NCBI GenBank assembly: GCA_965116475.1
Contig: OZ220691.1
Location: 448,001 to 512,000, forward strand
DNA length: 64,000 nt
Reading direction: 5' to 3'
From: Gemmatimonadota bacterium
GTDB lineage: Bacteria; Gemmatimonadota; Gemmatimonadetes; Palauibacterales; Palauibacteraceae
Position numbers and translations under genes: made by a program. This document shows positions 1-64,000 of this stretch, in pieces. Below the pieces are notes generated by a model. That model made no database searches, was not told the DNA's origin, and saw only the letters and a program-made list of their open reading frames with translations. How positions within the stretch are numbered: position 1 is the first letter of the stretch; the number at the start of each line of letters is the position of its first letter.

Positions 1-654
1 GTCCACGTCATCGTCATCCGGGGCGAGGGGGACAGGTTCTTCTCCGCCGGGGCGAACATCAAGATGCTCCAGACCTCGGACCCCTACTTCAAGTACTTCT
101 TCTGCCTGCACGCGAACGAGACGCTGACCCGCCTCGAGCACACGCCGAAGCTCGTCATCGGCGCCTTGAACGGGCACACGGTCGGGGGCGGCCTCGAGAT
201 CGCGCTCGCCTGCGACATCCGGATCGCCCGCCGGGACGCGGGGAAGATCGGGCTGCCGGAGGTGAACCTCGGCGTCCTCCCGGGGACCGGCGGGACGCAG
301 CGGCTCGGCCGGCTGCTCGGGAAGCCGAAGGCCATCGAGTTGATGGCGGAGGGCCGCACGTTCGGATTCGAGGAAGCGCTGGAACTCGGGCTCGTGAACA
401 AGGTGTTCGACGGGGATGACGAGGAGTTCGACGCGCAGGTGATGGAGTACGCGCGACAGTTCACGCCGCCCCACAAGGCGTCGCGCGCGGTGGGGCGCAT
501 CAAGCGGTCGGTGTGCAGCGGCGTCGAGGTGCCCTTCTCCGAAGGCCTCGCGATCGAGCGCGAGCTGCAGCAACTCCTCTTCCAGGGGGACGACGCGCGC
601 GAGGGTCTCGCGGCCTACGTCGAGCGGCGCGCGCCGGAGTTCGCGGGCCGCTAG
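1..654 (+). CDS. Enoyl-CoA hydratase/isomerase (crotonase family), 5'-truncated by the window edge
   Basis: Frame is open from base 1 (VHVIVIRGEGDRFFSAGANI...). Crotonase motifs ALNGHTVGGGLEIALACD and LPEVNLGVLPGTGGTQRL; C-terminus EGLAAYVERRAPEF. Confidence 0.9.
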   Translation, partial: VHVIVIRGEGDRFFSAGANIKMLQTSDPYFKYFFCLHANETLTRLEHTPKLVIGALNGHTVGGGLEIALACDIRIARRDAGKIGLPEVNLGVLPGTGGTQRLGRLLGKPKAIELMAEGRTFGFEEALELGLVNKVFDGDDEEFDAQVMEYARQFTPPHKASRAVGRIKRSVCSGVEVPFSEGLAIERELQQLLFQGDDAREGLAAYVERRAPEFAGR

Positions 655-699
655 GGCACGGCGGATCGGGCCGGGACGGCGGGCACCGGGAGGAGCGCG

Positions 700-1932
700 A
701 TGAGAAGCGCGATGAGCGAGGCCGACCGCACTCCGGTCATCATCGACGCCGTGCGCACGCCGGTGGGGCGCGCGGGCGGCGCGCTCTCGTCGATCCGCGC
801 CGACGACCTCCTGGCGCACGCGATCCGCGCCCTCGTCGAGCGGACGGGCGTGCCGGCCGGCCGCGTCGAGGACGTGATCGCCGGGTGCACGAACCAGGCC
901 GGCGAGGACAACCGCAACGTGGCCCGGATGGCCGGGCTGCTGGCCGGACTTCCCGTCGAGGTCGCGGGCCAGACCGTGAACCGGCTCTGCGGCTCGGGGC
1001 TGCAGGCGGTCGTCACGGCGGCGCACGCGATCCGGGCCGGCGAAGGCGACGTGTTCATCGCGGGCGGGGTCGAGAGCATGTCCCGGGCGCCGTGGGTCAT
1101 GCTGAAGACGGACCGGGCCTTCTCGCGCGTGCCGCCGCGCCTCGCGGACACGACCGTCGGGTGGCGCTTCGCGAACCCCGCCATGCCGGAGCCGTGGACG
1201 ATCCCGCTCGCCGAGACCGCGGAGGTCGTGGCGGAGGACCACGGCGTCGGGCGCGGGGCGCAGGACGCGTTCGCGGTGGAGAGCCAGCGCCGCGCCGCGG
1301 CCGCGCTCGAGGCGGACCGGTTCGCGGACGAGATCGTGCCGGTCGAGGTCCCCCGCCGGAAGGGCGACCCGCTGCGGGTGGGGGGCGATGAGCACCCGCG
1401 CCCCGGCACGACCGTTGAACAGCTCGCCCGCCTGCGCGCCGCCTTCCGGGCGGACGGCACCGTGACGGCGGGGAACGCCTCCGGCATCAACGACGGGGCC
1501 GCCGCCGTCCTCATTGCGAGCCGAGCCGCCGCAAACGAACTCGGCCTCGAGCCGCTGGCAACCGTGGGGGCCTCGGCGGTCGCCGGCGTGGAGCCGCAGC
1601 GAATGGGCATCGGGCCCGTTCCCGCCACCCGCAAAGCGCTGGCGAGAGCGGAACTTACGGTCGATGACCTCGACCTGATTGAACTCAACGAGGCGTTCGC
1701 CGCACAGGCGCTGCCCTGCATCGCCGAACTCGGACTCGATCCGGCGCGCGTGAACGTGAACGGAGGCGCGATCGCGCTCGGCCACCCCCTCGGCTGTACC
1801 GGCGCCAAGATCCTCACGACGCTCGTCCACGAGATGCGGCGGCGGGACGCGTCCCACGGGCTCGTCACGATGTGCATCGGCGTCGGCCAGGGCATCGCGC
1901 TGCTCGTGCACCGCGACGGGGAGGCGGCGTGA
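700..1932 (+). CDS. Thiolase (acetyl-CoA C-acyltransferase, PaaJ/PcaF-like)
   Basis: TVNRLCGSG (catalytic Cys), NEAFA, GGAIALGHPLG, MCIGVGQG; GEDNRNVARM resembles PcaF/PaaJ. AGGAG RBS at 691-695; alternative ATG at 712. Confidence 0.92.
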   Translation: MRSAMSEADRTPVIIDAVRTPVGRAGGALSSIRADDLLAHAIRALVERTGVPAGRVEDVIAGCTNQAGEDNRNVARMAGLLAGLPVEVAGQTVNRLCGSGLQAVVTAAHAIRAGEGDVFIAGGVESMSRAPWVMLKTDRAFSRVPPRLADTTVGWRFANPAMPEPWTIPLAETAEVVAEDHGVGRGAQDAFAVESQRRAAAALEADRFADEIVPVEVPRRKGDPLRVGGDEHPRPGTTVEQLARLRAAFRADGTVTAGNASGINDGAAAVLIASRAAANELGLEPLATVGASAVAGVEPQRMGIGPVPATRKALARAELTVDDLDLIELNEAFAAQALPCIAELGLDPARVNVNGGAIALGHPLGCTGAKILTTLVHEMRRRDASHGLVTMCIGVGQGIALLVHRDGEAA

Positions 1933-2765
1933 GCGAGGCGCGCGTCCTGATCGAGGTCGAGGACGGCGTCGGGACGCTCACGCTGAACCGGCCGGCCAAG
2001 CTCAACGCGTTCATCGGCGAGATGCGGAGCGAGATCGCCGGCGGGATCGAGGCGCTCGGCGCGGACGACGACGTGCGCGCGGTCATCATCACCGGGGCCG
2101 GGCGGGCGTTCTGCGCCGGCGCCGACGTCAAGTACCTCACCCGGCTCATCGAAACGCGGGCCATCGACGAAGCCGTCTCCCTCGTGGAGGCGGGACGCCG
2201 GGTGGCGGCGGCCATCCGGGGGATGCCCAAGCCCGTGATCGCCGCGATCAACGGGCCGGCGGCGGGCGGCGGCGCGAACCTCGCCCTCGCCTGCGATCTC
2301 CGGCTCGCCGCCGAGACGGCGTCGATCGGCCAGACGTTCAACCGCATCGGCCTCCACCCGGACTGGAGCGGGACCTACGCAGTGCCCCGTCTCGTGGGTC
2401 CGGCGCGCGCGGCGGAACTCTTCTTCTTCGCGGAGATGGTTCCGGCCGCCGAGTGCGAGCGCATCGGCCTCGTGAACCGCGTCGTGCCCGCGGGCGAACT
2501 CATGCCGCTGGCCCGGGAGTGGGGGCGCACGCTGGCGCGGAAGCCGGCGCTGCCCCTCCGACTCGCGAAGGAGGCGGTGCAGCGCTCCCTGTCGTCCAGC
2601 TTCGAGGAGATGCTCGACTACGAGGTGGCGGCGCAGAAGGCCTGCTTCGAGTCCGCGGACGCGCTCGAAGGGGTCCGGGCCTTCGTCGAGAAGCGCGCGC
2701 CGCGGTTCGGACGCAGAGGCAACGACGAAAACCCGGAAGCGACGGAGGCGGATACACGTGTCTGA
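1929..2765 (+). CDS. Enoyl-CoA hydratase/isomerase (PaaG-like)
   Basis: GTG start overlaps the thiolase stop (GTGA). LNRPAKLNA, FCAGAD, AAINGPAAGGGANLALACD, FNRIGLHPD. Confidence 0.88.
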   Translation: MSEARVLIEVEDGVGTLTLNRPAKLNAFIGEMRSEIAGGIEALGADDDVRAVIITGAGRAFCAGADVKYLTRLIETRAIDEAVSLVEAGRRVAAAIRGMPKPVIAAINGPAAGGGANLALACDLRLAAETASIGQTFNRIGLHPDWSGTYAVPRLVGPARAAELFFFAEMVPAAECERIGLVNRVVPAGELMPLAREWGRTLARKPALPLRLAKEAVQRSLSSSFEEMLDYEVAAQKACFESADALEGVRAFVEKRAPRFGRRGNDENPEATEADTRV

Positions 2766-3276
2766 GACCGTCACGGTACGACCGGCACGGGTGGGCGACA
2801 TCGATGAACTCGTCGCGATGTGGACCCGGTACATGCGGATTCACGCCCTCAACCCCGCCTACCGGCGGCTGCGCACGGATGCAATCGAGACGCGCGCGGG
2901 CATGTTCCGCCGTCACATCGAAGAGGCCACGAGCGTCGTGTTCGTGCTTGAGGCGGACGACGGCGGCCTCGACGGCATGCTCGTTTGCTTCGTGGAGGAG
3001 AACGAACCCCTGTTCGATCCGCCGCGCTACGTGCGCATCCAGACCCCGTTCGTACGGCGGGAGGAGCGGCGCAAGGGGAACCTGCGGCGCCTGCTGCGCG
3101 CGGCCTTCGAGTGGGCGGCGGACTGGGACATCCACGAGGTGCGCCTGTTCACCGGGGCGGACAACCTGATCGCGAACGCGCTCGCCGATGACCTCGGCTT
3201 CGAGGCCATCGAGGTCGTGCGCCGCTGCTCGCTCCGCCCCGAACCGGAAATGAACCCGGAGGACTGGCTCGAATGA
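2758..3276 (+). CDS. GNAT family N-acetyltransferase
   Basis: VRPARVGDIDEL start, acetyl-CoA loop FVRREERRKGNL, C-terminal N...LGF; overlaps both neighbouring genes. Confidence 0.7.
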   Translation: MSETVTVRPARVGDIDELVAMWTRYMRIHALNPAYRRLRTDAIETRAGMFRRHIEEATSVVFVLEADDGGLDGMLVCFVEENEPLFDPPRYVRIQTPFVRREERRKGNLRRLLRAAFEWAADWDIHEVRLFTGADNLIANALADDLGFEAIEVVRRCSLRPEPEMNPEDWLE

Positions 3277-4130
3277 CGGCGCGTCCGGCGCTGGCCGTGC
3301 TCGGGGCCGGCACGATGGGACACGGGATCGCCCAGGTCGCGGCGATGTCCGGCTACGAAACCCGTCTCTTCGACGCTATGCCCGAGGCGCTGGAGACGGC
3401 GCGCGAGCGCATCGAGGCCAACCTCCGCAAGGGGATCCAGCGCGGGAAGGTCACGCCCGAGGCGCGCGACCGCGCGCTCGACGGGTTGTCCTACAGCCGG
3501 TACCTGGGCGAAGCCGCCGACGGGGTCGGGCTCGCGATCGAAGCCGTGCCCGAGAAGCTCGATCTCAAGCAGAAGGTCCTCGCGCGGTGCGGGGAGGCGG
3601 CCGCCGACGGCGCCCTGCTCGCCACCAACACTTCTTCGCTCTCCATCACCGCCATCGCGGAGGGACTCCCGTCGCCCGGCCGCGTGATCGGGATGCACTT
3701 CTTCAACCCCGTCCACATCATGGCGCTCGTCGAGATCGTGCGCGGGGCGGAGACGTCCGACGACACGGTGGCGAGGGCGCGCGAAGTCGCCGAACGCTTC
3801 GGGAAGACGCCGATCATCATCGCCGACTCGCCCGGGTTCGCCTCCTCGCGGCTCGGACTCGCGCTCGGGCTGGAGGCGATCCGCATGCTCGAGGAAGGCG
3901 TGGCGAGCGCGGAGGACATCGACACCGCGATGATGCTCGGCTACCGGCACCCCATGGGACCCCTGAAACTGGGAGATCTCGTCGGACTCGACGTCCGGCT
4001 CGACATCGCCCGCTACCTGCACGGGGCGCTGGGATCGCCGGTGTTCGAGCCCCCCGCCCTGCTCGAGCGGATGGTGGCGGCGGGCCGCCTCGGCCGGAAG
4101 AGCGGACGGGGTTTCTACCGCTGGGACTGA
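3273..4130 (+). CDS. 3-hydroxyacyl-CoA dehydrogenase
   Basis: GAGTMGHGIA Rossmann motif, IEAVPEKLDLK, ATNTSSL, GMHFFNP, HPMGPL, LGRKSGRGFY. Confidence 0.93.
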   Translation: MTARPALAVLGAGTMGHGIAQVAAMSGYETRLFDAMPEALETARERIEANLRKGIQRGKVTPEARDRALDGLSYSRYLGEAADGVGLAIEAVPEKLDLKQKVLARCGEAAADGALLATNTSSLSITAIAEGLPSPGRVIGMHFFNPVHIMALVEIVRGAETSDDTVARAREVAERFGKTPIIIADSPGFASSRLGLALGLEAIRMLEEGVASAEDIDTAMMLGYRHPMGPLKLGDLVGLDVRLDIARYLHGALGSPVFEPPALLERMVAAGRLGRKSGRGFYRWD

Positions 4131-4152
4131 CGCCTGGAACGAGGAGACATTC

Positions 4153-5508
4153 GTGAGCAACGTACAGACCGCCCCGCAGACATCCTCGACGCCCGCCGCC
4201 GGCCCGGCGCCCGCGGCGGAATCCCGCGCGCGGACGCTGACCGCGGCGCAGAGCGACTATCTCTATCCGTGGGTCCGTCCCTACTACGGCGAGCCACTCG
4301 CGCTCGCCCGGGGCGAGGGCGTCTGGCTCACCGACGTGGACGGCGGCGAGTACCTGGACCTGTTCGCGGGCATCCTCACGACGTCGGTCGGCCACTGTAA
4401 CCCGGCGGTCGTGGAGGCGGCGCGCGCGCAGATGGAGCGGCTCGGGCACACCTCGGCCCTCTACGTGACCGAAGGCCAGATCGAGGGCGCGCGCGCGCTG
4501 GCGGAGATCGCGCCGGGCGCCCTCCGCACGACGTGTTTCACGAACAGCGGCACGGAAGCGGTGGAATCAGCGGTCGCCACGGCGCGGCTGTACACGGGGC
4601 GGCACGAGATCGTCGCGCTGCGGCTCTCCTATTCGGGACGGAGCACGCTCACGAGCCACATGACGGCGCAGGGCGCCTGGCGTCTGCCCGGCGGGGGCGT
4701 CGACGGCATCGTTCATGCCCGGTCGCCGTACCTCTACCGCTCACCGGTCGGCGCCGGCCCCGAGGCGACGGACTTTTTCATCGACGACCTCGTCGAGGTC
4801 ATCGAGACGACGACGGGCGGGAAGCCGGCCGCCTTCTTCGCAGAGACGATCCAGGGCGTGGCGGGCGTGATCGTGCCGCCTCCCGACTACTTCCGGCGGG
4901 CGGCGGAGGTGATCCGGAGCTACGGCGGCCTGTTCATCATCGACGAGGTGCAGGCCGGGTTCGGACGGACGGGAGACCGCTGGTTCGGGATCGAACACTG
5001 GGGCGTCGAGCCGGACATCATGGTGATGGCGAAGGGGATCGCGAACGGTTTCCCCGTGGGGGCAACCGTCACGCGGCCCGAGATCGCCGAGGCCTGGCAG
5101 GGGCCGTCGATCTCCACCTACGGGGGCAACTCGATCTCGATGGCGGCGATGCGCGCCACGCTGGGCGTGATGCAGAGCGAGAACGTGCCGGCCCGCGCCG
5201 CCGAGCGCGGCGCGCAGCTTCGCGCCGGACTCGAAGAGTTGAGGGGCGCGCACGACTGGATCGGCGAGGTGCGCGGCATGGGGTTGATGCAGGGCATCGA
5301 GATGGTCGAGGACCGCGACGGGAAGGCGCCGGACGGCGAGCGGGCCGGCGCGCTGCTCGAGGCGGCCCGCGAGGAGCGCCTGCTCATCGGACGCGGCGGG
5401 CTGAACGGGCACGTGATCCGGATCGGACCGTCGCTCCTCATCACGGAGGACGAGATGGCGGAGGGCATCCGCCGCCTCGCGGCCGCCTGCCGGCGGATCG
5501 ACGGCTGA
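4153..5508 (+). CDS. Class III PLP-dependent aminotransferase (AGXT2/GabT-like)
   Basis: TNSGTEAVE, FIIDEVQAGFGRTG, PDIMVMAKGIANG (PLP lysine), STYGGN; GAGGAG RBS. Confidence 0.92.
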   Translation: MSNVQTAPQTSSTPAAGPAPAAESRARTLTAAQSDYLYPWVRPYYGEPLALARGEGVWLTDVDGGEYLDLFAGILTTSVGHCNPAVVEAARAQMERLGHTSALYVTEGQIEGARALAEIAPGALRTTCFTNSGTEAVESAVATARLYTGRHEIVALRLSYSGRSTLTSHMTAQGAWRLPGGGVDGIVHARSPYLYRSPVGAGPEATDFFIDDLVEVIETTTGGKPAAFFAETIQGVAGVIVPPPDYFRRAAEVIRSYGGLFIIDEVQAGFGRTGDRWFGIEHWGVEPDIMVMAKGIANGFPVGATVTRPEIAEAWQGPSISTYGGNSISMAAMRATLGVMQSENVPARAAERGAQLRAGLEELRGAHDWIGEVRGMGLMQGIEMVEDRDGKAPDGERAGALLEAAREERLLIGRGGLNGHVIRIGPSLLITEDEMAEGIRRLAAACRRIDG

Positions 5509-5539
5509 CCCAACGAACCGCGCGCCACGGCATCCGGGC

Positions 5540-6466
5540 GTGAGTCGGCTGGCCGGACGCGTGGCGATTGTGACGGGCGCCGGCCGCGGCATCGGCCGGG
5601 CCCACGCGCTCGCCCTGGCGGCCGGCGGGGCGAGCGTCGTCGTCAACGACCTCGGCACGGGCGTCGGCGGCGACGGCGCCGATGCCGGCCCCGCCGAATC
5701 CGTCTGCGCCAAGATCCGGGCCGGCGGCGGCCGGGCCGTGGCCAGCCGCCACGACGTCTCCGACTGGACCGCCGCCCACGACCTCATCGCCCTCGCGGTC
5801 GAATCGTTCGGCGGACTCGACATCCTGGTGAACAATGCCGGCATCCTCCGCGATCGGGCCCTGTTCAACATGTCCGAGGACGAGTGGGACGCGGTCGTCG
5901 ACGTCCACCTCAAGGGCCACGCCGCCCCCAGCCGTCACGCGCTCGCCTGGTGGCGGGCGGAGGCCAAGGCCGGCCGGCCCCGCGCCGCCTCCGTCATCCA
6001 CACAACCTCTTCCTCCGGACTGTGCGGCAACTTCGGCCAGGGGAACTACGGCGCCGCGAAGATGGGCATCATCGGCCTCTCGAAGGTGCTCTCCATCGAA
6101 GGCGCGCCGTACGGCGTCCGCTCGAACGTGATCTCGCCCTCGGCGCGGACGCGGATGGTGGCCGGGATGACTGGCGCCGATCAGCTGGGCGAGCCGGACG
6201 AGACCGGATACGACCCGTTCGGGCCGGAGCACGTCGCCGCTCTCGCGGCGTGGCTGGCCGAGGCCGACTGCCCGGCCCGCAACCAGATCTTCCATGTCTC
6301 CGGCCGGCGCATCCGCGTGCTGGAGGTACCCCGGATCGCCTTCGAGGCCCGCTCCGACCGCGACCTGACGCCTCCCGGGCTCGCCGAGGCTCTGAAGGGA
6401 AAACTGGTCACGCCGCTCGACGCGTTCGACCTCATCCTCGACCCCGAATCCCACCTGGCTCCTTGA
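5540..6466 (+). CDS. Short-chain dehydrogenase/reductase (MFE-2/HSD17B4-like hydroxyacyl dehydrogenase)
   Basis: TGAGRGIG, VVVNDLG, NNAGILRD, GNFGQGNYGAAK (YxxxK). Confidence 0.9.
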   Translation: MSRLAGRVAIVTGAGRGIGRAHALALAAGGASVVVNDLGTGVGGDGADAGPAESVCAKIRAGGGRAVASRHDVSDWTAAHDLIALAVESFGGLDILVNNAGILRDRALFNMSEDEWDAVVDVHLKGHAAPSRHALAWWRAEAKAGRPRAASVIHTTSSSGLCGNFGQGNYGAAKMGIIGLSKVLSIEGAPYGVRSNVISPSARTRMVAGMTGADQLGEPDETGYDPFGPEHVAALAAWLAEADCPARNQIFHVSGRRIRVLEVPRIAFEARSDRDLTPPGLAEALKGKLVTPLDAFDLILDPESHLAP

Positions 6467-6563
6467 CGATTCCGGGCGGACGATAAAGTATCCGGCCCGG
6501 GCGCGAGACGAACGTGCGCGTCGACAATCCGAACAGCCGCACCCACCTTCTACGGAAAGGGTC

Positions 6564-6788
6564 ATGACCATGTCGTGTGAAGCTCGCCTTGGAGAACTCG
6601 TCGCGGAACACCTCGATCTGGGCCGTGAGCCCCAGTGGGATGGCGGACTCGCGGATTCGGGCGTCTCCTCGCTCGACGCTGTCGCCTTCAAGAAGGTCGT
6701 CGAGCAGGAGTTCAGCGTCACGGTCCCCCCGGAGTGCTTTGACACGCTCCGCAAGCTGGCCGCGTACATCGACTCGCAGGCCGGCTGA
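6564..6788 (+). CDS. Stand-alone acyl carrier protein (SupB-like)
   Basis: 72-74 aa acidic protein with LADSGVSSLDAV (4'-PP serine region), EQEFSVTVP and TLRKLAAYID ACP helices. ATG at 6570 is an alternative start. Confidence 0.78.
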   Translation: MTMSCEARLGELVAEHLDLGREPQWDGGLADSGVSSLDAVAFKKVVEQEFSVTVPPECFDTLRKLAAYIDSQAG

Positions 6789-6811
6789 TCCCACCTCACC
6801 GGCTTTGACTG

Positions 6812-6843
6812 CGTCCCCCCGGGCCGACCGGTTCGGGGGGGCG
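6812..6843 (+). other. 14-bp GC-rich hairpin between ACP and hydrolase, covering the hydrolase RBS region
   Basis: CGTCCCCCCGGGCC-gacc-GGTTCGGGGGGGCG pairs with G-U wobbles; it ends 7 nt before ATG 6851. Confidence 0.6.
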
Positions 6844-6850
6844 GCATGAC

Positions 6851-7762
6851 ATGACTTCCGGCGCCGTTTGGGAAGTACCGGAACCGCTCTCGGTGGACGA
6901 TGTCCGGCACGACGACGGCAGCGTCACCAGAGTGCGGCGACATGGGCAGCCCGGCGGCCGCCGTCTGCTCGTGGGCCACGGCAACGGGCTCGCGGTCGAC
7001 CTGTACTATCCGTTCTGGTCGCGGTTCCTGGACGACTTCGACGTGTTCGTCTACGACCTGAGGAACCACGGGTGGAACGCCATCGGTCCGCGCGACGAGC
7101 ACAATGTCCCCAACATGATCCGGGACCAGGAGCAGGTCGTCGAGGCCGTCGCCGCCCGTCACGGTTCGGCGCCCACGATCGGCGTCTTCCACTCCCTGTC
7201 GGCGCTGACCGCGCTCCTCTCGGATTCGCTCGGGACCGGCCGCACGGGCGATCTCTCCGCCTGGATCCTCTTCGATCCGCCCCTCTACAAACCGAGGATG
7301 GGCGAGGCCGATTTCGACAAGTCGGCCGACCGGTCGGCGGAACTCGCGCGGCGCCGGACCGACCGGTTCCAGGAGGCGTCCGAGTTCGCGGAACTCCTCC
7401 ACCACCTCGTGCTGACGCGCGCCGTCCCGGGGGCCGCGGACCTGATGGCCAGCACCGTGCTCCGCCAATCCGCGGAAGGGGGCGTCGAGCTCCGGTGCCC
7501 ACGGGAATACGAGGCGCAGATCTTCGCGTACGCGCGCACCTACGCCTTCCTCGTGGACCTGGGGAACCTTCCGTGTCCGACCAAGGTGATCGGATCGGAC
7601 CCGACGCTTACGTTCTCGTACATGCCGTCGTTCAACCTCAGTCACATCAACACGGTCGACTACGACTTCATACCGGAATCCACCCATTTCCTCCAGGTGG
7701 AGCAACCCGCGGAGTGCGTCGACCTGATGTGCGAGTTTCTCGAGGGACACAACTTGCTCTAG
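6851..7762 (+). CDS. Alpha/beta hydrolase (SupD-like, possible thioesterase/acyltransferase)
   Basis: GHGNG oxyanion region, YDLRNHG, nucleophile elbow VFHSLS, C-terminal STHFLQVEQP histidine. Confidence 0.82.
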   Translation: MTSGAVWEVPEPLSVDDVRHDDGSVTRVRRHGQPGGRRLLVGHGNGLAVDLYYPFWSRFLDDFDVFVYDLRNHGWNAIGPRDEHNVPNMIRDQEQVVEAVAARHGSAPTIGVFHSLSALTALLSDSLGTGRTGDLSAWILFDPPLYKPRMGEADFDKSADRSAELARRRTDRFQEASEFAELLHHLVLTRAVPGAADLMASTVLRQSAEGGVELRCPREYEAQIFAYARTYAFLVDLGNLPCPTKVIGSDPTLTFSYMPSFNLSHINTVDYDFIPESTHFLQVEQPAECVDLMCEFLEGHNLL

Positions 7763-7766
7763 GCCC

Positions 7767-7793
7767 CGGCGGGTCCTTCTCCCGGAACCGCCG
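7767..7793. terminator. Hairpin between convergent hydrolase and permease genes
   Basis: CGGCGG-g-TCC-ttctccc-GGA-a-CCGCCG; no U-tract. Confidence 0.4.
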
Positions 7794-9560
7794 CTACGCG
7801 CCCCTGCCCTGTGTGGGCGAGACGACGACCCGGACGGTGACGATGTCCGTGTCGTAGTACTGCCGGTGCTGAACCGACGAAGCGAGGTGTCGCAGGAGGC
7901 GCAGCGACACTTCGCTCTCCGCCGAGGTCTCCTTCACCTCTCCGCTGAGCAGCGCGAGCCGATCCTGAAGGTTCTCGTCCCGCGGCGCCACCACGAATTC
8001 GAGCGCCACGTCACCGGCGTCGCGCCGGGCGGCCATGAGGAGTCGGCGCCGGGAAGGGTCGCCTGCGGGTGTCTGCGGCCGCGTCAGCGAGAGCAGCGCC
8101 TCCTCGGCGGCGGCGTCCAGGCGGTCCGCAATCTCCGCGTCCAGGCCGGTCTTCGCGGCGAACGTCCCGAGGAATTCGCGGATCTGCGGCAGCGCGGACG
8201 GACTGAACTCCGTCTCGATGCGGGCCCGGCGGGGTTCGGTCAGGCGCAGGAAGAGGGTCAGCAGGATCGCCGTGAAACCGCCGGCGTTCATCCCGTTGGC
8301 CAGCAGTCCGCCGGCGAAGGCGGACACCCGGTCGGGGAGGACGAGCCCGTACTGGAAGCTGACGCCGGTGAGGAAGGCGAGGCCGACGACGATGCCGTTG
8401 CGAACGTCGAGCCCGCCCTGCAGAACGATCTTGAGGCCGATCGCGAACAGCATCGCGAGCAGGACGGCCAGGTATGCCGCGAAGACCGGATCCGGGATCG
8501 CGAGCACGACGGCGAAGGCCCTGGGAAGAAAGGCGAAGGCGATGAAGGCGGCGCCGGCCGCCAGTCCCACACCCTGCGCCGCCACCCCGGTGAGTTGCGT
8601 GAGCGGCACGCTGGTCGTGGTCGCGCTCCCCGGCACCGTGCCGGCGCACCCCGCCACGAGGTTGGCCACGCCGTCCACAGCCACCGCTCCCTGCACGGCC
8701 CGGAAATCCGTCGGGCGACCGGACCGCCGCCACGACACCCGCTGGACGGCGACGGCGCTGCTCATCGTCCGGATGGCCGCGATCACGGCCACGAGCAGGA
8801 ACGAGGGCAGGAGCGTCCAGAAGGCCGGCCCGAATTCGAGGTCGAAACCCGGCGGGCGCGGGCGCGGAAGCGCGATCCAGGCCGCGCTCGCGATCCGCTC
8901 CAGGTCGTAGAGGCCGTGGTACCCGGCGACCGCGGTCCCCACGGTCACGCCGATGACCGGAGCCCACAGGCGGAGCGCCCCGGTGCCGCGCAGGGCGATG
9001 CATCCGATCAGGAGCACGGTGACGCCGAAGCTGAGGGCGGCCCCCGGCGGCGTGCCGGCGGCGGATCCGGTCCCAAGCAGCCCGGATACGAAGGGGAGGA
9101 CGGTCACGGGAATCAGCATGATGACCGTGCCGGAAACGGAGGGCGTCAGGATCCGCTGGAGGAGGGACAGCCGCCAGGAGAGAAGAAGCGGGACGAACGC
9201 GGCGACGACGACGAGTGTGGCGAGAAGGGCCGGGCCGCCCTCGGTGAGCGCCATGATGCTCGCCGGGATGAAAGCACCGGAGGTGCCCATCAGGAGGACG
9301 TGTCCGGCCCCGAAGCGCCCCGCCCGGACGGCCTGCAGCATCGTCGCCAGGCCGCAGACCGTGACGGACGCCAGCACGGCCCACGACAGATACTCCTCGT
9401 CAACGGCGGCGGCGCGCATCACGACCAGCGGGATCAGCACGATCGCCGCGATGTTCAGCACGGCAAGCTGAAGTCCGACGCCGAGCGCCAGGGGCGTCGG
9501 GGGCTTCTCGTCGGGCTGGTAGCGGACGCCGGCCCGGCCGTCCGCCGCGGTGGCGTTCAA
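7794..9560 (-). CDS. NCS2 (xanthine/uracil permease-like) transporter with a C-terminal degenerate HATPase/RsbW-like domain (SupE-like)
   Basis: RYQPDEKPP...GLQLA, TMLQAVRAGRFGAG..LMGTS, ILTPSVSGTVIMLI, many TM segments, then ~140 aa soluble tail. TTG start overlaps the PKS stop (TTGA). Confidence 0.8.
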   Translation of the reverse strand: MNATAADGRAGVRYQPDEKPPTPLALGVGLQLAVLNIAAIVLIPLVVMRAAAVDEEYLSWAVLASVTVCGLATMLQAVRAGRFGAGHVLLMGTSGAFIPASIMALTEGGPALLATLVVVAAFVPLLLSWRLSLLQRILTPSVSGTVIMLIPVTVLPFVSGLLGTGSAAGTPPGAALSFGVTVLLIGCIALRGTGALRLWAPVIGVTVGTAVAGYHGLYDLERIASAAWIALPRPRPPGFDLEFGPAFWTLLPSFLLVAVIAAIRTMSSAVAVQRVSWRRSGRPTDFRAVQGAVAVDGVANLVAGCAGTVPGSATTTSVPLTQLTGVAAQGVGLAAGAAFIAFAFLPRAFAVVLAIPDPVFAAYLAVLLAMLFAIGLKIVLQGGLDVRNGIVVGLAFLTGVSFQYGLVLPDRVSAFAGGLLANGMNAGGFTAILLTLFLRLTEPRRARIETEFSPSALPQIREFLGTFAAKTGLDAEIADRLDAAAEEALLSLTRPQTPAGDPSRRRLLMAARRDAGDVALEFVVAPRDENLQDRLALLSGEVKETSAESEVSLRLLRHLASSVQHRQYYDTDIVTVRVVVSPTQGRGA

Positions 9561-12500
9561 GCCCTTGTCTCGATCCAGTGGCGTCTGCGCTGGAACGGAT
9601 AGCCGGGCAGCGCGATCCGGCGCCTCGTCTCACCCGCGAACAGCCCCGCGAAGGAGATGGGAAGCCCGGCCTCGTACGCCGTCGCCACCGCGGCCGCGAA
9701 CGGTTCCTCCGCGCGTCCATCGGAGTCCGGCCAGTCGCGAAGCGCCATCGGGCCCGCGGACGAAGCCGTGCCGATGTCCATGACGAGGTCCACACCGAGT
9801 TCCGCAAGCGCCGCGGATGTACGGTCCGGATCCTCCTGCGCGCGCGCCTGTTCGCGCCAGTACGCTCCGTCCGGCACGCCGGCGGGATCCATCCTGTGGC
9901 CCGTCACCAGGCTGACGAGGGCCACGGCGGGCGGGGAAAACTCCATCCCCTGCGCCGCGGCTTCCAGGTCGTCGAGCGGATCGTGCGCGGATTCGCCCGC
10001 CTCCCCGTCGGGCACGGCGGCCGCCAGGCGCTGTTTCGGTCGGGCCATGGCGGCGCCCCTCGCCGCGGCGAGCCGCAGCCCGTCCGCCAGGCTGAAGACA
10101 CCGGCCGCCCAGCCCGCCGCCAGCTCGCCGACGCCGTGGCCCGCCACCGCGCCGGGGCGGATGCCCACGCTTGCCCACAGCGCCGCGAGCGCGCAACCGA
10201 GAGCGTACGCGGCCGGCTGCGCCCACTCGGGGTCCCGCAACGTGCCCTGCCCTCCCGCGCGACCGTACAGCACCGCGAGGAGCGATGCACCGTCGCGTTC
10301 TTCCCGCAGCACCGCGTCGCAGCGATCGAGGATGGCACGGACGACCGGCTCCCGGTCGTACAGATCCTGGCTCGGTCCGTCCTGGACGCTCGCTTCGCCG
10401 GCGAAGACGAAGGCCACCTTCGGAGCGGTGCCCGGTCCGGCGTCGCGGCGCCACTCGTCGTCGACCGCCCGCTCGGCGAGAGCGCCAAGTTCATCACGCA
10501 GCGACGTCGCGTCCTGGAACGGGAGGCCCGCGCGGTGGGCCAGGTGAGTCCGGCCGACACCCGCCGTCCACGCCACGTCCGCGAGCACCGAGGGGTCGGT
10601 GCCCCCCTCTGCGCCCCCCTCCTCCACTGTCTCGCTGCCGTGGCCCTCCAGCCACTCGAGGTACAGCCGCGCCAGGTCGCGCAACGCCCCGGGCGATTTC
10701 GCCGAGAGAGGCAGGAGGCGAGTCTCCCGGGGAGCGACGGAAGCGGCGACCGGCGGCGATCCCTCCGACTCGGGCACGAGAACTGGAACCGTGACCGCCG
10801 GGCCCGCGGGCATCCGGGCGCCGTTCAGCATCGAAGCGCGGTCCGGCCCGTCGTTCCCCTCGACGACGACGTGCGCGTTCGTCCCCGAAATCCCGAACGA
10901 ACTCACCCCCGCCCGGGGAGGTCGGTCGCCGTTCGGTGGCCACGCCACAGCCTCGTCCGTAACCCGCACCGGGAGGTCCTCCCAGGCCAGGTGGGGGTTC
11001 GGCTTGCGGAAGTGCAGCTGCTTCGGGATCCGCCCCTCGTTCAGGGCGAGGACGGCCTTGATCAGGCTCGCGATCCCGGCCGCGCATTCGAGGTGGCCAA
11101 TGTTCGTCTTCACCGAACCGATGAGGAGCGGCCGCTCCTCGTCGCGTTCCCGGCCGTACACGGCCGCGGCCGCCTGCACCTCGATCGGGTCGCCGAGATC
11201 GGATCCCACTCCGTTCGCTTCGAGGTAGTCCACCGACGCCGGCGGGACGCCCGCCTGCGCGAGCGCCTTCTCGATCACGCGTTCCTGGGCCGGCCCGTTC
11301 GGGACCGTGAGCCCCGCGCTGGTCCCGTTTTGGTTGACGGCGGAGCCGCGGATCACGCCCCAGATCCGGTCGCCGTCGGCCTTCGCGTCGGCGAGCCGCT
11401 TGAGGACGACCATACCGCAGCCCTCTCCGCGCACGAACCCATCCGCCGCCGCATCGAAACTGTGGCAGCGTCCGCTCGCCGAGAGCAGCCCGACCTCCTT
11501 CATGAAGGTGGCCGTCTCGGGCCACAGGATCGCGTTGACGCCGCCGACGAGGGCCAGTTCCACTTCGCCCTGCCGGACCGCGGCGGCGGCCTGGTGGACG
11601 GCCACAAGCGAGGAAGCGCACGCCATGTCGAGCGGGACCGCGGGACCGGTGAGACCGAGCGCGAAGGAGATCCGGCCCGCCGTCACGCTCATCGTCGTCC
11701 CCAGGTATCCGTGTCCGTGGCCCATGGCCGCGGCGAGATCCCGGTAGTCTCCCGTGGTGACTCCGGCGTAGACCCCGGTGTTCGTGCCCTTGAGTGGCGC
11801 GGGATCCAGGCCCGCATCCTCCAGCGCGTGCCACGTGGTCTCGAGCAGGAGGCGCTGGCGGGGGTCCATCATGCGCGCCTCGATCGGAGTGATCCCGAAG
11901 AAGCGCGCGTCGAACTTGTCGATGTCCTCCAGAAAGGCGCCGCGGCGCGCATCGTCATCCTCCGAGGCGGGATCTCCGGCCACGCCGTTCCAGGGGCCCG
12001 CGTCCCGGCGCCCGTCCGTGACCGCATCCGTCCCGGCTTCGAGTTGGCGCCAGAAGGCGGCGAGGTCCGGCGCGCCGGGGAAGCGGCACGCCATGCCCAC
12101 GATCGCCACACCATCGTCCATCACGCCGACGTCCGGGTCACGCTCCGATATCTGAACCCGGCCCTCGGGCGCGGGCTCCAGCACGGGCTCCGTGGCCGGC
12201 GCCTCGCCCCCATCCCCGAGCTCCTCGGCGAGGTGCGTGGCGAGTTCCGCGATGTTGGGATAGTCGAACACGAGCGTGTTCGGCGCCGTGTACGTTCCGG
12301 AGAACGCTCGGTTCAGCCGGTTGCGCAACTCCACGGCCATCAGCGAGTCCATCCCGAGGTCGAAGAACCCCACGGTGGGGGCCGGTGCCGACGACAGGCG
12401 CAACACGGCCTGGACCTCCCCCTGCACGAACGACACCAGGAGGTCCTCGCGTTCCGCCGCCAGCGTCCCCCGAAGCCGGGTGAGGACATCCTCGGAGGAG

Positions 12501-15500
12501 GCGTCGTCGCCCGCGCGGGCCTCGGACGCGGCGGAGAGCAGATCCTCGAGCATGGGCGGAGGATCCTCGACGGCCTCCTCGAACACATCCCAGTCCATCG
12601 ACATGACGACGGAGGTCGTCGCGTCCTGTCGCACGAGCCGGTCGAAGGCTCGCATGCCCTGCTGCGGCGTGAACCAGCGGCCCCCGAGGGCCGACCGCTG
12701 CCGGTCGATCCGGTCGCGCTGCTCCGCCGCCTCGCCGATGTCCGACCAGGCGCCCCAGGCGATGGCCTGCCCCGGGAGCCCCAGCGCGCGGCGGTGGCCG
12801 GCGAGCTGGTCGAGGAAGGCGTTGGCCGAGGCGTGGTTCGTCTGGCCCGGATTGCCCATGACGCCGACCCGGCTCGAGAAGAGCGTGAAGAAGTCCAGAT
12901 CGCGGTCCATCGTCGCGCGGTGCAGGTGCCAGGCGCCGAGGACCTTGGGCCACAGCACCCTCTCGAACCGCTCCCAGCTCTGGTTGGGGAGCGCGCCGTC
13001 CGACAGCACGCCCACGCTGTGGATCACGCCTCCGAGCGGCGGCAGATCGCGCTCGATGCGCGCCAGCATGCCATCGATGGCCCCCTGGTCCGTCATGTCG
13101 GCCAGTTCGACCCGGACCGTCGCGCCGCGCTGCCGGAGCGCCCGAATGGCTTCTTCGGCTTCGGGGTCCGGATCCCGGCGCCCGTTCAGCACGATCGCCC
13201 CGGCGCCCCGCGCGGCGAGCCACTCGGCCACCGCGATCCCGATCCCGCCCAGGCCGCCCGTCACCAGGTAGCTCCGGTCTCCGCGCAGCCCGCCCCGCAC
13301 GAGGGGAGGCGTCGTCACGACGATCTTCCCCAGGTGGCGGGCCGAGCGCATGAACGACAGCGCGGCGCCCGCTTCGGCCAGCGGCCATCGGCTGTGGATG
13401 ATGGGCTCGAGTTCTCCGGCCGCGAGACGGGCCATCAGGCCCCGCAGCACCCGCCCCACCCATGCCGGGTCCGTCTTCTTGAGCACGTCCAGTTCGAGGA
13501 TCCAGTAGCCCACGTCCGGACGCACGGCCGCCATCTCCGTTTCGGTGAGGATGTCGCGCCGCGCCATCTCGACGAAGCGTCCCCCCTGCCGGAGACAGGC
13601 GAGGCTCGCATCGATGAAGCCCTCGCTCGTGAGGCTGTTCAGGACCACGTCCACGCCCTCGCCGTCCGTCGCCTCGAGGATCTCATCTCCGAAGTCGGTC
13701 GTGCGGCTGTCGAACACGTGCTCGACGCCCAGCGAGCGCAGATACGCCTGTTTGGGGGCGCTGGCCGTTGCGAAGACCTCTGCGCCGGCCGCCTGCACGA
13801 GCTGGATCGCGGCCAGCCCGACGCCGCCCGCGCCGGCGTGCACGAGCACCCGCTCCCCGGCTTCCAGCCCGGACAGTTCGAAGGACAGCGCCGCCGACAC
13901 GAACGCGCTCGGCACCGTCGCGAGTCCGCTCACGGAGAAGTCCGGCGGCGCGGGGGCGACGAGTTCCTCGTGGGTGATCATCTGCGGCCCGAAGGCGCCG
14001 AATCCAAGCCCCACGATGTGATCGCCGACCGACACGGAAGAGACGTCGGAGCCCGTCTCGAGGATGCGGCCGCTCATCTCCCGTCCGAGCAGACCCTCCT
14101 CGATGAAGCCGAGCGACCGGAATACATCCCAGAAGTTCAGGCCGGAGGCCTCGACCGCGACGCGGACTTCCTGCGGCTCGAGCGGACGCGCCGGCAGGGG
14201 CTGCACGTGCGGCCGGTCGAACACGCCCCCCGGGTCCGGCGCCAGCACCCATTCCGTCTCTTCCGGGAACTCCAGGCGCTCCGCGCCGGAGCCCATCCTC
14301 ACGAGGCGCGCCACCCGACGGCTCCCCCGTCGGTAGGCGATGTGGTTCTCGGGATCCGGGTAGAGGAGTTCGTTCACGAGGTCCGGTTCCGGCGCCATCG
14401 AGCCGGGGTCGAGATCGAGCATCCGCGTCTGCAGGTGCGCCGCTTCCCGGGCCACGCCCTTGCCGAAGCCCCACACGGCGGCGCCGGCGAGTTCCCCACC
14501 CCGCTCGCGCTCGAGGATCTGGCCCCCCCGGGTGATGAACCACACGCCCTTCTCGGGGGTCAGATCCGAGTCGCCCACGCCCTGCACGAGCGCGAGCGCG
14601 CTCGCCACCGCGCCCTCGACGTCCTTCGCCATTTCATCGGTCGTGGCGCGCTCCCCGTGGCCATCCAGCGCCGCGAGATGCACGGCGCCGTGGAACGGAA
14701 CCTCCTCGGGCAGGCTCTCGATCAGCGACCGCCACGTCTCGCGGTTGCCGGTGTCCCGGGCGTCCCCGGCGTCCCCGGTGTTCGCGAGGACGACGGTCTG
14801 GTTCCGCGATCTCATCTCGGCGGCCAGCCTCTCCGCCACGCCGCCCTCGTCCGCCGCGACAACCCAGGCGCCCGCCGGCTCCGTCACCGTCGCCGGGCCC
14901 TGCGCCACGATCACGCCCTTGTCGAGTTTCATGTCGGGGTCCGACTCGTCGACGCCGAGGACTTCCACGGCCTCGAAGCCCGCGTCGCCGAGGGCCCGCC
15001 GCCATACGGGGGGACCGGCGAGCGCGTGGTGCGGACGGTAGTCGTCGGCGAAGCGCCACCAGCCGTCGAGCTGCCCGAACGTGAGGTCCATCCAGCCCAG
15101 GCCGGTGAGGTTCTCGAGCGCGACCAGTTGCCCGGACGGCGCCATGAGGTCCCGGCAGTGTCCGAGCGTTTCCTCCAGGTATCGCGTCGCGTGCAGCACG
15201 TTCGAGGCGATCATGAGGTCGTAGCCGTGGGCGTCGAAGCCCTGGGCGATGGGTTCCTTCTCGATGTCGAGCGGACGGTATTCGATGCACCCGCCGCCGT
15301 CGCCGAAGCGCGCCTCGGCCTCCGCGAAGAAGCCGGCGGAGATGTCGGTGTACACGTAGTCGAACCGCCCCTGCGGAAGCTCGGGCAGGACGGACGCGGT
15401 CGCCGACCCGGTTCCCGCGCCGACCTCGATCACCCGCAGCCGACGGCCATCGGGGAGCGAGGCCACCAGCGCCCGCACGGCCTCCGCCAGCATCTCGTTC

Positions 15501-18500
15501 GCCGCGCGCGCGACCGGGGCCTTCAGATACAGGTCGGCCGCCGTCGGCTCCCCGCTGCTGAACAGGAGCGTGAGGGGATCCGCCTCGCCGCGGAGCGCGT
15601 CGGCCAGCGCCTCGCCGGAGCGCCGGAAGAGGCCGACCTCCGTGAGCCCGTGGGCGTAGCGGCCGGCCATCCCGGTCGCGAACTCGTCGAGATCCCGAGG
15701 CAGCTGCTCCGGCAACGGGTCGTCCGGCCCTGCGAGGATGCGAAAGCCGTCGGCCGTCTCTTCCGCCACGCCGGACCAGGCGAGCATCTCGAACATGCGG
15801 CGGAAGAGGCGCCCGTGTTCCGGGAGCACGTCCAGCTCCTGCCGGAGTTGCTCCGGGTCTACCGTCTCCTCCGCCGTTCTCCGCCAGCCCAGTTCCTCGA
15901 GGGTCGCCAGGGCGCGGGCGTGCGACCAGCGCTCGAGATCGGCCAGCATGGCGTTTCGATCATCCGGATCGACGCCCGCGTCCTTCAGGTAGCCGCCGAA
16001 CGACTGCGCGCCCTCCGCGACGGCGGCGGGGCTCGGGAAGAAGTCCGCGGGAGCGACGCCCAACGGGAGTTCGCGCTCGCGCCATACGACCTCGTACAGC
16101 AGGTCCTTGATCCCCTCGACCGCCGAGAGGAGCGCCTGTCGCGTGGCCCGCTTCACCGTGTAGCCGCTCAGCCGGCCCAGCGGCGCGCCGTCAGGATCGT
16201 AGATGCGCAGTTCGCCGCTCAGCACCTCCGCGGGCTCGCCCCCTTCGGCTTCAGCTTCGCGCGATGCCTCGCTCAGGCGCACGTGGCACACCACCCGGTC
16301 GGGCAGCGGTCCGGCCAGCCACAGCCGCTCCCAGCCAAACGGGAGGTAGGTGGCGCCGCCCTCCGTTCCCGACACGTTGCGGGCCACGCCCACGGCCTGG
16401 AAGCAGCCGTCCAGAACGAGCGGATGCACGTCGAGGCCGTGGCCGGCCATCGCCTCCGGCAGCGACACCTCTGCCACCGCCTCTCCGGGACCGGACCAGG
16501 CTCTCCCCAGCGTGCGGAAGGACGGTCCGAGATCGACCCCCGTGTTCGCGCGGTGGCGGTAGTAGTCCGCCACCTCCACGGGTGAGAGATCGGCCTTCAG
16601 GCTCTCGATGTCGACGCGGTCGCTGTCTTCAGGGTCGGACACGCCGGCCGCCAGGCGGCCTTCCACGTGCACCGTCCACACGCCCTCGCGCCCACGGCTG
16701 TAGATCTGAACGGCGCGCGGCGCCGCCGGGTCCGGAGCATCGAGCACGACCTGCAGCGTCCGCCCCTCCGCACCCGTTTCGTCCCCACCCTCGTCCTCGT
16801 CCTCATCGAAGACGAGCGGGTTGTGCAACTGCATCTCCTCCACGACGACCGCTCCGCCCTCCTCGAGGAGAGAGGCCGCGATCGTCATGGCCCCGTACAG
16901 GGCGCCGGGCGCCACGACGCGGCCGAACACCCGGTGGTCGTCCATCCAGGAGGGATCCGCGGGGAACACGTCCGTCTCGAAGGCGATCTCTCCGCGGGCG
17001 GACTCGTGACGGGCGCCCAGCAGCGGGTGACCGGCGCTTCCACGACGGCGTTTCGGCGGCGCGAGCCAGTGGCGGACGCGCTGGAACGGATAGCTGGGAA
17101 GCGAGATGCGCCTCCGCGTCTCCCCGGCGAAGAGCCCGGCGAAGCGAATCGGAAGGCCCGCCTCGTACGCCGCGGCGACCGCCCCGACAAAACCGTCCAC
17201 GTCTTCGGAATCGGACGTATCGGGCGCACGTGGCGCATCGACTGGCGGCGCGGCGAGGCTCGACAGGACCGCCGGGGCCGGCGCCTGCGGCGATTCCGGC
17301 CAGGCGGAGGCCGCCATCGGGGCCAGCAGCGACCGGGGACCGACCTCCAGCACCAGGTCGACGCCGAGGTCCGCCAACGTCTCGACGCCCTGGGCAAAGG
17401 CCACCGGCTCACGCGCGTGTCGCCTCCAGTAGGCCCCGTCCAGCAACTGTCCGGCTTCCACGGCCCGGCCCGTGAGGTTGCTGACGACGGTGAGGGCCGG
17501 AGGTTCGATCGCGATCCCGTCGAGCGACGCCGCGAGTTCGTCCAGGATGGGATCGACGAGGGCGCTGTGGAACGCCCGCTTCGTGTTCAGACGCCGCACC
17601 CGGACACCGTCCGCCTCGAATCGCTTCGAGACGGCCTCGATGTCCGCGGCGGGCCCGCTGACCACCTGGTGACTCCCGTTGTAGCCCGAGATACTCAGCC
17701 CGGCGCCGGACGAGGCCGCGTTCACGGTCTCGACCGCCGACGCCACCGGCTCCGGCGGCGCGAACACCGCCGCCATGCCGCCGTCCTCCATGCGCGACAT
17801 CAGCGCCCCGCGGGCGGCGGCGAAACGCATCCCGTCCTCGAGGGAGAGGACGCCCGCCGCCTGCGACGCGGCGAGTTCGCCGATACTGTGCCCGATCACG
17901 ACGTCGGGGCGGACACCGAGGCTCGCCCACAGCGCCGTCAGCGCGCATTCCAGCGCGTAGAGCGCCGGCTGCTCCCACGCCGTGTCCCCGAGGTCCCCGG
18001 TTCCTCCGGGCCGGCCGAACATGACGTCGAGCAGCGAGGCGCCTCTCTCCTCGATGAAGGCCGCCTCGCAGCGGTCCAGAACGGCCCGCGCCACCGGCTC
18101 GCTCTCGTGGAGCGCCTCTCCCATGCCGGCCCATTGGCTCCCCTGCCCCGTGTAAGCGAAAGCCACCCGGGCCGGAGCCGCGGCCGCCGTCGCCGCCGCC
18201 GTCCCCGCTTGCGCGTCCCCGCCCGCCTCGGCCAGCGCGAGAAGTCGCTCCCGCAGCGACGCCGCGTCCCCGAAGACGACGCCCGCGCGGTGGTCGAAAT
18301 GGGCCCGTCCCACTCCCGCCGTCCACGCCATGTCCGAGAGGAGCGGACCGGAGGCGAGGTCCCCGGACGGAGATCCCCCGGCATGCTCATCCAGCCACGA
18401 CACGTACCGCCCGGCGAGGTCGCGGAGCGCGCCGTCCGATTTGCCCGACAGCGGAAGCAGGCGCGTCGCGCGCGGCTCGACGCCCTCCGGAACCGGCACA

Positions 18501-19918
18501 TCCGCCACCGTCGCCGGCATCGAAGCCGCCACCGGCAGCCCGGCGCCCGCCGCCCAGGCCCCGTCGGCCGGGGCTGCGTCGGGGGCTGCATCCGGGGCGC
18601 GGTATTCCTCCATCACGAGATGGGCGTTCGTCCCGGAGATCCCGAACGAGTTGACCCCCGCGCGTCGCGGGCCCTCCGTACGGCGCGGCCACTCCACCAT
18701 CGACGAGGTCACCCGCAGCGGGAGACGATCCCAGTCGAGGCTCGGGTTGGGATCGTGGAAATGGAGGTGCTTCGGGATCACGCCCCGGTGCAGGACCAGC
18801 GCCGCCTTGATCACGCCCGCCACGCCCGCGGCCGATTCCAGGTGCCCGATGTTCGTCTTCACCGAGCCCATGAGAAGGGGATGGTCGGCGTCCCGTCCCT
18901 TCCCGTAGACCGCGACCACCGCGTTGGCCTCGATCGGGTCGCCCACCGTGGTGCCCGTCCCGTGGGCCTCCAGGTAGTCGACCTCCAGCGGAGAGACGCC
19001 CGCGTCCGCGAGCGCGGTCTGCATCACCTCTTCCAGCGCCGGCGTGTGCGGCACCGTGAGCCCCGTGCTGGCCCCGCCGTGGTTCACCGCCGAGCCGCGA
19101 ATCACGGCCCAGATCCGGTCGCCGTCCGCCGCCGCCTCGCTGAGCCGCTTGAGGACGACGACCCCGCAGCCCTCGCCCCGCACGTATCCGTTGGCCGACG
19201 CGTCGAAGGTCTTACACTGCCCGTCTGGCGACAGCATCATCGCGTCTGCGCGGAGTTCGTAGATGCGCCCGTTGAGGATCGCCTGCACGCCGCCCGCGAT
19301 CGCGAGGTCCGCCCTGCCCTGCTGCAGGTCCGCCACCGCGTCGTGCACCGAGACCATGGAGGACGCGCACGCGGCGTCGACCGCCTTCGCCGGCCCCCGA
19401 AGCCCGAGCACGAAGGAGACCCGGCCGCTCGTGCCGTTCAGATTCGTGCCGCTGAGCGCGTAGAGACAGCTGGCGGGTTCGGCGGGCTTGCTCGAATCGA
19501 CGACAAGCATCCGGTACTCGTCGTTGCTGATCCCCGTGTAGACGCCGGTGAGCGTCTCCCTCAGTCCATCGGGATCGATCCCCGCGTCCTCGAGCGCCTC
19601 CCAGGTCGTCTCGAGCATCATGCGCTGCTGCGGATCCAGCAGCTCCGCCTCGACCGGCGAGATCCGGAAGAAGGCGTCGTCGAACAGGTCGATGTCGTCC
19701 ACGAAGGCGCCGAAACGGCAGCCGTCGCTCGTGACGGCGTTGTCCCCGAAGATCTGGCCCCAGCGTCCTGCGCCGGAACCCGGGACCCCCTCCTGGACGG
19801 AGTTCCCGCCCTCCTCCAGCAAGCGCCAGAACGCCGGAATGCTCGACGCGCCGGGAAACCGGCACGCCATGCCGATGATGGCGACCGGCTCTGAGCGCCG
19901 CCCGTTTCGATCTGCCAT
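9557..19918 (-). CDS. supA: Type I polyketide synthase, SupA-like: KS-AT-DH-cMT-ER-KR-ACP-KS0-AT0 (~3453 aa)
   Basis: KS1 DAACASS/HGTGT/GHLE; AT1 GHSIG, RAFHS; DH HRVFGRVVAP, LDGCFQ; MT EVGAGTG, NVLHAT; ER HAGAGGVG; KR TGGLGGIG; ACP GMDSL; KS2 DMACASS/NGVGS; AT2 GHGVG. ATG 19918 follows an AAGGGGA RBS. Confidence 0.93.
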   Translation of the reverse strand: MADRNGRRSEPVAIIGMACRFPGASSIPAFWRLLEEGGNSVQEGVPGSGAGRWGQIFGDNAVTSDGCRFGAFVDDIDLFDDAFFRISPVEAELLDPQQRMMLETTWEALEDAGIDPDGLRETLTGVYTGISNDEYRMLVVDSSKPAEPASCLYALSGTNLNGTSGRVSFVLGLRGPAKAVDAACASSMVSVHDAVADLQQGRADLAIAGGVQAILNGRIYELRADAMMLSPDGQCKTFDASANGYVRGEGCGVVVLKRLSEAAADGDRIWAVIRGSAVNHGGASTGLTVPHTPALEEVMQTALADAGVSPLEVDYLEAHGTGTTVGDPIEANAVVAVYGKGRDADHPLLMGSVKTNIGHLESAAGVAGVIKAALVLHRGVIPKHLHFHDPNPSLDWDRLPLRVTSSMVEWPRRTEGPRRAGVNSFGISGTNAHLVMEEYRAPDAAPDAAPADGAWAAGAGLPVAASMPATVADVPVPEGVEPRATRLLPLSGKSDGALRDLAGRYVSWLDEHAGGSPSGDLASGPLLSDMAWTAGVGRAHFDHRAGVVFGDAASLRERLLALAEAGGDAQAGTAAATAAAAPARVAFAYTGQGSQWAGMGEALHESEPVARAVLDRCEAAFIEERGASLLDVMFGRPGGTGDLGDTAWEQPALYALECALTALWASLGVRPDVVIGHSIGELAASQAAGVLSLEDGMRFAAARGALMSRMEDGGMAAVFAPPEPVASAVETVNAASSGAGLSISGYNGSHQVVSGPAADIEAVSKRFEADGVRVRRLNTKRAFHSALVDPILDELAASLDGIAIEPPALTVVSNLTGRAVEAGQLLDGAYWRRHAREPVAFAQGVETLADLGVDLVLEVGPRSLLAPMAASAWPESPQAPAPAVLSSLAAPPVDAPRAPDTSDSEDVDGFVGAVAAAYEAGLPIRFAGLFAGETRRRISLPSYPFQRVRHWLAPPKRRRGSAGHPLLGARHESARGEIAFETDVFPADPSWMDDHRVFGRVVAPGALYGAMTIAASLLEEGGAVVVEEMQLHNPLVFDEDEDEGGDETGAEGRTLQVVLDAPDPAAPRAVQIYSRGREGVWTVHVEGRLAAGVSDPEDSDRVDIESLKADLSPVEVADYYRHRANTGVDLGPSFRTLGRAWSGPGEAVAEVSLPEAMAGHGLDVHPLVLDGCFQAVGVARNVSGTEGGATYLPFGWERLWLAGPLPDRVVCHVRLSEASREAEAEGGEPAEVLSGELRIYDPDGAPLGRLSGYTVKRATRQALLSAVEGIKDLLYEVVWRERELPLGVAPADFFPSPAAVAEGAQSFGGYLKDAGVDPDDRNAMLADLERWSHARALATLEELGWRRTAEETVDPEQLRQELDVLPEHGRLFRRMFEMLAWSGVAEETADGFRILAGPDDPLPEQLPRDLDEFATGMAGRYAHGLTEVGLFRRSGEALADALRGEADPLTLLFSSGEPTAADLYLKAPVARAANEMLAEAVRALVASLPDGRRLRVIEVGAGTGSATASVLPELPQGRFDYVYTDISAGFFAEAEARFGDGGGCIEYRPLDIEKEPIAQGFDAHGYDLMIASNVLHATRYLEETLGHCRDLMAPSGQLVALENLTGLGWMDLTFGQLDGWWRFADDYRPHHALAGPPVWRRALGDAGFEAVEVLGVDESDPDMKLDKGVIVAQGPATVTEPAGAWVVAADEGGVAERLAAEMRSRNQTVVLANTGDAGDARDTGNRETWRSLIESLPEEVPFHGAVHLAALDGHGERATTDEMAKDVEGAVASALALVQGVGDSDLTPEKGVWFITRGGQILERERGGELAGAAVWGFGKGVAREAAHLQTRMLDLDPGSMAPEPDLVNELLYPDPENHIAYRRGSRRVARLVRMGSGAERLEFPEETEWVLAPDPGGVFDRPHVQPLPARPLEPQEVRVAVEASGLNFWDVFRSLGFIEEGLLGREMSGRILETGSDVSSVSVGDHIVGLGFGAFGPQMITHEELVAPAPPDFSVSGLATVPSAFVSAALSFELSGLEAGERVLVHAGAGGVGLAAIQLVQAAGAEVFATASAPKQAYLRSLGVEHVFDSRTTDFGDEILEATDGEGVDVVLNSLTSEGFIDASLACLRQGGRFVEMARRDILTETEMAAVRPDVGYWILELDVLKKTDPAWVGRVLRGLMARLAAGELEPIIHSRWPLAEAGAALSFMRSARHLGKIVVTTPPLVRGGLRGDRSYLVTGGLGGIGIAVAEWLAARGAGAIVLNGRRDPDPEAEEAIRALRQRGATVRVELADMTDQGAIDGMLARIERDLPPLGGVIHSVGVLSDGALPNQSWERFERVLWPKVLGAWHLHRATMDRDLDFFTLFSSRVGVMGNPGQTNHASANAFLDQLAGHRRALGLPGQAIAWGAWSDIGEAAEQRDRIDRQRSALGGRWFTPQQGMRAFDRLVRQDATTSVVMSMDWDVFEEAVEDPPPMLEDLLSAASEARAGDDASSEDVLTRLRGTLAAEREDLLVSFVQGEVQAVLRLSSAPAPTVGFFDLGMDSLMAVELRNRLNRAFSGTYTAPNTLVFDYPNIAELATHLAEELGDGGEAPATEPVLEPAPEGRVQISERDPDVGVMDDGVAIVGMACRFPGAPDLAAFWRQLEAGTDAVTDGRRDAGPWNGVAGDPASEDDDARRGAFLEDIDKFDARFFGITPIEARMMDPRQRLLLETTWHALEDAGLDPAPLKGTNTGVYAGVTTGDYRDLAAAMGHGHGYLGTTMSVTAGRISFALGLTGPAVPLDMACASSLVAVHQAAAAVRQGEVELALVGGVNAILWPETATFMKEVGLLSASGRCHSFDAAADGFVRGEGCGMVVLKRLADAKADGDRIWGVIRGSAVNQNGTSAGLTVPNGPAQERVIEKALAQAGVPPASVDYLEANGVGSDLGDPIEVQAAAAVYGRERDEERPLLIGSVKTNIGHLECAAGIASLIKAVLALNEGRIPKQLHFRKPNPHLAWEDLPVRVTDEAVAWPPNGDRPPRAGVSSFGISGTNAHVVVEGNDGPDRASMLNGARMPAGPAVTVPVLVPESEGSPPVAASVAPRETRLLPLSAKSPGALRDLARLYLEWLEGHGSETVEEGGAEGGTDPSVLADVAWTAGVGRTHLAHRAGLPFQDATSLRDELGALAERAVDDEWRRDAGPGTAPKVAFVFAGEASVQDGPSQDLYDREPVVRAILDRCDAVLREERDGASLLAVLYGRAGGQGTLRDPEWAQPAAYALGCALAALWASVGIRPGAVAGHGVGELAAGWAAGVFSLADGLRLAAARGAAMARPKQRLAAAVPDGEAGESAHDPLDDLEAAAQGMEFSPPAVALVSLVTGHRMDPAGVPDGAYWREQARAQEDPDRTSAALAELGVDLVMDIGTASSAGPMALRDWPDSDGRAEEPFAAAVATAYEAGLPISFAGLFAGETRRRIALPGYPFQRRRHWIETRA

Positions 19919-19974
19919 TGGTTTATGGTCCCCTTGCCGGCCGGCTTCCCCGCACCGGACATTTGTTCGGCCGC

Positions 19975-20003
19975 GTGTCACCCGAAAGCAGTGTCACCCG
20001 AAA
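19975..20003. promoter_or_regulatory. 13-bp direct repeat GTGTCACCCGAAA x2 in the divergent PKS/creatininase promoter region
   Basis: Copies at 19975-19987 and 19991-20003 (16-bp period), followed by a degenerate TGACGTGAAATA. Confidence 0.5.
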
Positions 20004-20099
20004 TATGACGTGAAATACCACGCGGTTGTAGTCCGGCCAAACCGGCCCGGCTCCGCCCCGGCCGATTCCGGTCCGGCGCGAGGAAACAGGAGGAGAACC

Positions 20100-21011
20100 A
20101 TGTCGCATGTCCGTTCGACGTTGACCGCCCTGATCGCCGTGCTGGCGATCCCGCTCGCGGTCCCGGCCGGAGCCACGGCCCAGAACCGGGAGATGACGCC
20201 GGAGGAGCGCGCCCGTCTCATGGCGGAGTACGAGGCCCGGATCGACGCCGAACTCGTCTCGGAGCGCCCGATCGAGATGTTCGACTCCATCTGGATCGAG
20301 GAACTCACGTGGATGGAAGTCCGCGACATGATGGCCGATGGCTACAACGTCGCGATCATCTCCACGGGCGGGATCGAGCAGAACGGGCCCTACGTCGCCA
20401 CGGGCAAGCACAACTACGTGCTGCAGGGGACGTGCGAGGCGATCGCCCGGGAACTGGGCGGGGCGCTCTGCGCGCCGATCGTGAAGCTCGTTCCCGAGGG
20501 AGACATCGACGAACCCTCCGGACACATGCGCTACCCCGGCACGATCTCCCTCCGCCAGGAGACCTTCGAAGCAGTGCTGGATGACGTCGCCTCCAGCCTC
20601 CGCGCACACGGCTTCGAGCACATCGTCTTCATCGGCGACAGCGGCGGGAACGTGCAGGGGATGGCGAACGTCGCGGCGCGCCTCAACGAGCGCTGGGACG
20701 ACGCCCACGCCCATCACATTCCGGAGTACTACCGCTACGGAGGCGGGGACTTCCTCGAATCCGAGCTGGGGATCGTGGAGACGGAGAACGACGGCATCCA
20801 CGACAGCTTCGGCATCACGAGCCTGATGATGACCGTCGACCCCACCGTGGTCCGCTACGATCAGCGCGTGAAAGCGGGGCTCGCGAAGATCAACGGCGTC
20901 CCGATCGCCCCCAGGGAGAAGACGATCGAGATCGGCCTGAAGCTCCAGGCCTACCGCACCGCACTCACAGTCGAGAAGATCCGCGCGTCCATCGCCAACG
21001 CCGGCATGTAG
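20100..21011 (+). CDS. Exported creatininase-family protein
   Basis: AGGAGG RBS; signal peptide (LTALIAVLAIPLAVPAGATAQ); WIEELTWMEV, GGIEQNGP, HMRYPGTISL, IGDSGGN. Confidence 0.82.
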   Translation: MSHVRSTLTALIAVLAIPLAVPAGATAQNREMTPEERARLMAEYEARIDAELVSERPIEMFDSIWIEELTWMEVRDMMADGYNVAIISTGGIEQNGPYVATGKHNYVLQGTCEAIARELGGALCAPIVKLVPEGDIDEPSGHMRYPGTISLRQETFEAVLDDVASSLRAHGFEHIVFIGDSGGNVQGMANVAARLNERWDDAHAHHIPEYYRYGGGDFLESELGIVETENDGIHDSFGITSLMMTVDPTVVRYDQRVKAGLAKINGVPIAPREKTIEIGLKLQAYRTALTVEKIRASIANAGM

Positions 21012-21033
21012 CGCGCGCAGCCTCGCCGATCCG

Positions 21034-21061
21034 GCCCGCGCGGCGCACGGTCCGCGCGGGC
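21034..21061 (+). terminator. Perfect 10-bp stem hairpin after the creatininase gene
   Basis: GCCCGCGCGG-cgcacggt-CCGCGCGGGC; no U-tract. Confidence 0.45.
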
Positions 21062-21131
21062 GCGCTGAATCTCACCGCCCCCCGCGAGGCGTAACACTCC
21101 CTTTCGGCCGGCCCCCAGGAGAGAAGGACGA

Positions 21132-22220
21132 GTGGCGAGTCCCCAACCGAGTTCCCCCATCCCGGCGCGAAGCAAGCTCATCGTCGGCGCGCTCGCGTTC
21201 GGTGGCCTCACCGCGCTGGGGCTCGTGGCGCTCGTCCGGTGGCGCCCTCCTTCGGAACTCGACAGCATCCTCGCCCGCATCACGCCGGGGTTCGCCTTCG
21301 CCCTGCTGGCGCTGCTCGCGGTCGACTTCGCGCTGGGCGGCCTCCGATATCGGCTGCTCCTCGACGGCCGCGTCTTCTCGCGCGTTTCGCTGTGGCACTG
21401 CGTCCGGGCGAACTGGGCGAACATGCTGCTGGGGGCGATCACGCCGGCGCAGACGGGCGGCGGCGCCGCGCAGCTCTACGTGCTGTGCCGGCGCGGGGCG
21501 CGGCTGTCCGAAGCGATTCTCTGCTCGCTGCTGACGTTCGTCGCCACGCTGCTCTTCTTTGCGCTGGGCGGCCTCGCGGCGCTGGCGTTCCTGCCAGGCG
21601 GGACACTGTCCCGCGGCGTGCTGATTGCGCTCGTAATCGCGGTGGCGGTCATTGCGGCGCTGGCCGGGCTGCTGATCTCGGCCGTCGCGGCCCGGCGGCG
21701 AACCGTTCGGGTGCTGCGACGCCTCCTCAATGCGGGATCGAGACGGGGGACGCGGATCCGGCGCTGGGCGGCAGCCCTCCGGCGTCTTCTGAGCCGTGAG
21801 ATCGAACGGCTGGCCGCGGGCGTCCGGGCGGTCGCGTCGCGCGGCAAGGTGACGCTCGTCTGGGTTTGCGCCGCGACCGCCGTCCTCTACCTCAACAAGT
21901 ATTTCATGGGCTACGTCCTCGCGGCGTCGCTCCAGGGACCGGTCGACCTCTCCTTCATCGGACTCCAGCTTCTGCAGCACATCCTCCTCTACTTCTCGCC
22001 GACGCCGGGCGCCTCGGGCGTCGCGGAGGCATCGACGGGGCTGTTGATGAACCGGGTGCTGCTGGCCGAGATAACGGTGCTGTGGGTCGTGGGCTGGCGG
22101 CTGCTCACGACGTTCTTCGGGACGATCCTGGGGGCGTTCGTGCTGCTCGCCGAGGCGCGGCGACACGTCGGCGACGTCCGCGCCGGGGAGCGGGCCGGGG
22201 AAACGGAGGCGGCGGCGTGA
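21132..22220 (+). CDS. Lysylphosphatidylglycerol-synthase TM / flippase-like membrane protein (UPF0104)
   Basis: Multi-TM; GAITPAQTGG, FSPTPGASGVAE, WRLLT motifs typical of LPG_synthase_TM. Confidence 0.8.
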   Translation: MASPQPSSPIPARSKLIVGALAFGGLTALGLVALVRWRPPSELDSILARITPGFAFALLALLAVDFALGGLRYRLLLDGRVFSRVSLWHCVRANWANMLLGAITPAQTGGGAAQLYVLCRRGARLSEAILCSLLTFVATLLFFALGGLAALAFLPGGTLSRGVLIALVIAVAVIAALAGLLISAVAARRRTVRVLRRLLNAGSRRGTRIRRWAAALRRLLSREIERLAAGVRAVASRGKVTLVWVCAATAVLYLNKYFMGYVLAASLQGPVDLSFIGLQLLQHILLYFSPTPGASGVAEASTGLLMNRVLLAEITVLWVVGWRLLTTFFGTILGAFVLLAEARRHVGDVRAGERAGETEAAA

Positions 22221-23443
22221 GCGGGACCGGCGCGTGGACGCCCGCGACGGATGCGAGGACTCCGCCGGCGCATCGGCCCGCGCCCGCTTCGATGCGACTC
22301 TGTCTCGGCGGGGCCGAGTACTGGACGCACCTCGAACGCGACATCCGCGGGGCGCGCGACCATGTCTACATACAGACGCTCTCGTTCGAGGGCGACGCGG
22401 CCGGGCTGGGCCTGGCGGAAGCCGTCCTGGCCTCCGAAGCGCCGCGGAAGCGCATCGTCGCCGACGCCGTGACGAAGTACCTGATCAACGATCGGTTCAT
22501 CGGCCTGCCGCGCGCGCGCCGCGACCCGGTCCTGCAGCGCGAGGTCGCGGCCACCGGCGAGATGTGCGACCGGCTGGAGCGCGGCGGGGTGCCCGTCCGG
22601 TTCACCTGGCCCGTGGGACGCCGGTTTCATCGGCTCATCGTCCGCAACCACAAGAAGCTGGTAGCGATCGACGACCGGATCGCCTACCTGGGCGGCATCA
22701 ACTTCAGCGAGCACAACTTCGCCTGGCACGACTTCATGGTGCGGATCGAGAGCCCGGGGATCGCGGCCTTCCTGCGCCAGGACTTCGAGCACACGTGGCG
22801 GGGGCACGACCGGGCGGCGGCCGCGGAGATCGACGGCGACGAGATCGTGGTCGGCGAAGGCCGGGGCAACGCCGGGCTGCGCGACGCCGTCTCGCGGGCA
22901 CTCGACCGGGCCACCCGCCGGATCATCGTCCAGTGCCCGTACATCAGCGAGCCGTTCTGGAGCGCCCTCGGCCGGGCGCACCGCCGCGGCGTGCACGTCA
23001 CGGTGATGATGCCGGAGGATCACAACCGGGCCGTCATGAAATGGGGCACGCTCGACGCTTCGCGACGCGAGGGCTTCGAGGTCCTCATGCTGCCCGGCCC
23101 CATGACGCACGCGAAGGTGATGCGGATCGACGACTCGGTCGTCCTGGGCTCGGCGAACTTCGACTACGTGAGCTTCCGCATGCAGCCGGAAGTCGTCCTC
23201 ATTACGAGCGCGCCCGGTCTCGTCCGCGAGATCGGAGAACGCATACTGGAGCCCGATCTCGCGCGCTGCCGGCAACCGGCGGAGGAGCGCCGCCACCGCT
23301 GGCGCGAGCGCCTCGGCGGCATCTCGATGCGCCTGCTCGAGTTGCTGTCCTCCTCCGTACGCGAACGCCGCCCAAGCCCGATCCCGCTCGCAACCTGGCG
23401 CGACGGCCCCGCAAACCGGTACCGGGGACCGGCTGGCCCATGA
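22217..23443 (+). CDS. Phospholipase D family (cardiolipin synthase-like)
   Basis: Two HKD motifs, RNHKKLVAIDDRIAYLGGIN and THAKVMRIDDSVVLGSANFD; GTGA overlap with the upstream gene. Confidence 0.88.
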   Translation: MSGTGAWTPATDARTPPAHRPAPASMRLCLGGAEYWTHLERDIRGARDHVYIQTLSFEGDAAGLGLAEAVLASEAPRKRIVADAVTKYLINDRFIGLPRARRDPVLQREVAATGEMCDRLERGGVPVRFTWPVGRRFHRLIVRNHKKLVAIDDRIAYLGGINFSEHNFAWHDFMVRIESPGIAAFLRQDFEHTWRGHDRAAAAEIDGDEIVVGEGRGNAGLRDAVSRALDRATRRIIVQCPYISEPFWSALGRAHRRGVHVTVMMPEDHNRAVMKWGTLDASRREGFEVLMLPGPMTHAKVMRIDDSVVLGSANFDYVSFRMQPEVVLITSAPGLVREIGERILEPDLARCRQPAEERRHRWRERLGGISMRLLELLSSSVRERRPSPIPLATWRDGPANRYRGPAGP

Positions 23444-24546
23444 CTTCGTGGTTTCGGCGGTATCTGCTGCCGGGGTTCGTTTTCCAGTCCATCATCATCG
23501 CGGGCGGGTACGGGACCGGGCGCGAACTCGTGGAATTCTTCCTCCGCTTCGGTCCGCTGGGCGGACTGCTGGGGATGCTCCTCCCATCCACGATCCTCGT
23601 CAGCATCACCGCCATGGCCTCGTTCGAGTTCGTACGCGTCTTCGGGACGTACGACTACCGAACCTTCTTCCAGCGTCTGCTGGGGCGCGGCTGGTTCGTC
23701 TACGAGATCGGGTATCTTGCGGCCGTCCTCCTCATCCTGGCCGTGATCGGCTCCGCGGTGGGGACGTTCCTGCTCGAGACGTTCGGGCTGCCGTACGTCG
23801 CCGGCGTCGTCGGGCTCCTCGTCACCGTCGGCTTCCTCGTCTTCAAGGGGACGGATGCGATCGAGCGCTTCCTTTCGGGCTGGTCGTTCGTCCTTTACGG
23901 CGTCTACGTGGTGTTCTTCGCGTGGTCCATCGGTGCGTTCGGGGATGCGATCGGCGCGGCGTTCGCGTCGGGCGAGGCGCGGGAGGGATGGGCGCTCTCC
24001 GGGTTCCGCTACGGGGTGCTGCAGGTGTCGCTCGTGCCCGCGATGCTGTTCGCGACGCGCCACATCCGGCGTCGGCGGGAGGCGCTGTGGGCAGGCGCCC
24101 TCACCGGGCCGATCGCGATCATCCCCGGCGTCCTCTTCCTCGTGGCGATGGCGGGGCAGTACCCCGGCATCGTGGACCGCCCCGTACCCGCCAACTACCT
24201 CCTCGAACTGCTCGGGTCGCGGGGATTCCAGATCGCCTTCCAGGTCGTCCTCTTCGGCACCCTCATCGAATCCGGCACCGGCGTGATCCACGCGTTCAAC
24301 GAGCGGGTGGCCGGCGTATTCGCGGCGCGCAGGGCCCGCATGCCGTCCGCGCTGCGGCCCGCGGTGGCGGTTCTGCTCCTCATCCTCGCCGCGCTCCTCT
24401 CGAGGTTCGGGATCATCGACCTCATCGCGACCGGCTACGGCGCCCTGAGCTGGGCTTTCCTCTTCATCTTCGTGCTTCCGCTGCTCACCATCGGGATGTA
24501 CAAGCTGTACCAACGCGGAGCCGGGGGGCGCGGAGGATCCGCGTAG
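23440..24546 (+). CDS. YkvI-like membrane protein (putative transporter)
   Basis: FQSIIIAGGYGTGRELVEFF, multiple TMs, FGIIDLIATGYG; ATGA overlap. Confidence 0.75.
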   Translation: MTSWFRRYLLPGFVFQSIIIAGGYGTGRELVEFFLRFGPLGGLLGMLLPSTILVSITAMASFEFVRVFGTYDYRTFFQRLLGRGWFVYEIGYLAAVLLILAVIGSAVGTFLLETFGLPYVAGVVGLLVTVGFLVFKGTDAIERFLSGWSFVLYGVYVVFFAWSIGAFGDAIGAAFASGEAREGWALSGFRYGVLQVSLVPAMLFATRHIRRRREALWAGALTGPIAIIPGVLFLVAMAGQYPGIVDRPVPANYLLELLGSRGFQIAFQVVLFGTLIESGTGVIHAFNERVAGVFAARRARMPSALRPAVAVLLLILAALLSRFGIIDLIATGYGALSWAFLFIFVLPLLTIGMYKLYQRGAGGRGGSA

Positions 24547-24642
24547 GGCGAAATCGGGTCGGCGTCCCTATATTGAAGGGTTAGGCAGGAGAAGGGTTCG
24601 GAGAGCCAGATCGCACCGCCGGTGGCGGAGGATGAGCGATTC

Positions 24643-27141
24643 ATGAAGAAACTCGCGATTGCGCTGTCCTGCATCGCGCTTTGGGGGTTGATTTCCACGC
24701 TTCCCGGCGGCTCGTCCCTCTCCGCCCCGCTCCCCGCGCAGGCCCATGAATTCAGCCCGGACACGATCCCGCAGACGATCGTGAACCAGGTGTGTACGAA
24801 CTGCCACAACGACACGCGGGTGCTGGGGAATCTCTCGCTGGAGCGGTTCGAGGTGGAGACGGCGCACCTCGAGGCGGAGACCGCGGAGAAGATGATCCGC
24901 AAGCTGCGGGCCGGGATGATGCCGCCGCCGGGGATCCGGCGCCCGCCGCCCGAGGACCTGCTCGAACTCGCCGCGACGCTCGAGGCGCGGGTCGATGCCG
25001 CGGCGGCCGACCGCCCCGACCCGGGCGTCCGCTCATTCCAGCGGCTGAACCGGGCCGAGTACGAGCGCTCGATCCGGGCGCTCCTCGGGCTCGACATCGA
25101 CGCTTCCGCCTACCTGCCGAACGAGACGATCAGCGCCGGCTTCGACAACATCGCGGACGTCCAGAACCTCTCCGCCACGCTGCTCGAGGGATACCTGACC
25201 GCGGCGAGCGAGATCAGCCGCCTCGCGCTCGGAGACCCGACCGTGACGCCGAGCGAGACCGAGTACGAGGTGTCGCGCTACGCCGAGCAGCGGCAGCACG
25301 TGCCGGGCACGCCGATCGGCACGCGCGGCGGGATCTCCGTCGTGCACAACTTCACCGCGGACGGGGACTACGTCTTCCGGCTCGCCTTCCAGCACGAGTC
25401 GACCGGGAACTTCTTCGGGCAGACGACGCCCTTTGACGAGCAGGTCGAACTCTCCGTGGACGGGGAACGGCGGGCGCTCATCGACATCGACCGCTGGATG
25501 CACCGGCAGGATCCCGACGGGGTTCAGGTCGAGACGGAGCCGATTCACGTGACGGCGGGGCCACACCGCGTGTCCGCCGCCTTCATCAAGCGCTTCGACG
25601 GACCGATCGAAGACCTGGTGTCGCCGCACGAGTGGAGCCTCGCGGACAAGAAGATCGGCTATTCGCACGGGATCACGGTCGTCGCCCACCTCCGCGACCT
25701 CACCATCCGCGGGCCGTTCGGCGTGTCGGGCGTGTCGGAGACGCCAACCCGGGCGCGCGTGCTGACGTGCCGGCCCGAAACCGGGGATGAAACCGAGGGT
25801 GAGAGCGGGGACGAGGCGGAGGTGCGCGCCTGTGCGCGGGAGATCGTGGAGCGGCTGGCGGCGCAGGCCTACCGGCGGCCGGTGGACGAGGCGGACGTCG
25901 ACCCGCTCCTCGCCCTGTACGACGCCGGGGCGGAGGAGGGCGGCTTCGAGGTCGGCGTCCGGACGGCGCTCCAGGGCATCCTCGCGAGCCCGGACTTCAT
26001 CTTCCGCTTCGAGGAACCGCCCGCCGGGGCCGAGACGGAGGGACCGTACCGCATTGCGCCGCTCGATCTCGCGTCGCGGCTCGCCTTCTTCCTGTGGGGG
26101 ATGCCGCCGGACGAAGCGCTCATCGAGGCGGCGCGGACGGGCGGGCTCGATGACGCGGACGGCGTCGAGACCCAGGTCCGCCGCATGCTCGCGCACGCGA
26201 ACGCCGAGGGGTTGGCGATCCGATTCGCCGCGCAATGGCTGCGGCTGCAGGACCTTGACAACGTCCATCCGGATGCGCTCCGCTTCCCCGACTTCTACGA
26301 GCAGCTCGCCCGCGACATGCGCCGCGAGACGGAGCTCCTGTTCGAGCACCTCGTGCGGGAGGACCGCAGCTTCTTCGAGTTGCTGACGGCGGACTACACG
26401 TTCGTCAACGAGCGGCTCGCGCGGCACTACGGGTTCTCCGGCGTGGCCGGGACCCACTTCCGGAAAGTCGGCTATCCCGACGACGTCCGGCGCGGCGTGC
26501 TGGCGCACGGGAGCATCCTCACCTCGACCTCGCACGCGAACCGGACCTCGCCCGTGCTGCGGGGCAAGTGGATCATGGAGGTCCTGTTCGGGACGCCGCC
26601 GCCCCCGCCGCCGCCGGACGTGCCGGACCTGGAGGCGATCGACGAGGCCGAGGAGGGCCGCTTCCTGACGGTGCGCGAACGGCTGGAGATGCACCGCGCG
26701 AGCCCGGCCTGCCGCTCGTGCCACCGCGTCATCGATCCGCTCGGCCTCGCGCTCGAGAACTTCGACGTCACGGGCGCGTACCGGATCAACGACCAGGGAC
26801 GCACGGTCGACCCCAGCGGCGATCTGTACGACGGGACGCCGCTCTCCGGGCCGGCCGACCTGCGGACCGCCCTGCTCACGCGGCGCGAGTCGCTGGCGCG
26901 GGCGTTCACCGAGAGCCTCATGGCCTACGCGCTCGGGCGCCGCGTCGAGTACTTCGACATGCCGACCGTGCGCCGTATCGTGCGCCGCGCGGAGGCAGAG
27001 GACTACCGCATGTCCGCCTTCATCCTCGGGGTGGCGGAGAGCCCGGCCTTCCTCATGAGCCGTGGCGGCGCCATCGTCGAACAGGGTGGCGAACAGGGGG
27101 TCGAACAGGGGGTCGAACAGGGGGAAGAGGCCGGCAGCTAG
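24643..27141 (+). CDS. Exported DUF1592/DUF1588/DUF1587/DUF1595/DUF1585 (PSD-type) c-type cytochrome protein
   Basis: Signal peptide; CTNCH and CRSCH heme motifs; RKLRAGMMPP, RLNRAEYERSIR, LASRLAFFLW, RTSPVLRGKWI, PPPPPPDVP, ENFDVTG, MAYALGR. Confidence 0.85.
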   Translation: MKKLAIALSCIALWGLISTLPGGSSLSAPLPAQAHEFSPDTIPQTIVNQVCTNCHNDTRVLGNLSLERFEVETAHLEAETAEKMIRKLRAGMMPPPGIRRPPPEDLLELAATLEARVDAAAADRPDPGVRSFQRLNRAEYERSIRALLGLDIDASAYLPNETISAGFDNIADVQNLSATLLEGYLTAASEISRLALGDPTVTPSETEYEVSRYAEQRQHVPGTPIGTRGGISVVHNFTADGDYVFRLAFQHESTGNFFGQTTPFDEQVELSVDGERRALIDIDRWMHRQDPDGVQVETEPIHVTAGPHRVSAAFIKRFDGPIEDLVSPHEWSLADKKIGYSHGITVVAHLRDLTIRGPFGVSGVSETPTRARVLTCRPETGDETEGESGDEAEVRACAREIVERLAAQAYRRPVDEADVDPLLALYDAGAEEGGFEVGVRTALQGILASPDFIFRFEEPPAGAETEGPYRIAPLDLASRLAFFLWGMPPDEALIEAARTGGLDDADGVETQVRRMLAHANAEGLAIRFAAQWLRLQDLDNVHPDALRFPDFYEQLARDMRRETELLFEHLVREDRSFFELLTADYTFVNERLARHYGFSGVAGTHFRKVGYPDDVRRGVLAHGSILTSTSHANRTSPVLRGKWIMEVLFGTPPPPPPPDVPDLEAIDEAEEGRFLTVRERLEMHRASPACRSCHRVIDPLGLALENFDVTGAYRINDQGRTVDPSGDLYDGTPLSGPADLRTALLTRRESLARAFTESLMAYALGRRVEYFDMPTVRRIVRRAEAEDYRMSAFILGVAESPAFLMSRGGAIVEQGGEQGVEQGVEQGEEAGS

Positions 27142-27213
27142 AGCCGGGGGACGGACCGGGAGACAGGCCAGGCGACGGACCGGGCAACCGACCGGGGCAC
27201 CAACCAGGGGACG
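27075..27213 (+). repeat. Two adjacent 12-bp tandem repeat arrays at the DUF1592/DUF1552 junction
   Basis: GTCGAACAGGGG-like x4 (EQGG/EQGV/EQGV/EQGE) inside the CDS end, then a degenerate CCGGGNGACNGN array x6 after the stop. Confidence 0.7.
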
Positions 27214-27221
27214 TGACGCAG

Positions 27222-28631
27222 ATGGACATCATCACCGGAAAGCACATTCCGCGCCGCACCTTCCTCCGCGGGGTCGGGGCCACGGTGGCGCTCCCAATGC
27301 TGGACGCCATGGTTCCCGCCGGACGGCTCTGGGGGTCGATCCGCCCCGCGGATCCGACGCGGCTGATCGCGATCGAGATGGTGCACGGCGCGGCGGGCTC
27401 GACCGCCTACGGCGCGTCGCGCGGCTACTGGTCGCCGCTGCAGACCGGCCGTGACTTCGACCTCAGCACCGGGGCGCTCGCCTCTCTCGAACCGTTCCGC
27501 GACCGGCTCACGATCATCAGCGACACGGACATCGAGTCGGCGGAGGCGAGGATCCCCAAGGAGATCGGCGGCGACCATTTCCGGTCCAGCGCGACCTTCC
27601 TGACCCAGTCCCACCCCCGGCAGACGGAGGGCTCGGACATCCTGGCCGGGACGTCGATGGATCAGCTCTACGCCCAGCGCTTCGGGCAGGATACGCCGAT
27701 CCCCTCCATGCAGCTCTGCATCGAGAATGTGGACCAGTCCGGCGGGTGCGCGTACGGCTACGCCTGCGTGTACACCGACACGATCAGCTGGGCGTCGCCG
27801 ACGGAACCGCTGCCCATGATCCGTGATCCGCGGGTCGCCTTCGACCAGTTGTTCGGCGCCGGCGGCAGCGCGGAGGAACGCGCCGCCCGCCGCCGGGCGA
27901 ACCGGAGCGTGCTCGACTTCATCGCGGGCCGCATCGGCGAACTCCGCCGCGAGCTGGGACCCGTCGACGTGCGCCGGCTCGACCGCTACCTCGACAACGT
28001 GCGCGAGATCGAGCGGCGCATCGAGCGGGTGGAGACGCAGAACCGGAGCGGCGAGGAGCGGGCGCTGCCCGAGGCGCCGGCCGGCGTGCCCGACTCGTTC
28101 GTCGAGCACGTGCAGCTGATGTTCGATCTCCAGGCGCTCGCCTTCGAGTCCGACATGACGCGCGTGTTCTCATTCAAGCTGGGGCGCGACTCCTCGGCCC
28201 GCGTCTTCCCCGAGAGCGGCGTCGACAAGCCGTTCCACCCGGCCTCGCACCACGGCGCCGACGAGGGGAACATCGACGACTTCGCGCAGATCAACCGCTT
28301 CCACGTGTCGATGGTCCCGTACCTGCTCGAACGGCTGCGGAACACGATGGACGGCGAGACGGACCTGCTCGAGAAGACGATGGTCATCTACGGCTCGCCG
28401 ATGGGCGATCCCAACGTGCACAACCACAAGCGCTGCCCCCTGTTCGTGGCGGGCGGGGCGAACGGGAAGCTGGACGGCGGGCTGCACGTGCGGGCCGCGC
28501 CGGGTACGCCGATGGCCAACGCCCTCCTCTCGCTGATGCATACGCTCGGGCTGGAGGACGTCGAGCAGTTCGGGGACAGCACCGGCACCCTGTCGCTCGA
28601 CGCCCCCGACACAAGCGCGGCCGGCTCGTGA
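27222..28631 (+). CDS. DUF1552 domain protein with Tat signal
   Basis: IPRRTFLRGVGATVALPMLDAM, GGDHFRS, SMDQLYA, CAYGYACVY, HPASHH, SPMGDPNVHNH. Confidence 0.85.
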   Translation: MDIITGKHIPRRTFLRGVGATVALPMLDAMVPAGRLWGSIRPADPTRLIAIEMVHGAAGSTAYGASRGYWSPLQTGRDFDLSTGALASLEPFRDRLTIISDTDIESAEARIPKEIGGDHFRSSATFLTQSHPRQTEGSDILAGTSMDQLYAQRFGQDTPIPSMQLCIENVDQSGGCAYGYACVYTDTISWASPTEPLPMIRDPRVAFDQLFGAGGSAEERAARRRANRSVLDFIAGRIGELRRELGPVDVRRLDRYLDNVREIERRIERVETQNRSGEERALPEAPAGVPDSFVEHVQLMFDLQALAFESDMTRVFSFKLGRDSSARVFPESGVDKPFHPASHHGADEGNIDDFAQINRFHVSMVPYLLERLRNTMDGETDLLEKTMVIYGSPMGDPNVHNHKRCPLFVAGGANGKLDGGLHVRAAPGTPMANALLSLMHTLGLEDVEQFGDSTGTLSLDAPDTSAAGS

Positions 28632-30433
28632 AGCGGTACGGTCGCCCCCGGGTCGCCGCGCCCCGGGTCGCCGCGGCCGTGAAGCCGCCGGCGGTCGCGC
28701 TGCTGGCGGTACTTCTGAGCGGCGCGCTGTCCCCGGATTCGCCGGTCGCCGACGCGGCGATGACGGGCGACGTCGCCGCCGTGCGGGCGCTCCTCTCCGA
28801 CGGGGCGGACGTGAACGCGCCGCAGGGCGACGGCATGACCGCACTCCACTGGGCGGCCCGCGCCGCGAACGCCGACCTGGCCGGGCTGCTCCTCGAGGCC
28901 GGCGCGAATGTCGGCGCCAGCACCCGCATCGGCGCCTATACGCCGCTGCACCTCGCGAGCGAAGTCGGTAGCGCGCCGGTCGTGCGCCTCCTGCTCGACG
29001 GCGGCGCGGCGCAGACCGCCACCACCGACGACGTGGGCGGCGCCACTCCGCTGCACCTCGCCGCCGCCGCGGGCAGCGCGGACGCCGTTCGCCTGCTCCT
29101 CGAGCGCGGCGGCGACGCCGACGGCCGCGAGGCGCGCTGGGGCCAGACGCCCCTCATGTACGCGGCCGGCGGCGGCCGGGAAGCCGCGGTGCGCGCGCTG
29201 CTCGACGGCGGCGCGGATCCCGCCCTCGCCACCTGGGTGACCGACATCACGGCCGTGACCGAGTGGTCGCAGGCCGACCGCCGCGCTCGCGCGGCCCGGA
29301 TGCGTGGCGAGCCCGAGCCCCCCGTGCCGCCCCGCCCCGCCCCGTCCGACAAACCCCTGGTCGCCGGCCCGGAGGTCTCGGGCGCGCGTCCTGTCGTGGA
29401 GGATGAAGAGGGGTACGAGCGTCCGATCGAGGAGCCCGAGCCGCTCGGCTACGGCGACCTGATCGGCGGCCACGGCGGCATGACCGCCCTGCTTCACGCC
29501 GCCCGCGAGGGGCACGCCGGCTCCGTGCGCGCGCTCATCGAGGGCGGGGCGGACGTCGACCAGGTGAGCGGCGGCGACCGCACGAGCCCCATGCTCATCG
29601 CGATGATCAACGGCCACTTCGACCTCGCCATGGAACTGTTCGAGGCAGGAGCCGATCCCCGACTCGCCTCTGCCGCCGGCGCGACCCCGCTCTTCGCCGC
29701 CCTCAACGCCCACTGGGCGCCGAAGTCGCGTTACCCGCAGCAGCACGCCTACGGGCAGCAGCGACACAGCTATCTGGACGTCATGCGGCGCCTGCTCGAC
29801 GCCGGCGTGGATCCCAACGCCCGCCTCGAGAAGCACCTGTGGTGGGTGTCGTACAACTTCGACCTCCTGCAGATCGACCTGAAGGGCGCGACCCCCTTCT
29901 GGCGCGCCGCCTACTCGCTGGACGTGGAGGCGATGAAGCTCCTGGTCGAGTACGGCGCCGACCCCCACCTCGCCACGATCAAGGTGCCCCCGCGGCGGCT
30001 CCCGGCCTGGGACCGCGAGAAGCGCGACCTGTCCGGCGTTCCCCCGGTGCCCGTGGGCGGCCCCGCCGACTACCCGATCCACGCCGCGACCGGCATCGGG
30101 TACGGCCAGGGCTTCCCCAGCAACGCCCACCGGTACGTCCCGGACGGCTGGCTGCCCGCCGTCCGCTATCTCGTCGAGGAACTCGGCGCCGACGTGAACC
30201 AGCGCGACGACGAGGGCTACACGCCGCTCCACAACGCGGCCTCGCGCGGCGACCTCGAGGTCATCCGCTTCCTCGTCGAGCACGGCGCGGACCCGACCGC
30301 CGTGAGCCGCGTGGGCCAGACCACCGCGGACATGGCCAACGGCCCCTACCAGCGCACCCAGCCCTTCCCGGAGGCCGTCGCCCTGCTCGAGAGCCTCGGC
30401 TCGAAGAACAATCACAACTGCGTGTCCTGCTGA
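28628..30433 (+). CDS. Exported ankyrin-repeat protein
   Basis: Repeated TALHWAA/TPLHLA/TPLMYAA/TPLHNAA ankyrin motifs; hydrophobic signal-like segment; ends NNHNCVSC; GTGA overlap. Confidence 0.9.
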   Translation: MKRYGRPRVAAPRVAAAVKPPAVALLAVLLSGALSPDSPVADAAMTGDVAAVRALLSDGADVNAPQGDGMTALHWAARAANADLAGLLLEAGANVGASTRIGAYTPLHLASEVGSAPVVRLLLDGGAAQTATTDDVGGATPLHLAAAAGSADAVRLLLERGGDADGREARWGQTPLMYAAGGGREAAVRALLDGGADPALATWVTDITAVTEWSQADRRARAARMRGEPEPPVPPRPAPSDKPLVAGPEVSGARPVVEDEEGYERPIEEPEPLGYGDLIGGHGGMTALLHAAREGHAGSVRALIEGGADVDQVSGGDRTSPMLIAMINGHFDLAMELFEAGADPRLASAAGATPLFAALNAHWAPKSRYPQQHAYGQQRHSYLDVMRRLLDAGVDPNARLEKHLWWVSYNFDLLQIDLKGATPFWRAAYSLDVEAMKLLVEYGADPHLATIKVPPRRLPAWDREKRDLSGVPPVPVGGPADYPIHAATGIGYGQGFPSNAHRYVPDGWLPAVRYLVEELGADVNQRDDEGYTPLHNAASRGDLEVIRFLVEHGADPTAVSRVGQTTADMANGPYQRTQPFPEAVALLESLGSKNNHNCVSC

Positions 30434-30461
30434 GCCGCAGCCCGCCCGCATCAGTCCAGCC

Positions 30462-32453
30462 ATGATCACCGTCTCAGGCCTCGGGAAGGCGTTCGGCGGC
30501 CAGGTTCTCTTCCGCGACGCGACCTTCCTCCTCAACCCCGGCGCGTGCTACGGCCTCGTGGGCGCGAACGGATCCGGCAAGACCACGCTTCTCAACATCC
30601 TCGGCGGCACCGAGGACCCGACGGAGGGATCCGTCACCATCCCGAAACGCCTCCAGGTCGGCGTCCTGCGCCAGGACCACTTCCTCCACGATGACGAGGA
30701 GATCCTCGGCGCCACGCTCATGGGGAACCCCGACCTGTGGCGCGCCATGGTCGAGCGGGAGGCGCTCGTCGAGGCGGAGGATGGAGACTTCGACGCCGAC
30801 CGCTTCTCCGAACTCGAGGAGATCTTCCAGCGCCACGACGGCTACACGGCGGAGGCCCGTGCGGGCGAGATCCTCGAGGGCCTCGGCTTCCCCAGCGACA
30901 TCCACCGCCGTCCGCTCTCCACCCTCTCGGGCGGGTTCAAGCTCCGGGTGCTGCTCGCCCAGGCGCTCGCCGGGGCGCCCGACGTCCTCCTCCTCGACGA
31001 GCCCACGAACCACCTCGACATCCTCTCCATCCGCTGGCTCGAGAAGTTCCTGCGGGAGTTCAAGGGGGCGATCGTCGTCATCTCCCACGACCACCGCTTT
31101 CTCGACAATATCGCCACGCACATCCTCGACATCGACTACGAGACGGTCACGACATACAGGGGCAACTATGACGACTACCTGGGCCGAAAGAAGGAGGACC
31201 AGGAGAGACGGGAGAAGGAACTCGCGAACCGCGAGCGCGAGATCGCCCACCACCGACAGTTCGTCGACCGCTTCCGGGCCAAGGCGAGCAAGGCGCGACA
31301 GGCCCAGAGCAAGCTGCGTCTCATAGAGAAGAAGGCGGAGGCGCTGCAGCCGCTCCCGGCCTCCTCGCGCCGCTATCCGAACTTCCGCTTCGAGTCGCGC
31401 CGCCCGAGCGGGCGCACGGTCCTCGGAGTCGAGGGCGTGAAGAAGGCGTTCGGCGACGGCGAAGAACTGAACGAAGTCCTCCACGGCGTCGACCTGGCCC
31501 TCGAGCGCGGCGACCGCATGGCGATCATGGGCCCCAACGGGATCGGCAAGTCCACCCTGCTCAAGATCGTCATGGGCGAACTCGCCTCCGACGCCGGCCG
31601 CGTGACATGGGGCTACGAGACGCACCCGAGCTATTTCGCGCAGGACCAGGAGGCCCGCTTCGACTCGCCGGGGCAGACCGCCGAAGACTGGATCGCGGGT
31701 TTCTGCCCCGGCCGGACCCTCGGGTTCGTGCGCGGCGAGATGGGGCGTGTGCTCTTCTCCGGCGACGACGCCAAGAAACGGGTCGGCAACCTTTCCGGCG
31801 GCGAGGCCGCCCGCCTCGCCTTCTGCCGCATGGCGATCGAGCGGCCCAACGTCCTCGTCCTCGACGAGCCCACGAACCACCTCGACCTTGAGTCCATCGA
31901 GTCCCTCGTCGAGGCCCTCCGGAGCTACGACGGCACGCTCATCCTCGTCTCGCACGACCGCTGGTTCGTCTCGCAGCTCGCGACCCGCATCGTCGAGATC
32001 TCCGAGGACGGGATCCGCGACTTCCGGGGAAGCTACGAGGAATACGTCCACTACTGCGGAGACGACCACCTCGACGTCGACACCGTCGTCCTCAAGGCCC
32101 GGAAGGAGAAGCGCGCCGCCCGAGCCGCCGCCGAGACTCGCGATGCCGGCACCCAGTCCGCCCGGGGGAACTCACGCCGCGGTGCCGACGCGGGAATCGC
32201 GCGGGGCAACCGGAACCGTTACAGGGGCGGCTCGCTGCGGAAGAAGCTGAACGACACCACCCGGCGGATCGAAGCGGCCGAGACCCGCCTCGCCGAAATC
32301 GACGCGATCTTCGCCGGCCCCGCCTTCTACGCCGAGACCCCAGTCGAGGAAGTCCGCGCACTCGAGGCCGAGCGTGCCTCCCGCCAGCAGGAACTCGACG
32401 AACTCATCGCCGCCTGGGAACGCATCGAGACCGAGCTCGCCCACCTCGACTGA
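30462..32453 (+). CDS. ABC-F family ATPase (YbiT/Uup-like)
   Basis: Two ABC domains (GANGSGKTT/LSGG/LLLDEPTNHLD; GPNGIGKST/LSGGE/LVLDEPTNHLD), no TM segments, C-terminal coiled coil. Confidence 0.93.
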   Translation: MITVSGLGKAFGGQVLFRDATFLLNPGACYGLVGANGSGKTTLLNILGGTEDPTEGSVTIPKRLQVGVLRQDHFLHDDEEILGATLMGNPDLWRAMVEREALVEAEDGDFDADRFSELEEIFQRHDGYTAEARAGEILEGLGFPSDIHRRPLSTLSGGFKLRVLLAQALAGAPDVLLLDEPTNHLDILSIRWLEKFLREFKGAIVVISHDHRFLDNIATHILDIDYETVTTYRGNYDDYLGRKKEDQERREKELANREREIAHHRQFVDRFRAKASKARQAQSKLRLIEKKAEALQPLPASSRRYPNFRFESRRPSGRTVLGVEGVKKAFGDGEELNEVLHGVDLALERGDRMAIMGPNGIGKSTLLKIVMGELASDAGRVTWGYETHPSYFAQDQEARFDSPGQTAEDWIAGFCPGRTLGFVRGEMGRVLFSGDDAKKRVGNLSGGEAARLAFCRMAIERPNVLVLDEPTNHLDLESIESLVEALRSYDGTLILVSHDRWFVSQLATRIVEISEDGIRDFRGSYEEYVHYCGDDHLDVDTVVLKARKEKRAARAAAETRDAGTQSARGNSRRGADAGIARGNRNRYRGGSLRKKLNDTTRRIEAAETRLAEIDAIFAGPAFYAETPVEEVRALEAERASRQQELDELIAAWERIETELAHLD

Positions 32454-32459
32454 AGGCAT

Positions 32460-32482
32460 CCGACGGGGACCCGGACCGTCGG
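32460..32482. terminator. Hairpin between convergent ABC-F and SLC13 genes
   Basis: CCGACGG-ggacccgga-CCGTCGG. Confidence 0.45.
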
Positions 32483-32498
32483 TCGCGCGTGGCCGCCG

Positions 32499-34868
32499 CT
32501 ACAGCGGCCAGACGATGGGGAGGAAGAAGACGGCCATCAGCAGCATGAGCACGAAGAGCGGCGCGCCGACCTTCGTGTAGTCCACGACCTTGTAGCCGCC
32601 CACACCCATCACGAGCAGGTTCACCGGGTGGCCGAAGGGGCTGAGGAAGGCGCAGGAGGAGCCCACCGCCACGACCATGAGCAGCGCCCGCGCCGAGAGG
32701 TCCAGCTCGGACGCGGCACTGAGCGCGATCGGCGCCACGAGCACCGCGACCGCCGAGGTAGGGACGAACTGCGCCGCGAGCGCGCAGATGAGGAAGATGC
32801 TCGCGATGAGGATCCGCGGTCCCATCTCCGCCGCCCGCCCCACGACTTCGCGCGCGATGAGTTCCGCCGTGCCGGAGTCCTCCATGGCGAGACCCAGCGC
32901 CAGCATCCCGCCCAGGAGCATGACGACCCGCCACTCGACGAACGTGTAGACCTCGTTCCCCTTCACGCACCCTGTACACACCATCAGAAGCGCGCCGAGC
33001 AGCGCCGCGATGTACACGGGGAGCAGGTTGAGGGACGCCGCCAGGATGAAGCCCACCATGATCGCGCTGGCGATCCACGCCTTGTGGACGCGGAACACCT
33101 CGTGGAGTTGCCCGTGGAGGACGAGGAAGCGCGGATCGCGGGCGAGGAGCGCGATCTTCTTCCGGTGGCCGTAGACGAGGAGCGCGTCCCCGAACTCGAG
33201 CGCCGTGCGCGAGATGCGGATGTTCGAGTGGAAGGCCCGCCCGCCCCGGAAGATCGAGAGCAGGTTCAGTCCGTAGGATTCGCGGAAGAGGATATCGCGC
33301 AGCGTCTTACCGACCAAGTCGGAACTCGGAGCCAGCGTCACCTCCGCGAACCCTGTGTCCTCCGACTCCAGCTCGCCGACCGAGGGCCGTTCGTCCGCCG
33401 GGACCAGCGCCTGCAGCGCCTCCAGCACGGCGAAGCAGGCCGGGGCCCCCTCCACGATGAGGCGGTCGCCGGCCCGCATCCTCTCCGACGCGTGCGGGAG
33501 GGCGATGTCGCCGTCCTCGCGCTCGATCTCCAGCACCGTGAGATCGAAGGCGCGCCGCAGGCGGGACGCGGCGAGCGTCTGCCCGTCCAGCCAGGACCCA
33601 TCCGGGACATGGAGCCGCATCAGCCGTCGGTACAGCTCGTACTCCTCGGTCGCGGAACCGATATCCGTCCAGCCGATCGATGAGAATTCCGTCGCGTAGC
33701 GGAGTTGCTGGAGCTGGTCCTCGCGGCCCAGGAGGAGGAGCGCGTCCCCGGCCTCGAGCCGCACGGTCGGGGACAACCCCCTCAGGACCCGGCCGCCGCG
33801 CCGAATGGCGACGACGTGCGCCTGGAACCGGTTGCGGAAATCGATGCTTCGCACCGTGCTGTCGACGAGGCCCGACTGCTCGGCGATCTCGACTTCGGCG
33901 AGCACCGTCGTGTCCTTCACGAGACGTCCCAGGGCATCGTTCGATTCCCTGTGCCTGACGAGGTGACCCCAGGCGCGCAGGCGGTCGAGCGCTTCGATCC
34001 GCCCCTCGAGGATGAGCACGTCGTCGCTCCGAAGCCGGAAACCGCGCTCCGGCGCCCGCACCAGGTGCCCCCGGCGGCGCACGGCCAGAAGATCGTACCC
34101 CAGCGCCTGTCCGAGCCGCGCCTCGACGAGCGAACACCCGTCGAGCGCGGAACCCGATGGAATCCGGAGCGCGAGCAGCGACTCCCCGAGATGGTAGCGG
34201 CCGGTGAGGTCGATCTCATCTCCCCCTTCGTCGCCCCTTTCGTCGTCCCCGGTGGAACGGTCCGGAAGGAAGTGCCTGCCGGCGAGGACCACGTACAGGA
34301 CCCCCAGCGCGAGCGCCGTCGCACCGACGGGCGTGAAGGCGAAGAAACCGAATCCCCCCTGCCCCATGCGTTCGAGTATGCTCGAGAGGAGGATGTTGGG
34401 CCCCGTGCCGATGAGCGTCGTCATGCCGCCGAGGAGCGCGGCGAAGGAAAGCGGGATCAGGAGTCGGGAGGGGCGCATGCCGAGCCGGCGGGAGATCTCG
34501 ATCACGACCGGGATGAGGAGCGCGACCGCCGCCGTGTTGTTCATCACCCCCGACATCAATCCCGAGGTGAGCATCAGCAGCGCCGTGACCCGCACGGGTG
34601 AATCCCCCGCCAGCCGCAACACCTGGGCGCCGACGACGTTCGCGACGCCGGTCTTGTAGAGCCCGCCGCTGAGCACGAGCACGGCCGCGATCGTGACCAC
34701 GGCGGGGTTGGCGAACCCTTCGATGGCGCGCGCCATCGGGATGACGCCGGAGATCGCCAGGGAGAGGAGCACCATGAGCGCCACGCCGTCGTAGCGGACC
34801 CATTCCGTGACGAAGAGGACGACCGCCACCGCGACGATGGCAAGGACGATGACGACGTCGGCCGTCAC
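32499..34868 (-). CDS. SLC13/CitMHS-family permease with multiple TrkA-C (RCK_C) domains
   Basis: SGVMNNTAAV, LLGGMTTLIGTGPN, four RCK_C-like repeats, FLSPFGHPVNLLVMGVGGY. Confidence 0.88.
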   Translation of the reverse strand: MTADVVIVLAIVAVAVVLFVTEWVRYDGVALMVLLSLAISGVIPMARAIEGFANPAVVTIAAVLVLSGGLYKTGVANVVGAQVLRLAGDSPVRVTALLMLTSGLMSGVMNNTAAVALLIPVVIEISRRLGMRPSRLLIPLSFAALLGGMTTLIGTGPNILLSSILERMGQGGFGFFAFTPVGATALALGVLYVVLAGRHFLPDRSTGDDERGDEGGDEIDLTGRYHLGESLLALRIPSGSALDGCSLVEARLGQALGYDLLAVRRRGHLVRAPERGFRLRSDDVLILEGRIEALDRLRAWGHLVRHRESNDALGRLVKDTTVLAEVEIAEQSGLVDSTVRSIDFRNRFQAHVVAIRRGGRVLRGLSPTVRLEAGDALLLLGREDQLQQLRYATEFSSIGWTDIGSATEEYELYRRLMRLHVPDGSWLDGQTLAASRLRRAFDLTVLEIEREDGDIALPHASERMRAGDRLIVEGAPACFAVLEALQALVPADERPSVGELESEDTGFAEVTLAPSSDLVGKTLRDILFRESYGLNLLSIFRGGRAFHSNIRISRTALEFGDALLVYGHRKKIALLARDPRFLVLHGQLHEVFRVHKAWIASAIMVGFILAASLNLLPVYIAALLGALLMVCTGCVKGNEVYTFVEWRVVMLLGGMLALGLAMEDSGTAELIAREVVGRAAEMGPRILIASIFLICALAAQFVPTSAVAVLVAPIALSAASELDLSARALLMVVAVGSSCAFLSPFGHPVNLLVMGVGGYKVVDYTKVGAPLFVLMLLMAVFFLPIVWPL

Positions 34869-37147
34869 GGCCCCGGCCCCTGTCCCGGCCGCTGTCCCGG
34901 CCGCTGCATCGTCGACACCGCCTGCGCGAGCCCGCGGGCGGCGCGCGTCCCGGCGTGGCGCCGTCGGCCGAGGAGGATGAGGGGCACGTCCGTCCTCCGG
35001 GCCACCTCGAGGGCCAAGGCGCCGATCTCGGGCTCGCCTCGGGCGCGGCGTTCCATTCCCATCACCACGAGATCGCTCTCCTGCCCCAGGCGCACCACCG
35101 GTTCGACGGGGTCGTCGGTGTATTCGAAGCTCACCTCATGCGGCCCCGCGGCCTCGTCTCGGGCGAGTCGGCGGATGCCGCGCTCGACCCGCCGACGCCG
35201 GTCGGGCGGCAAGTCGGATGGGAGCGAACGCAGGAACGTGACCCACGGCTCCGAGGAACGCGACAGGCTGCCGAGCAGGCGGGCGCGCAGTTCGCTGTGG
35301 TCGCGCCGTCCTCTCACCGGGACAAGAACGCGCCTCGTCTCCGCGATCCGCCAGCCGGGCGGCGCGCGAAGGATGGCGACATCCGCGTCGATCTCCGAGA
35401 CGAGACGTTCGAGATGCGCTTCGACCCGCGGCTCCGTGAGCCGGGTCAAGCCCAGGAGTACCGTGTCGCAGCGGTGGCTGTTGGCCACCCGGGCGATTTC
35501 CCTCCACACGTCGGACGCAACCGTGAACAGCGCCTCCGGGTTGACCGAGCCTTCGAGTCCCTGCCTCACGGACTCTCCGAGGATGTCCTTGGCATCCTGC
35601 ACGACCGCGTCGAGGGAGACGGCGGGACGCCCCTCGCGGGGAATCACCGACAACAGCAGGACCCGCCCGACACCCGGCGCGCGCACGGTGGCGGCCACGT
35701 CCGCCAGACTCGCCGCACTTGCGGGATTCGCGATCGGCATCAGGACCAGGGGGCTGCGGCCGCGCAGCCGCGCCAGGTCGGGGTCCCGGGCCTGGGCGCT
35801 CGCGTCGGCAAGGCGGGCGCCCGGCGCGAGGAACGTGAGGTAGAGCACCGCCCCGAGCCCGAGCCACACCGCGACGACGCGCCCCGCCTCCGGCACCGCG
35901 ATGGCCTGGAAGATCGCCAGTCCCAGGCAGAGGGCCGCACCCACCACCGGGAGCGTGGCCGGCCGCGGGTGCCCCGAGCGCAGGCGGGCCAGCATCGCGG
36001 CCCAGTGCACCATGGCGAACGTGATGAGAAAAATCAGGCTCGATGCGGCGCCGGCCGCGGCGACGTTTCCCACCGCGACGGCGATGAGCATCATCATCGC
36101 GCCCGTCGCGGCCACGGCGACCGCGGGCGTCCCCGTGCGTGCCCGCACCTCGCCCACGTGATGCGGCAGCGTCCGGTCCCGCGCCATCGAGAACGCGACG
36201 CGCGAGGCTCCGAACAGGTTCGCGTGCAGCGCCGACAGCATCGACAGGAGCCCCGCCCCGATCACCAGCCAGTACCCGGCCGCACCCATGAAGCGCTCCG
36301 CCGCCACGGCCACGAGTTCCTCCGGGTGCGCCTCCGCCGCGGCCTGGATCCCCTCGGGCGGCGCGCCGACCGTCGCGACCACGATCAGGAGCGGGATGTA
36401 GACGACGAGCGCAATCCCGAGCGACAGGTACATCGCCCGCGGCACGGTGCGCTCCGGATCCCGGACCTCCCCTCCCACGGCGGCGATGAGGTCGAAGCCC
36501 TGCAGGGCGATGAAGGTATAGCCCATGGCCTGCAGCAGGCCGAGCGAGCCTTCCGGGGCGAACGGGCTCAGGCGCCCCAGCGCCTCGGCGGGAGCACCGG
36601 CCGAGCCGACGAGCCAGGCGACGAAGCCCCCGGCAATGAGCACGGCGAACACGACGACCTTGCCGATCGTGGCCGCGTTGCCTCCGCCGGCGGTGCGCTG
36701 CACGAGGAGGATCGAGTAGCCGACGACCGCCGCGATCGCGAGCCCGATCCGCGTCCCGCCGTGTCCGAGCCAGTCCGCGGACCCCCCGAGCGACGGCGCC
36801 AGGCGCTGCAGGCCTTCGACCAGGAACGCCGCGAAACCCAGCGCGTAGAGCACGCCCGCGACGATGGAGGCGAACCAGACCACCCACCCCACGATGAAGG
36901 CGACTTCGATGGAGAGCACCTTCTTCGCGTATGTGTAGATGCCGCCCGATTCCGGGAAGCGGCGCGCGAGGCGGGCGAAGCTCAGCGCGGTGAGGAACGC
37001 GATCCCCCCGTTGAGGCCGAAGGCGAGCATGGCGGCCGGACCCGCGGTCGCGAACGCGACGCCCGCGAGCGCGAGGACCCCGCCGCCCACGATCGCGCCG
37101 ACGCCGAGCGCCGTCGCGCCGTAGAGCCCCATGTGCCGTTCGCTCAT
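34865..37147 (-). CDS. APC amino acid permease fused to C-terminal universal-stress-protein domains
   Basis: GAIVGGGV, PESGGIYTY, GFDLIAAVGGEVRDP, SRVAFSMARD; USP tails VLMPIANP, VLVPVRG, SDLVVMG; GTGA overlap with the downstream gene. Confidence 0.88.
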   Translation of the reverse strand: MSERHMGLYGATALGVGAIVGGGVLALAGVAFATAGPAAMLAFGLNGGIAFLTALSFARLARRFPESGGIYTYAKKVLSIEVAFIVGWVVWFASIVAGVLYALGFAAFLVEGLQRLAPSLGGSADWLGHGGTRIGLAIAAVVGYSILLVQRTAGGGNAATIGKVVVFAVLIAGGFVAWLVGSAGAPAEALGRLSPFAPEGSLGLLQAMGYTFIALQGFDLIAAVGGEVRDPERTVPRAMYLSLGIALVVYIPLLIVVATVGAPPEGIQAAAEAHPEELVAVAAERFMGAAGYWLVIGAGLLSMLSALHANLFGASRVAFSMARDRTLPHHVGEVRARTGTPAVAVAATGAMMMLIAVAVGNVAAAGAASSLIFLITFAMVHWAAMLARLRSGHPRPATLPVVGAALCLGLAIFQAIAVPEAGRVVAVWLGLGAVLYLTFLAPGARLADASAQARDPDLARLRGRSPLVLMPIANPASAASLADVAATVRAPGVGRVLLLSVIPREGRPAVSLDAVVQDAKDILGESVRQGLEGSVNPEALFTVASDVWREIARVANSHRCDTVLLGLTRLTEPRVEAHLERLVSEIDADVAILRAPPGWRIAETRRVLVPVRGRRDHSELRARLLGSLSRSSEPWVTFLRSLPSDLPPDRRRRVERGIRRLARDEAAGPHEVSFEYTDDPVEPVVRLGQESDLVVMGMERRARGEPEIGALALEVARRTDVPLILLGRRRHAGTRAARGLAQAVSTMQRPGQRPGQGPGP

Positions 37148-37291
37148 CCCCGAGCCCCTGAAGGTGGAGGCCGTCGTACCGGCCCTTGCCGGTAACCGCG
37201 CCGCTGGCGGCGCCCGTTGTTTCCGCCGGAAGGCCCGCTAATCTTGGGGTCCGCCCCGACAATGTCACCCCGACCGCGACGCGGAGCCCGC

Positions 37292-38539
37292 GTGAACGCC
37301 CCAGCCCTCTTCTCGACACGGTCCCTCGAACTCCAGGCCCGCGTGCGCGAGTTCATGGAGACACATGTTCACCCCAACGAGGAGACCTTCCATCGGGAAC
37401 TCGACGGGGCGGAGAACCGGTTTTCCACGCCTCCGATCCTCGAAACGCTGAAGGCGCGGGCGCGGGAGGAGGGGCTGTGGAACCTCTTCCTCCCCCCCGA
37501 CGCGGAGCCGGGAGACGGCCGGGACACGAATCCGGATCCCCGCTCCGGCGCGGGGTTGTCGAACCTCGAGTACGCGCTCATCTGCGAGGTCATGGGACGC
37601 GTGGAATGGGCGCCCGAGGTCTTCAACTGCAACGCACCGGACACGGGCAACATGGAGACGCTGGCCCGCTACGGGACGCCGGCACAGCGAAAGGAGTGGC
37701 TCGAGCCGCTGCTGGCCGGAGAGATCCGCTCGTCGTTCGCCATGACGGAGCCGGACGTCGCGTCGTCGGACGCGACGAACATCCGCTCCTCCATCGTCCG
37801 CGACGGCGACGAGTGGGTCATCAACGGCCACAAGTGGTGGGCGACGCAGGCCCCCCGGGCGGAGTGCCGGCTGTTCATCTTCATGGGCAAGACGGACCCC
37901 GGCGCGCCGCGCCACCGGCAGCAGTCGATGGTGCTCGTACCGCGCGCCGCCGCCGGCATCGAGGTCGTGCGGCCGCTCGGCGTGTTCGGCTACGACAGCG
38001 CCCCGGTCGGCCACGGCGAGGTGCGCTTCACCGACGTCCGCGTGCCCGCCGGCAACATGCTCCTCGGCCCGGGCCGTGGGTTCGAGATCGCGCAGGGCCG
38101 CCTCGGCCCCGGCCGCATCCACCACTGCATGCGGCTCATCGGCGTCGCCGAGCGCGCGATCGAGGACATGGCCGAACGCGCGCGGACCCGCGTCGCCTTC
38201 TCCGGCCCCCTCGCCGAGAAGGGCGCCCTCCGCCACGCGCTCGCCGAGTGCCGCATCGCCGTGGACCAGGCCCGGCTCCTCACCCTGCACGCCGCCCACA
38301 TGATGGACACCGTCGGCAACAAGGCGGCGCGCCGCGAGATCGCCATGATCAAGGTCGTCGCGCCCCGCATGGCCTGCCGCGTCCTCGACCAGGCGATCCA
38401 GGTCCACGGCGCCCTCGGCGTGAGTCCCGACACGTGGCTCGCCGCGGCCTACGCGCACTCCCGCACCCTGCGCCTCGCCGACGGCCCCGACGAGGTCCAC
38501 CTGGAGGCGCTCGCGAAGCTGGAACTGCGCGGGTCATAG
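37292..38539 (+). CDS. Acyl-CoA dehydrogenase, ACAD10/11 (LvaC-like) subfamily
   Basis: [57 protein letters not shown] 37292 follows GGAG; ATG 37262 is an alternative. Confidence 0.9.
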
Positions 38540-38575
38540 CGACCGCGCGGGACCGGCGGAAGCGAGTCTCCGGGC

Positions 38576-39634
38576 TCAGGCGCGGCGGGCGAAGCTCCAG
38601 CCGGCGTCGGCCAGCATGGGCGCCTTGGCGCCGACCTCCAGCGCGTTCCGCGAACTCGCGTTGCCCTGGAGCGCCCGCGCGTACACGCCCTGGCAGATCG
38701 AGGCGAGCCGGAAGAGGCCGAAGGCCATGAAGAACTCCCAGTCCGGCACCCCGTCCCGCCCCGTCCTGCGGCAGTACGCGGCCACGTACTCCTCCTCCGG
38801 CGGAATCCCCAGCGCCTCGCAGTCGATCTCCCCCAGCCCCTTCCACAGGGGCCCCTCGGGCAGGTGGTACGTCATGCAGTTGTAGGCGAGGTCGGCCAGC
38901 GGATGGCCCAGCGTCGACAACTCCCAGTCCACGATCGCCAGCACCCGCGGCTCCGTCGGGTGCAGTATCATGTTGTCGAGCCGGTAGTCGCCGTGCGCGA
39001 TCGTCGTCTCCTCTTCCGACGCGTCGCTGCCGGGGACGTGCGCGGGGAGCCACTCGACGAGCGCCTCCATGGCCGGAATCGGGTCCGTCCGGGCCGCTTC
39101 GTACTGCCTCGTCCAGAGGGAGATCTGCCGCGCGAGGTAGTGCGACGGTTTTCCGTAGTCCCCCAGGCCGACGGCCGCCCAGTCCACCGCATGGAGCCGC
39201 GCCAGAGACTCGTTCATCGCGTCGTAGATCGCCGCCCGTTCCGCCGGAGAATCGACCTCGGGCAGCCCCGGAGCCGACGGCACCCGCCCTTCCACGTGCT
39301 CCATGACGAAGAACGCCTGCCCGATCACGCCGGGGTCCTCGCACAGGTGGATCATGGCCGGCACGGGCACGCCGGTGTCCGCGAGCGCCTTCATCACCCG
39401 GTACTCGCGCTCGATGAGATGGGCGGAAGGGAGAAGATCGCCCGGCGGCTTCTTCCTCAGCACGAAGTACCGCCCGCCCGCTTCGAGCCGATAGGTGGGA
39501 TTCGACTGCCCGCCCTGGTACTGAAGCGCCGTCAGCCCGCTTCCGAACTCCCGCAGCCCGCAAGCGCACAGGTAGTCCGCGAGCCGCTGCTCGTCGAAAC
39601 GGTGCGTCTCCGTAACAGGTCCCAACGTGGCCAA
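38576..39634 (-). CDS. APH/choline-kinase-family phosphotransferase (ACAD10/11 kinase / LvaA-like)
   Basis: GGQSNPTY, VLRKKPPG.LLPSAH..REYRV, HGDYRLDN, DWELSTLGHPLADLAY; TTG start after GGAGA. Confidence 0.9.
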   Translation of the reverse strand: MATLGPVTETHRFDEQRLADYLCACGLREFGSGLTALQYQGGQSNPTYRLEAGGRYFVLRKKPPGDLLPSAHLIEREYRVMKALADTGVPVPAMIHLCEDPGVIGQAFFVMEHVEGRVPSAPGLPEVDSPAERAAIYDAMNESLARLHAVDWAAVGLGDYGKPSHYLARQISLWTRQYEAARTDPIPAMEALVEWLPAHVPGSDASEEETTIAHGDYRLDNMILHPTEPRVLAIVDWELSTLGHPLADLAYNCMTYHLPEGPLWKGLGEIDCEALGIPPEEEYVAAYCRRTGRDGVPDWEFFMAFGLFRLASICQGVYARALQGNASSRNALEVGAKAPMLADAGWSFARRA

Positions 39635-39661
39635 CGTGTGTCTCCGTCCGGACGGGCCGAT

Positions 39662-40150
39662 TCAGAGGATGATGCTCACCGCTCCGTGCCAGGCGAGGTC
39701 TTCGAGGTCGAGCACCGCGCGCCGGTACGCGATCCTCAAATCTCCGCCATCCCTCCGGAGGAGGTACTCGATGGCGCCGACGTAGGGCGCCCCCTCGCCG
39801 CTCCGGAACCGGTAGACCAGGAAGTTCGCCGAAACCCGGAGTTCACCGTCGACGGCCTCCTCGACCCTCACGTTCGAGACGAACCGGCGCGTCCGCGACC
39901 GCGGAGACTCGCGGTGGGAATGTCGGCTGTTCAGCCGAGCCACCCGGGCACGCAGGCGGATGATGTCGTCGTCGATGAAGACGAGGTCGCGTTCGGGATC
40001 GCCTTCCGGCAGGTCCGTGGAGGGCACCACGTACCGGGCGTCGTCCGTGAACAGGTCGAGCCACTCCTCCAGCCTCCATTCGTCCAGGAGTGCCGCCTCC
40101 CGGAACAGGAACGCCTCCACCTCATTCCGCAGGCTACCGGTCCTGGACAT
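39662..40150 (-). CDS. Aromatic-ring-hydroxylating dioxygenase beta subunit
   Basis: FLFREAALLDEWRLEEWL, ESPRSRTRRFVSNV, NFLVYR, IAYRRAVLD. Confidence 0.9.
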   Translation of the reverse strand: MSRTGSLRNEVEAFLFREAALLDEWRLEEWLDLFTDDARYVVPSTDLPEGDPERDLVFIDDDIIRLRARVARLNSRHSHRESPRSRTRRFVSNVRVEEAVDGELRVSANFLVYRFRSGEGAPYVGAIEYLLRRDGGDLRIAYRRAVLDLEDLAWHGAVSIIL

Positions 40151-41417
40151 TGGTCCGGTCCCGGCCCTGCATGTGGGCGTGCCACTGCCGCCAGAATCCC
40201 CGCATTTGCAGTTCGTCCGACGTGCCCGGGCAGGGGTTCAGCATGCCCCGCGAGATGTCGGACCACTCGGCTTCCGTGGCGCGGAAACCGGCCTGACACG
40301 ATTCGAGGACCTCCACGTCGTCCGGCGTGGCGAAGCCGCCCGGTCCGAGGAAGGTCAGGTAACTGTCGAGCCGGGTTGCCAGCGCGGGGCCCGACTCCTC
40401 CCTGGGCACGAGATGCCAGGCGGTGACCTCCATGCTGTCCGGCGCCACCGGTTCGATATACCGGATGCTGATGGCCACGAAGTCCATGATCAGCAGGTTG
40501 GGATAGATGAGGAGGTTTCGAGACGTGTCGGCCATCCGGTAGGTGCGCTCTTCGCCGTACTTCTGCACCAGCCGCCGGCGCACCCGCGAAATGCGCTCCC
40601 TCGCCTCCTCGCCGAAGATGGGGTGCCAGCGGGCGATGGGACGGCCGTTCCGGGATATGTTCTCCGACACGCAGTGGCCGCCGCCCAGGGCCTTCGCGAC
40701 GCCGGGCGGACGGGCGGACACGGTGTCTCCACTGTCGTCCGTCCCGAAGCCGGCGATGTAGTCCACGTAGGTTCGATGGGTCGGGACGAGGTGGTATCCG
40801 TCGAGGCTGTTCTCGGCCAGCAGCTTCCAGTTGGCCTTGATCGTGTACCTGTTGGAACCGGGAACGACCCGCATGCCCTCCTCGGCCTGGTCGACGACCA
40901 GATCGAGGTAGTCTCTGGCCCCCGCCAGGTAGGTGACCAGATCTTCGACGTTCGGGTTGAAGCTCACGAAATGGAAGCCCCGGTAGCTGTCGACTCTGGG
41001 TGGCTCCTTCAGGCAGAACTCTGTCCGGTCGAAGTCGGGGCCGTAGGCATCTTCCCCGGGGACGCCGATCAGATCGCCCTTCGTATTGAAGGACCAGGCG
41101 TGATAGAAGCACTGCAGCACGCCGGCATTCCCGGCGTCGCGGCGGCAGATCTGAGCGCCCCGATGCGGACAGGAGTTGAGGAACACGCGAATCTGATCGT
41201 CTTTGCCGCGGATGAAGAACAGCGGCCGACCGGCCACCGTGCGGCGGCGGTAGTCTCCGGGGGCCTCCACTTCCGATTCGTGCCCCAGGTAGATCCAGCA
41301 GCGATCGAGAATTCGTTCCCGTTCCCGCCGGAACAGATCGGCGGACGTCATGCACGACCGGTGAACCCTGAAAACCCCGCGGTCCCGGTCGTCGACGATC
41401 AGGTCCTTGATGTCCAC
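40134..41417 (-). CDS. Rieske non-heme iron oxygenase alpha subunit (benzoate/p-cumate group-like)
   Basis: Rieske ligands CPHRG...CFYHAW; mononuclear iron NWKLLAENSLDGYHLVPTH and DDVEVLESCQ; E..MRGFW. Confidence 0.92.
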   Translation of the reverse strand: MDIKDLIVDDRDRGVFRVHRSCMTSADLFRRERERILDRCWIYLGHESEVEAPGDYRRRTVAGRPLFFIRGKDDQIRVFLNSCPHRGAQICRRDAGNAGVLQCFYHAWSFNTKGDLIGVPGEDAYGPDFDRTEFCLKEPPRVDSYRGFHFVSFNPNVEDLVTYLAGARDYLDLVVDQAEEGMRVVPGSNRYTIKANWKLLAENSLDGYHLVPTHRTYVDYIAGFGTDDSGDTVSARPPGVAKALGGGHCVSENISRNGRPIARWHPIFGEEARERISRVRRRLVQKYGEERTYRMADTSRNLLIYPNLLIMDFVAISIRYIEPVAPDSMEVTAWHLVPREESGPALATRLDSYLTFLGPGGFATPDDVEVLESCQAGFRATEAEWSDISRGMLNPCPGTSDELQMRGFWRQWHAHMQGRDRTNVQDR

Positions 41418-41444
41418 CGACAGTTCGCTAGCGGGGATGCCTCG

Positions 41445-41744
41445 CTAGCGGGGACATCCCGTCGTCCAGTCCCACGCGTGAACGTGGCATTCGGCGAATA
41501 CGTCCGCCCTGGCAAAGGGGCTGTCGTCCAGGAACGCGCGCGCCGCCTCGACCGAGGGAGCCTCCATCACGATCAGCCGCCCGACGATGCTCTCGCCGTC
41601 GTCCCCGAGCGTCGGCCCGCCGTGATGCACGACGACATCCGGATGGGCCGGATGGCTGCGGAGATACTCCATGAATGCTCCGCGCGTGTCGTCCCGCGCT
41701 TGCGACACCCCTGACTTATCGGTGATGAATGCAGCGACGTACAT
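41445..41744 (-). CDS. YciI family protein
   Basis: 99 aa; DK...R, GGPTLGDDG...GRLIVMEA, DSPFARADVF; GAGAGG RBS. Confidence 0.75.
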   Translation of the reverse strand: MYVAAFITDKSGVSQARDDTRGAFMEYLRSHPAHPDVVVHHGGPTLGDDGESIVGRLIVMEAPSVEAARAFLDDSPFARADVFAECHVHAWDWTTGCPR

Positions 41745-41851
41745 GGACGCACCTCTCTCGCCTGTGTCCCATTACGGTTGGTATCCCACCTCACAGGCCG
41801 TCAAGCTGCGGTCCCGGTTGGGGTCACGCAACGCTCCGGGAGCGGCGACCC

Positions 41852-43873
41852 TTACTGGCTTCGGTACTGGCTTCGGAGGGCCTCGATGCGGCGCGCGACG
41901 CCCTCTTCGTAGCCGGATTCGACGAAACCCCCGCGCTTGAACTGAATGAACCCCGCCTGATCCAGGTAGAACGTCGTCGGGTAGCCGAGGACCTCGTAAT
42001 CGAGGGCGAGGCCCTGTTCGTCGAACAGGACCGGGAACGTGAAGCCGCCTTCCTCGATCTGGGCGGCGACCTCGTCCCGCGGCGACCCCGCCGTGGCGAC
42101 GGTGAGGAACACCACATCCTCGTCGTCCTCGTACGTCTTCAGGAGCTCGACGAAGTGCGGGAACTCCTCGATGCAGGGGCCGCACCACGTCGCCCAGAAC
42201 TTGAGCACGACGATCTTCCCCTCGAGGTCGCTCAGCCGCCACTCGAACCCGTTCTGGTCCGCGATCGCGAACTCCGGCGCCTCGCGCTCGATGCGCTCGC
42301 CGAGTTCGCGCCGTTCCAACTCCTCCTCCACGACGGGGCGCCGCGCCGCGAGCCGCTCCTCGACCGTCTCGGGGGACAGGTCAGCCGCCGCGGCCGCTTC
42401 GTCCGCCAGGGCGCGGAACGCGGACCCGCCGAACGCGATCGCCTCGACGAAGACATCCAGCGCCTCCGCCGGCCGGTCCGTGCGGAGGAGATGGCGCCCG
42501 TACGCGCCCAGCGTGGTGGCGTCCCTCGACTCGTGCACGACCTGTTCCAGAAGCTCGCCCGCCGCCTCGATCTCCCCGAGCTGCGTGAGCGCGCGAGCCT
42601 GGAGGATGCGGGCGATGTCGATCCCGTCCTGCCGCGACCTCTCCCGCGCATCGCCCTGGAGGCCGGGGTACAGGTATCCGGGGCTGTGGGCGCGGAGGTT
42701 CTCCTCCATCGTGAGCGCCTCCTCGAGAACGGCCTGCGGCTCGATCCCGAAGTAGAGCAGACCACGGAGCGTCGAGAACACGCTCTCCCGCCAGCGGACC
42801 GCGTCCATCGAGGCATCGAACAGCTGTCCGGCCACCTCCGGTTCGAGTGGCGAATGCGGTGGTTCGGCCGCAACGGTCGCCGCCCTCCACACCGTCCGGC
42901 TGCTCGGCGCATCACCCGTGATTGAAGCGAGCGCCTGCTGCGTCACGACTGAGTGGTTTCGGTTCACCCACGCGCCGCGGCGCCCGAGATCCCGTGACTT
43001 CAGCCCTTCGGCGACGAGGCGCGACGGCTCGGCCGTATCGTCTTCGTCGGCATCGCCGTACAAGGCCTCCTGGAAGTCGAAGACCAGGTCCCAGTACCGG
43101 GGGTCGTCCGCCAGGTCGCCGCGGTCGGGCGCGGCTTCGAGACGTTCGAGCCAGCGGTCCGCCTCGTCTTCCCGCCGCAGCATGCCGAAGTCGTACCCCG
43201 CCGCGAGCCGGTACAGAACCGGCGCCGCGACATCCGGATCGCCTTCGACCTCGGCGGCGAGCGCGTCGAGGACGGTGCCGATCGAGTCCCTCACGGCCTC
43301 GGCCCGGTCGCCCTCCTCCTGCTCGGCGAGTGCGATGCGGAGCGCCCCCACGGCGTGCAGCAGGATGTGACTGTCCGGCCGCATGGCCTCGACCTCGGCC
43401 AGGATCGCGCTGTATGCGTCGAGTTGTCCGAGGTCCGCCGCCGCCTCCTGCGCCTCGTCGTAGATGACCGGACGGTCCGGAGCGTTGCGGAGCGTTTCCG
43501 GGAGGATCTGCAGGATCTTCTCCGCGTACCTCCGGTCCGTCTCGAAGATGCCGGCCCAGCGAAGATCGTGGATGTAGCCTTCCCAGGCGGCCGAATCGCC
43601 GGGTTCGAGTTCGAGCACGCGCTCCCACGCCTGCGCGGCTTCCGCGTGCAGGCTGAAGTAGCTGGCCAGCTTCGCGTACTGCCGGTGGGCCTCGGCGTCG
43701 TCCGGAGCCCTCGTACGCGCAGAATCGTAGCGAACCATGGCCCGTTCCAGCCGGATGGCCTCCACGTCCGCGGCCGCGTCCGTCATCAGATCCGCGTGCG
43801 GGCGCGCGTCGCCGCACCCCGCGAGAACCGCAGGAACCGCAAGAACCGCGAGACCGGCCCGGGAGAGCGTCAT
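41852..43873 (-). CDS. Lipoprotein with TPR-like repeats and C-terminal TlpA/redoxin domain
   Basis: Lipobox VLAGC; TPR-like helical repeats; KFWATWCGPC and GYPTTFYLD; GAGGTG RBS before ATG 43873. Confidence 0.82.
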   Translation of the reverse strand: MTLSRAGLAVLAVPAVLAGCGDARPHADLMTDAAADVEAIRLERAMVRYDSARTRAPDDAEAHRQYAKLASYFSLHAEAAQAWERVLELEPGDSAAWEGYIHDLRWAGIFETDRRYAEKILQILPETLRNAPDRPVIYDEAQEAAADLGQLDAYSAILAEVEAMRPDSHILLHAVGALRIALAEQEEGDRAEAVRDSIGTVLDALAAEVEGDPDVAAPVLYRLAAGYDFGMLRREDEADRWLERLEAAPDRGDLADDPRYWDLVFDFQEALYGDADEDDTAEPSRLVAEGLKSRDLGRRGAWVNRNHSVVTQQALASITGDAPSSRTVWRAATVAAEPPHSPLEPEVAGQLFDASMDAVRWRESVFSTLRGLLYFGIEPQAVLEEALTMEENLRAHSPGYLYPGLQGDARERSRQDGIDIARILQARALTQLGEIEAAGELLEQVVHESRDATTLGAYGRHLLRTDRPAEALDVFVEAIAFGGSAFRALADEAAAAADLSPETVEERLAARRPVVEEELERRELGERIEREAPEFAIADQNGFEWRLSDLEGKIVVLKFWATWCGPCIEEFPHFVELLKTYEDDEDVVFLTVATAGSPRDEVAAQIEEGGFTFPVLFDEQGLALDYEVLGYPTTFYLDQAGFIQFKRGGFVESGYEEGVARRIEALRSQYRSQ

Positions 43874-44066
43874 ATTCACCTCAAAGCATCGGTTGCGCGC
43901 ATCCGGGACCCGCGCGGATCCCGCGCCGCCAACGTACCGCCGCCGCGCGCATCGCCGACACACTGCCGACACCGAATCCTCGGCTGATGGTTGTCAGCGG
44001 CCCGTCGGTGGCGGAAGGTAGCAGCCCGTGGCAAGACCCCGGAACTCAACGCGAACGGAGGCGTGA

Positions 44067-45572
44067 ATGCCCTCTCCCGTGATCATCGGCGTCGTGGTCG
44101 TCTACCTCCTCTTCCTCCTCGTCATCGGCGTGTGGGGCGGGAAGGAATCGCACGACGTTAAGGGCTACTACGCGGCCGGGAAGAAGCTCCCCTCGTGGGT
44201 CCTCGCCTTCTCCTCCAACGCGACCGGAGAGAGCGCGTGGCTCCTGCTCGGACTCACGGGGATCGGGTATGCGCTCGGCATGCACGCGCTGTGGGTCGTC
44301 CTCGGCGAGGTGCTGGGCGTCGCGCTCGCGTGGGCCTTCGTGGCGCGGCCCTTCAAGGCGTTCACCGACCGCTACGGTTCGATCACCGTCCCCGACTACC
44401 TCGAGGACCGCTTCCGGGACAAGACGCACAGCTTCCGCATCGTCGGAGCGGTCATCGTTCTCTCCATGGTCGCGTTCTACGTGGGCGCGCAGCTCACGGC
44501 GACCGGCAAGGCGTTCGACTCCTTCCTCGGCACCGGCTACGGCGTGGGCGTCGGGCTCGGCCTCGCGGTGGTCCTCTTCTACACCGTCGTGGGCGGATTC
44601 AAGGCGGTCGCATACTCGGACTTCGCCCAGGGCGTGCTCATGTTCGCGTGCCTCCTCGTCCTGCCCTTCGTCGGCATCGGCGCGGTGGGCGGCTGGGGCG
44701 CGCTCATGGACGGGCTGCGGGCGGCCGAGCCGCTCGCCGCCTTCGGGGGACTCCAGGCGTCCGGCGCGGACCTGCTGCGGCTCGGCGGCGGGCTGGGGCT
44801 CACGCCGCTCGGGATCGCGAGCGCGGCCGGGTTCGTGGGCGTCGGCCTCGCCTTCCTCGGCGCCCCGCAACTCCTGGCGCGCTTCCTCGCGGCGCGCGAC
44901 CAGCGCGAGATCCGCAAGGCGGGGCCGGTCGCCGTCGGCTGCATCATCGTGTTCGACATGGGGGCGGTGTTCACCGGGATGGCCGCCCGCGTCCTCTACC
45001 CGGCCCTCGCCGACCCCGAGACGGCGCTCCCCACCATGGCCGCGGGACTCCTGCCCGACCTGTTCACGGGCCTCGTCCTCGTCGTCGTCCTCGCCGCCAT
45101 CATGTCGACCGCCGATTCCCTGCTCATCCTCGCCTCCTCCGCGGCGGTGCGGGACGTCTATCAGAAGATCTTCCGCCCCGACGCCCGGCAGCGGGCGCTC
45201 TCCGTGCTCGGCAAGGCGGTGACGGTCGTGCTCGGCGTGACCGGCCTGCTGCTCGCGCTCACCGCCGAGCGGGCGATCTTCTGGTTCGTCCTCTTCGCCT
45301 GGTCCGGCCTCGCGGCGGCCTTCGCCCCCGTCGTGCTGTGCTCGCTCTTCTGGGCCCGGACCACCCGCGCGGGCGCCCTCGCCGGGATGATCGCCGGCTT
45401 CCTCGTGACGATGCTGTGGGTCGTCCTCTTCAAGGAGGGCTTCTACGACCTGTACGAGATGCTCCCGGGCTTCGCGGCCGGCTTCGCCGTCACGATCGGC
45501 GTGAGCCTCTTCACCCGGCCGCCCGACGGCGCCGCCGAAGAACTCGCCGCCATCCGCCAGGAGATCAGCTAG
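44067..45572 (+). CDS. Sodium:solute symporter (PutP-like)
   Basis: SSNATGESAWLLLG, ITVPDYLEDRF, GGFKAVAYSD, AAIMSTADSLL, AWSGLAAAF. Confidence 0.9.
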   Translation: MPSPVIIGVVVVYLLFLLVIGVWGGKESHDVKGYYAAGKKLPSWVLAFSSNATGESAWLLLGLTGIGYALGMHALWVVLGEVLGVALAWAFVARPFKAFTDRYGSITVPDYLEDRFRDKTHSFRIVGAVIVLSMVAFYVGAQLTATGKAFDSFLGTGYGVGVGLGLAVVLFYTVVGGFKAVAYSDFAQGVLMFACLLVLPFVGIGAVGGWGALMDGLRAAEPLAAFGGLQASGADLLRLGGGLGLTPLGIASAAGFVGVGLAFLGAPQLLARFLAARDQREIRKAGPVAVGCIIVFDMGAVFTGMAARVLYPALADPETALPTMAAGLLPDLFTGLVLVVVLAAIMSTADSLLILASSAAVRDVYQKIFRPDARQRALSVLGKAVTVVLGVTGLLLALTAERAIFWFVLFAWSGLAAAFAPVVLCSLFWARTTRAGALAGMIAGFLVTMLWVVLFKEGFYDLYEMLPGFAAGFAVTIGVSLFTRPPDGAAEELAAIRQEIS

Positions 45573-45576
45573 AAAC

Positions 45577-45605
45577 TTGCCATCCGTATCGCGTTATGCG
45601 ACACT
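45577..45605 (+). promoter_or_regulatory. Sigma70-like promoter with an overlapping palindromic operator
   Basis: TTGCCA-N17-GACACT with extended TG; imperfect palindrome GTATCGC-GTTAT-GCGACAC at 45586-45604. Confidence 0.55.
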
Positions 45606-45649
45606 TTACGGAACACGGTTTTGAGATTCCCCTCGGAGGACGTCAACCA

Positions 45650-46201
45650 GTGACCAAGTCGCCCCCCCGTCACCCAGGGGGATTTGTCAGGACCGAGATC
45701 ATCGAGCCGCGCAACCTGACTGTGGTCGAGACCGCAGCCGCACTCGGCGTCTCTCGTCCTGCTTTGTCGGCCTTCCTCAACGGTCGGTCGGATCTGTCAG
45801 GCACGATGGCGCTGCGTATCGAGAGGGCATTCGGTGTGAAGATGGAGATCCTGATGGAGATGCAGACGGCCTATGATATCGCCCGGATTCGGAGCGCCGG
45901 GGGCGAGACCGGGATCGAAGCTTCCAGGAGACAGGCAGTGCGGGAAACAGGGGTGCCGTACACGGGAGGGGCCCCAGACATCGACGCCTCACTGATGCAA
46001 CGCCTGCGTGAAGAGGCCGCGCGGCGGCAGACCACCGTATCCGAACTTGTGGAGGCGGGAATCAGACGCACGCTGGCTGACCCCGCCGCGGCCGACGCCG
46101 ATTCTGACGCGCTGGAGCCCCTTCCGACTTGGCGTGGTGGCGAGCCTCTGGTCGACATTTCCGATCGCGACGCGCTGTACCGCGTGATGGAAGAGGAGTG
46201 A
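45650..46201 (+). CDS. Chimeric antitoxin: HigA-type XRE HTH fused to a VapB/RHH-like antitoxin
   Basis: GGAGGA RBS and GTG start; PRHPGGFVRTEII...AAALGVSRPALS...MALRIERAFG...QTAYD (HigA), then IDASLMQRLREEAARR..TVSELVEAGIRR..LPTWRGG..VDISDRDALY (VapB-like). Confidence 0.8.
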   Translation: MTKSPPRHPGGFVRTEIIEPRNLTVVETAAALGVSRPALSAFLNGRSDLSGTMALRIERAFGVKMEILMEMQTAYDIARIRSAGGETGIEASRRQAVRETGVPYTGGAPDIDASLMQRLREEAARRQTTVSELVEAGIRRTLADPAAADADSDALEPLPTWRGGEPLVDISDRDALYRVMEEE

Positions 46202-46202
46202 A

Positions 46203-46637
46203 ACGCTGGTCTTCGATACCAATGTGCTTGTGTACGCCGCGAGCGAGACCTCGGAATTCCACATCCCCTGCCGGCGGCAGCTGGACGAAGCGCGCTGCGG
46301 GCCATCACCGGCCTTCCTCACATGGAGCGTCTGCTACGAGTTCCTGCGCGTGACCACTCACCAGCGTGTGATGCCGTCACCTTGGCGACCCGCAGAGGCC
46401 GAGCGCTTTCTTTCGAAGCTTCTGACGTCGATGGGGATCCGCCTGTTGACCGCGACGCCGCGTCACGCGGCGATCCTCGCGCGAACGGTCGAGGAGCTTC
46501 CGGAAATCCGCGGCAACCAGATGCACGATCTGCACACGGCCGTTCTGATGCGCGAGCACGGCATCAGCCGCATATGCACGCGCGATGCGGGTTTTCGCCG
46601 CTTTCCGTTCCTTACGGTGATCGACCCTGCGGCGTGA
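46203..46637 (+). CDS. vapC: VapC (PIN-domain) toxin with a non-canonical start (ACG 46203 or CTG 46206)
   Basis: In frame (T)LVFDTNVLVYA..., YEFLRVTTH, GNQMHDLHTAVLM.EHG...TRDAGF.RF. In-frame TGA at 46185; the first canonical start (GTG 46224) lies after the DTN aspartate. Confidence 0.8.
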   Translation, partial: TLVFDTNVLVYAASETSEFHIPCRRQLDEARCGPSPAFLTWSVCYEFLRVTTHQRVMPSPWRPAEAERFLSKLLTSMGIRLLTATPRHAAILARTVEELPEIRGNQMHDLHTAVLMREHGISRICTRDAGFRRFPFLTVIDPAA

Positions 46638-46669
46638 ACGCCGAGAGAAGCTGCGCGCCGGTGCCGACG

Positions 46670-47938
46670 CTACACGCGGCTGGCGATCACTCCGAGGAGG
46701 CGGTCGACGTCGGCGCGGTTGTTGAACATCGCGACGGCGGCGCGGAGGAGTTCCCCGCCCTCCTGGTAGCTGAAGAACACGCCCTCCTCGCGCAGGGCGT
46801 CGCCGAGTTCGTCCGGGTCCATCCCGTGGTAGAAGCTCACGATCGGTGACGGGTTGGCCGGCGGCGTGAACAGTTTCATCCCCAGCTTCGCAGCTCCCTC
46901 GCGAAGTTCGCCGGCGAGCGCCTGCGTGTGTTCGGCGATCCGCGCCAGCCCTACCTCGTCGATGAAGCCGAGGGCGGCGTCCATGGCCGCGACCGGGCCG
47001 AAGGCGAGGCTCCCGTGCTCGAACTTCCGCGCGTCCGTCCTCAGCCGGTACTGGTGTTCCGGGAGCGTCTCGGCCACCTGGCCGTGGCCGAAGCGGTCGG
47101 GCTGCATCCAGTCGTGGTGCTCGCGCCGCGCGTACAGGATCGAGCATCCGAAGTCGGCATGGAGCCACTTGTACCCGTTGCCGCAGGCGAAATCGACGTT
47201 CTCGGCGTGCAGGTTCGTCGGGAAGGTACCGAACGCCTGGATCCCATCGGCGAACAGATACCCGCCCCTGGCGTGCGCGATCTCGGCCAGCGCCGGCAGG
47301 TCGTACCGGAATCCGTTTCGATTCGAGACCCACGCCACGCTGATGAGCCGCGTGCGGTCGTCGGTATAGGCGTCATAGTCCTCGGGGTGGGCGCGGCCCT
47401 CGCGCGAGGGGATGATCCGGAGTTCGACGCCCTCCCGCTTCTCGAGTTCCCGGTAGACGACGAAGGCGGTGACAAAGTGGAGTTCGTCGATGACGACGTT
47501 GTCGCCCGGCCGCCAGTCGATCGAGTTGGCCACGATGTTCTCGCCGTCGCTCGTGTTGAAGAGGAAGGCGATCTCCTCCTCGTCCGCGCCGAACAGGCTG
47601 GCGAAGCGGCTCCGCGCGCGGTCCACGGCGCGCCTGCGGCTCCCGGGATCCCGATACGTCATCTTCTCGTCCGCGTAGGCGACGAGCGCCTCGCGGACCG
47701 GAAGCGGAAGCGGACCCGTGGAAGCCGTGTTCAGGTAGGCGGATTCCTCGGCGACCGGAAACTGGCCCCGGATCCCGAGCGGATCATCGTCCGAGCGTGA
47801 ACGTGAGCCGGGGACCGGCCCGGCGTCGTCACCGCCTTCGGGCGCCCCGACGGCGTGCGCAAGGGCGGGCGCGGCGGGGAGCGCGAGCCCCGCGGCGGCG
47901 GCCGTCCTGACGAAGTTACGGCGGCTCCACTCGGTCAT
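46670..47938 (-). CDS. Tat-exported class V PLP aminotransferase (cysteine desulfurase/isopenicillin epimerase-like)
   Basis: SRRNFVR Tat motif; YLNTASTGP, ADGIQAFG, GNGYKWL (PLP lysine); AGGAGG RBS. Confidence 0.85.
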   Translation of the reverse strand: MTEWSRRNFVRTAAAAGLALPAAPALAHAVGAPEGGDDAGPVPGSRSRSDDDPLGIRGQFPVAEESAYLNTASTGPLPLPVREALVAYADEKMTYRDPGSRRRAVDRARSRFASLFGADEEEIAFLFNTSDGENIVANSIDWRPGDNVVIDELHFVTAFVVYRELEKREGVELRIIPSREGRAHPEDYDAYTDDRTRLISVAWVSNRNGFRYDLPALAEIAHARGGYLFADGIQAFGTFPTNLHAENVDFACGNGYKWLHADFGCSILYARREHHDWMQPDRFGHGQVAETLPEHQYRLRTDARKFEHGSLAFGPVAAMDAALGFIDEVGLARIAEHTQALAGELREGAAKLGMKLFTPPANPSPIVSFYHGMDPDELGDALREEGVFFSYQEGGELLRAAVAMFNNRADVDRLLGVIASRV

Positions 47939-48055
47939 CCGTCCCTCCTGATCCCTCTCGTGTACGGTCTGTCGCAAACCCTTGAAACGATCCCCGGCAC
48001 GACCCTCGAAACGTACGTCCGAAACCCGTTCGCGGGACAGCGGCGCGCCCTGAGA

Positions 48056-48071
48056 CGTTCCCGCGGGAACG
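48056..48071. promoter_or_regulatory. Perfect 16-bp palindrome in the divergent promoter region
   Basis: CGTTCCCGCGGGAACG. Confidence 0.5.
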
Positions 48072-48177
48072 CGTGCCAACCCACGAGCCGCGGGCCGACC
48101 CGTGGACCGGGACCCTCGGCCGTGCTTAGTGTCGTGGGCCGTCTCATCTCTCCATGAATCGAAACGGGAGCGGGATC

Positions 48178-48705
48178 ATGTCGAAGCTCATCGTCGCCGC
48201 CCTCGCGGCGGGCATCCTCTGGAGCGCGGCGCCGGGGGATCGCCCGGACAATCCGCCGGCCACCTACATCTCCGCGGCCGACATCCTCGCCACGATCGCG
48301 AACGCGCCGGAGGGCCGGGTCAGTGACCAGCAGATCCGCCACATCGACGCGGGCGGACACAACGCCGGCGTCGGCGTCGTCCAGCGCCCGCCGACCACGT
48401 CGATCGGGGCGATCCAGCACCACAAGCAGACCGAGGTCTACTACGTCGTCTCCGGCCGCGGCACGCTGGTGACCGGAGGCGAACTGTCGAACGCACGAGA
48501 ACTGGATCCGGGGGGACAGACGGTGCGGACGCTCACCGGCCCCAGTGCCGTGGGCGGGATCACGGGCGGCGAGAGCCAGGAGATCGGCCCGGGCGACATG
48601 CTCATCATTCCCGCGGGTTCCCCGCACGGCTTCAGCGAGATCACCGAGACAATCACCTACATCGTCGTGCGCGTGGACCCCGAGCAACTCGTCGAGCTAA
48701 AGTAG
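48178..48705 (+). CDS. Exported cupin-domain protein
   Basis: Signal peptide; HHKQTEVYYVVSGRG and GPGDMLIIPAGSPHGF cupin motifs. Confidence 0.82.
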   Translation: MSKLIVAALAAGILWSAAPGDRPDNPPATYISAADILATIANAPEGRVSDQQIRHIDAGGHNAGVGVVQRPPTTSIGAIQHHKQTEVYYVVSGRGTLVTGGELSNARELDPGGQTVRTLTGPSAVGGITGGESQEIGPGDMLIIPAGSPHGFSEITETITYIVVRVDPEQLVELK

Positions 48706-48722
48706 CGAGGAGATCCGAAGGT

Positions 48723-48776
48723 TCGGAGGAACACGGTCGGAGAAACACAGTCGGAGAAACACAGTCGGAGGCACGG
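48723..48776 (+). repeat. 14-bp tandem repeat TCGGAGAAACACAG (~4 copies) upstream of the amidohydrolase
   Basis: Units at 48723, 48737, 48751 and 48765, each containing GGAG. Confidence 0.8.
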
Positions 48777-48791
48777 CATGAGGGACACGGT

Positions 48792-50519
48792 ATGAGCGAC
48801 TTCACCCGGCGCGATTTCATGGCGATCTCCGGCCTCGCGGCGGGCGGCGCGGCGCTGGCCGGCTGCGGCCCCGGAGGCACCGGAGGCCCCGGAGGCGGAT
48901 CCCGCGTCGGCTCCGGCGCCGCGGCGGGCGGCCACGCGGACCTCGTCGTCCGCGACGCGACCGTCCACACCGTGGATGACGACCTGCCCCGAGCCGAGGG
49001 GTTCGCCGTCAAGAGCGGCCGCTTCCTCGCCGTGGGCTCGAGCGACGACATCTCGAACCTCATCGGCCCCGGCACCGACGTCATCGACGCCGCCGGCCAC
49101 ACCGTCGTGCCCGGCTTCATCGACGCGCACAACCATCCCTTCTACTCCGGCACGAAGCACCTCAAGCAGGTGAGCCTCGACGTGCGCTCGATCGAGGGCA
49201 TCAAGAGCGCGCTGAGCGAGCGCGCCCAGAACACGCCGCCGGACCAGTGGGTGCAGGGCTTCCTCTACGACGACACGAAGCTCGAGGACGGGCGTCCGCT
49301 GACCCGCGCGGACATCGACGACGCCGTCCCGGACCACCCCGTCTCCGTCACCCATCGCGGCGGCCACACCGGCGTCTACAACTCCCGGGCGTTCGAACTC
49401 GCCGGCATCACGGCCGACACCCCCGACCCGCCCGGCGGCAAGTACTACAGGGAGAACGGCGAACTCACCGGGCGCGTGGCGGAACACGCCAAGGACCCGC
49501 TCGAGAGTCTCATCCCCGCCGGGACGACGCGCGCCGAGCGCCAGGAGAGCATCCGCCTCATCGGCGAGCGCATGGCCGCGGCCGGCCTCACCTCCGTGCA
49601 CGAGACCGGCGCCGGCAACGACTTCGTGAGCTACCAGGACGCCCACGAAGCGGGCGAACTCCACTTCCGCGCCTACGTCTTCCCCAACGCGGGCGACCCC
49701 TCCGGCCTCTTCGACGCCCTCAAGACGGCGGGCATCCGCACCGGCTTCGGAGATGAGTGGGTGAAACTGGGCGGGATCAAGTACGGGGCCGACGGCTCCG
49801 CCTCCGAGCGCACGATGGCCATGTCCACGCCCTACGTCGGCCGCCCGGACGACTTCGGCATCCTCACGATGGACCAGGAGGAGATCCACCACGCGGTGGA
49901 CGACGCGGTGCGGAACGGCTGGCAGATCGGCATCCACGCGAACGGCGACCTCGCGATCGACATGTGCCTCACCGCCTTCGAGCGCGCGCAGCGGGAGATG
50001 CCGCAGGCCGATCCCCGCTTCCGCCTCGAGCACTGCTCGCTCGTGAACGACGATCTCCTGCGCAGGATCCGGGACGTGGGCGCGATCCCCACGCCCTTCT
50101 ACACCTATGTCCACTTCCACGGCAACAAGTGGGGCGAGTACGGCGCCGAGAAGATGGAATGGATGTTCGCGCACCGCCGGTTCATCGACTACGGGATCCC
50201 CGTGGCGGGCGCCTCCGACTATCCGCCGGGGCCCTTCGAGACGCTGATGGGCATCCAGAGCATGGTCACGCGCACCGACATGCAGGGACGCGAGTGGGGC
50301 CCGAGCCAGAAGATCACGGTCGAGGAGGCGCTCCGCGTGTGCACGATCAACGGAGCCCACGCCGCGTTCGAGGAAGGAATCAAGGGATCGATCACCGCCG
50401 GCAAGCTGGCGGACTTCGTGATTCTCGCCGACGACCCGCACACGGCCGATCCCTTCGCGATCAAGGAGATCGAGATCCTGCGCACCGTCGTCGGCGGGCG
50501 CGCGACGTACGAAGCCTGA
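48792..50519 (+). CDS. Amidohydrolase 3 family (YtcJ-like), Tat lipoprotein, paralog 1
   Basis: TRRDFM Tat motif plus LAGC lipobox; PGFIDAHNH, GIHANGD, RLEHCS, GASDYP, GKLADFVIL. Confidence 0.9.
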   Translation: MSDFTRRDFMAISGLAAGGAALAGCGPGGTGGPGGGSRVGSGAAAGGHADLVVRDATVHTVDDDLPRAEGFAVKSGRFLAVGSSDDISNLIGPGTDVIDAAGHTVVPGFIDAHNHPFYSGTKHLKQVSLDVRSIEGIKSALSERAQNTPPDQWVQGFLYDDTKLEDGRPLTRADIDDAVPDHPVSVTHRGGHTGVYNSRAFELAGITADTPDPPGGKYYRENGELTGRVAEHAKDPLESLIPAGTTRAERQESIRLIGERMAAAGLTSVHETGAGNDFVSYQDAHEAGELHFRAYVFPNAGDPSGLFDALKTAGIRTGFGDEWVKLGGIKYGADGSASERTMAMSTPYVGRPDDFGILTMDQEEIHHAVDDAVRNGWQIGIHANGDLAIDMCLTAFERAQREMPQADPRFRLEHCSLVNDDLLRRIRDVGAIPTPFYTYVHFHGNKWGEYGAEKMEWMFAHRRFIDYGIPVAGASDYPPGPFETLMGIQSMVTRTDMQGREWGPSQKITVEEALRVCTINGAHAAFEEGIKGSITAGKLADFVILADDPHTADPFAIKEIEILRTVVGGRATYEA

Positions 50520-50530
50520 GGGAGACGAAG

Positions 50531-52237
50531 ATGAGCGAGGTCAATCGCCGGGAGTTCATGGCCCTCTCAGGGCTCGCGGCCGGGGGCGCGGCCCTCGCGG
50601 GCTGCGGGACGCAGGGCGGGAGCGGCGGCCAGGCCGGCGCCGGCGACGCCCGGCACGCCGACCAGGTCGTCACCAACGCCACCGTCTACACCGTCGATGA
50701 CGCGAACCCCCGGGCGGAGGCGCTCGCCGTGAAGAGCGGCCGCTTCCTCGCCGTCGGCTCGAACGACGACATCGCGAACCTCATCGGACCGCGCACCGAG
50801 CGCATCGACGCGGGTGGCGGCACCGTCGTCCCCGGCTTCATCGACGCGCACAACCATCCCTCCTCGGCCGGCATGCGCCACCTCACGCAGGTGGACATGA
50901 ACATCCGCACGATCGAGGGGATGAAGTCCGCGCTCCGCGAGCGCGCGCAGAACACGCCTCCCGGCGAGTGGGTCGTCGGCTTCCTCTACGACGACACCAA
51001 GATCGAGGAGGGGCGTCCGCTCAACCGGCGCGACATCGACGAGGCCGTCCCCGACCACCCCGTCCAGGTCACGCACCGGGGCGGGCACACGAGCGTCTAC
51101 AACTCGAAGGCGTTCGAACTGGCCGGGATCACCGTCGACACGCCCGACCCGCCCGGCGGGCACTTCTACCGCGAGGACGGCGAACTCACGGGCAAGGTCG
51201 CCTCGCTCGCGCGCCGCCCCCTGCAGCGCCTCGTCCCCGGCGGGAGCACGCGGGATGACCGCCAGGCCGGCGTCGCCCTCATCGGCGAACTGATGTCCGC
51301 CGCCGGCATCACGTCCGTGCACGAGACGGGTGGCAACAGCCAGGGGCTGACCGCGCTGCAGGACGCCTACGACGCCGGCGACCTCCGCTTCCGCATGTAC
51401 TACTTCCCCTCCGGGGGCAGCCTGCTGTTCTCGGCGCTCAAGCAGGCGGGGGTGCGCACCGGTTTCGGCGACGAGAACCTGCGCATCGGCGCGGTCAAGT
51501 ACAGCGCGGACGGCTCCGCCTCGGAGCGCACGATGGCGATGCGCACCCCGTACGTCGGGCGCCCGGACGACTACGGCATCAGCACGATGACCCAGGAGGA
51601 CATCGACCGGGCGGTGGACGACGCCGTCCGCGCCGGTTTCCAGATCGCGATCCACGCGAACGGCGACAAGACGATCGACATGTGCCTCAGCGCGTACGAG
51701 CGGGCGCAGCGCGAGATGCCGCAGGCCGACCCCCGCTTCCGTCTCGAGCACTGCTCGCTCGTCGACGACCCCCTCCTCCGCCGCATCAAGGACGTCGGCG
51801 CCATCCCCACCCCCTTCTACACCTACATCCACTTCCACGGCAACAAGTGGGGCGAGTACGGGGCGGAGAAGATGGAATGGATGTTCGCGCACCGCCGCTT
51901 CCTCGACTACGACATCCCCGTGGCGGGCGCCTCCGACTATCCGCCGGGGCCGTTCGAGGCGCTGATGGCGATCCAGAGCATGGTCACCCGCACCGACATG
52001 CAGGGACGCGAATGGGGCCCGAGCCAGAAGATCTCCGTCCCCGAGGCGCTCCGCATCTGCACCATCAACGGGGCCCACGCCTCCTTCGAGGAGCACATCA
52101 AGGGCTCGATCACCGAGGGGAAGCTGGCGGACTACGTCATCCTGGGCGACGATCCCCACACGGCCGACCCCTACGCGATCAAGGAGATCGAAGTCGTCCG
52201 CACCGTCGTCGGCGGCCGCACCACCCACGAAGCCTGA
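50531..52237 (+). CDS. Amidohydrolase 3 family (YtcJ-like), Tat lipoprotein, paralog 2
   Basis: NRREFM plus LAGC; same motifs as paralog 1; ATG 50531 after GAGGGAG. Confidence 0.9.
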   Translation: MSEVNRREFMALSGLAAGGAALAGCGTQGGSGGQAGAGDARHADQVVTNATVYTVDDANPRAEALAVKSGRFLAVGSNDDIANLIGPRTERIDAGGGTVVPGFIDAHNHPSSAGMRHLTQVDMNIRTIEGMKSALRERAQNTPPGEWVVGFLYDDTKIEEGRPLNRRDIDEAVPDHPVQVTHRGGHTSVYNSKAFELAGITVDTPDPPGGHFYREDGELTGKVASLARRPLQRLVPGGSTRDDRQAGVALIGELMSAAGITSVHETGGNSQGLTALQDAYDAGDLRFRMYYFPSGGSLLFSALKQAGVRTGFGDENLRIGAVKYSADGSASERTMAMRTPYVGRPDDYGISTMTQEDIDRAVDDAVRAGFQIAIHANGDKTIDMCLSAYERAQREMPQADPRFRLEHCSLVDDPLLRRIKDVGAIPTPFYTYIHFHGNKWGEYGAEKMEWMFAHRRFLDYDIPVAGASDYPPGPFEALMAIQSMVTRTDMQGREWGPSQKISVPEALRICTINGAHASFEEHIKGSITEGKLADYVILGDDPHTADPYAIKEIEVVRTVVGGRTTHEA

Positions 52238-52359
52238 GACGAATTCGTTCCGTAGCCGCCACGGATCGTCGGCGGTGTGCACGATTATTCAGATTTTCTT
52301 ACTTTTCAAATATTCGGATTCGGTTGCCGGGCGAATCGGGCGAATCGAAGGAGCAAGCG

Positions 52360-52584
52360 ATGGAAGTTTCCAGGATCACGGCCCGCGGGCAGACGACGAT
52401 CCCGAAGAGGATCCGCGAACGGGCAAACCTCTCGGAGGGCGATCTCCTGTCGTTCGAGATCGAGGACGACCACCTGGTGGTCCACAAGATTTCGCCCGAT
52501 CGGGACGGCTACCTGGACGCCGTATCCGAAGGACTGAACGAATGGGTCTCCCGTGAGGATGAGGACGCATGGCGTGACCTTTGA
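52360..52584 (+). CDS. AbrB/MazE/SpoVT-family antitoxin
   Basis: SRITARGQTTIPKRIRERANLSEGD; acidic tail EWVSREDEDAWRDL; AAGGAG RBS. Confidence 0.85.
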   Translation: MEVSRITARGQTTIPKRIRERANLSEGDLLSFEIEDDHLVVHKISPDRDGYLDAVSEGLNEWVSREDEDAWRDL

Positions 52585-52906
52585 GCCGTACGACGTCGTC
52601 GTCGTTCCCTTCCCCTTCACAGACAGACTCGCGTCCCGGCGGAGGCCGGCGCTCATCGTCTCGTCGGAGCGTTTCCAGGCGGATCACGAGCAGTCGATCC
52701 TGGCGATGATCACGACGACCCGCTCGGAGTGGCCGAGCGACGTGTCGATCCGACGCTGGCGGGAAGCCGGCCTTCATGTCCCGTGCAGCGTTCGCTTCAA
52801 GCTCTTCACCCTCGACAACTCCCTGATCCTCCGGAGAGTCGGCAGGCTGGCCGAGCGTGACCGCGAGGCAGCGCGCAAGGCCCTGACCCGCGTGCTTGCG
52901 AGCTGA
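52574..52906 (+). CDS. PemK/MazF-family toxin
   Basis: YDVVVVPFPFTD...RRPALIVS, LAMITT, GL..PCSVRFKLFTLD; overlaps the antitoxin end. Confidence 0.85.
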   Translation: MTFEPYDVVVVPFPFTDRLASRRRPALIVSSERFQADHEQSILAMITTTRSEWPSDVSIRRWREAGLHVPCSVRFKLFTLDNSLILRRVGRLAERDREAARKALTRVLAS

Positions 52907-53038
52907 GCCGGGGAGGGACCGGCTCGGGTGGTATCGGATGATTCCGCATGATAGCGTTTGACCCGGGGCGCGCTCCACACAGCGGGGCTCGCTGGACCGC
53001 CCCAACCGGAACCTGCCAACCTGTAGCCTGGAGTCGTG

Positions 53039-53818
53039 ATGAGTGACGTTCTTCTCGTCGAGAAGCTCGACGGACATATCGCCAAGCTCACGGTCAACCG
53101 GCCGGAGAAGCTCAACGCGCTGAACGGCGCCGTGCGCTGCGCCATCTTCGGCGCGCTCGACCGCCTCGCGGCCGACGACGATGTGCGCGTCGTCGTCATC
53201 ACGGGGGCGGGGGACCGCTCGTTCATCGCGGGCGCCGACATCTCGGAGTTCAAGGACGCGCGACCCGTCGAGCAATACCGCAGCATGACGCGCGGCGACA
53301 TGTACAGCGCGATCGAGTCCTTCCCCAAGCCCGTCATCGCCATGATCAACGGCTTCTGCCTCGGCGGCGGCTGCGAACTCGCCATGTCGTGCGACATGCG
53401 CGTGGCCTCGACCGCGGCCCGCATCGGCCAGCCGGAGATCAACCTCGGACTCATCCCCGGCGCCGGCGGCACGCAGCGGCTCCCGCGCCTGGTCGGCGAG
53501 GGCTGGGCGATGCGGCTCGTGATGAGCGGCGAACTGATCCCGGGGGAGAAGGCGGAGCAGATCGGCCTCGTGGAAGCGGCCGTCGCGCCCGAGGCACTCG
53601 AGGGTCACGTGATGGAACTCGCCTCGAGCATCGCGAGCCGCAGCCCGGTCGCGCTTCAGGCCGCCAAGGAGTCGATCCTCGCCGCGCGGCGGATGCCGCT
53701 GGATGAGGGGTTGAAGTTCGAGCGAAGCTGGTTCTCGCTCCTCTTCTCGACCGACGACATGGCGGAGGGCGTGGGCGCCTTCCTGGAGAAGCGGAAGCCC
53801 GAGTTCAAGGGCTCCTGA
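53039..53818 (+). CDS. Enoyl-CoA hydratase (crotonase)
   Basis: NRPEKLNAL, FIAGADI, INGFCLGGGCELAMSCD, GQPEINLGLIPGAGGTQRL. Confidence 0.93.
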   Translation: MSDVLLVEKLDGHIAKLTVNRPEKLNALNGAVRCAIFGALDRLAADDDVRVVVITGAGDRSFIAGADISEFKDARPVEQYRSMTRGDMYSAIESFPKPVIAMINGFCLGGGCELAMSCDMRVASTAARIGQPEINLGLIPGAGGTQRLPRLVGEGWAMRLVMSGELIPGEKAEQIGLVEAAVAPEALEGHVMELASSIASRSPVALQAAKESILAARRMPLDEGLKFERSWFSLLFSTDDMAEGVGAFLEKRKPEFKGS

Positions 53819-53921
53819 GGGAGCTCCTGAGGGGGACGGCCCGGCGCGGCTGCAGCCGGTGGCGGTGCGGCTGCGAGCGCGCGGCGGGCCGGTGTCGCAA
53901 CGCTAGTGCGGCGCCACGACG

Positions 53922-54176
53922 CTAGTGCGGCGTAACGACGCTGACGAAGCGGCGGCCTCGCCGGCGGTGAAATTCGACCTGTCCATCGGCGAGCGCGAAC
54001 AGCGTGTCGTCCTTCCCGCGGCCGACGTTGCGGCCCGGGTGGAAGGGCGTGCCCCGCTGCCGGATGAGGATGTTGCCCGCGATCACGTGCTCGCCGCCGT
54101 ATTTCTTGACGCCGAGATACTGCGGGTTCGAATCGCGTCCGTTGCGGCTGGAGCCGACACCTTTCTTGTGCGCCAT
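53922..54176 (-). CDS. rpmA: 50S ribosomal protein bL27
   Basis: [24 protein letters not shown]...[10 protein letters not shown]; 1-nt TGATG overlap with the rplU stop. Confidence 0.97.
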
Positions 54177-54817
54177 CAGTCGCCTTCCTTCGCCGCAATG
54201 GCCTTGTCCACGTCGCTCTTGAGGATGCGGCCGTCCTTGCCCGTCCCCTCGATCGCGCCCAGGTCGAGTCCGTGCTCCTCCGCCAGCTTCCGCGCGACCG
54301 GCGTGATGTCCACCGGCGCCGGCTCGGCCGCCTCGGGCTCGGGAGCCGCTTCGGCTTCCGGAGCAGCCTCGGCCTTCGGGGCGGCCTTGGGAGCAGCCTT
54401 GGCCTTCGGCGCGGCCTTGGGCTTCGGAGCGGCCTTGGGCTTCGGAGCGGCTTCCGGCTCCGGCGCCGCGGCCGCCGGCTTCGCCGCCGCTTCCAGCGGC
54501 TCGTCGGGCAGATCGATGCCGACGATGCGGATCTCCGTGTAGCCCTGGCGGTGCCCCTGCTTCCGCCGGTAGCCCTTCCGCCGCTTCATCTTGTAGACGA
54601 TGATCTTTTCGCCGCGCCCGTGGCTCACGACCTCGGCCGCGACCGAGGCGCCAGCCACGCACGGGGCTCCGACGTGAACATCCCCGTCGTGCTCGGCGAG
54701 CAGCACGTCGTCGAACTTGACCGTGTCCCCGGGCTCGGCCTCGAGGGAAGGGATGCGGAGTACCGCGTCCTCCACCGCTCGAAACTGCTTCCCCTGGGCC
54801 TTGAAAATCGCGTACAT
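54176..54817 (-). CDS. rplU: 50S ribosomal protein bL21 with C-terminal Ala/Pro/Lys/Glu linker and E3-binding (PSBD) domain
   Basis: [12 protein letters not shown]...[24 protein letters not shown] (aa 1-103); linker aa 104-170; [32 protein letters not shown] (aa 172-203). Confidence 0.95.
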
Positions 54818-54860
54818 ATCGTCAGATCACCACTGGAATTCCACGAATTGCGAGCCGCTG

Positions 54861-54889
54861 AGACTACCCGCGGCGGGCGGATGTGTCAA
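54861..54889 (-). promoter_or_regulatory. Sigma70 promoter of rplU-rpmA
   Basis: Minus strand TTGACA (54889-54884) - N17 - TAGTCT (54866-54861). Confidence 0.7.
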
Positions 54890-54953
54890 ACAAAACCGCG
54901 CGCATCCGACCATCGTGACGGCCGGCGACGGCCGGCTTCACGAGAGACCGCAC

Positions 54954-56507
54954 TCAGCTCGAAATGTACTTCTTCGTGACGTCGGTGTCGGCGGGATGGG
55001 CGAGGAGCCGGAACTCGTCGAGGCCGAGCAGCGGGTCATCGCGCAGATCGAGCGCGATCCCGCCGCTGCTTCTCATTCGGCCCAGGAATTCGCGCTCGCG
55101 CTCCAGCAGGTGGAGAGCGATCACCGGGTGCGTGAGGATCGTGATCCCGTTCTCCCGGCCGGCCGCGGCGACCCGGTCCAGCGCCCGCTCCAGCCGGCGC
55201 ACCACCGTCTCGGAGGCGAGGATTCTCCCCGCGCCCTCGCAGTACGGACACGGTTCCATCATCCGCTGGTGCAGGCTGGGGCTCACGCGTTGCCGGCTGA
55301 GCTGCAGCAGTCCGAGTTCGGAGAGCCCGAATGCCTTCGTGCGTGCGCGGTCGTGGCCCAGCAGCGTCCTCATCTGCTGCACGACCCTGTTGCGCGACTC
55401 CTCCTCGTTCATGTCGATGAAGTCGATGACGATGATCCCGCCCACGTCGCGCAGGCGGAGCTGGCGCGCAATCTCTCCCGCCGCCTCGAGGTTCGTCTTG
55501 AGGATGGTCTTCGCCGGGTCGCGACGGCCCGTGTAGCGCCCCGTGTTCACGTCGATCGAGACGAGGGCCTCGGTCTGCTCGATCACGACGTGGCCGCCCG
55601 ATTTCAGGTGCACGGTGCGGCGGAACGCGCGCCGGATCTCCTCCTCGATTCCGAACTCGTCGAAGATGGGCGCGGCGCCGTCGTACCGGCTCACCCGCTC
55701 GAGCAGATCCGGGTCCACCTGTCCCAGGTAGGAGCGGATCTCGTGGTACAGCTCCGCCGAATCCACCGTGAGCAGGTCGATCCGGTCGCTGAACAGGTCG
55801 CGGATGATGCCGGACGTCAGCCGCGCGTCCTGGTACACCAGCGCCGGCGCCTTCATCCCGTTCTGCCGGCGCCGCACCTTCCGCCACGTCTTGCGCAGCG
55901 ACTTGAGTTCCCGCTCGCAGGCTTCCTTCGTCATCTCCTCGCCCACGGTCCGGACGATGACGCCGCCGTCGTCGCCGAGGACGTCCCGCACCATGCGCCG
56001 CAGGCGGACGCGCGTCTCCCGGTCGCCGATCTTGCGGCTGACGCCGACATGGGAGGAGTCGGGGATGTACACGAGGAAGCGGCCGGGGAGGGAGACCTGC
56101 GTCGTGACGCGGGCCCCCTTCGTGCCGATGGGTTCCTTCACGACCTGCACGAGGAGCGTCTGATCCTTGCGGATCGCCTCCTCGATGCGGGGAGCGTTCT
56201 CGTTGCGCGCCCGCCGGCGCCCGCCGTTCCGTTCCCGTCCCCCGTTCCCCTCGCCGTCGGGATCTTCGTCGGGCTGTAGATCGGAGGCGTGCAGGAAGGC
56301 GGACTTCTCGGCGCCGATGTCGACGAAGGCGGCTTGAAGTCCGGGCACGATCGCCTCGACCGCACCGAGATAGATGTCGCCGGCGATGCGGCGCTCGTCG
56401 GGCCGTTCGTACATCAGTTCGACGAGCTTGCGGTCTTCTACGATCGCGACCCGTTTCTCGCGGGTCGTGGCGTTTACGACGATCTCGCGGCGCACGTCAG
56501 CGCGCAC
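54954..56507 (-). CDS. rng: Rne/Rng family ribonuclease (RNase G-sized)
   Basis: GDIYLG...PGLQAAFVDIG, QVVKEPIGTKGAR, SIDVNTG, LRLRDVGGIIVIDFIDM, CPYCEGAG; GTG 56495 is an alternative start. Confidence 0.92.
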   Translation of the reverse strand: MRADVRREIVVNATTREKRVAIVEDRKLVELMYERPDERRIAGDIYLGAVEAIVPGLQAAFVDIGAEKSAFLHASDLQPDEDPDGEGNGGRERNGGRRRARNENAPRIEEAIRKDQTLLVQVVKEPIGTKGARVTTQVSLPGRFLVYIPDSSHVGVSRKIGDRETRVRLRRMVRDVLGDDGGVIVRTVGEEMTKEACERELKSLRKTWRKVRRRQNGMKAPALVYQDARLTSGIIRDLFSDRIDLLTVDSAELYHEIRSYLGQVDPDLLERVSRYDGAAPIFDEFGIEEEIRRAFRRTVHLKSGGHVVIEQTEALVSIDVNTGRYTGRRDPAKTILKTNLEAAGEIARQLRLRDVGGIIVIDFIDMNEEESRNRVVQQMRTLLGHDRARTKAFGLSELGLLQLSRQRVSPSLHQRMMEPCPYCEGAGRILASETVVRRLERALDRVAAAGRENGITILTHPVIALHLLEREREFLGRMRSSGGIALDLRDDPLLGLDEFRLLAHPADTDVTKKYISS

Positions 56508-56705
56508 ACGGGTTCGCCGCGCCCGATTGTGCTACCAGAGGGCTGGCATCCTGTAAGACTCGATTCTTCGCTGCGAACCGCCGGCCGCTACCCGGGGGTT
56601 CGTGTATCTCTTCGTTACTTCCCGGTTTCCCTGCGTTACTGCTCCGGCTTCCCCTGCCCGGTCTCCGCTGACGGCCGTGACGTACGACCGAACGGCTACC
56701 TCAAA

Positions 56706-57932
56706 CTAATCGAGGGAGCCCGCTTCGCGCAGCATCTCCCTTGAAATCACGATCTTCAGAATCTCGCTCGTTCCCTCGCCGATCTCCGTGATCTTCGCGT
56801 CCCGCATCATCCGTTCGACGGGGTACTCGCGCGAATAGCCGTACCCGCCGTGCAGTTGCACCGCCATCGTGGTCACGTCCATCGCCGTCTCCGAGGCGAA
56901 GAGCTTGGCCATTGCGGCCTCCTTCTTGTGCCTCGTCCCCGCCATCCGGAGGCGCGCGGCGTGGTGCATCATGAGCCGCGCCGCGTGAATGCGCGTCTGC
57001 GCTTCGGCCAGCATGAAACGGACGCCCTGGAAGTCGTGGATCTTCTTCTTGAACTGCTTCCGCTCGCCCGTGTAGCGGACCGTCTGGTCCAGCGCCCCCT
57101 GCGCGATCCCGATCGCGTGGGCGGCGATCCCGACCCGTCCGCCGTCAAGGGTGTCGAGGAAGATGGGGAAGCCCCGGTCCACCTCGCCGAGCACGTTTTC
57201 CTCCGGCACCTCCACGTCCTCCAGGGTGAGCTCGCGCGTGTCGGACGCGTTCCAGCCCAGCTTGCGCAGCTTCTCTCCGGCGCTGAACCCCGGCATCGGG
57301 TCGAGGTCGGCGGAGTGGCCGAAGCCGACGCGCGCGGCGTCTTCGAGGTCGCACGTCTCCTTGGTGAGGACGAACGCCGTGATGCCGCGCGAGCCCTTCT
57401 CGGGCGACGTGAGGGCGCCGACGACGAACACCTCGCCCACCCCCCCGTGCGTGATCCACGTCTTGCGGCCGTTGAGGATCCACCGGTCGCCGGCCTTCCG
57501 GGCCGTCGTCCGCATGCCGCCCGCGTCGGAACCCGAACCCGGCTCCGTGAGCCCGAATCCCCCGAGCACGCGGCCGCTCGCCAGCGGCCGGAGGAAGCGT
57601 TCCTTCTGGGCCTCCGTCCCCCAGCGCGCGATCGGGGTCGCGGCCAGGCTCGTGTGCGCCCCGATCATGATTGAATGACTCGCGTCCACGCGGGCGAGTT
57701 CCTCCACGGCGATCGACGCGGCGAGCAGGTCCATGCCGGCGCCGCCGATCCCCTCCTCGAAGGGAATCCCGAACAGCCCCAGCTCGGACATGAGGGCGCC
57801 GGTATCCCACGGAAAATCCTCCGATTCATCGTAGCGGGCGGCGACGGGAGCGATCTCCGCTTCGGCGAACTCCCGCACCATCTCGCGCATCATCTCGTGG
57901 TGGTCTTCCAGGTAGAAACTCGGGTCTCCCAT
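56706..57932 (-). CDS. Acyl-CoA dehydrogenase (short/branched-chain type)
   Basis: GFGLTEPGSGSDAG, LNGRKTWIT, LDGGRVGIAA, QLHGGYGY, ITEIGEGTSEI. Confidence 0.93.
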   Translation of the reverse strand: MGDPSFYLEDHHEMMREMVREFAEAEIAPVAARYDESEDFPWDTGALMSELGLFGIPFEEGIGGAGMDLLAASIAVEELARVDASHSIMIGAHTSLAATPIARWGTEAQKERFLRPLASGRVLGGFGLTEPGSGSDAGGMRTTARKAGDRWILNGRKTWITHGGVGEVFVVGALTSPEKGSRGITAFVLTKETCDLEDAARVGFGHSADLDPMPGFSAGEKLRKLGWNASDTRELTLEDVEVPEENVLGEVDRGFPIFLDTLDGGRVGIAAHAIGIAQGALDQTVRYTGERKQFKKKIHDFQGVRFMLAEAQTRIHAARLMMHHAARLRMAGTRHKKEAAMAKLFASETAMDVTTMAVQLHGGYGYSREYPVERMMRDAKITEIGEGTSEILKIVISREMLREAGSLD

Positions 57933-58212
57933 TCACTCCTCGGTTCGGTGCGTACGGCCGGCGTCGGAATCGCGACTGCTCGCGCGCCGGGGTCGTGTGC
58001 GTGGCCCGGCGGCGGGCGGGCTGTGACTTCGGGACGCCGCGCGCCTAACGTACCGGCGGCGGGCCTTCCGCCCAAACGTTTGGCAGAAACGGCAGAAACG
58101 GAAGGGCCGGACGCGTCACGATCGGGCTCCGGCAGGCGTTGACCCTATGGATGGCAAGGGTGCAAGCCCGCGGCGCTCTTCGCGTACCGGCAACGGTGTG
58201 GAGGGGAGAACC

Positions 58213-58728
58213 GTGGACTTCGAGGCGGCATACAAGAGCCACTGGACGCCACTGCTCCGGTATGTCGACCGGATGGTGGGTGACGCCGACCTTGCGGCGG
58301 ACGTCGTACAGGAAGCGTTCATTCGGCTGTTGGAACAGGCTCTTCCGGACGAGGAGGTGCGGCGCTGGCTGTTCACGGTGGCGACGAACCTGGTGCGGGA
58401 CGACGCTCGCATGAGCTCGCGGCGGCGGCGGTTGCTGGCGGAGCGCTACGAGCAGATGGACCTCGCACCCGATCCGGCGGAGTCGCCGGACGAACCGGTC
58501 TTGCGGGCTGAGCGGGTCGCGGCGGTGCGCGCCGCGCTGGCGGAGATGCCCGAACGGGATCGTCAGTTGCTGTTGATGAGAGAGGAAGGATTCCGGTACG
58601 CCGAGATCGCCGAGGCGATCGAAGTCGCGCCGGGGTCGGTGGGAACGCTGCTTGCGCGGGCACTGCGCCGGTTCACCGAGGCGCTGGATCCGCGGATCGT
58701 GGAGGACGAGACCGGTCGGGGCCGGTGA
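58213..58728 (+). CDS. ECF sigma factor
   Basis: AADVVQEAFIRL, WLFTVATNLVRD, region 4 LLMREEGFRYAEIAEAIEVAPGSVGTLLARA; GGGGAG RBS before GTG 58213. Confidence 0.9.
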   Translation: MDFEAAYKSHWTPLLRYVDRMVGDADLAADVVQEAFIRLLEQALPDEEVRRWLFTVATNLVRDDARMSSRRRRLLAERYEQMDLAPDPAESPDEPVLRAERVAAVRAALAEMPERDRQLLLMREEGFRYAEIAEAIEVAPGSVGTLLARALRRFTEALDPRIVEDETGRGR

Positions 58729-58796
58729 GGGGGGGACGATGGGTGACCGGTCGGGATGCGACTGGAAATCTGCGTTGAAAATAGTGAGGATTGAGT

Positions 58797-59570
58797 ATGT
58801 CTACGCGTGAACAGCCACAGGTCGACGACGGAGCGCTGCTCGCTCTGCTCGACGGTGAGCTGACCACAGCAGAACGGAGATCCGTCGAAAAGCGCGTGGC
58901 GGCGTGCCCGGATTCGCGGGCGCGCCTCGACGAAATGCGCTTTGCGATGCGGCGCGCGACGGCAGCGCTCGACCTGCTTTCGCTGCCGGAATCGCCGCTC
59001 GAGATGCCGGCGGCGTTGCGGGAAGCCGCGCACGGCGCGCCGGCATCTCTCGCGAGCGCGAGGGCCCGGCGCTGGGCACGGCTGAGCCGCCGCTCCGTCG
59101 CGGTGGCCGCGGGGATTACGCTTTTCGTCGCCGCGGGCGCCTGGGCGGTGCCGGGATCGCCGGTCAGGGGCTGGGTCGACGGCGGGATCGATGCGGTGGC
59201 GGCCTGGATCGCGGGCGATCCCCAGGTCGCCGGGGACGCCGGACCTTCCCGGGTGTCGGTGGCTCCCCACGACGGCGCGGTACGCATCATGGTCGTCGGC
59301 GGGCGCGAAGACGCGCGGTTGACGGTCGAACTGTCCGACGAGGAGACGGCCACGGTCGCGGCCCGTGACGCGAGCTTCCACGTGGAGCCGGGCGTCATCG
59401 AGGTTACGGGAGCGGCGGACGAGATCCGCGTGACCTTGCCGCGGAACGCCGCGATCGGTTCTGTAGTCATCGATGAGAGCGAGGTCGTCCGCCTCGAGGA
59501 TGGTGAGTTGCGGCGCACGGATTCGTCGGCTGCAAGTCGCGTGGAGATCTTTCTCGGCACCGACGGGTAG
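58797..59570 (+). CDS. Membrane-anchored anti-sigma factor (zf-HC2-like ASD, degenerate)
   Basis: LLALLDGEL...VEKRVAACPDSRARL, single TM (VAVAAGITLFVAAGAWAVPGSP), periplasmic beta-rich domain; directly follows the ECF gene. Confidence 0.75.
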   Translation: MSTREQPQVDDGALLALLDGELTTAERRSVEKRVAACPDSRARLDEMRFAMRRATAALDLLSLPESPLEMPAALREAAHGAPASLASARARRWARLSRRSVAVAAGITLFVAAGAWAVPGSPVRGWVDGGIDAVAAWIAGDPQVAGDAGPSRVSVAPHDGAVRIMVVGGREDARLTVELSDEETATVAARDASFHVEPGVIEVTGAADEIRVTLPRNAAIGSVVIDESEVVRLEDGELRRTDSSAASRVEIFLGTDG

Positions 59571-59575
59571 CAGCG

Positions 59576-59614
59576 CAGGTCACGGACGCCGCCATGGCGG
59601 ACGACGGTGACCTG
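59576..59614. other. Nested inverted repeats between anti-sigma and TBDR genes
   Basis: CAGGTCAC...GTGACCTG (8 bp) enclosing the palindrome CCGCCATGGCGG. Confidence 0.45.
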
Positions 59615-59647
59615 ACGGACGCCTAACGTCGAGGGGTGGATCCCGGG

Positions 59648-61972
59648 ATGACGAAGCCCATGTACCGAAGGTCGGGGCCCGTCTCCCATCCGTGGCGATT
59701 CGCGATCCTCCTCGCCTCGGTTGCGACCTGCCTGTTCGCGCCGCCGGCTCTCGCTCAGGATCCCCCGCCGCTCCCGCCTTCGGAAGACGCGCCGGTCGTC
59801 GGCGCCGTCTTCGGCCGCGTACTGCGCGCCGAGTCCCAGACGCCGATCGCGGCCGCTTCGGTGGAGATCCGCTTTCCCGCGTTTTCCTGGTTCCTCGTTA
59901 CGGACGACGACGGCTTCTACCGGGCGGAAGGGCTTCCGGCGGGACCCATCCATCTCGTCGCGCGGGCACTGGATCGGGATCCGCTCGCCGCCAGCATCGT
60001 GGTGCCCGCGGGCGGTGACGTGCCGCTCGACCTGGCGCTGGAGCGGCGGCCCGTCGCGATGCCGAGCCTGTTCGCCCACATCCTCGCCCGGCGCCTGCCC
60101 GCTCCGGGCCTCACCCGCGCCGGGTTCCGGGAGGAGGGGGAAACGGAACTCCGCGCGCTGGATTCGTCTCCGGGCGTGGCGGAGGCGGGTCTGACGCTGG
60201 ACGAGACCGGCATCGATCCCTCGGATCCGACCAGCGTGCTCTACGTGCGGGGCGCCGCGTCGGACCTCAAGCTCGTGCTGCTCGATGGCGCGCCGGTCTA
60301 CGCGCCGTTCCACCTCAGCGGACTCCTCGACGCGTTCCCGGACGGCGTGCTCGACGAAGCGTCCCTGTACATCGGTGGCACGCCGGCCCGCTACGACGGG
60401 GGACTCTCCTACGTCCTCGACCTCAAGATTCGAGAGGGAGACGCCGAGGCGTTCCACGTCGCCGGCGCGGCGGACCTTCTGGGCGGCACGCTGCGGGCGG
60501 AGGGCCCGATCGGCCCCGATGGGCGGGTTCTCCTCAGCGGACGAGCGCTTCACGGACTCGGGTATCCGGTCATCGCGAGCGAGGAGGAGATGCCGTACGG
60601 GTACGGCGACCTCCTGGGCCGGCTCGACTATCGCCTGGGGCCCGGAAAGTTCACGGCCACCGGATTCTGGAACCGCGAATCCGTGCTGCTCGACATCGGC
60701 CGGCTGGAGGACGCCGGGGCCGTGGAGTCGGCCTACTGGGGCAACCTGGCGGGGTCGGCGAGCTATCGCGTCCCGCTGGCCGACGGCACGTTCACGCTGA
60801 GGGGCGCCCACGGACGGTTCGGCACGGGCCTGCCGTTGCCGCGCGACAAGGAGCTGGATTTCGAGGTCTCCTTCGCCGACGTCATCGCACGGACCGTGCG
60901 AACCCGCGCCGAGGCGCTGTTCGAGTCGGGAGGGCGCGAGATTCGCTGGGCCGCGGGCGGCGGATTCGACTCGTACGAGACCGTGGTGGACCGGCGGACC
61001 GTACTCGGCGGCCGAACTGCACACGACCTGACCCACGCGGTGCGACGCGCCGACGTCGTGGCCGGCTGGGGCGAGGCCATCTGGGAAGTCGCCCCCGAGG
61101 TCGAGGTGAGGGGGGGATTCCGAACGAGCTATTTCGCCCCTTCCCGCCGCGCGAAGTTCGCGCCGCGGGGCACCGTCACCTGGCACCTCACGGAAGCGGC
61201 GGACCTCCGCCTCTCCGCCGGGAGGTTCTACCAGGTCGTGCGCGGACCCGAATCGATCCTCTCGGGGGACCTCACCGGACCCACCATCGGCGGCGTCCTG
61301 CCCAGGCTCGATCCCGACCATATCCCGTTGACGACGCCGGGGTCGAGTATCGCGGGCGCCTCCCACCTGGTGGTCGGATTCGAGAACGCGCTCGAGAACG
61401 GCGTCGACGTCGGCATCGAAGCCTACCTCAAGTCCTTCGACGATCTCCCGGACGCCAATCAACTCTACTCGTGGGGCGGGGACCTCTGGGTGCAGGCGAA
61501 GGAGGGTCCGGTGCGGGGCTGGGTCGGCTACTCGATCGCCTTCGTGTGGACGACCGACCCGGCAGAAGAGACGCCGTTCGTGGGCCGGCAGCTCCTGAGC
61601 GGCGGACTCTCCTCGGCGGTCCGCGAGTTCGACTTCGGGATCCGGCTCGCCTACGGAGCCGGTCTGTCCTTCGCGTCCGTGACCGGCGGAAGCGAGGAGA
61701 AGGGCGCTCCGACCGGTGATGATCCGCTGCCGGTGCTCTCCGGCGCGCCGGAGGACTCGTATCTCCGGGTCGACGCGGAGATTTCGCGACGCTGGGTCGC
61801 GAGCATCGGCCGCTCGTCCGTCGTGATCGCCCCGTACGTGCGCGTGCTCAACGCGCTGGATCGCCGGGACGCGCTCTTCTATCAGACCACGTCGGACCAG
61901 CCGCTCACGCGTCCGGCCCCGCTCGCTTCCCTCCCCGTGATCGCCATCTTCGGCGTGTCGTGGTCGTTCTGA
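59648..61972 (+). CDS. TonB-dependent receptor-like outer membrane protein with N-terminal carboxypeptidase-regulatory-like domain
   Basis: Signal peptide; GRVL...PIAAASV...TDDDGFY; plug LYVRG...LLDGAPVYAPFHLSG, PARYDGGLS; C-terminal VSWSF. Confidence 0.82.
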   Translation: MTKPMYRRSGPVSHPWRFAILLASVATCLFAPPALAQDPPPLPPSEDAPVVGAVFGRVLRAESQTPIAAASVEIRFPAFSWFLVTDDDGFYRAEGLPAGPIHLVARALDRDPLAASIVVPAGGDVPLDLALERRPVAMPSLFAHILARRLPAPGLTRAGFREEGETELRALDSSPGVAEAGLTLDETGIDPSDPTSVLYVRGAASDLKLVLLDGAPVYAPFHLSGLLDAFPDGVLDEASLYIGGTPARYDGGLSYVLDLKIREGDAEAFHVAGAADLLGGTLRAEGPIGPDGRVLLSGRALHGLGYPVIASEEEMPYGYGDLLGRLDYRLGPGKFTATGFWNRESVLLDIGRLEDAGAVESAYWGNLAGSASYRVPLADGTFTLRGAHGRFGTGLPLPRDKELDFEVSFADVIARTVRTRAEALFESGGREIRWAAGGGFDSYETVVDRRTVLGGRTAHDLTHAVRRADVVAGWGEAIWEVAPEVEVRGGFRTSYFAPSRRAKFAPRGTVTWHLTEAADLRLSAGRFYQVVRGPESILSGDLTGPTIGGVLPRLDPDHIPLTTPGSSIAGASHLVVGFENALENGVDVGIEAYLKSFDDLPDANQLYSWGGDLWVQAKEGPVRGWVGYSIAFVWTTDPAEETPFVGRQLLSGGLSSAVREFDFGIRLAYGAGLSFASVTGGSEEKGAPTGDDPLPVLSGAPEDSYLRVDAEISRRWVASIGRSSVVIAPYVRVLNALDRRDALFYQTTSDQPLTRPAPLASLPVIAIFGVSWSF

Positions 61973-63272
61973 CGCTCCGGCCGCGGGCGCGCACGGGCGC
62001 GGCCCGGGCGCGATCGCAGTTGTCGCAGCCGTCGCAGACCGGAGCGCGTTCGCCGAAGTAGGCGGCGATGGCCGCCCGGCGGCAGGCGGCGGTCGCGATG
62101 TAGGCCTGCATGGCGGCGTGCCGTTCGGCGTGGGCGGCGGCCCGGGCCGAGCCGGGCGGCGGGCTGCCCGGCCGGGGGCGCTCGCGCCGGCCGAACGGAA
62201 GGGCGCGGCGGCGCTTCCCGCGGATCGCGACCATCGCGCAGCGCGCCGGTTCGCCGTCACGGCCGGCGCGACCCGCTTCCTGGACGTACTCCTCCAGCGA
62301 CCCCGGGGCGCCGAGATGCGCGACGAGGCGCACGTGCGGGTGGTCGATCCCCATGCCGAAGGCGGTCGTGGCGCAGACCACGCGAATGCTCCCGTCCAGG
62401 AAGGCCCGCTGCGTCGCCTGGCGGCGCTCGATCGGCAGACGCGCATGGTACGGCGCGCTGGGCACCCCGGTCCGCGAGAGTGCGATCGCGAGCTGCGCGC
62501 TCAGCCCACGAGTGCGCGCGTAGACGATCGCCGACGCCCCCCGGCAAGCCATCACCTCGCGCCGCACGCGCCGATACGCCTCGCGCGTATCCCGGGCCAT
62601 CTCCACCGAGTAGCGCAAGTTCGGGCGGTTGGCGGGCACGAAGATGCGGATCGCCCCCTCCATCCGCAGGAACCGCTCGATCTCGCGCCGCGTTCGCCAC
62701 GTGGCGGTGGCGGTGAGCGCCGTCAGCGGCGGGCTCCCCAGCCTCTCCCTCGCACGCCCGATCCGCAGGTAGGAGGGACGGAAGTCGTGCCCCCACTGCG
62801 AGACGCAGTGCGCCTCGTCCACCGCGATGCCCGCCACGCCGATGTCGCGCAGCCGCTCGCACACGGCCCGGTTTTCGAGGCGCTCGGGCGCGAGGTACAG
62901 GAGGTCGAGTTCGCCGCGGCGGGCGCGCGCGAGCGCCCGGCTTACCTCCTCCCGCGGCGTGGCGCTCGTCCAGCCGAGCACGCGCATGCCCCGGCGCGCG
63001 GCCCCGGCGACCTGGTCCTCGATGAGCGAGATGAGCGGCGAAACGACGAGCGTCGCCCGCGGATGCAGCAGCGCGGGGATCTGGAAGCAGACCGATTTGC
63101 CGAAGCCCGTCGGCAGCACCGCGAGGGTGTCCCGGCCGCTGAGCACGGCCTCCACCACGCGCGACTGCGCCGGACGGAAGTCGTCGTAGCCGAATCGGTC
63201 CCTCAGCAGGGCGCGCGCGTCATCGAGAGTGGCCGCCGGGCGGCCCGCGCCGCTGCAGTCGTCGGTATGCAC
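61905..63272 (-). CDS. recQ: RecQ-family helicase (short form, no HRDC)
   Basis: FRPAQ, LPTGFGKSVCFQ, VDEAHCVSQWGHDFRP, ALTATA, ATTAFGMGID, YVQEAGRAGRDG, zinc site CRR...CDGCDNC. Confidence 0.9.
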   Translation of the reverse strand: MHTDDCSGAGRPAATLDDARALLRDRFGYDDFRPAQSRVVEAVLSGRDTLAVLPTGFGKSVCFQIPALLHPRATLVVSPLISLIEDQVAGAARRGMRVLGWTSATPREEVSRALARARRGELDLLYLAPERLENRAVCERLRDIGVAGIAVDEAHCVSQWGHDFRPSYLRIGRARERLGSPPLTALTATATWRTRREIERFLRMEGAIRIFVPANRPNLRYSVEMARDTREAYRRVRREVMACRGASAIVYARTRGLSAQLAIALSRTGVPSAPYHARLPIERRQATQRAFLDGSIRVVCATTAFGMGIDHPHVRLVAHLGAPGSLEEYVQEAGRAGRDGEPARCAMVAIRGKRRRALPFGRRERPRPGSPPPGSARAAAHAERHAAMQAYIATAACRRAAIAAYFGERAPVCDGCDNCDRARAAPVRARGRSVRTTTTRRRWRSRGGKRAGPDA

Positions 63273-63349
63273 ACCCCTCGATGCGCCGCGCGATCAACGC
63301 GGGATCAACAGGGGGCGGCGAACGCCTCCGATGGCGCCCCCTGGCCGGG

Positions 63350-63556
63350 TCAGGCCTTGGTGCGCCCCAGGCGGAGGACGACGGCGGCGACGAGGAGGCC
63401 GCAGCCGGTGCCGGCCACGAAATCCTGCTCCGTGAACGCGCCGGTGAACCAGGTGGCGCCCCCGGCCAGGCCGAGACCGATCTGCAGCCGCAGCCACCAG
63501 TCGCGGCCCGCCGTCGCCGCCCCCGTCCGGTCGTCCAAGCCGCGGTCGGCGGTCAC
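63350..63556 (-). CDS. Small two-TM membrane protein
   Basis: GTG overlaps the upstream stop (GTGA); two hydrophobic segments (LQIGLGLAGGATWFTGAF; VAGTGCGLLVAAVVL). Confidence 0.55.
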   Translation of the reverse strand: MTADRGLDDRTGAATAGRDWWLRLQIGLGLAGGATWFTGAFTEQDFVAGTGCGLLVAAVVLRLGRTKA

Positions 63557-64000
63557 TCGTCGATCGGGCGGGCGACGGGCGTCTCGTCGCCCGCTTCTCC
63601 CCAGCCCAGCGTCGCGCCGGCGATCGTCCCCCACAGCACGTTGACCGCGAGGATGGAGAAGACGGCGAACACGCCCCGCCCCACGTAGAGCGCCAGCGCG
63701 GATATGAGCGGGAGGTCCCCTCTCGCGAAGTCCAGCGCGGGCTCGCCGAGGCCGAGCCGGATGACGACGTAGAGGGTCGGCGCCAGCGCGAAGGTCGCGC
63801 CGCGGGCGGCCGGCGAGCCGGACAGGTAGGTGTAGAGCACGCCGAGCATGAGGCCCCACACCGCGCCGCTTCCGAGGTGCGACAGGAACTCCGCCCCCGT
63901 CCACCCCGATGTCAGGCCCATGCTCACCGCTCCGATCGAGCCGAACGTGGCCACGACCGTGCGCGCCGCGGCGGAAACCGCGGCGCCGAGGAGTCCGCCG
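63553..64000 (-). CDS. Membrane protein of unknown function, 5' end beyond the window
   Basis: Frame open to the window edge; several hydrophobic helices (HLGSGAVWGLMLGVLY; NVLWGTIAG). Confidence 0.65.
   Translation of the reverse strand, partial: GGLLGAAVSAAARTVVATFGSIGAVSMGLTSGWTGAEFLSHLGSGAVWGLMLGVLYTYLSGSPAARGATFALAPTLYVVIRLGLGEPALDFARGDLPLISALALYVGRGVFAVFSILAVNVLWGTIAGATLGWGEAGDETPVARPIDE

Follow-up and report, generated by a model that had tools for sequence, protein, structure and literature searches.

In the Gemmatimonadota genome analysed here, ribosomal protein bL21 carries a long flexible arm and, at its C-terminal end, a small domain that belongs, by profile, predicted fold and linker context, to the peripheral-subunit-binding domains (PSBDs) of 2-oxoacid dehydrogenase E2 chains. 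The fusion of bL21 to a PSBD is real and conserved, and the module at its end is under purifying selection. Modules of the same subfamily are found on IF-2 and NusA, raising the possibility that three parts of the gene-expression machinery dock a protein in the same way. The gene, rplU, lies on the minus strand of the window, by which we mean the whole 64-kb stretch of DNA that was analysed, and the features of this locus are as follows.

54176..54817, minus strand: rplU, the bL21-linker-PSBD fusion, 213 aa, coordinates including the stop codon (ORF list, Pfam, NCBIfam)
54515..54817, minus strand: L21 fold, residues 1-101 (PF00829, E=6.7e-37; AlphaFold2 pLDDT 86-95)
54308..54514, minus strand: flexible Ala/Pro/Lys/Glu arm, residues ~102-170 (AlphaFold2 pLDDT <50 at residues 108-165; composition)
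54327..54469, no strand given: tandem array of an 18-nt unit (8.3 copies with 74% matches), encoding the AAPKPK-type repeats (Tandem Repeats Finder)
54179..54307, minus strand: C-terminal PSBD module, residues 171-213 (PF02817, AlphaFold2 helices, Foldseek, PDB matches)
53922..54176, minus strand: rpmA, encoding bL27 (TGATG overlap with rplU; Pfam, NCBIfam)
54861..54889, minus strand: TTGACA-N17-TAGTCT, a putative promoter with a weak -10 (read from the sequence)
54954..56507, minus strand: RNase E/G-family gene upstream of rplU (Pfam RNase_E_G, E=2.8e-98)

The rplU product is bL21, judged by profile and by the rplU-rpmA operon setting. Ribosomal_L21p (PF00829) aligns to residues 1-101 over profile positions 1-99 of 99, with 126.2 bits against a cutoff of 27, and the protein also passes the NCBIfam L21 model TIGR00061 (118.4 bits, cutoff 43.7). 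The start codon of rpmA overlaps the stop codon of rplU as TGATG at 54174-54178, and the rpmA product is L27 (Pfam E=4.7e-39). The preliminary description of this DNA had proposed that a bL21 of 213 aa, instead of ~103, was encoded at 54176-54817 and coupled to rpmA; the open reading frame and the overlap bear out both proposals, and the 37-letter peptide that it quoted corresponds exactly to residues 171-207, encoded by 54307-54197. It had also given rplU a promoter of its own, and here only part of the proposal stands: both hexamers are present (TTGACA at 54889-54884, TAGTCT at 54866-54861), but the putative -10 agrees with TATAAT at just 3 of 6 positions, and a promoter and terminator consensus scan of 53700-55100 returned 0 promoter-like sites and no terminator in the rplU leader. 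A search of the rplU leader against Rfam gave one match, at chance level. In a complete chromosome of Ca. Palauibacter (L001), the genes follow in the order acyl-CoA dehydrogenase, RNase G, rplU and rpmA, which matches the window, and the bL21 tail encoded there is 98% identical to ours.

Assignment of the C-terminal domain to the PSBD family is based on profile, predicted fold and linker context, which agree with one another. Residues 171-203 match E3_binding (PF02817) at E=3e-15, scoring 56.6 bits (cutoff 23.7) over profile positions 3-35 of 36, so that both this domain and Ribosomal_L21p lie above their cutoffs, as the earlier reading of the tail as a PSBD had supposed. Several NCBIfam E2 models (SucB_Actino, PRK11854 and others) align to the linker and PSBD together, residues 97-210, and reach 20-56 bits, far under their own cutoffs of 378-722, which is to be expected of a fragment. 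The Pfam search found no match to the lipoyl (PF00364) or 2-oxoacid_dh catalytic (PF00198) domains in the rplU protein, and an identity as an E2 acyltransferase was thus ruled out. In a full-length AlphaFold2 model built on 53 homologues, the tail domain is predicted with pLDDT 82-87 as two helices (173-182 and 200-212), and the loop between them holds the GTGxxGR motif; a model of the tail by itself has a mean pLDDT of 81. When the tail model was compared with the PDB using Foldseek, each of the best 36 matches was a PSBD from an E2 or E3BP chain, at TM 0.6-0.85 and rmsd of about 1 A, and several of these had been solved together with E3 or E1. The E-values of these matches are weak (best 1.5e-3), since the domain is so short. 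Searching the PDB with the tail sequence (E<=0.01) gave 34 chains, consisting of 33 E2 chains and one alpha/beta-hydrolase with an N-terminal PSBD.

The preliminary description had proposed a survey of orthologues, and the fusion proved to be kept in relatives. A search for homologues of similar length, which took proteins of at least 117 aa and would pass over the ordinary short bL21 that some Gemmatimonadota may have, returned 1497 proteins at E<=1e-3, and PF00829 and PF02817 were found together in 119 of the best 120. The remaining protein, P0043, has 156 aa and comes from a contig of 939 nt, and it is probably cut off. All 12 homologues with a named organism belong to Gemmatimonadota (Ca. 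Palauibacter, Gemmatimonadales and unclassified members). The corresponding ESM Atlas cluster has 233 members, 100% of which carry both domains, and its commonest phylum is again Gemmatimonadota. In the alignment of 121 rows, conservation of the tail equals that of the core: T172 is present in every row, and G191, G193, G196, R197, L199, K200 and D202 are each present in 120. Near-invariant residues of the module's surface are E190, K194, K200, S201 and D202. Most of the 121 bL21 proteins have one module (107), with two in 11, three in 2 and none in 1. We calculated dN/dS for six genes, from the window and five close relatives (L001-L005), using the NG86 method and the ratio of means over 15 pairs, and obtained values of 0.104 (module) and 0.094 (L21 core). 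These values bear on whether the extension might be an artefact, arising by mis-assembly, from a frameshift fusion or as a 3' extension that is never translated. We found no evidence for such an origin, which is scarcely credible given a reading frame that runs on unbroken in 119 of the 120 homologues, whose independent assemblies include complete chromosomes, the coupling of rpmA at the rplU stop codon, and purifying selection on the tail.

The arm that connects the two folds is long and of low complexity. The linker of the window protein has 68 residues, comprising 27 Ala, 17 Pro, 10 Glu and 9 Lys, so that Ala and Pro account for 65%, and with its pLDDT of <50 over residues 108-165 it is predicted to be disordered, in keeping with the flexible E2-like linker of ~67 aa that had been described. 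If extended, an arm of 68 residues could span roughly 20 nm, a reach that could allow the module to sample much of the 50S surface or to keep a partner nearby. Among the 120 bL21 homologues, linkers range from 20 to 110 aa (median 55), with net charges from -46 to +13. Such variation is what might be seen if the arm with its small, highly stable and acidic domain were a passive cap, or an entropic or solubility "bristle" with no specific partner, spread by recombination in repetitive, GC-rich linker DNA and tolerated at the permissive termini of abundant proteins, where a cap would protect the low-complexity tail. The tandem array in the linker DNA is also consistent with passivity, as are the one to three module copies, the presence of modules on many unrelated proteins, and the total bL21 lengths in the window protein and L001-L005, which run from 177 to 213 aa, a spread of up to 36 aa among proteins with identical modules. 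A cap, however, needs no near-invariant surface residues, and neither the low dN/dS of the module, equal to that of a ribosomal core, nor the subfamily signature common to three hosts, described below, is readily explained by passive tolerance. We therefore regard a passive tail as unlikely.

The same module was found on two other proteins of gene expression. When residues 165-213 of the tail were compared with longer proteins, the three best matches were IF-2 chains, each with IF2_N, GTP_EFTU and IF-2 domains together with PF02817, and seven E2 chains ranked after them at 59-68% identity to the tail. The IF-2 modules number one or two per protein and lie in the Glu/Ala-rich region that separates IF2_N, at the N-terminus, from the G domain. 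A query with the IF-2 module region brought five further IF-2 proteins with a PSBD, plus one NusA (NusA_N, KH_5) with the module at its C-terminus. We also scanned one genome per GTDB species with an alignment of the module only and the patterns [IV]EGTGKDGR and [AV]AxELA[EA]EH[GD], which gave at least 599 pattern matches and at least 211 confirmed relatives. The hosts of the best 80 of the 211, assigned by Pfam, were bL21 at 14 loci (13 from Gemmatimonadota and 1 labelled "uncultured bacterium"), IF-2 at 3 loci, and E2-type proteins at 62 loci from Pseudomonadota, Latescibacterota, Gemmatimonadota and others; at 1 locus the module was on a fragment of 41 aa at a contig end. Two of the analysed loci are of separate note for their E3 genes: lpd of L009, from Gemmatimonadota, has an internal stop, and the E3 gene of L043 (6568-7977), a locus labelled Gemmatimonadetes, is intact but 90-96% identical to loci labelled Latescibacterota, so that it could serve only as a stand-in for an E3 of the phylum.

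At two loci, L017 and L032, the gene directly upstream of infB likewise carries the module, as detected by a six-frame search with the module HMM, and Pfam identifies its product as NusA. The L017 genome, MAG CAZSKS01, has all three hosts, with two modules on bL21 (L007), one on NusA and two on IF-2, and among the matches listed it is the one MAG in which all three occur together. No IF-2 or NusA module from Ca. Palauibacter, the lineage of the window, is among the best 80 of the at least 211 relatives, a listing that says nothing about absence. The two L032 modules, on NusA and IF-2, match each other at 86% identity and have an unusual Pro in common, compared with 69-72% identity to their counterparts in L017; this likeness could have arisen by conversion between neighbouring genes or by co-evolution with one partner.

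A comparison of 194 unique modules of 36 residues (115 from bL21, 15 from IF-2, 1 from NusA and 63 from E2) indicates that the bL21, IF-2 and NusA modules form a PSBD subfamily whose members are closer in sequence to one another than to E2 modules. Mean identity is 0.69 between bL21 and IF-2, 0.71 between bL21 and NusA, and 0.80 between IF-2 and NusA. Identity of all three to the E2 modules averages 0.52-0.53, with 0.75 as the highest single pair, and since the E2 set was fetched by patterns taken from the module itself and is biased toward query-like modules, typical E2 modules should be, if anything, more distant than these values show. The nearest E2 relatives of the bL21 module are E2o-type. 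Mean net charge is -3.3 for bL21, -5.6 for IF-2, -5 for NusA and -0.6 for E2 modules, and the IF-2 and NusA modules sit in acidic linkers. Three columns are diagnostic of the subfamily, T1, E6 and L28. Column 1 is Ser in 79% of E2 modules and Thr in 100% of both bL21 and IF-2/NusA modules, and column 28 is Thr in 68% of E2 modules and Leu in 100% of the others. Column 6 is Lys or Arg in 97% of E2 modules, whereas Glu occupies it in 100% of the modules from IF-2/NusA and in 66% of those from bL21. Two further columns also differ: column 2, Pro in 98% of E2 modules, is Asp (43%) or Pro (37%) in bL21 and Gly, Ala or Asp in IF-2/NusA, and column 5, Arg in 84% of E2 modules, is Arg in 65% of bL21 modules and Glu (56%) or Arg (38%) in IF-2/NusA. 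The Arg of column 26, in the loop, is found in 100% of bL21, IF-2 and NusA modules.

A tree was made from 36 columns of 125 modules, after 68 of the 115 unique bL21 modules had been thinned out and one E2 module with an X had been dropped. It places 60 of 62 E2 modules on one side and all bL21, IF-2 and NusA modules, with two E2 modules on long branches, on the other, and within the latter group the IF-2 and bL21 modules are interleaved. The split between E2 and non-E2 modules has an SH-aLRT value of only 31, 36 columns being too few, and in the AU test (p=0.49) a single non-E2 clade was neither rejected nor shown; no direction of transfer is suggested by this phylogeny.

We infer from sequence, as in every functional statement made here on the bL21, IF-2 and NusA modules, that the module docks a protein, and the partner that first comes into question is the one known for the family. 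If the tail acts as a canonical PSBD, it would dock E3 (dihydrolipoamide dehydrogenase) or E1 on the 50S subunit and tie translation to central metabolism or to redox state. The sole documented role of the solved PSBD structures that match it (1ebd, 1w85, 2eq7, 3rnm, 9h2i) is binding of E3 or E1. The window module (TPVARKL...) is moreover an E2-like variant, up to 75% identical to E2 modules and with a net charge of -1; it keeps Pro173, Arg176, Lys177 and the invariant Gly-Arg197, and belongs to the P..RK type that is present in 28 of the 120 module-bearing bL21 proteins. By alignment to 2pdd, Arg176 and Arg197 fall in columns 5 and 26, which we take to be the E3-contact residues Arg135 and Arg156 of Geobacillus E2p; column 9 presumably corresponds to its Arg139, the three columns together forming what we understand to be the E3-contact "electrozipper". 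At columns 5, 9 and 26 the window protein reads Arg, Glu and Arg, and the Glu in place of Arg139 speaks against such a contact. The family as a whole speaks against it more broadly: column 6, basic in 97% of E2 modules, is Glu in most modules from bL21 (66%) and in all from IF-2/NusA, and Arg at column 5 drops to 65% and 38%, respectively, with Glu at 56% in the latter group; an E3 in the same cell must nonetheless keep binding basic E2 modules. The surroundings of rplU also offer no hint of a dehydrogenase connection, as the 64-kb window has no E2 or E3 genes of 2-oxoacid dehydrogenases, and the module HMM, run in six frames, found no PSBD module in it other than that of bL21. Because of the charge reversal in helix 1, a partner other than E3 or E1 would fit the family better. 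Docking of E3 or E1 may still apply to the window bL21, since its tail keeps the E2-like Pro-x-x-Arg-Lys, and for the window clade E3 or E1 is still a live candidate partner. Taken for the tail in general, canonical docking of E3 or E1 is possible, yet we consider it doubtful.

The charge of the modules bears in addition on the alternative, raised in the preliminary description, that the fold has been repurposed for binding RNA or DNA. All three hosts act on or beside nucleic acids, as such a role would lead one to expect. Net acidic modules (-3.3, -5.6 and -5), on IF-2 and NusA in acidic linkers as well, argue against it, and the significant Foldseek matches include no nucleic-acid-binding structure. 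Repurposing of this kind is, in our judgement, very improbable.

We favour a model in which the tethered module is a protein-docking "recruitment arm". The L21 fold would serve as the anchor in the 50S subunit, and the disordered arm, variable in length and encoded by the 18-nt DNA repeat, would bear the PSBD as a small folded tip, much as a swinging arm is constructed in E2. This module would have been captured from an E2 chain and then have spread in Gemmatimonadota, the taxa of the IF-2 and NusA carriers being taken from locus titles, onto IF-2, in one or two copies in its N-terminal variable region, and onto the C-terminus of NusA. The 50S subunit, IF-2 and NusA would then each bind the same soluble partner through the module. 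The idea of one common partner comes from the near-identical modules carried by three gene-expression proteins. We put the chances at about even that a docking arm for a shared partner, which need not be E3 or E1, is present on the 50S subunit, IF-2 and NusA. The fuller proposal, that a tethered module derived from E2 gives all three a single common partner, be it E3/E1 or a new hub, is tentative, and we rate it well below an even chance.

The module is not confined to these hosts. In a tail-only search of 1.84 billion representatives, ranked by summed scores so that the best 150 are not the nearest neighbours, the best 150 were mostly E2 chains with 2-4 PSBDs. Carriers beyond E2 included a Ser/Thr kinase (P0131) with three modules and several small uncharacterised proteins, the latter giving sub-threshold matches or none in searches of Pfam (E<=0.01) and PHROGs. 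PSBD-like modules on unrelated proteins such as these count against a shared partner, since a module that is mobile in general could, in part for that reason, also have come to sit on bL21, IF-2 and NusA.

Where bacterial ribosomal proteins have extensions specific to one lineage, these are seldom folded domains of known function. Here, a well-characterised docking domain on a swinging arm is attached to a core protein of the 50S subunit, selection on it matches in strength that on the ribosomal fold, and the copies on IF-2 and NusA turn this into a testable hypothesis, one partner for three machines. If the partner is E3 or E1, the arm would be a direct physical tether between pyruvate/TCA-cycle and redox metabolism and transcription-translation. 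If it is a new hub, RNA polymerase-NusA, the initiation factor and the 50S subunit would be co-localised. Either, if true, would represent a previously unknown, phylum-specific layer of gene-expression organisation. A partner other than E3 or E1 would also make the PSBD a general mobile docking module that extends beyond its part in 2-oxoacid dehydrogenases, to which the kinase and the small proteins also point.

The fusion is apparently uncharacterised. We found no description of a PSBD on bL21, IF-2 or NusA in the literature searched, in agreement with the earlier statement that no characterised L21-PSBD fusion was known, and a term search of the main text of the Palauibacterales genome paper gave no mention of L21 or ribosomal proteins. 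The architecture itself is already visible in automatic annotations, and what is new is its recognition and interpretation, not the sequence.

Among known systems, the closest in domain structure are the PSBDs of E2 chains, such as those of Geobacillus stearothermophilus E2p (1ebd, 1w85, 2pdd) and E. coli E2o (1bbl, 1bal), which share the Pfam family, the fold and the GTGxxGR loop with the bL21 module and likewise follow a flexible linker rich in Ala and Pro. They differ in their host, since bL21 is a ribosomal protein without lipoyl or catalytic domains, and the bL21 subfamily departs from them in having Thr for Ser in column 1, frequent loss of Pro in column 2, Glu for Lys/Arg in column 6, Leu for Thr in column 28 and acidic charge. 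That a PSBD can also work outside catalytic E2 chains is shown by non-catalytic carriers such as E3BP/protein X (2f60, 1zy8) and by the alpha/beta-hydrolase 7qjm_A. Unlike bL21, IF-2 and NusA, these carriers still belong to 2-oxoacid or acetoin dehydrogenase systems.

The long-form bL21 proteins of the NF008916/NF008915 models (PRK12278 series) resemble the window protein in that their L21 fold runs on into an extension rich in Ala, Pro and Lys; we take PRK12278 to be the entry named "L21/unknown domain fusion" in CDD. The window protein scores below the cutoffs of both models (NF008916, 134.8 bits against 193, model positions 1-173 of 223 on residues 1-179; NF008915, 91.8 against 281), and its alignment to NF008916 ends before the PSBD, so that only the low-complexity extension is in common. 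A conceptual parallel is offered by MRPS36/KGD4, which is described as a nominal mitoribosomal protein without prokaryotic orthologues, a member of the OGDH complex and an E3 adaptor that functionally replaces the PSBD in eukaryotic OGDHC (PMC9974300). MRPS36 has neither an L21 fold nor a PSBD, in contrast to the window bL21, and the link between the two is conceptual only. In principle, the bL21 arm would work like the bL12 (L7/L12) stalk, in which a ribosomal anchor is joined by a flexible hinge to a small globular domain that recruits partners, with no relation between the two in sequence or fold. The stalk binds translational GTPases at the factor-binding site, and bL21 is a protein of the solvent-facing side of the 50S subunit.

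An 18-nt tandem array (window 54327-54469) codes for the linker of the window's bL21. Among this protein and its five close relatives (L001-L005), lengths spread by up to 36 aa (177-213 aa), with peripheral-subunit-binding domain (PSBD) modules that are identical or nearly so, and this spread is what repeat slippage would be expected to give.

Elsewhere in the window, one ORF of 3474 aa has a gene-like GC3 of 0.89, and a small frame of ~75 codons with, by eye only, the look of an AbrB/MazE-type antitoxin lies just 5' of a PemK/MazF-type gene. Judged from sequence, this gene and the small upstream frame look like a type II toxin-antitoxin pair.

Other genes in the window
9557-19981, minus strand, single ORF of 3474 aa
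46224-46637, PIN-domain gene
52553-52906, plus strand, PemK/MazF-type toxin gene (Pfam E=9.9e-13)

Modules nearly identical to the bL21 tail were seen in Gemmatimonadota IF-2, which carries one or two of them in the acidic variable region that separates its N-terminal IF2_N domain from the G domain. NusA can also carry a module, near its C-terminus, and in L017 and L032, two loci from the PSBD-module scan, its gene is directly 5' of infB.

IF-2 and NusA with PSBD modules (L, scan loci; P, proteins matched in sequence searches)
L014:2-2407, IF-2
L017:3437-6289, IF-2
L032:3605-6232, IF-2
P0121-P0123, P0280-P0283 and P0285, IF-2 proteins
L017:940-3027, NusA
L032:1503-3506, NusA
P0286, NusA protein

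Since the NusA and IF-2 modules of L032 are 86% identical and have the same unusual Pro, their likeness suggests gene conversion or co-evolution inside one genome.

The lpd directly 3' of a Gemmatimonadota E2o (L009:4929-6344) has one internal stop codon; the gene is a pseudogene unless the stop comes from faulty sequencing or assembly. When the whole of L043, from a MAG labelled 'Gemmatimonadetes bacterium', was compared with L035, L044, L045, L048, L051, L054 and L060, its sucB and lpd shared 90-96% identity with their counterparts in Latescibacterota-labelled genomes, which may point to a mislabelled MAG or to recent transfer of sucB and lpd. A single open frame of 1013 aa in an Acidimicrobiia MAG (L021:3233-6271) encodes two lipoyl domains, a PSBD and the catalytic domains of E2 and of lipoate-protein ligase A/B. 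It may represent a fusion of E2 with a lipoyl ligase, or else a pair of genes joined by read-through in ORF extension.

Among the matches to the tail-only search were a Ser/Thr kinase (P0131, three modules) and small or mid-sized proteins, with 1-4 PSBD-like modules each.

Carriers of PSBD-like modules
P0131, P0132, P0140, P0171, P0172, P0218, P0253
P0138, P0145, P0181, P0232, P0246, P0259, P0266

Outside their modules, the small and mid-sized carriers had no Pfam family above its cutoff and no PHROG match. Many modules on the kinase and these proteins begin with a non-E2 'T-D/G-A-A' start, and the PSBD seems to be a module of greater mobility than its name implies.
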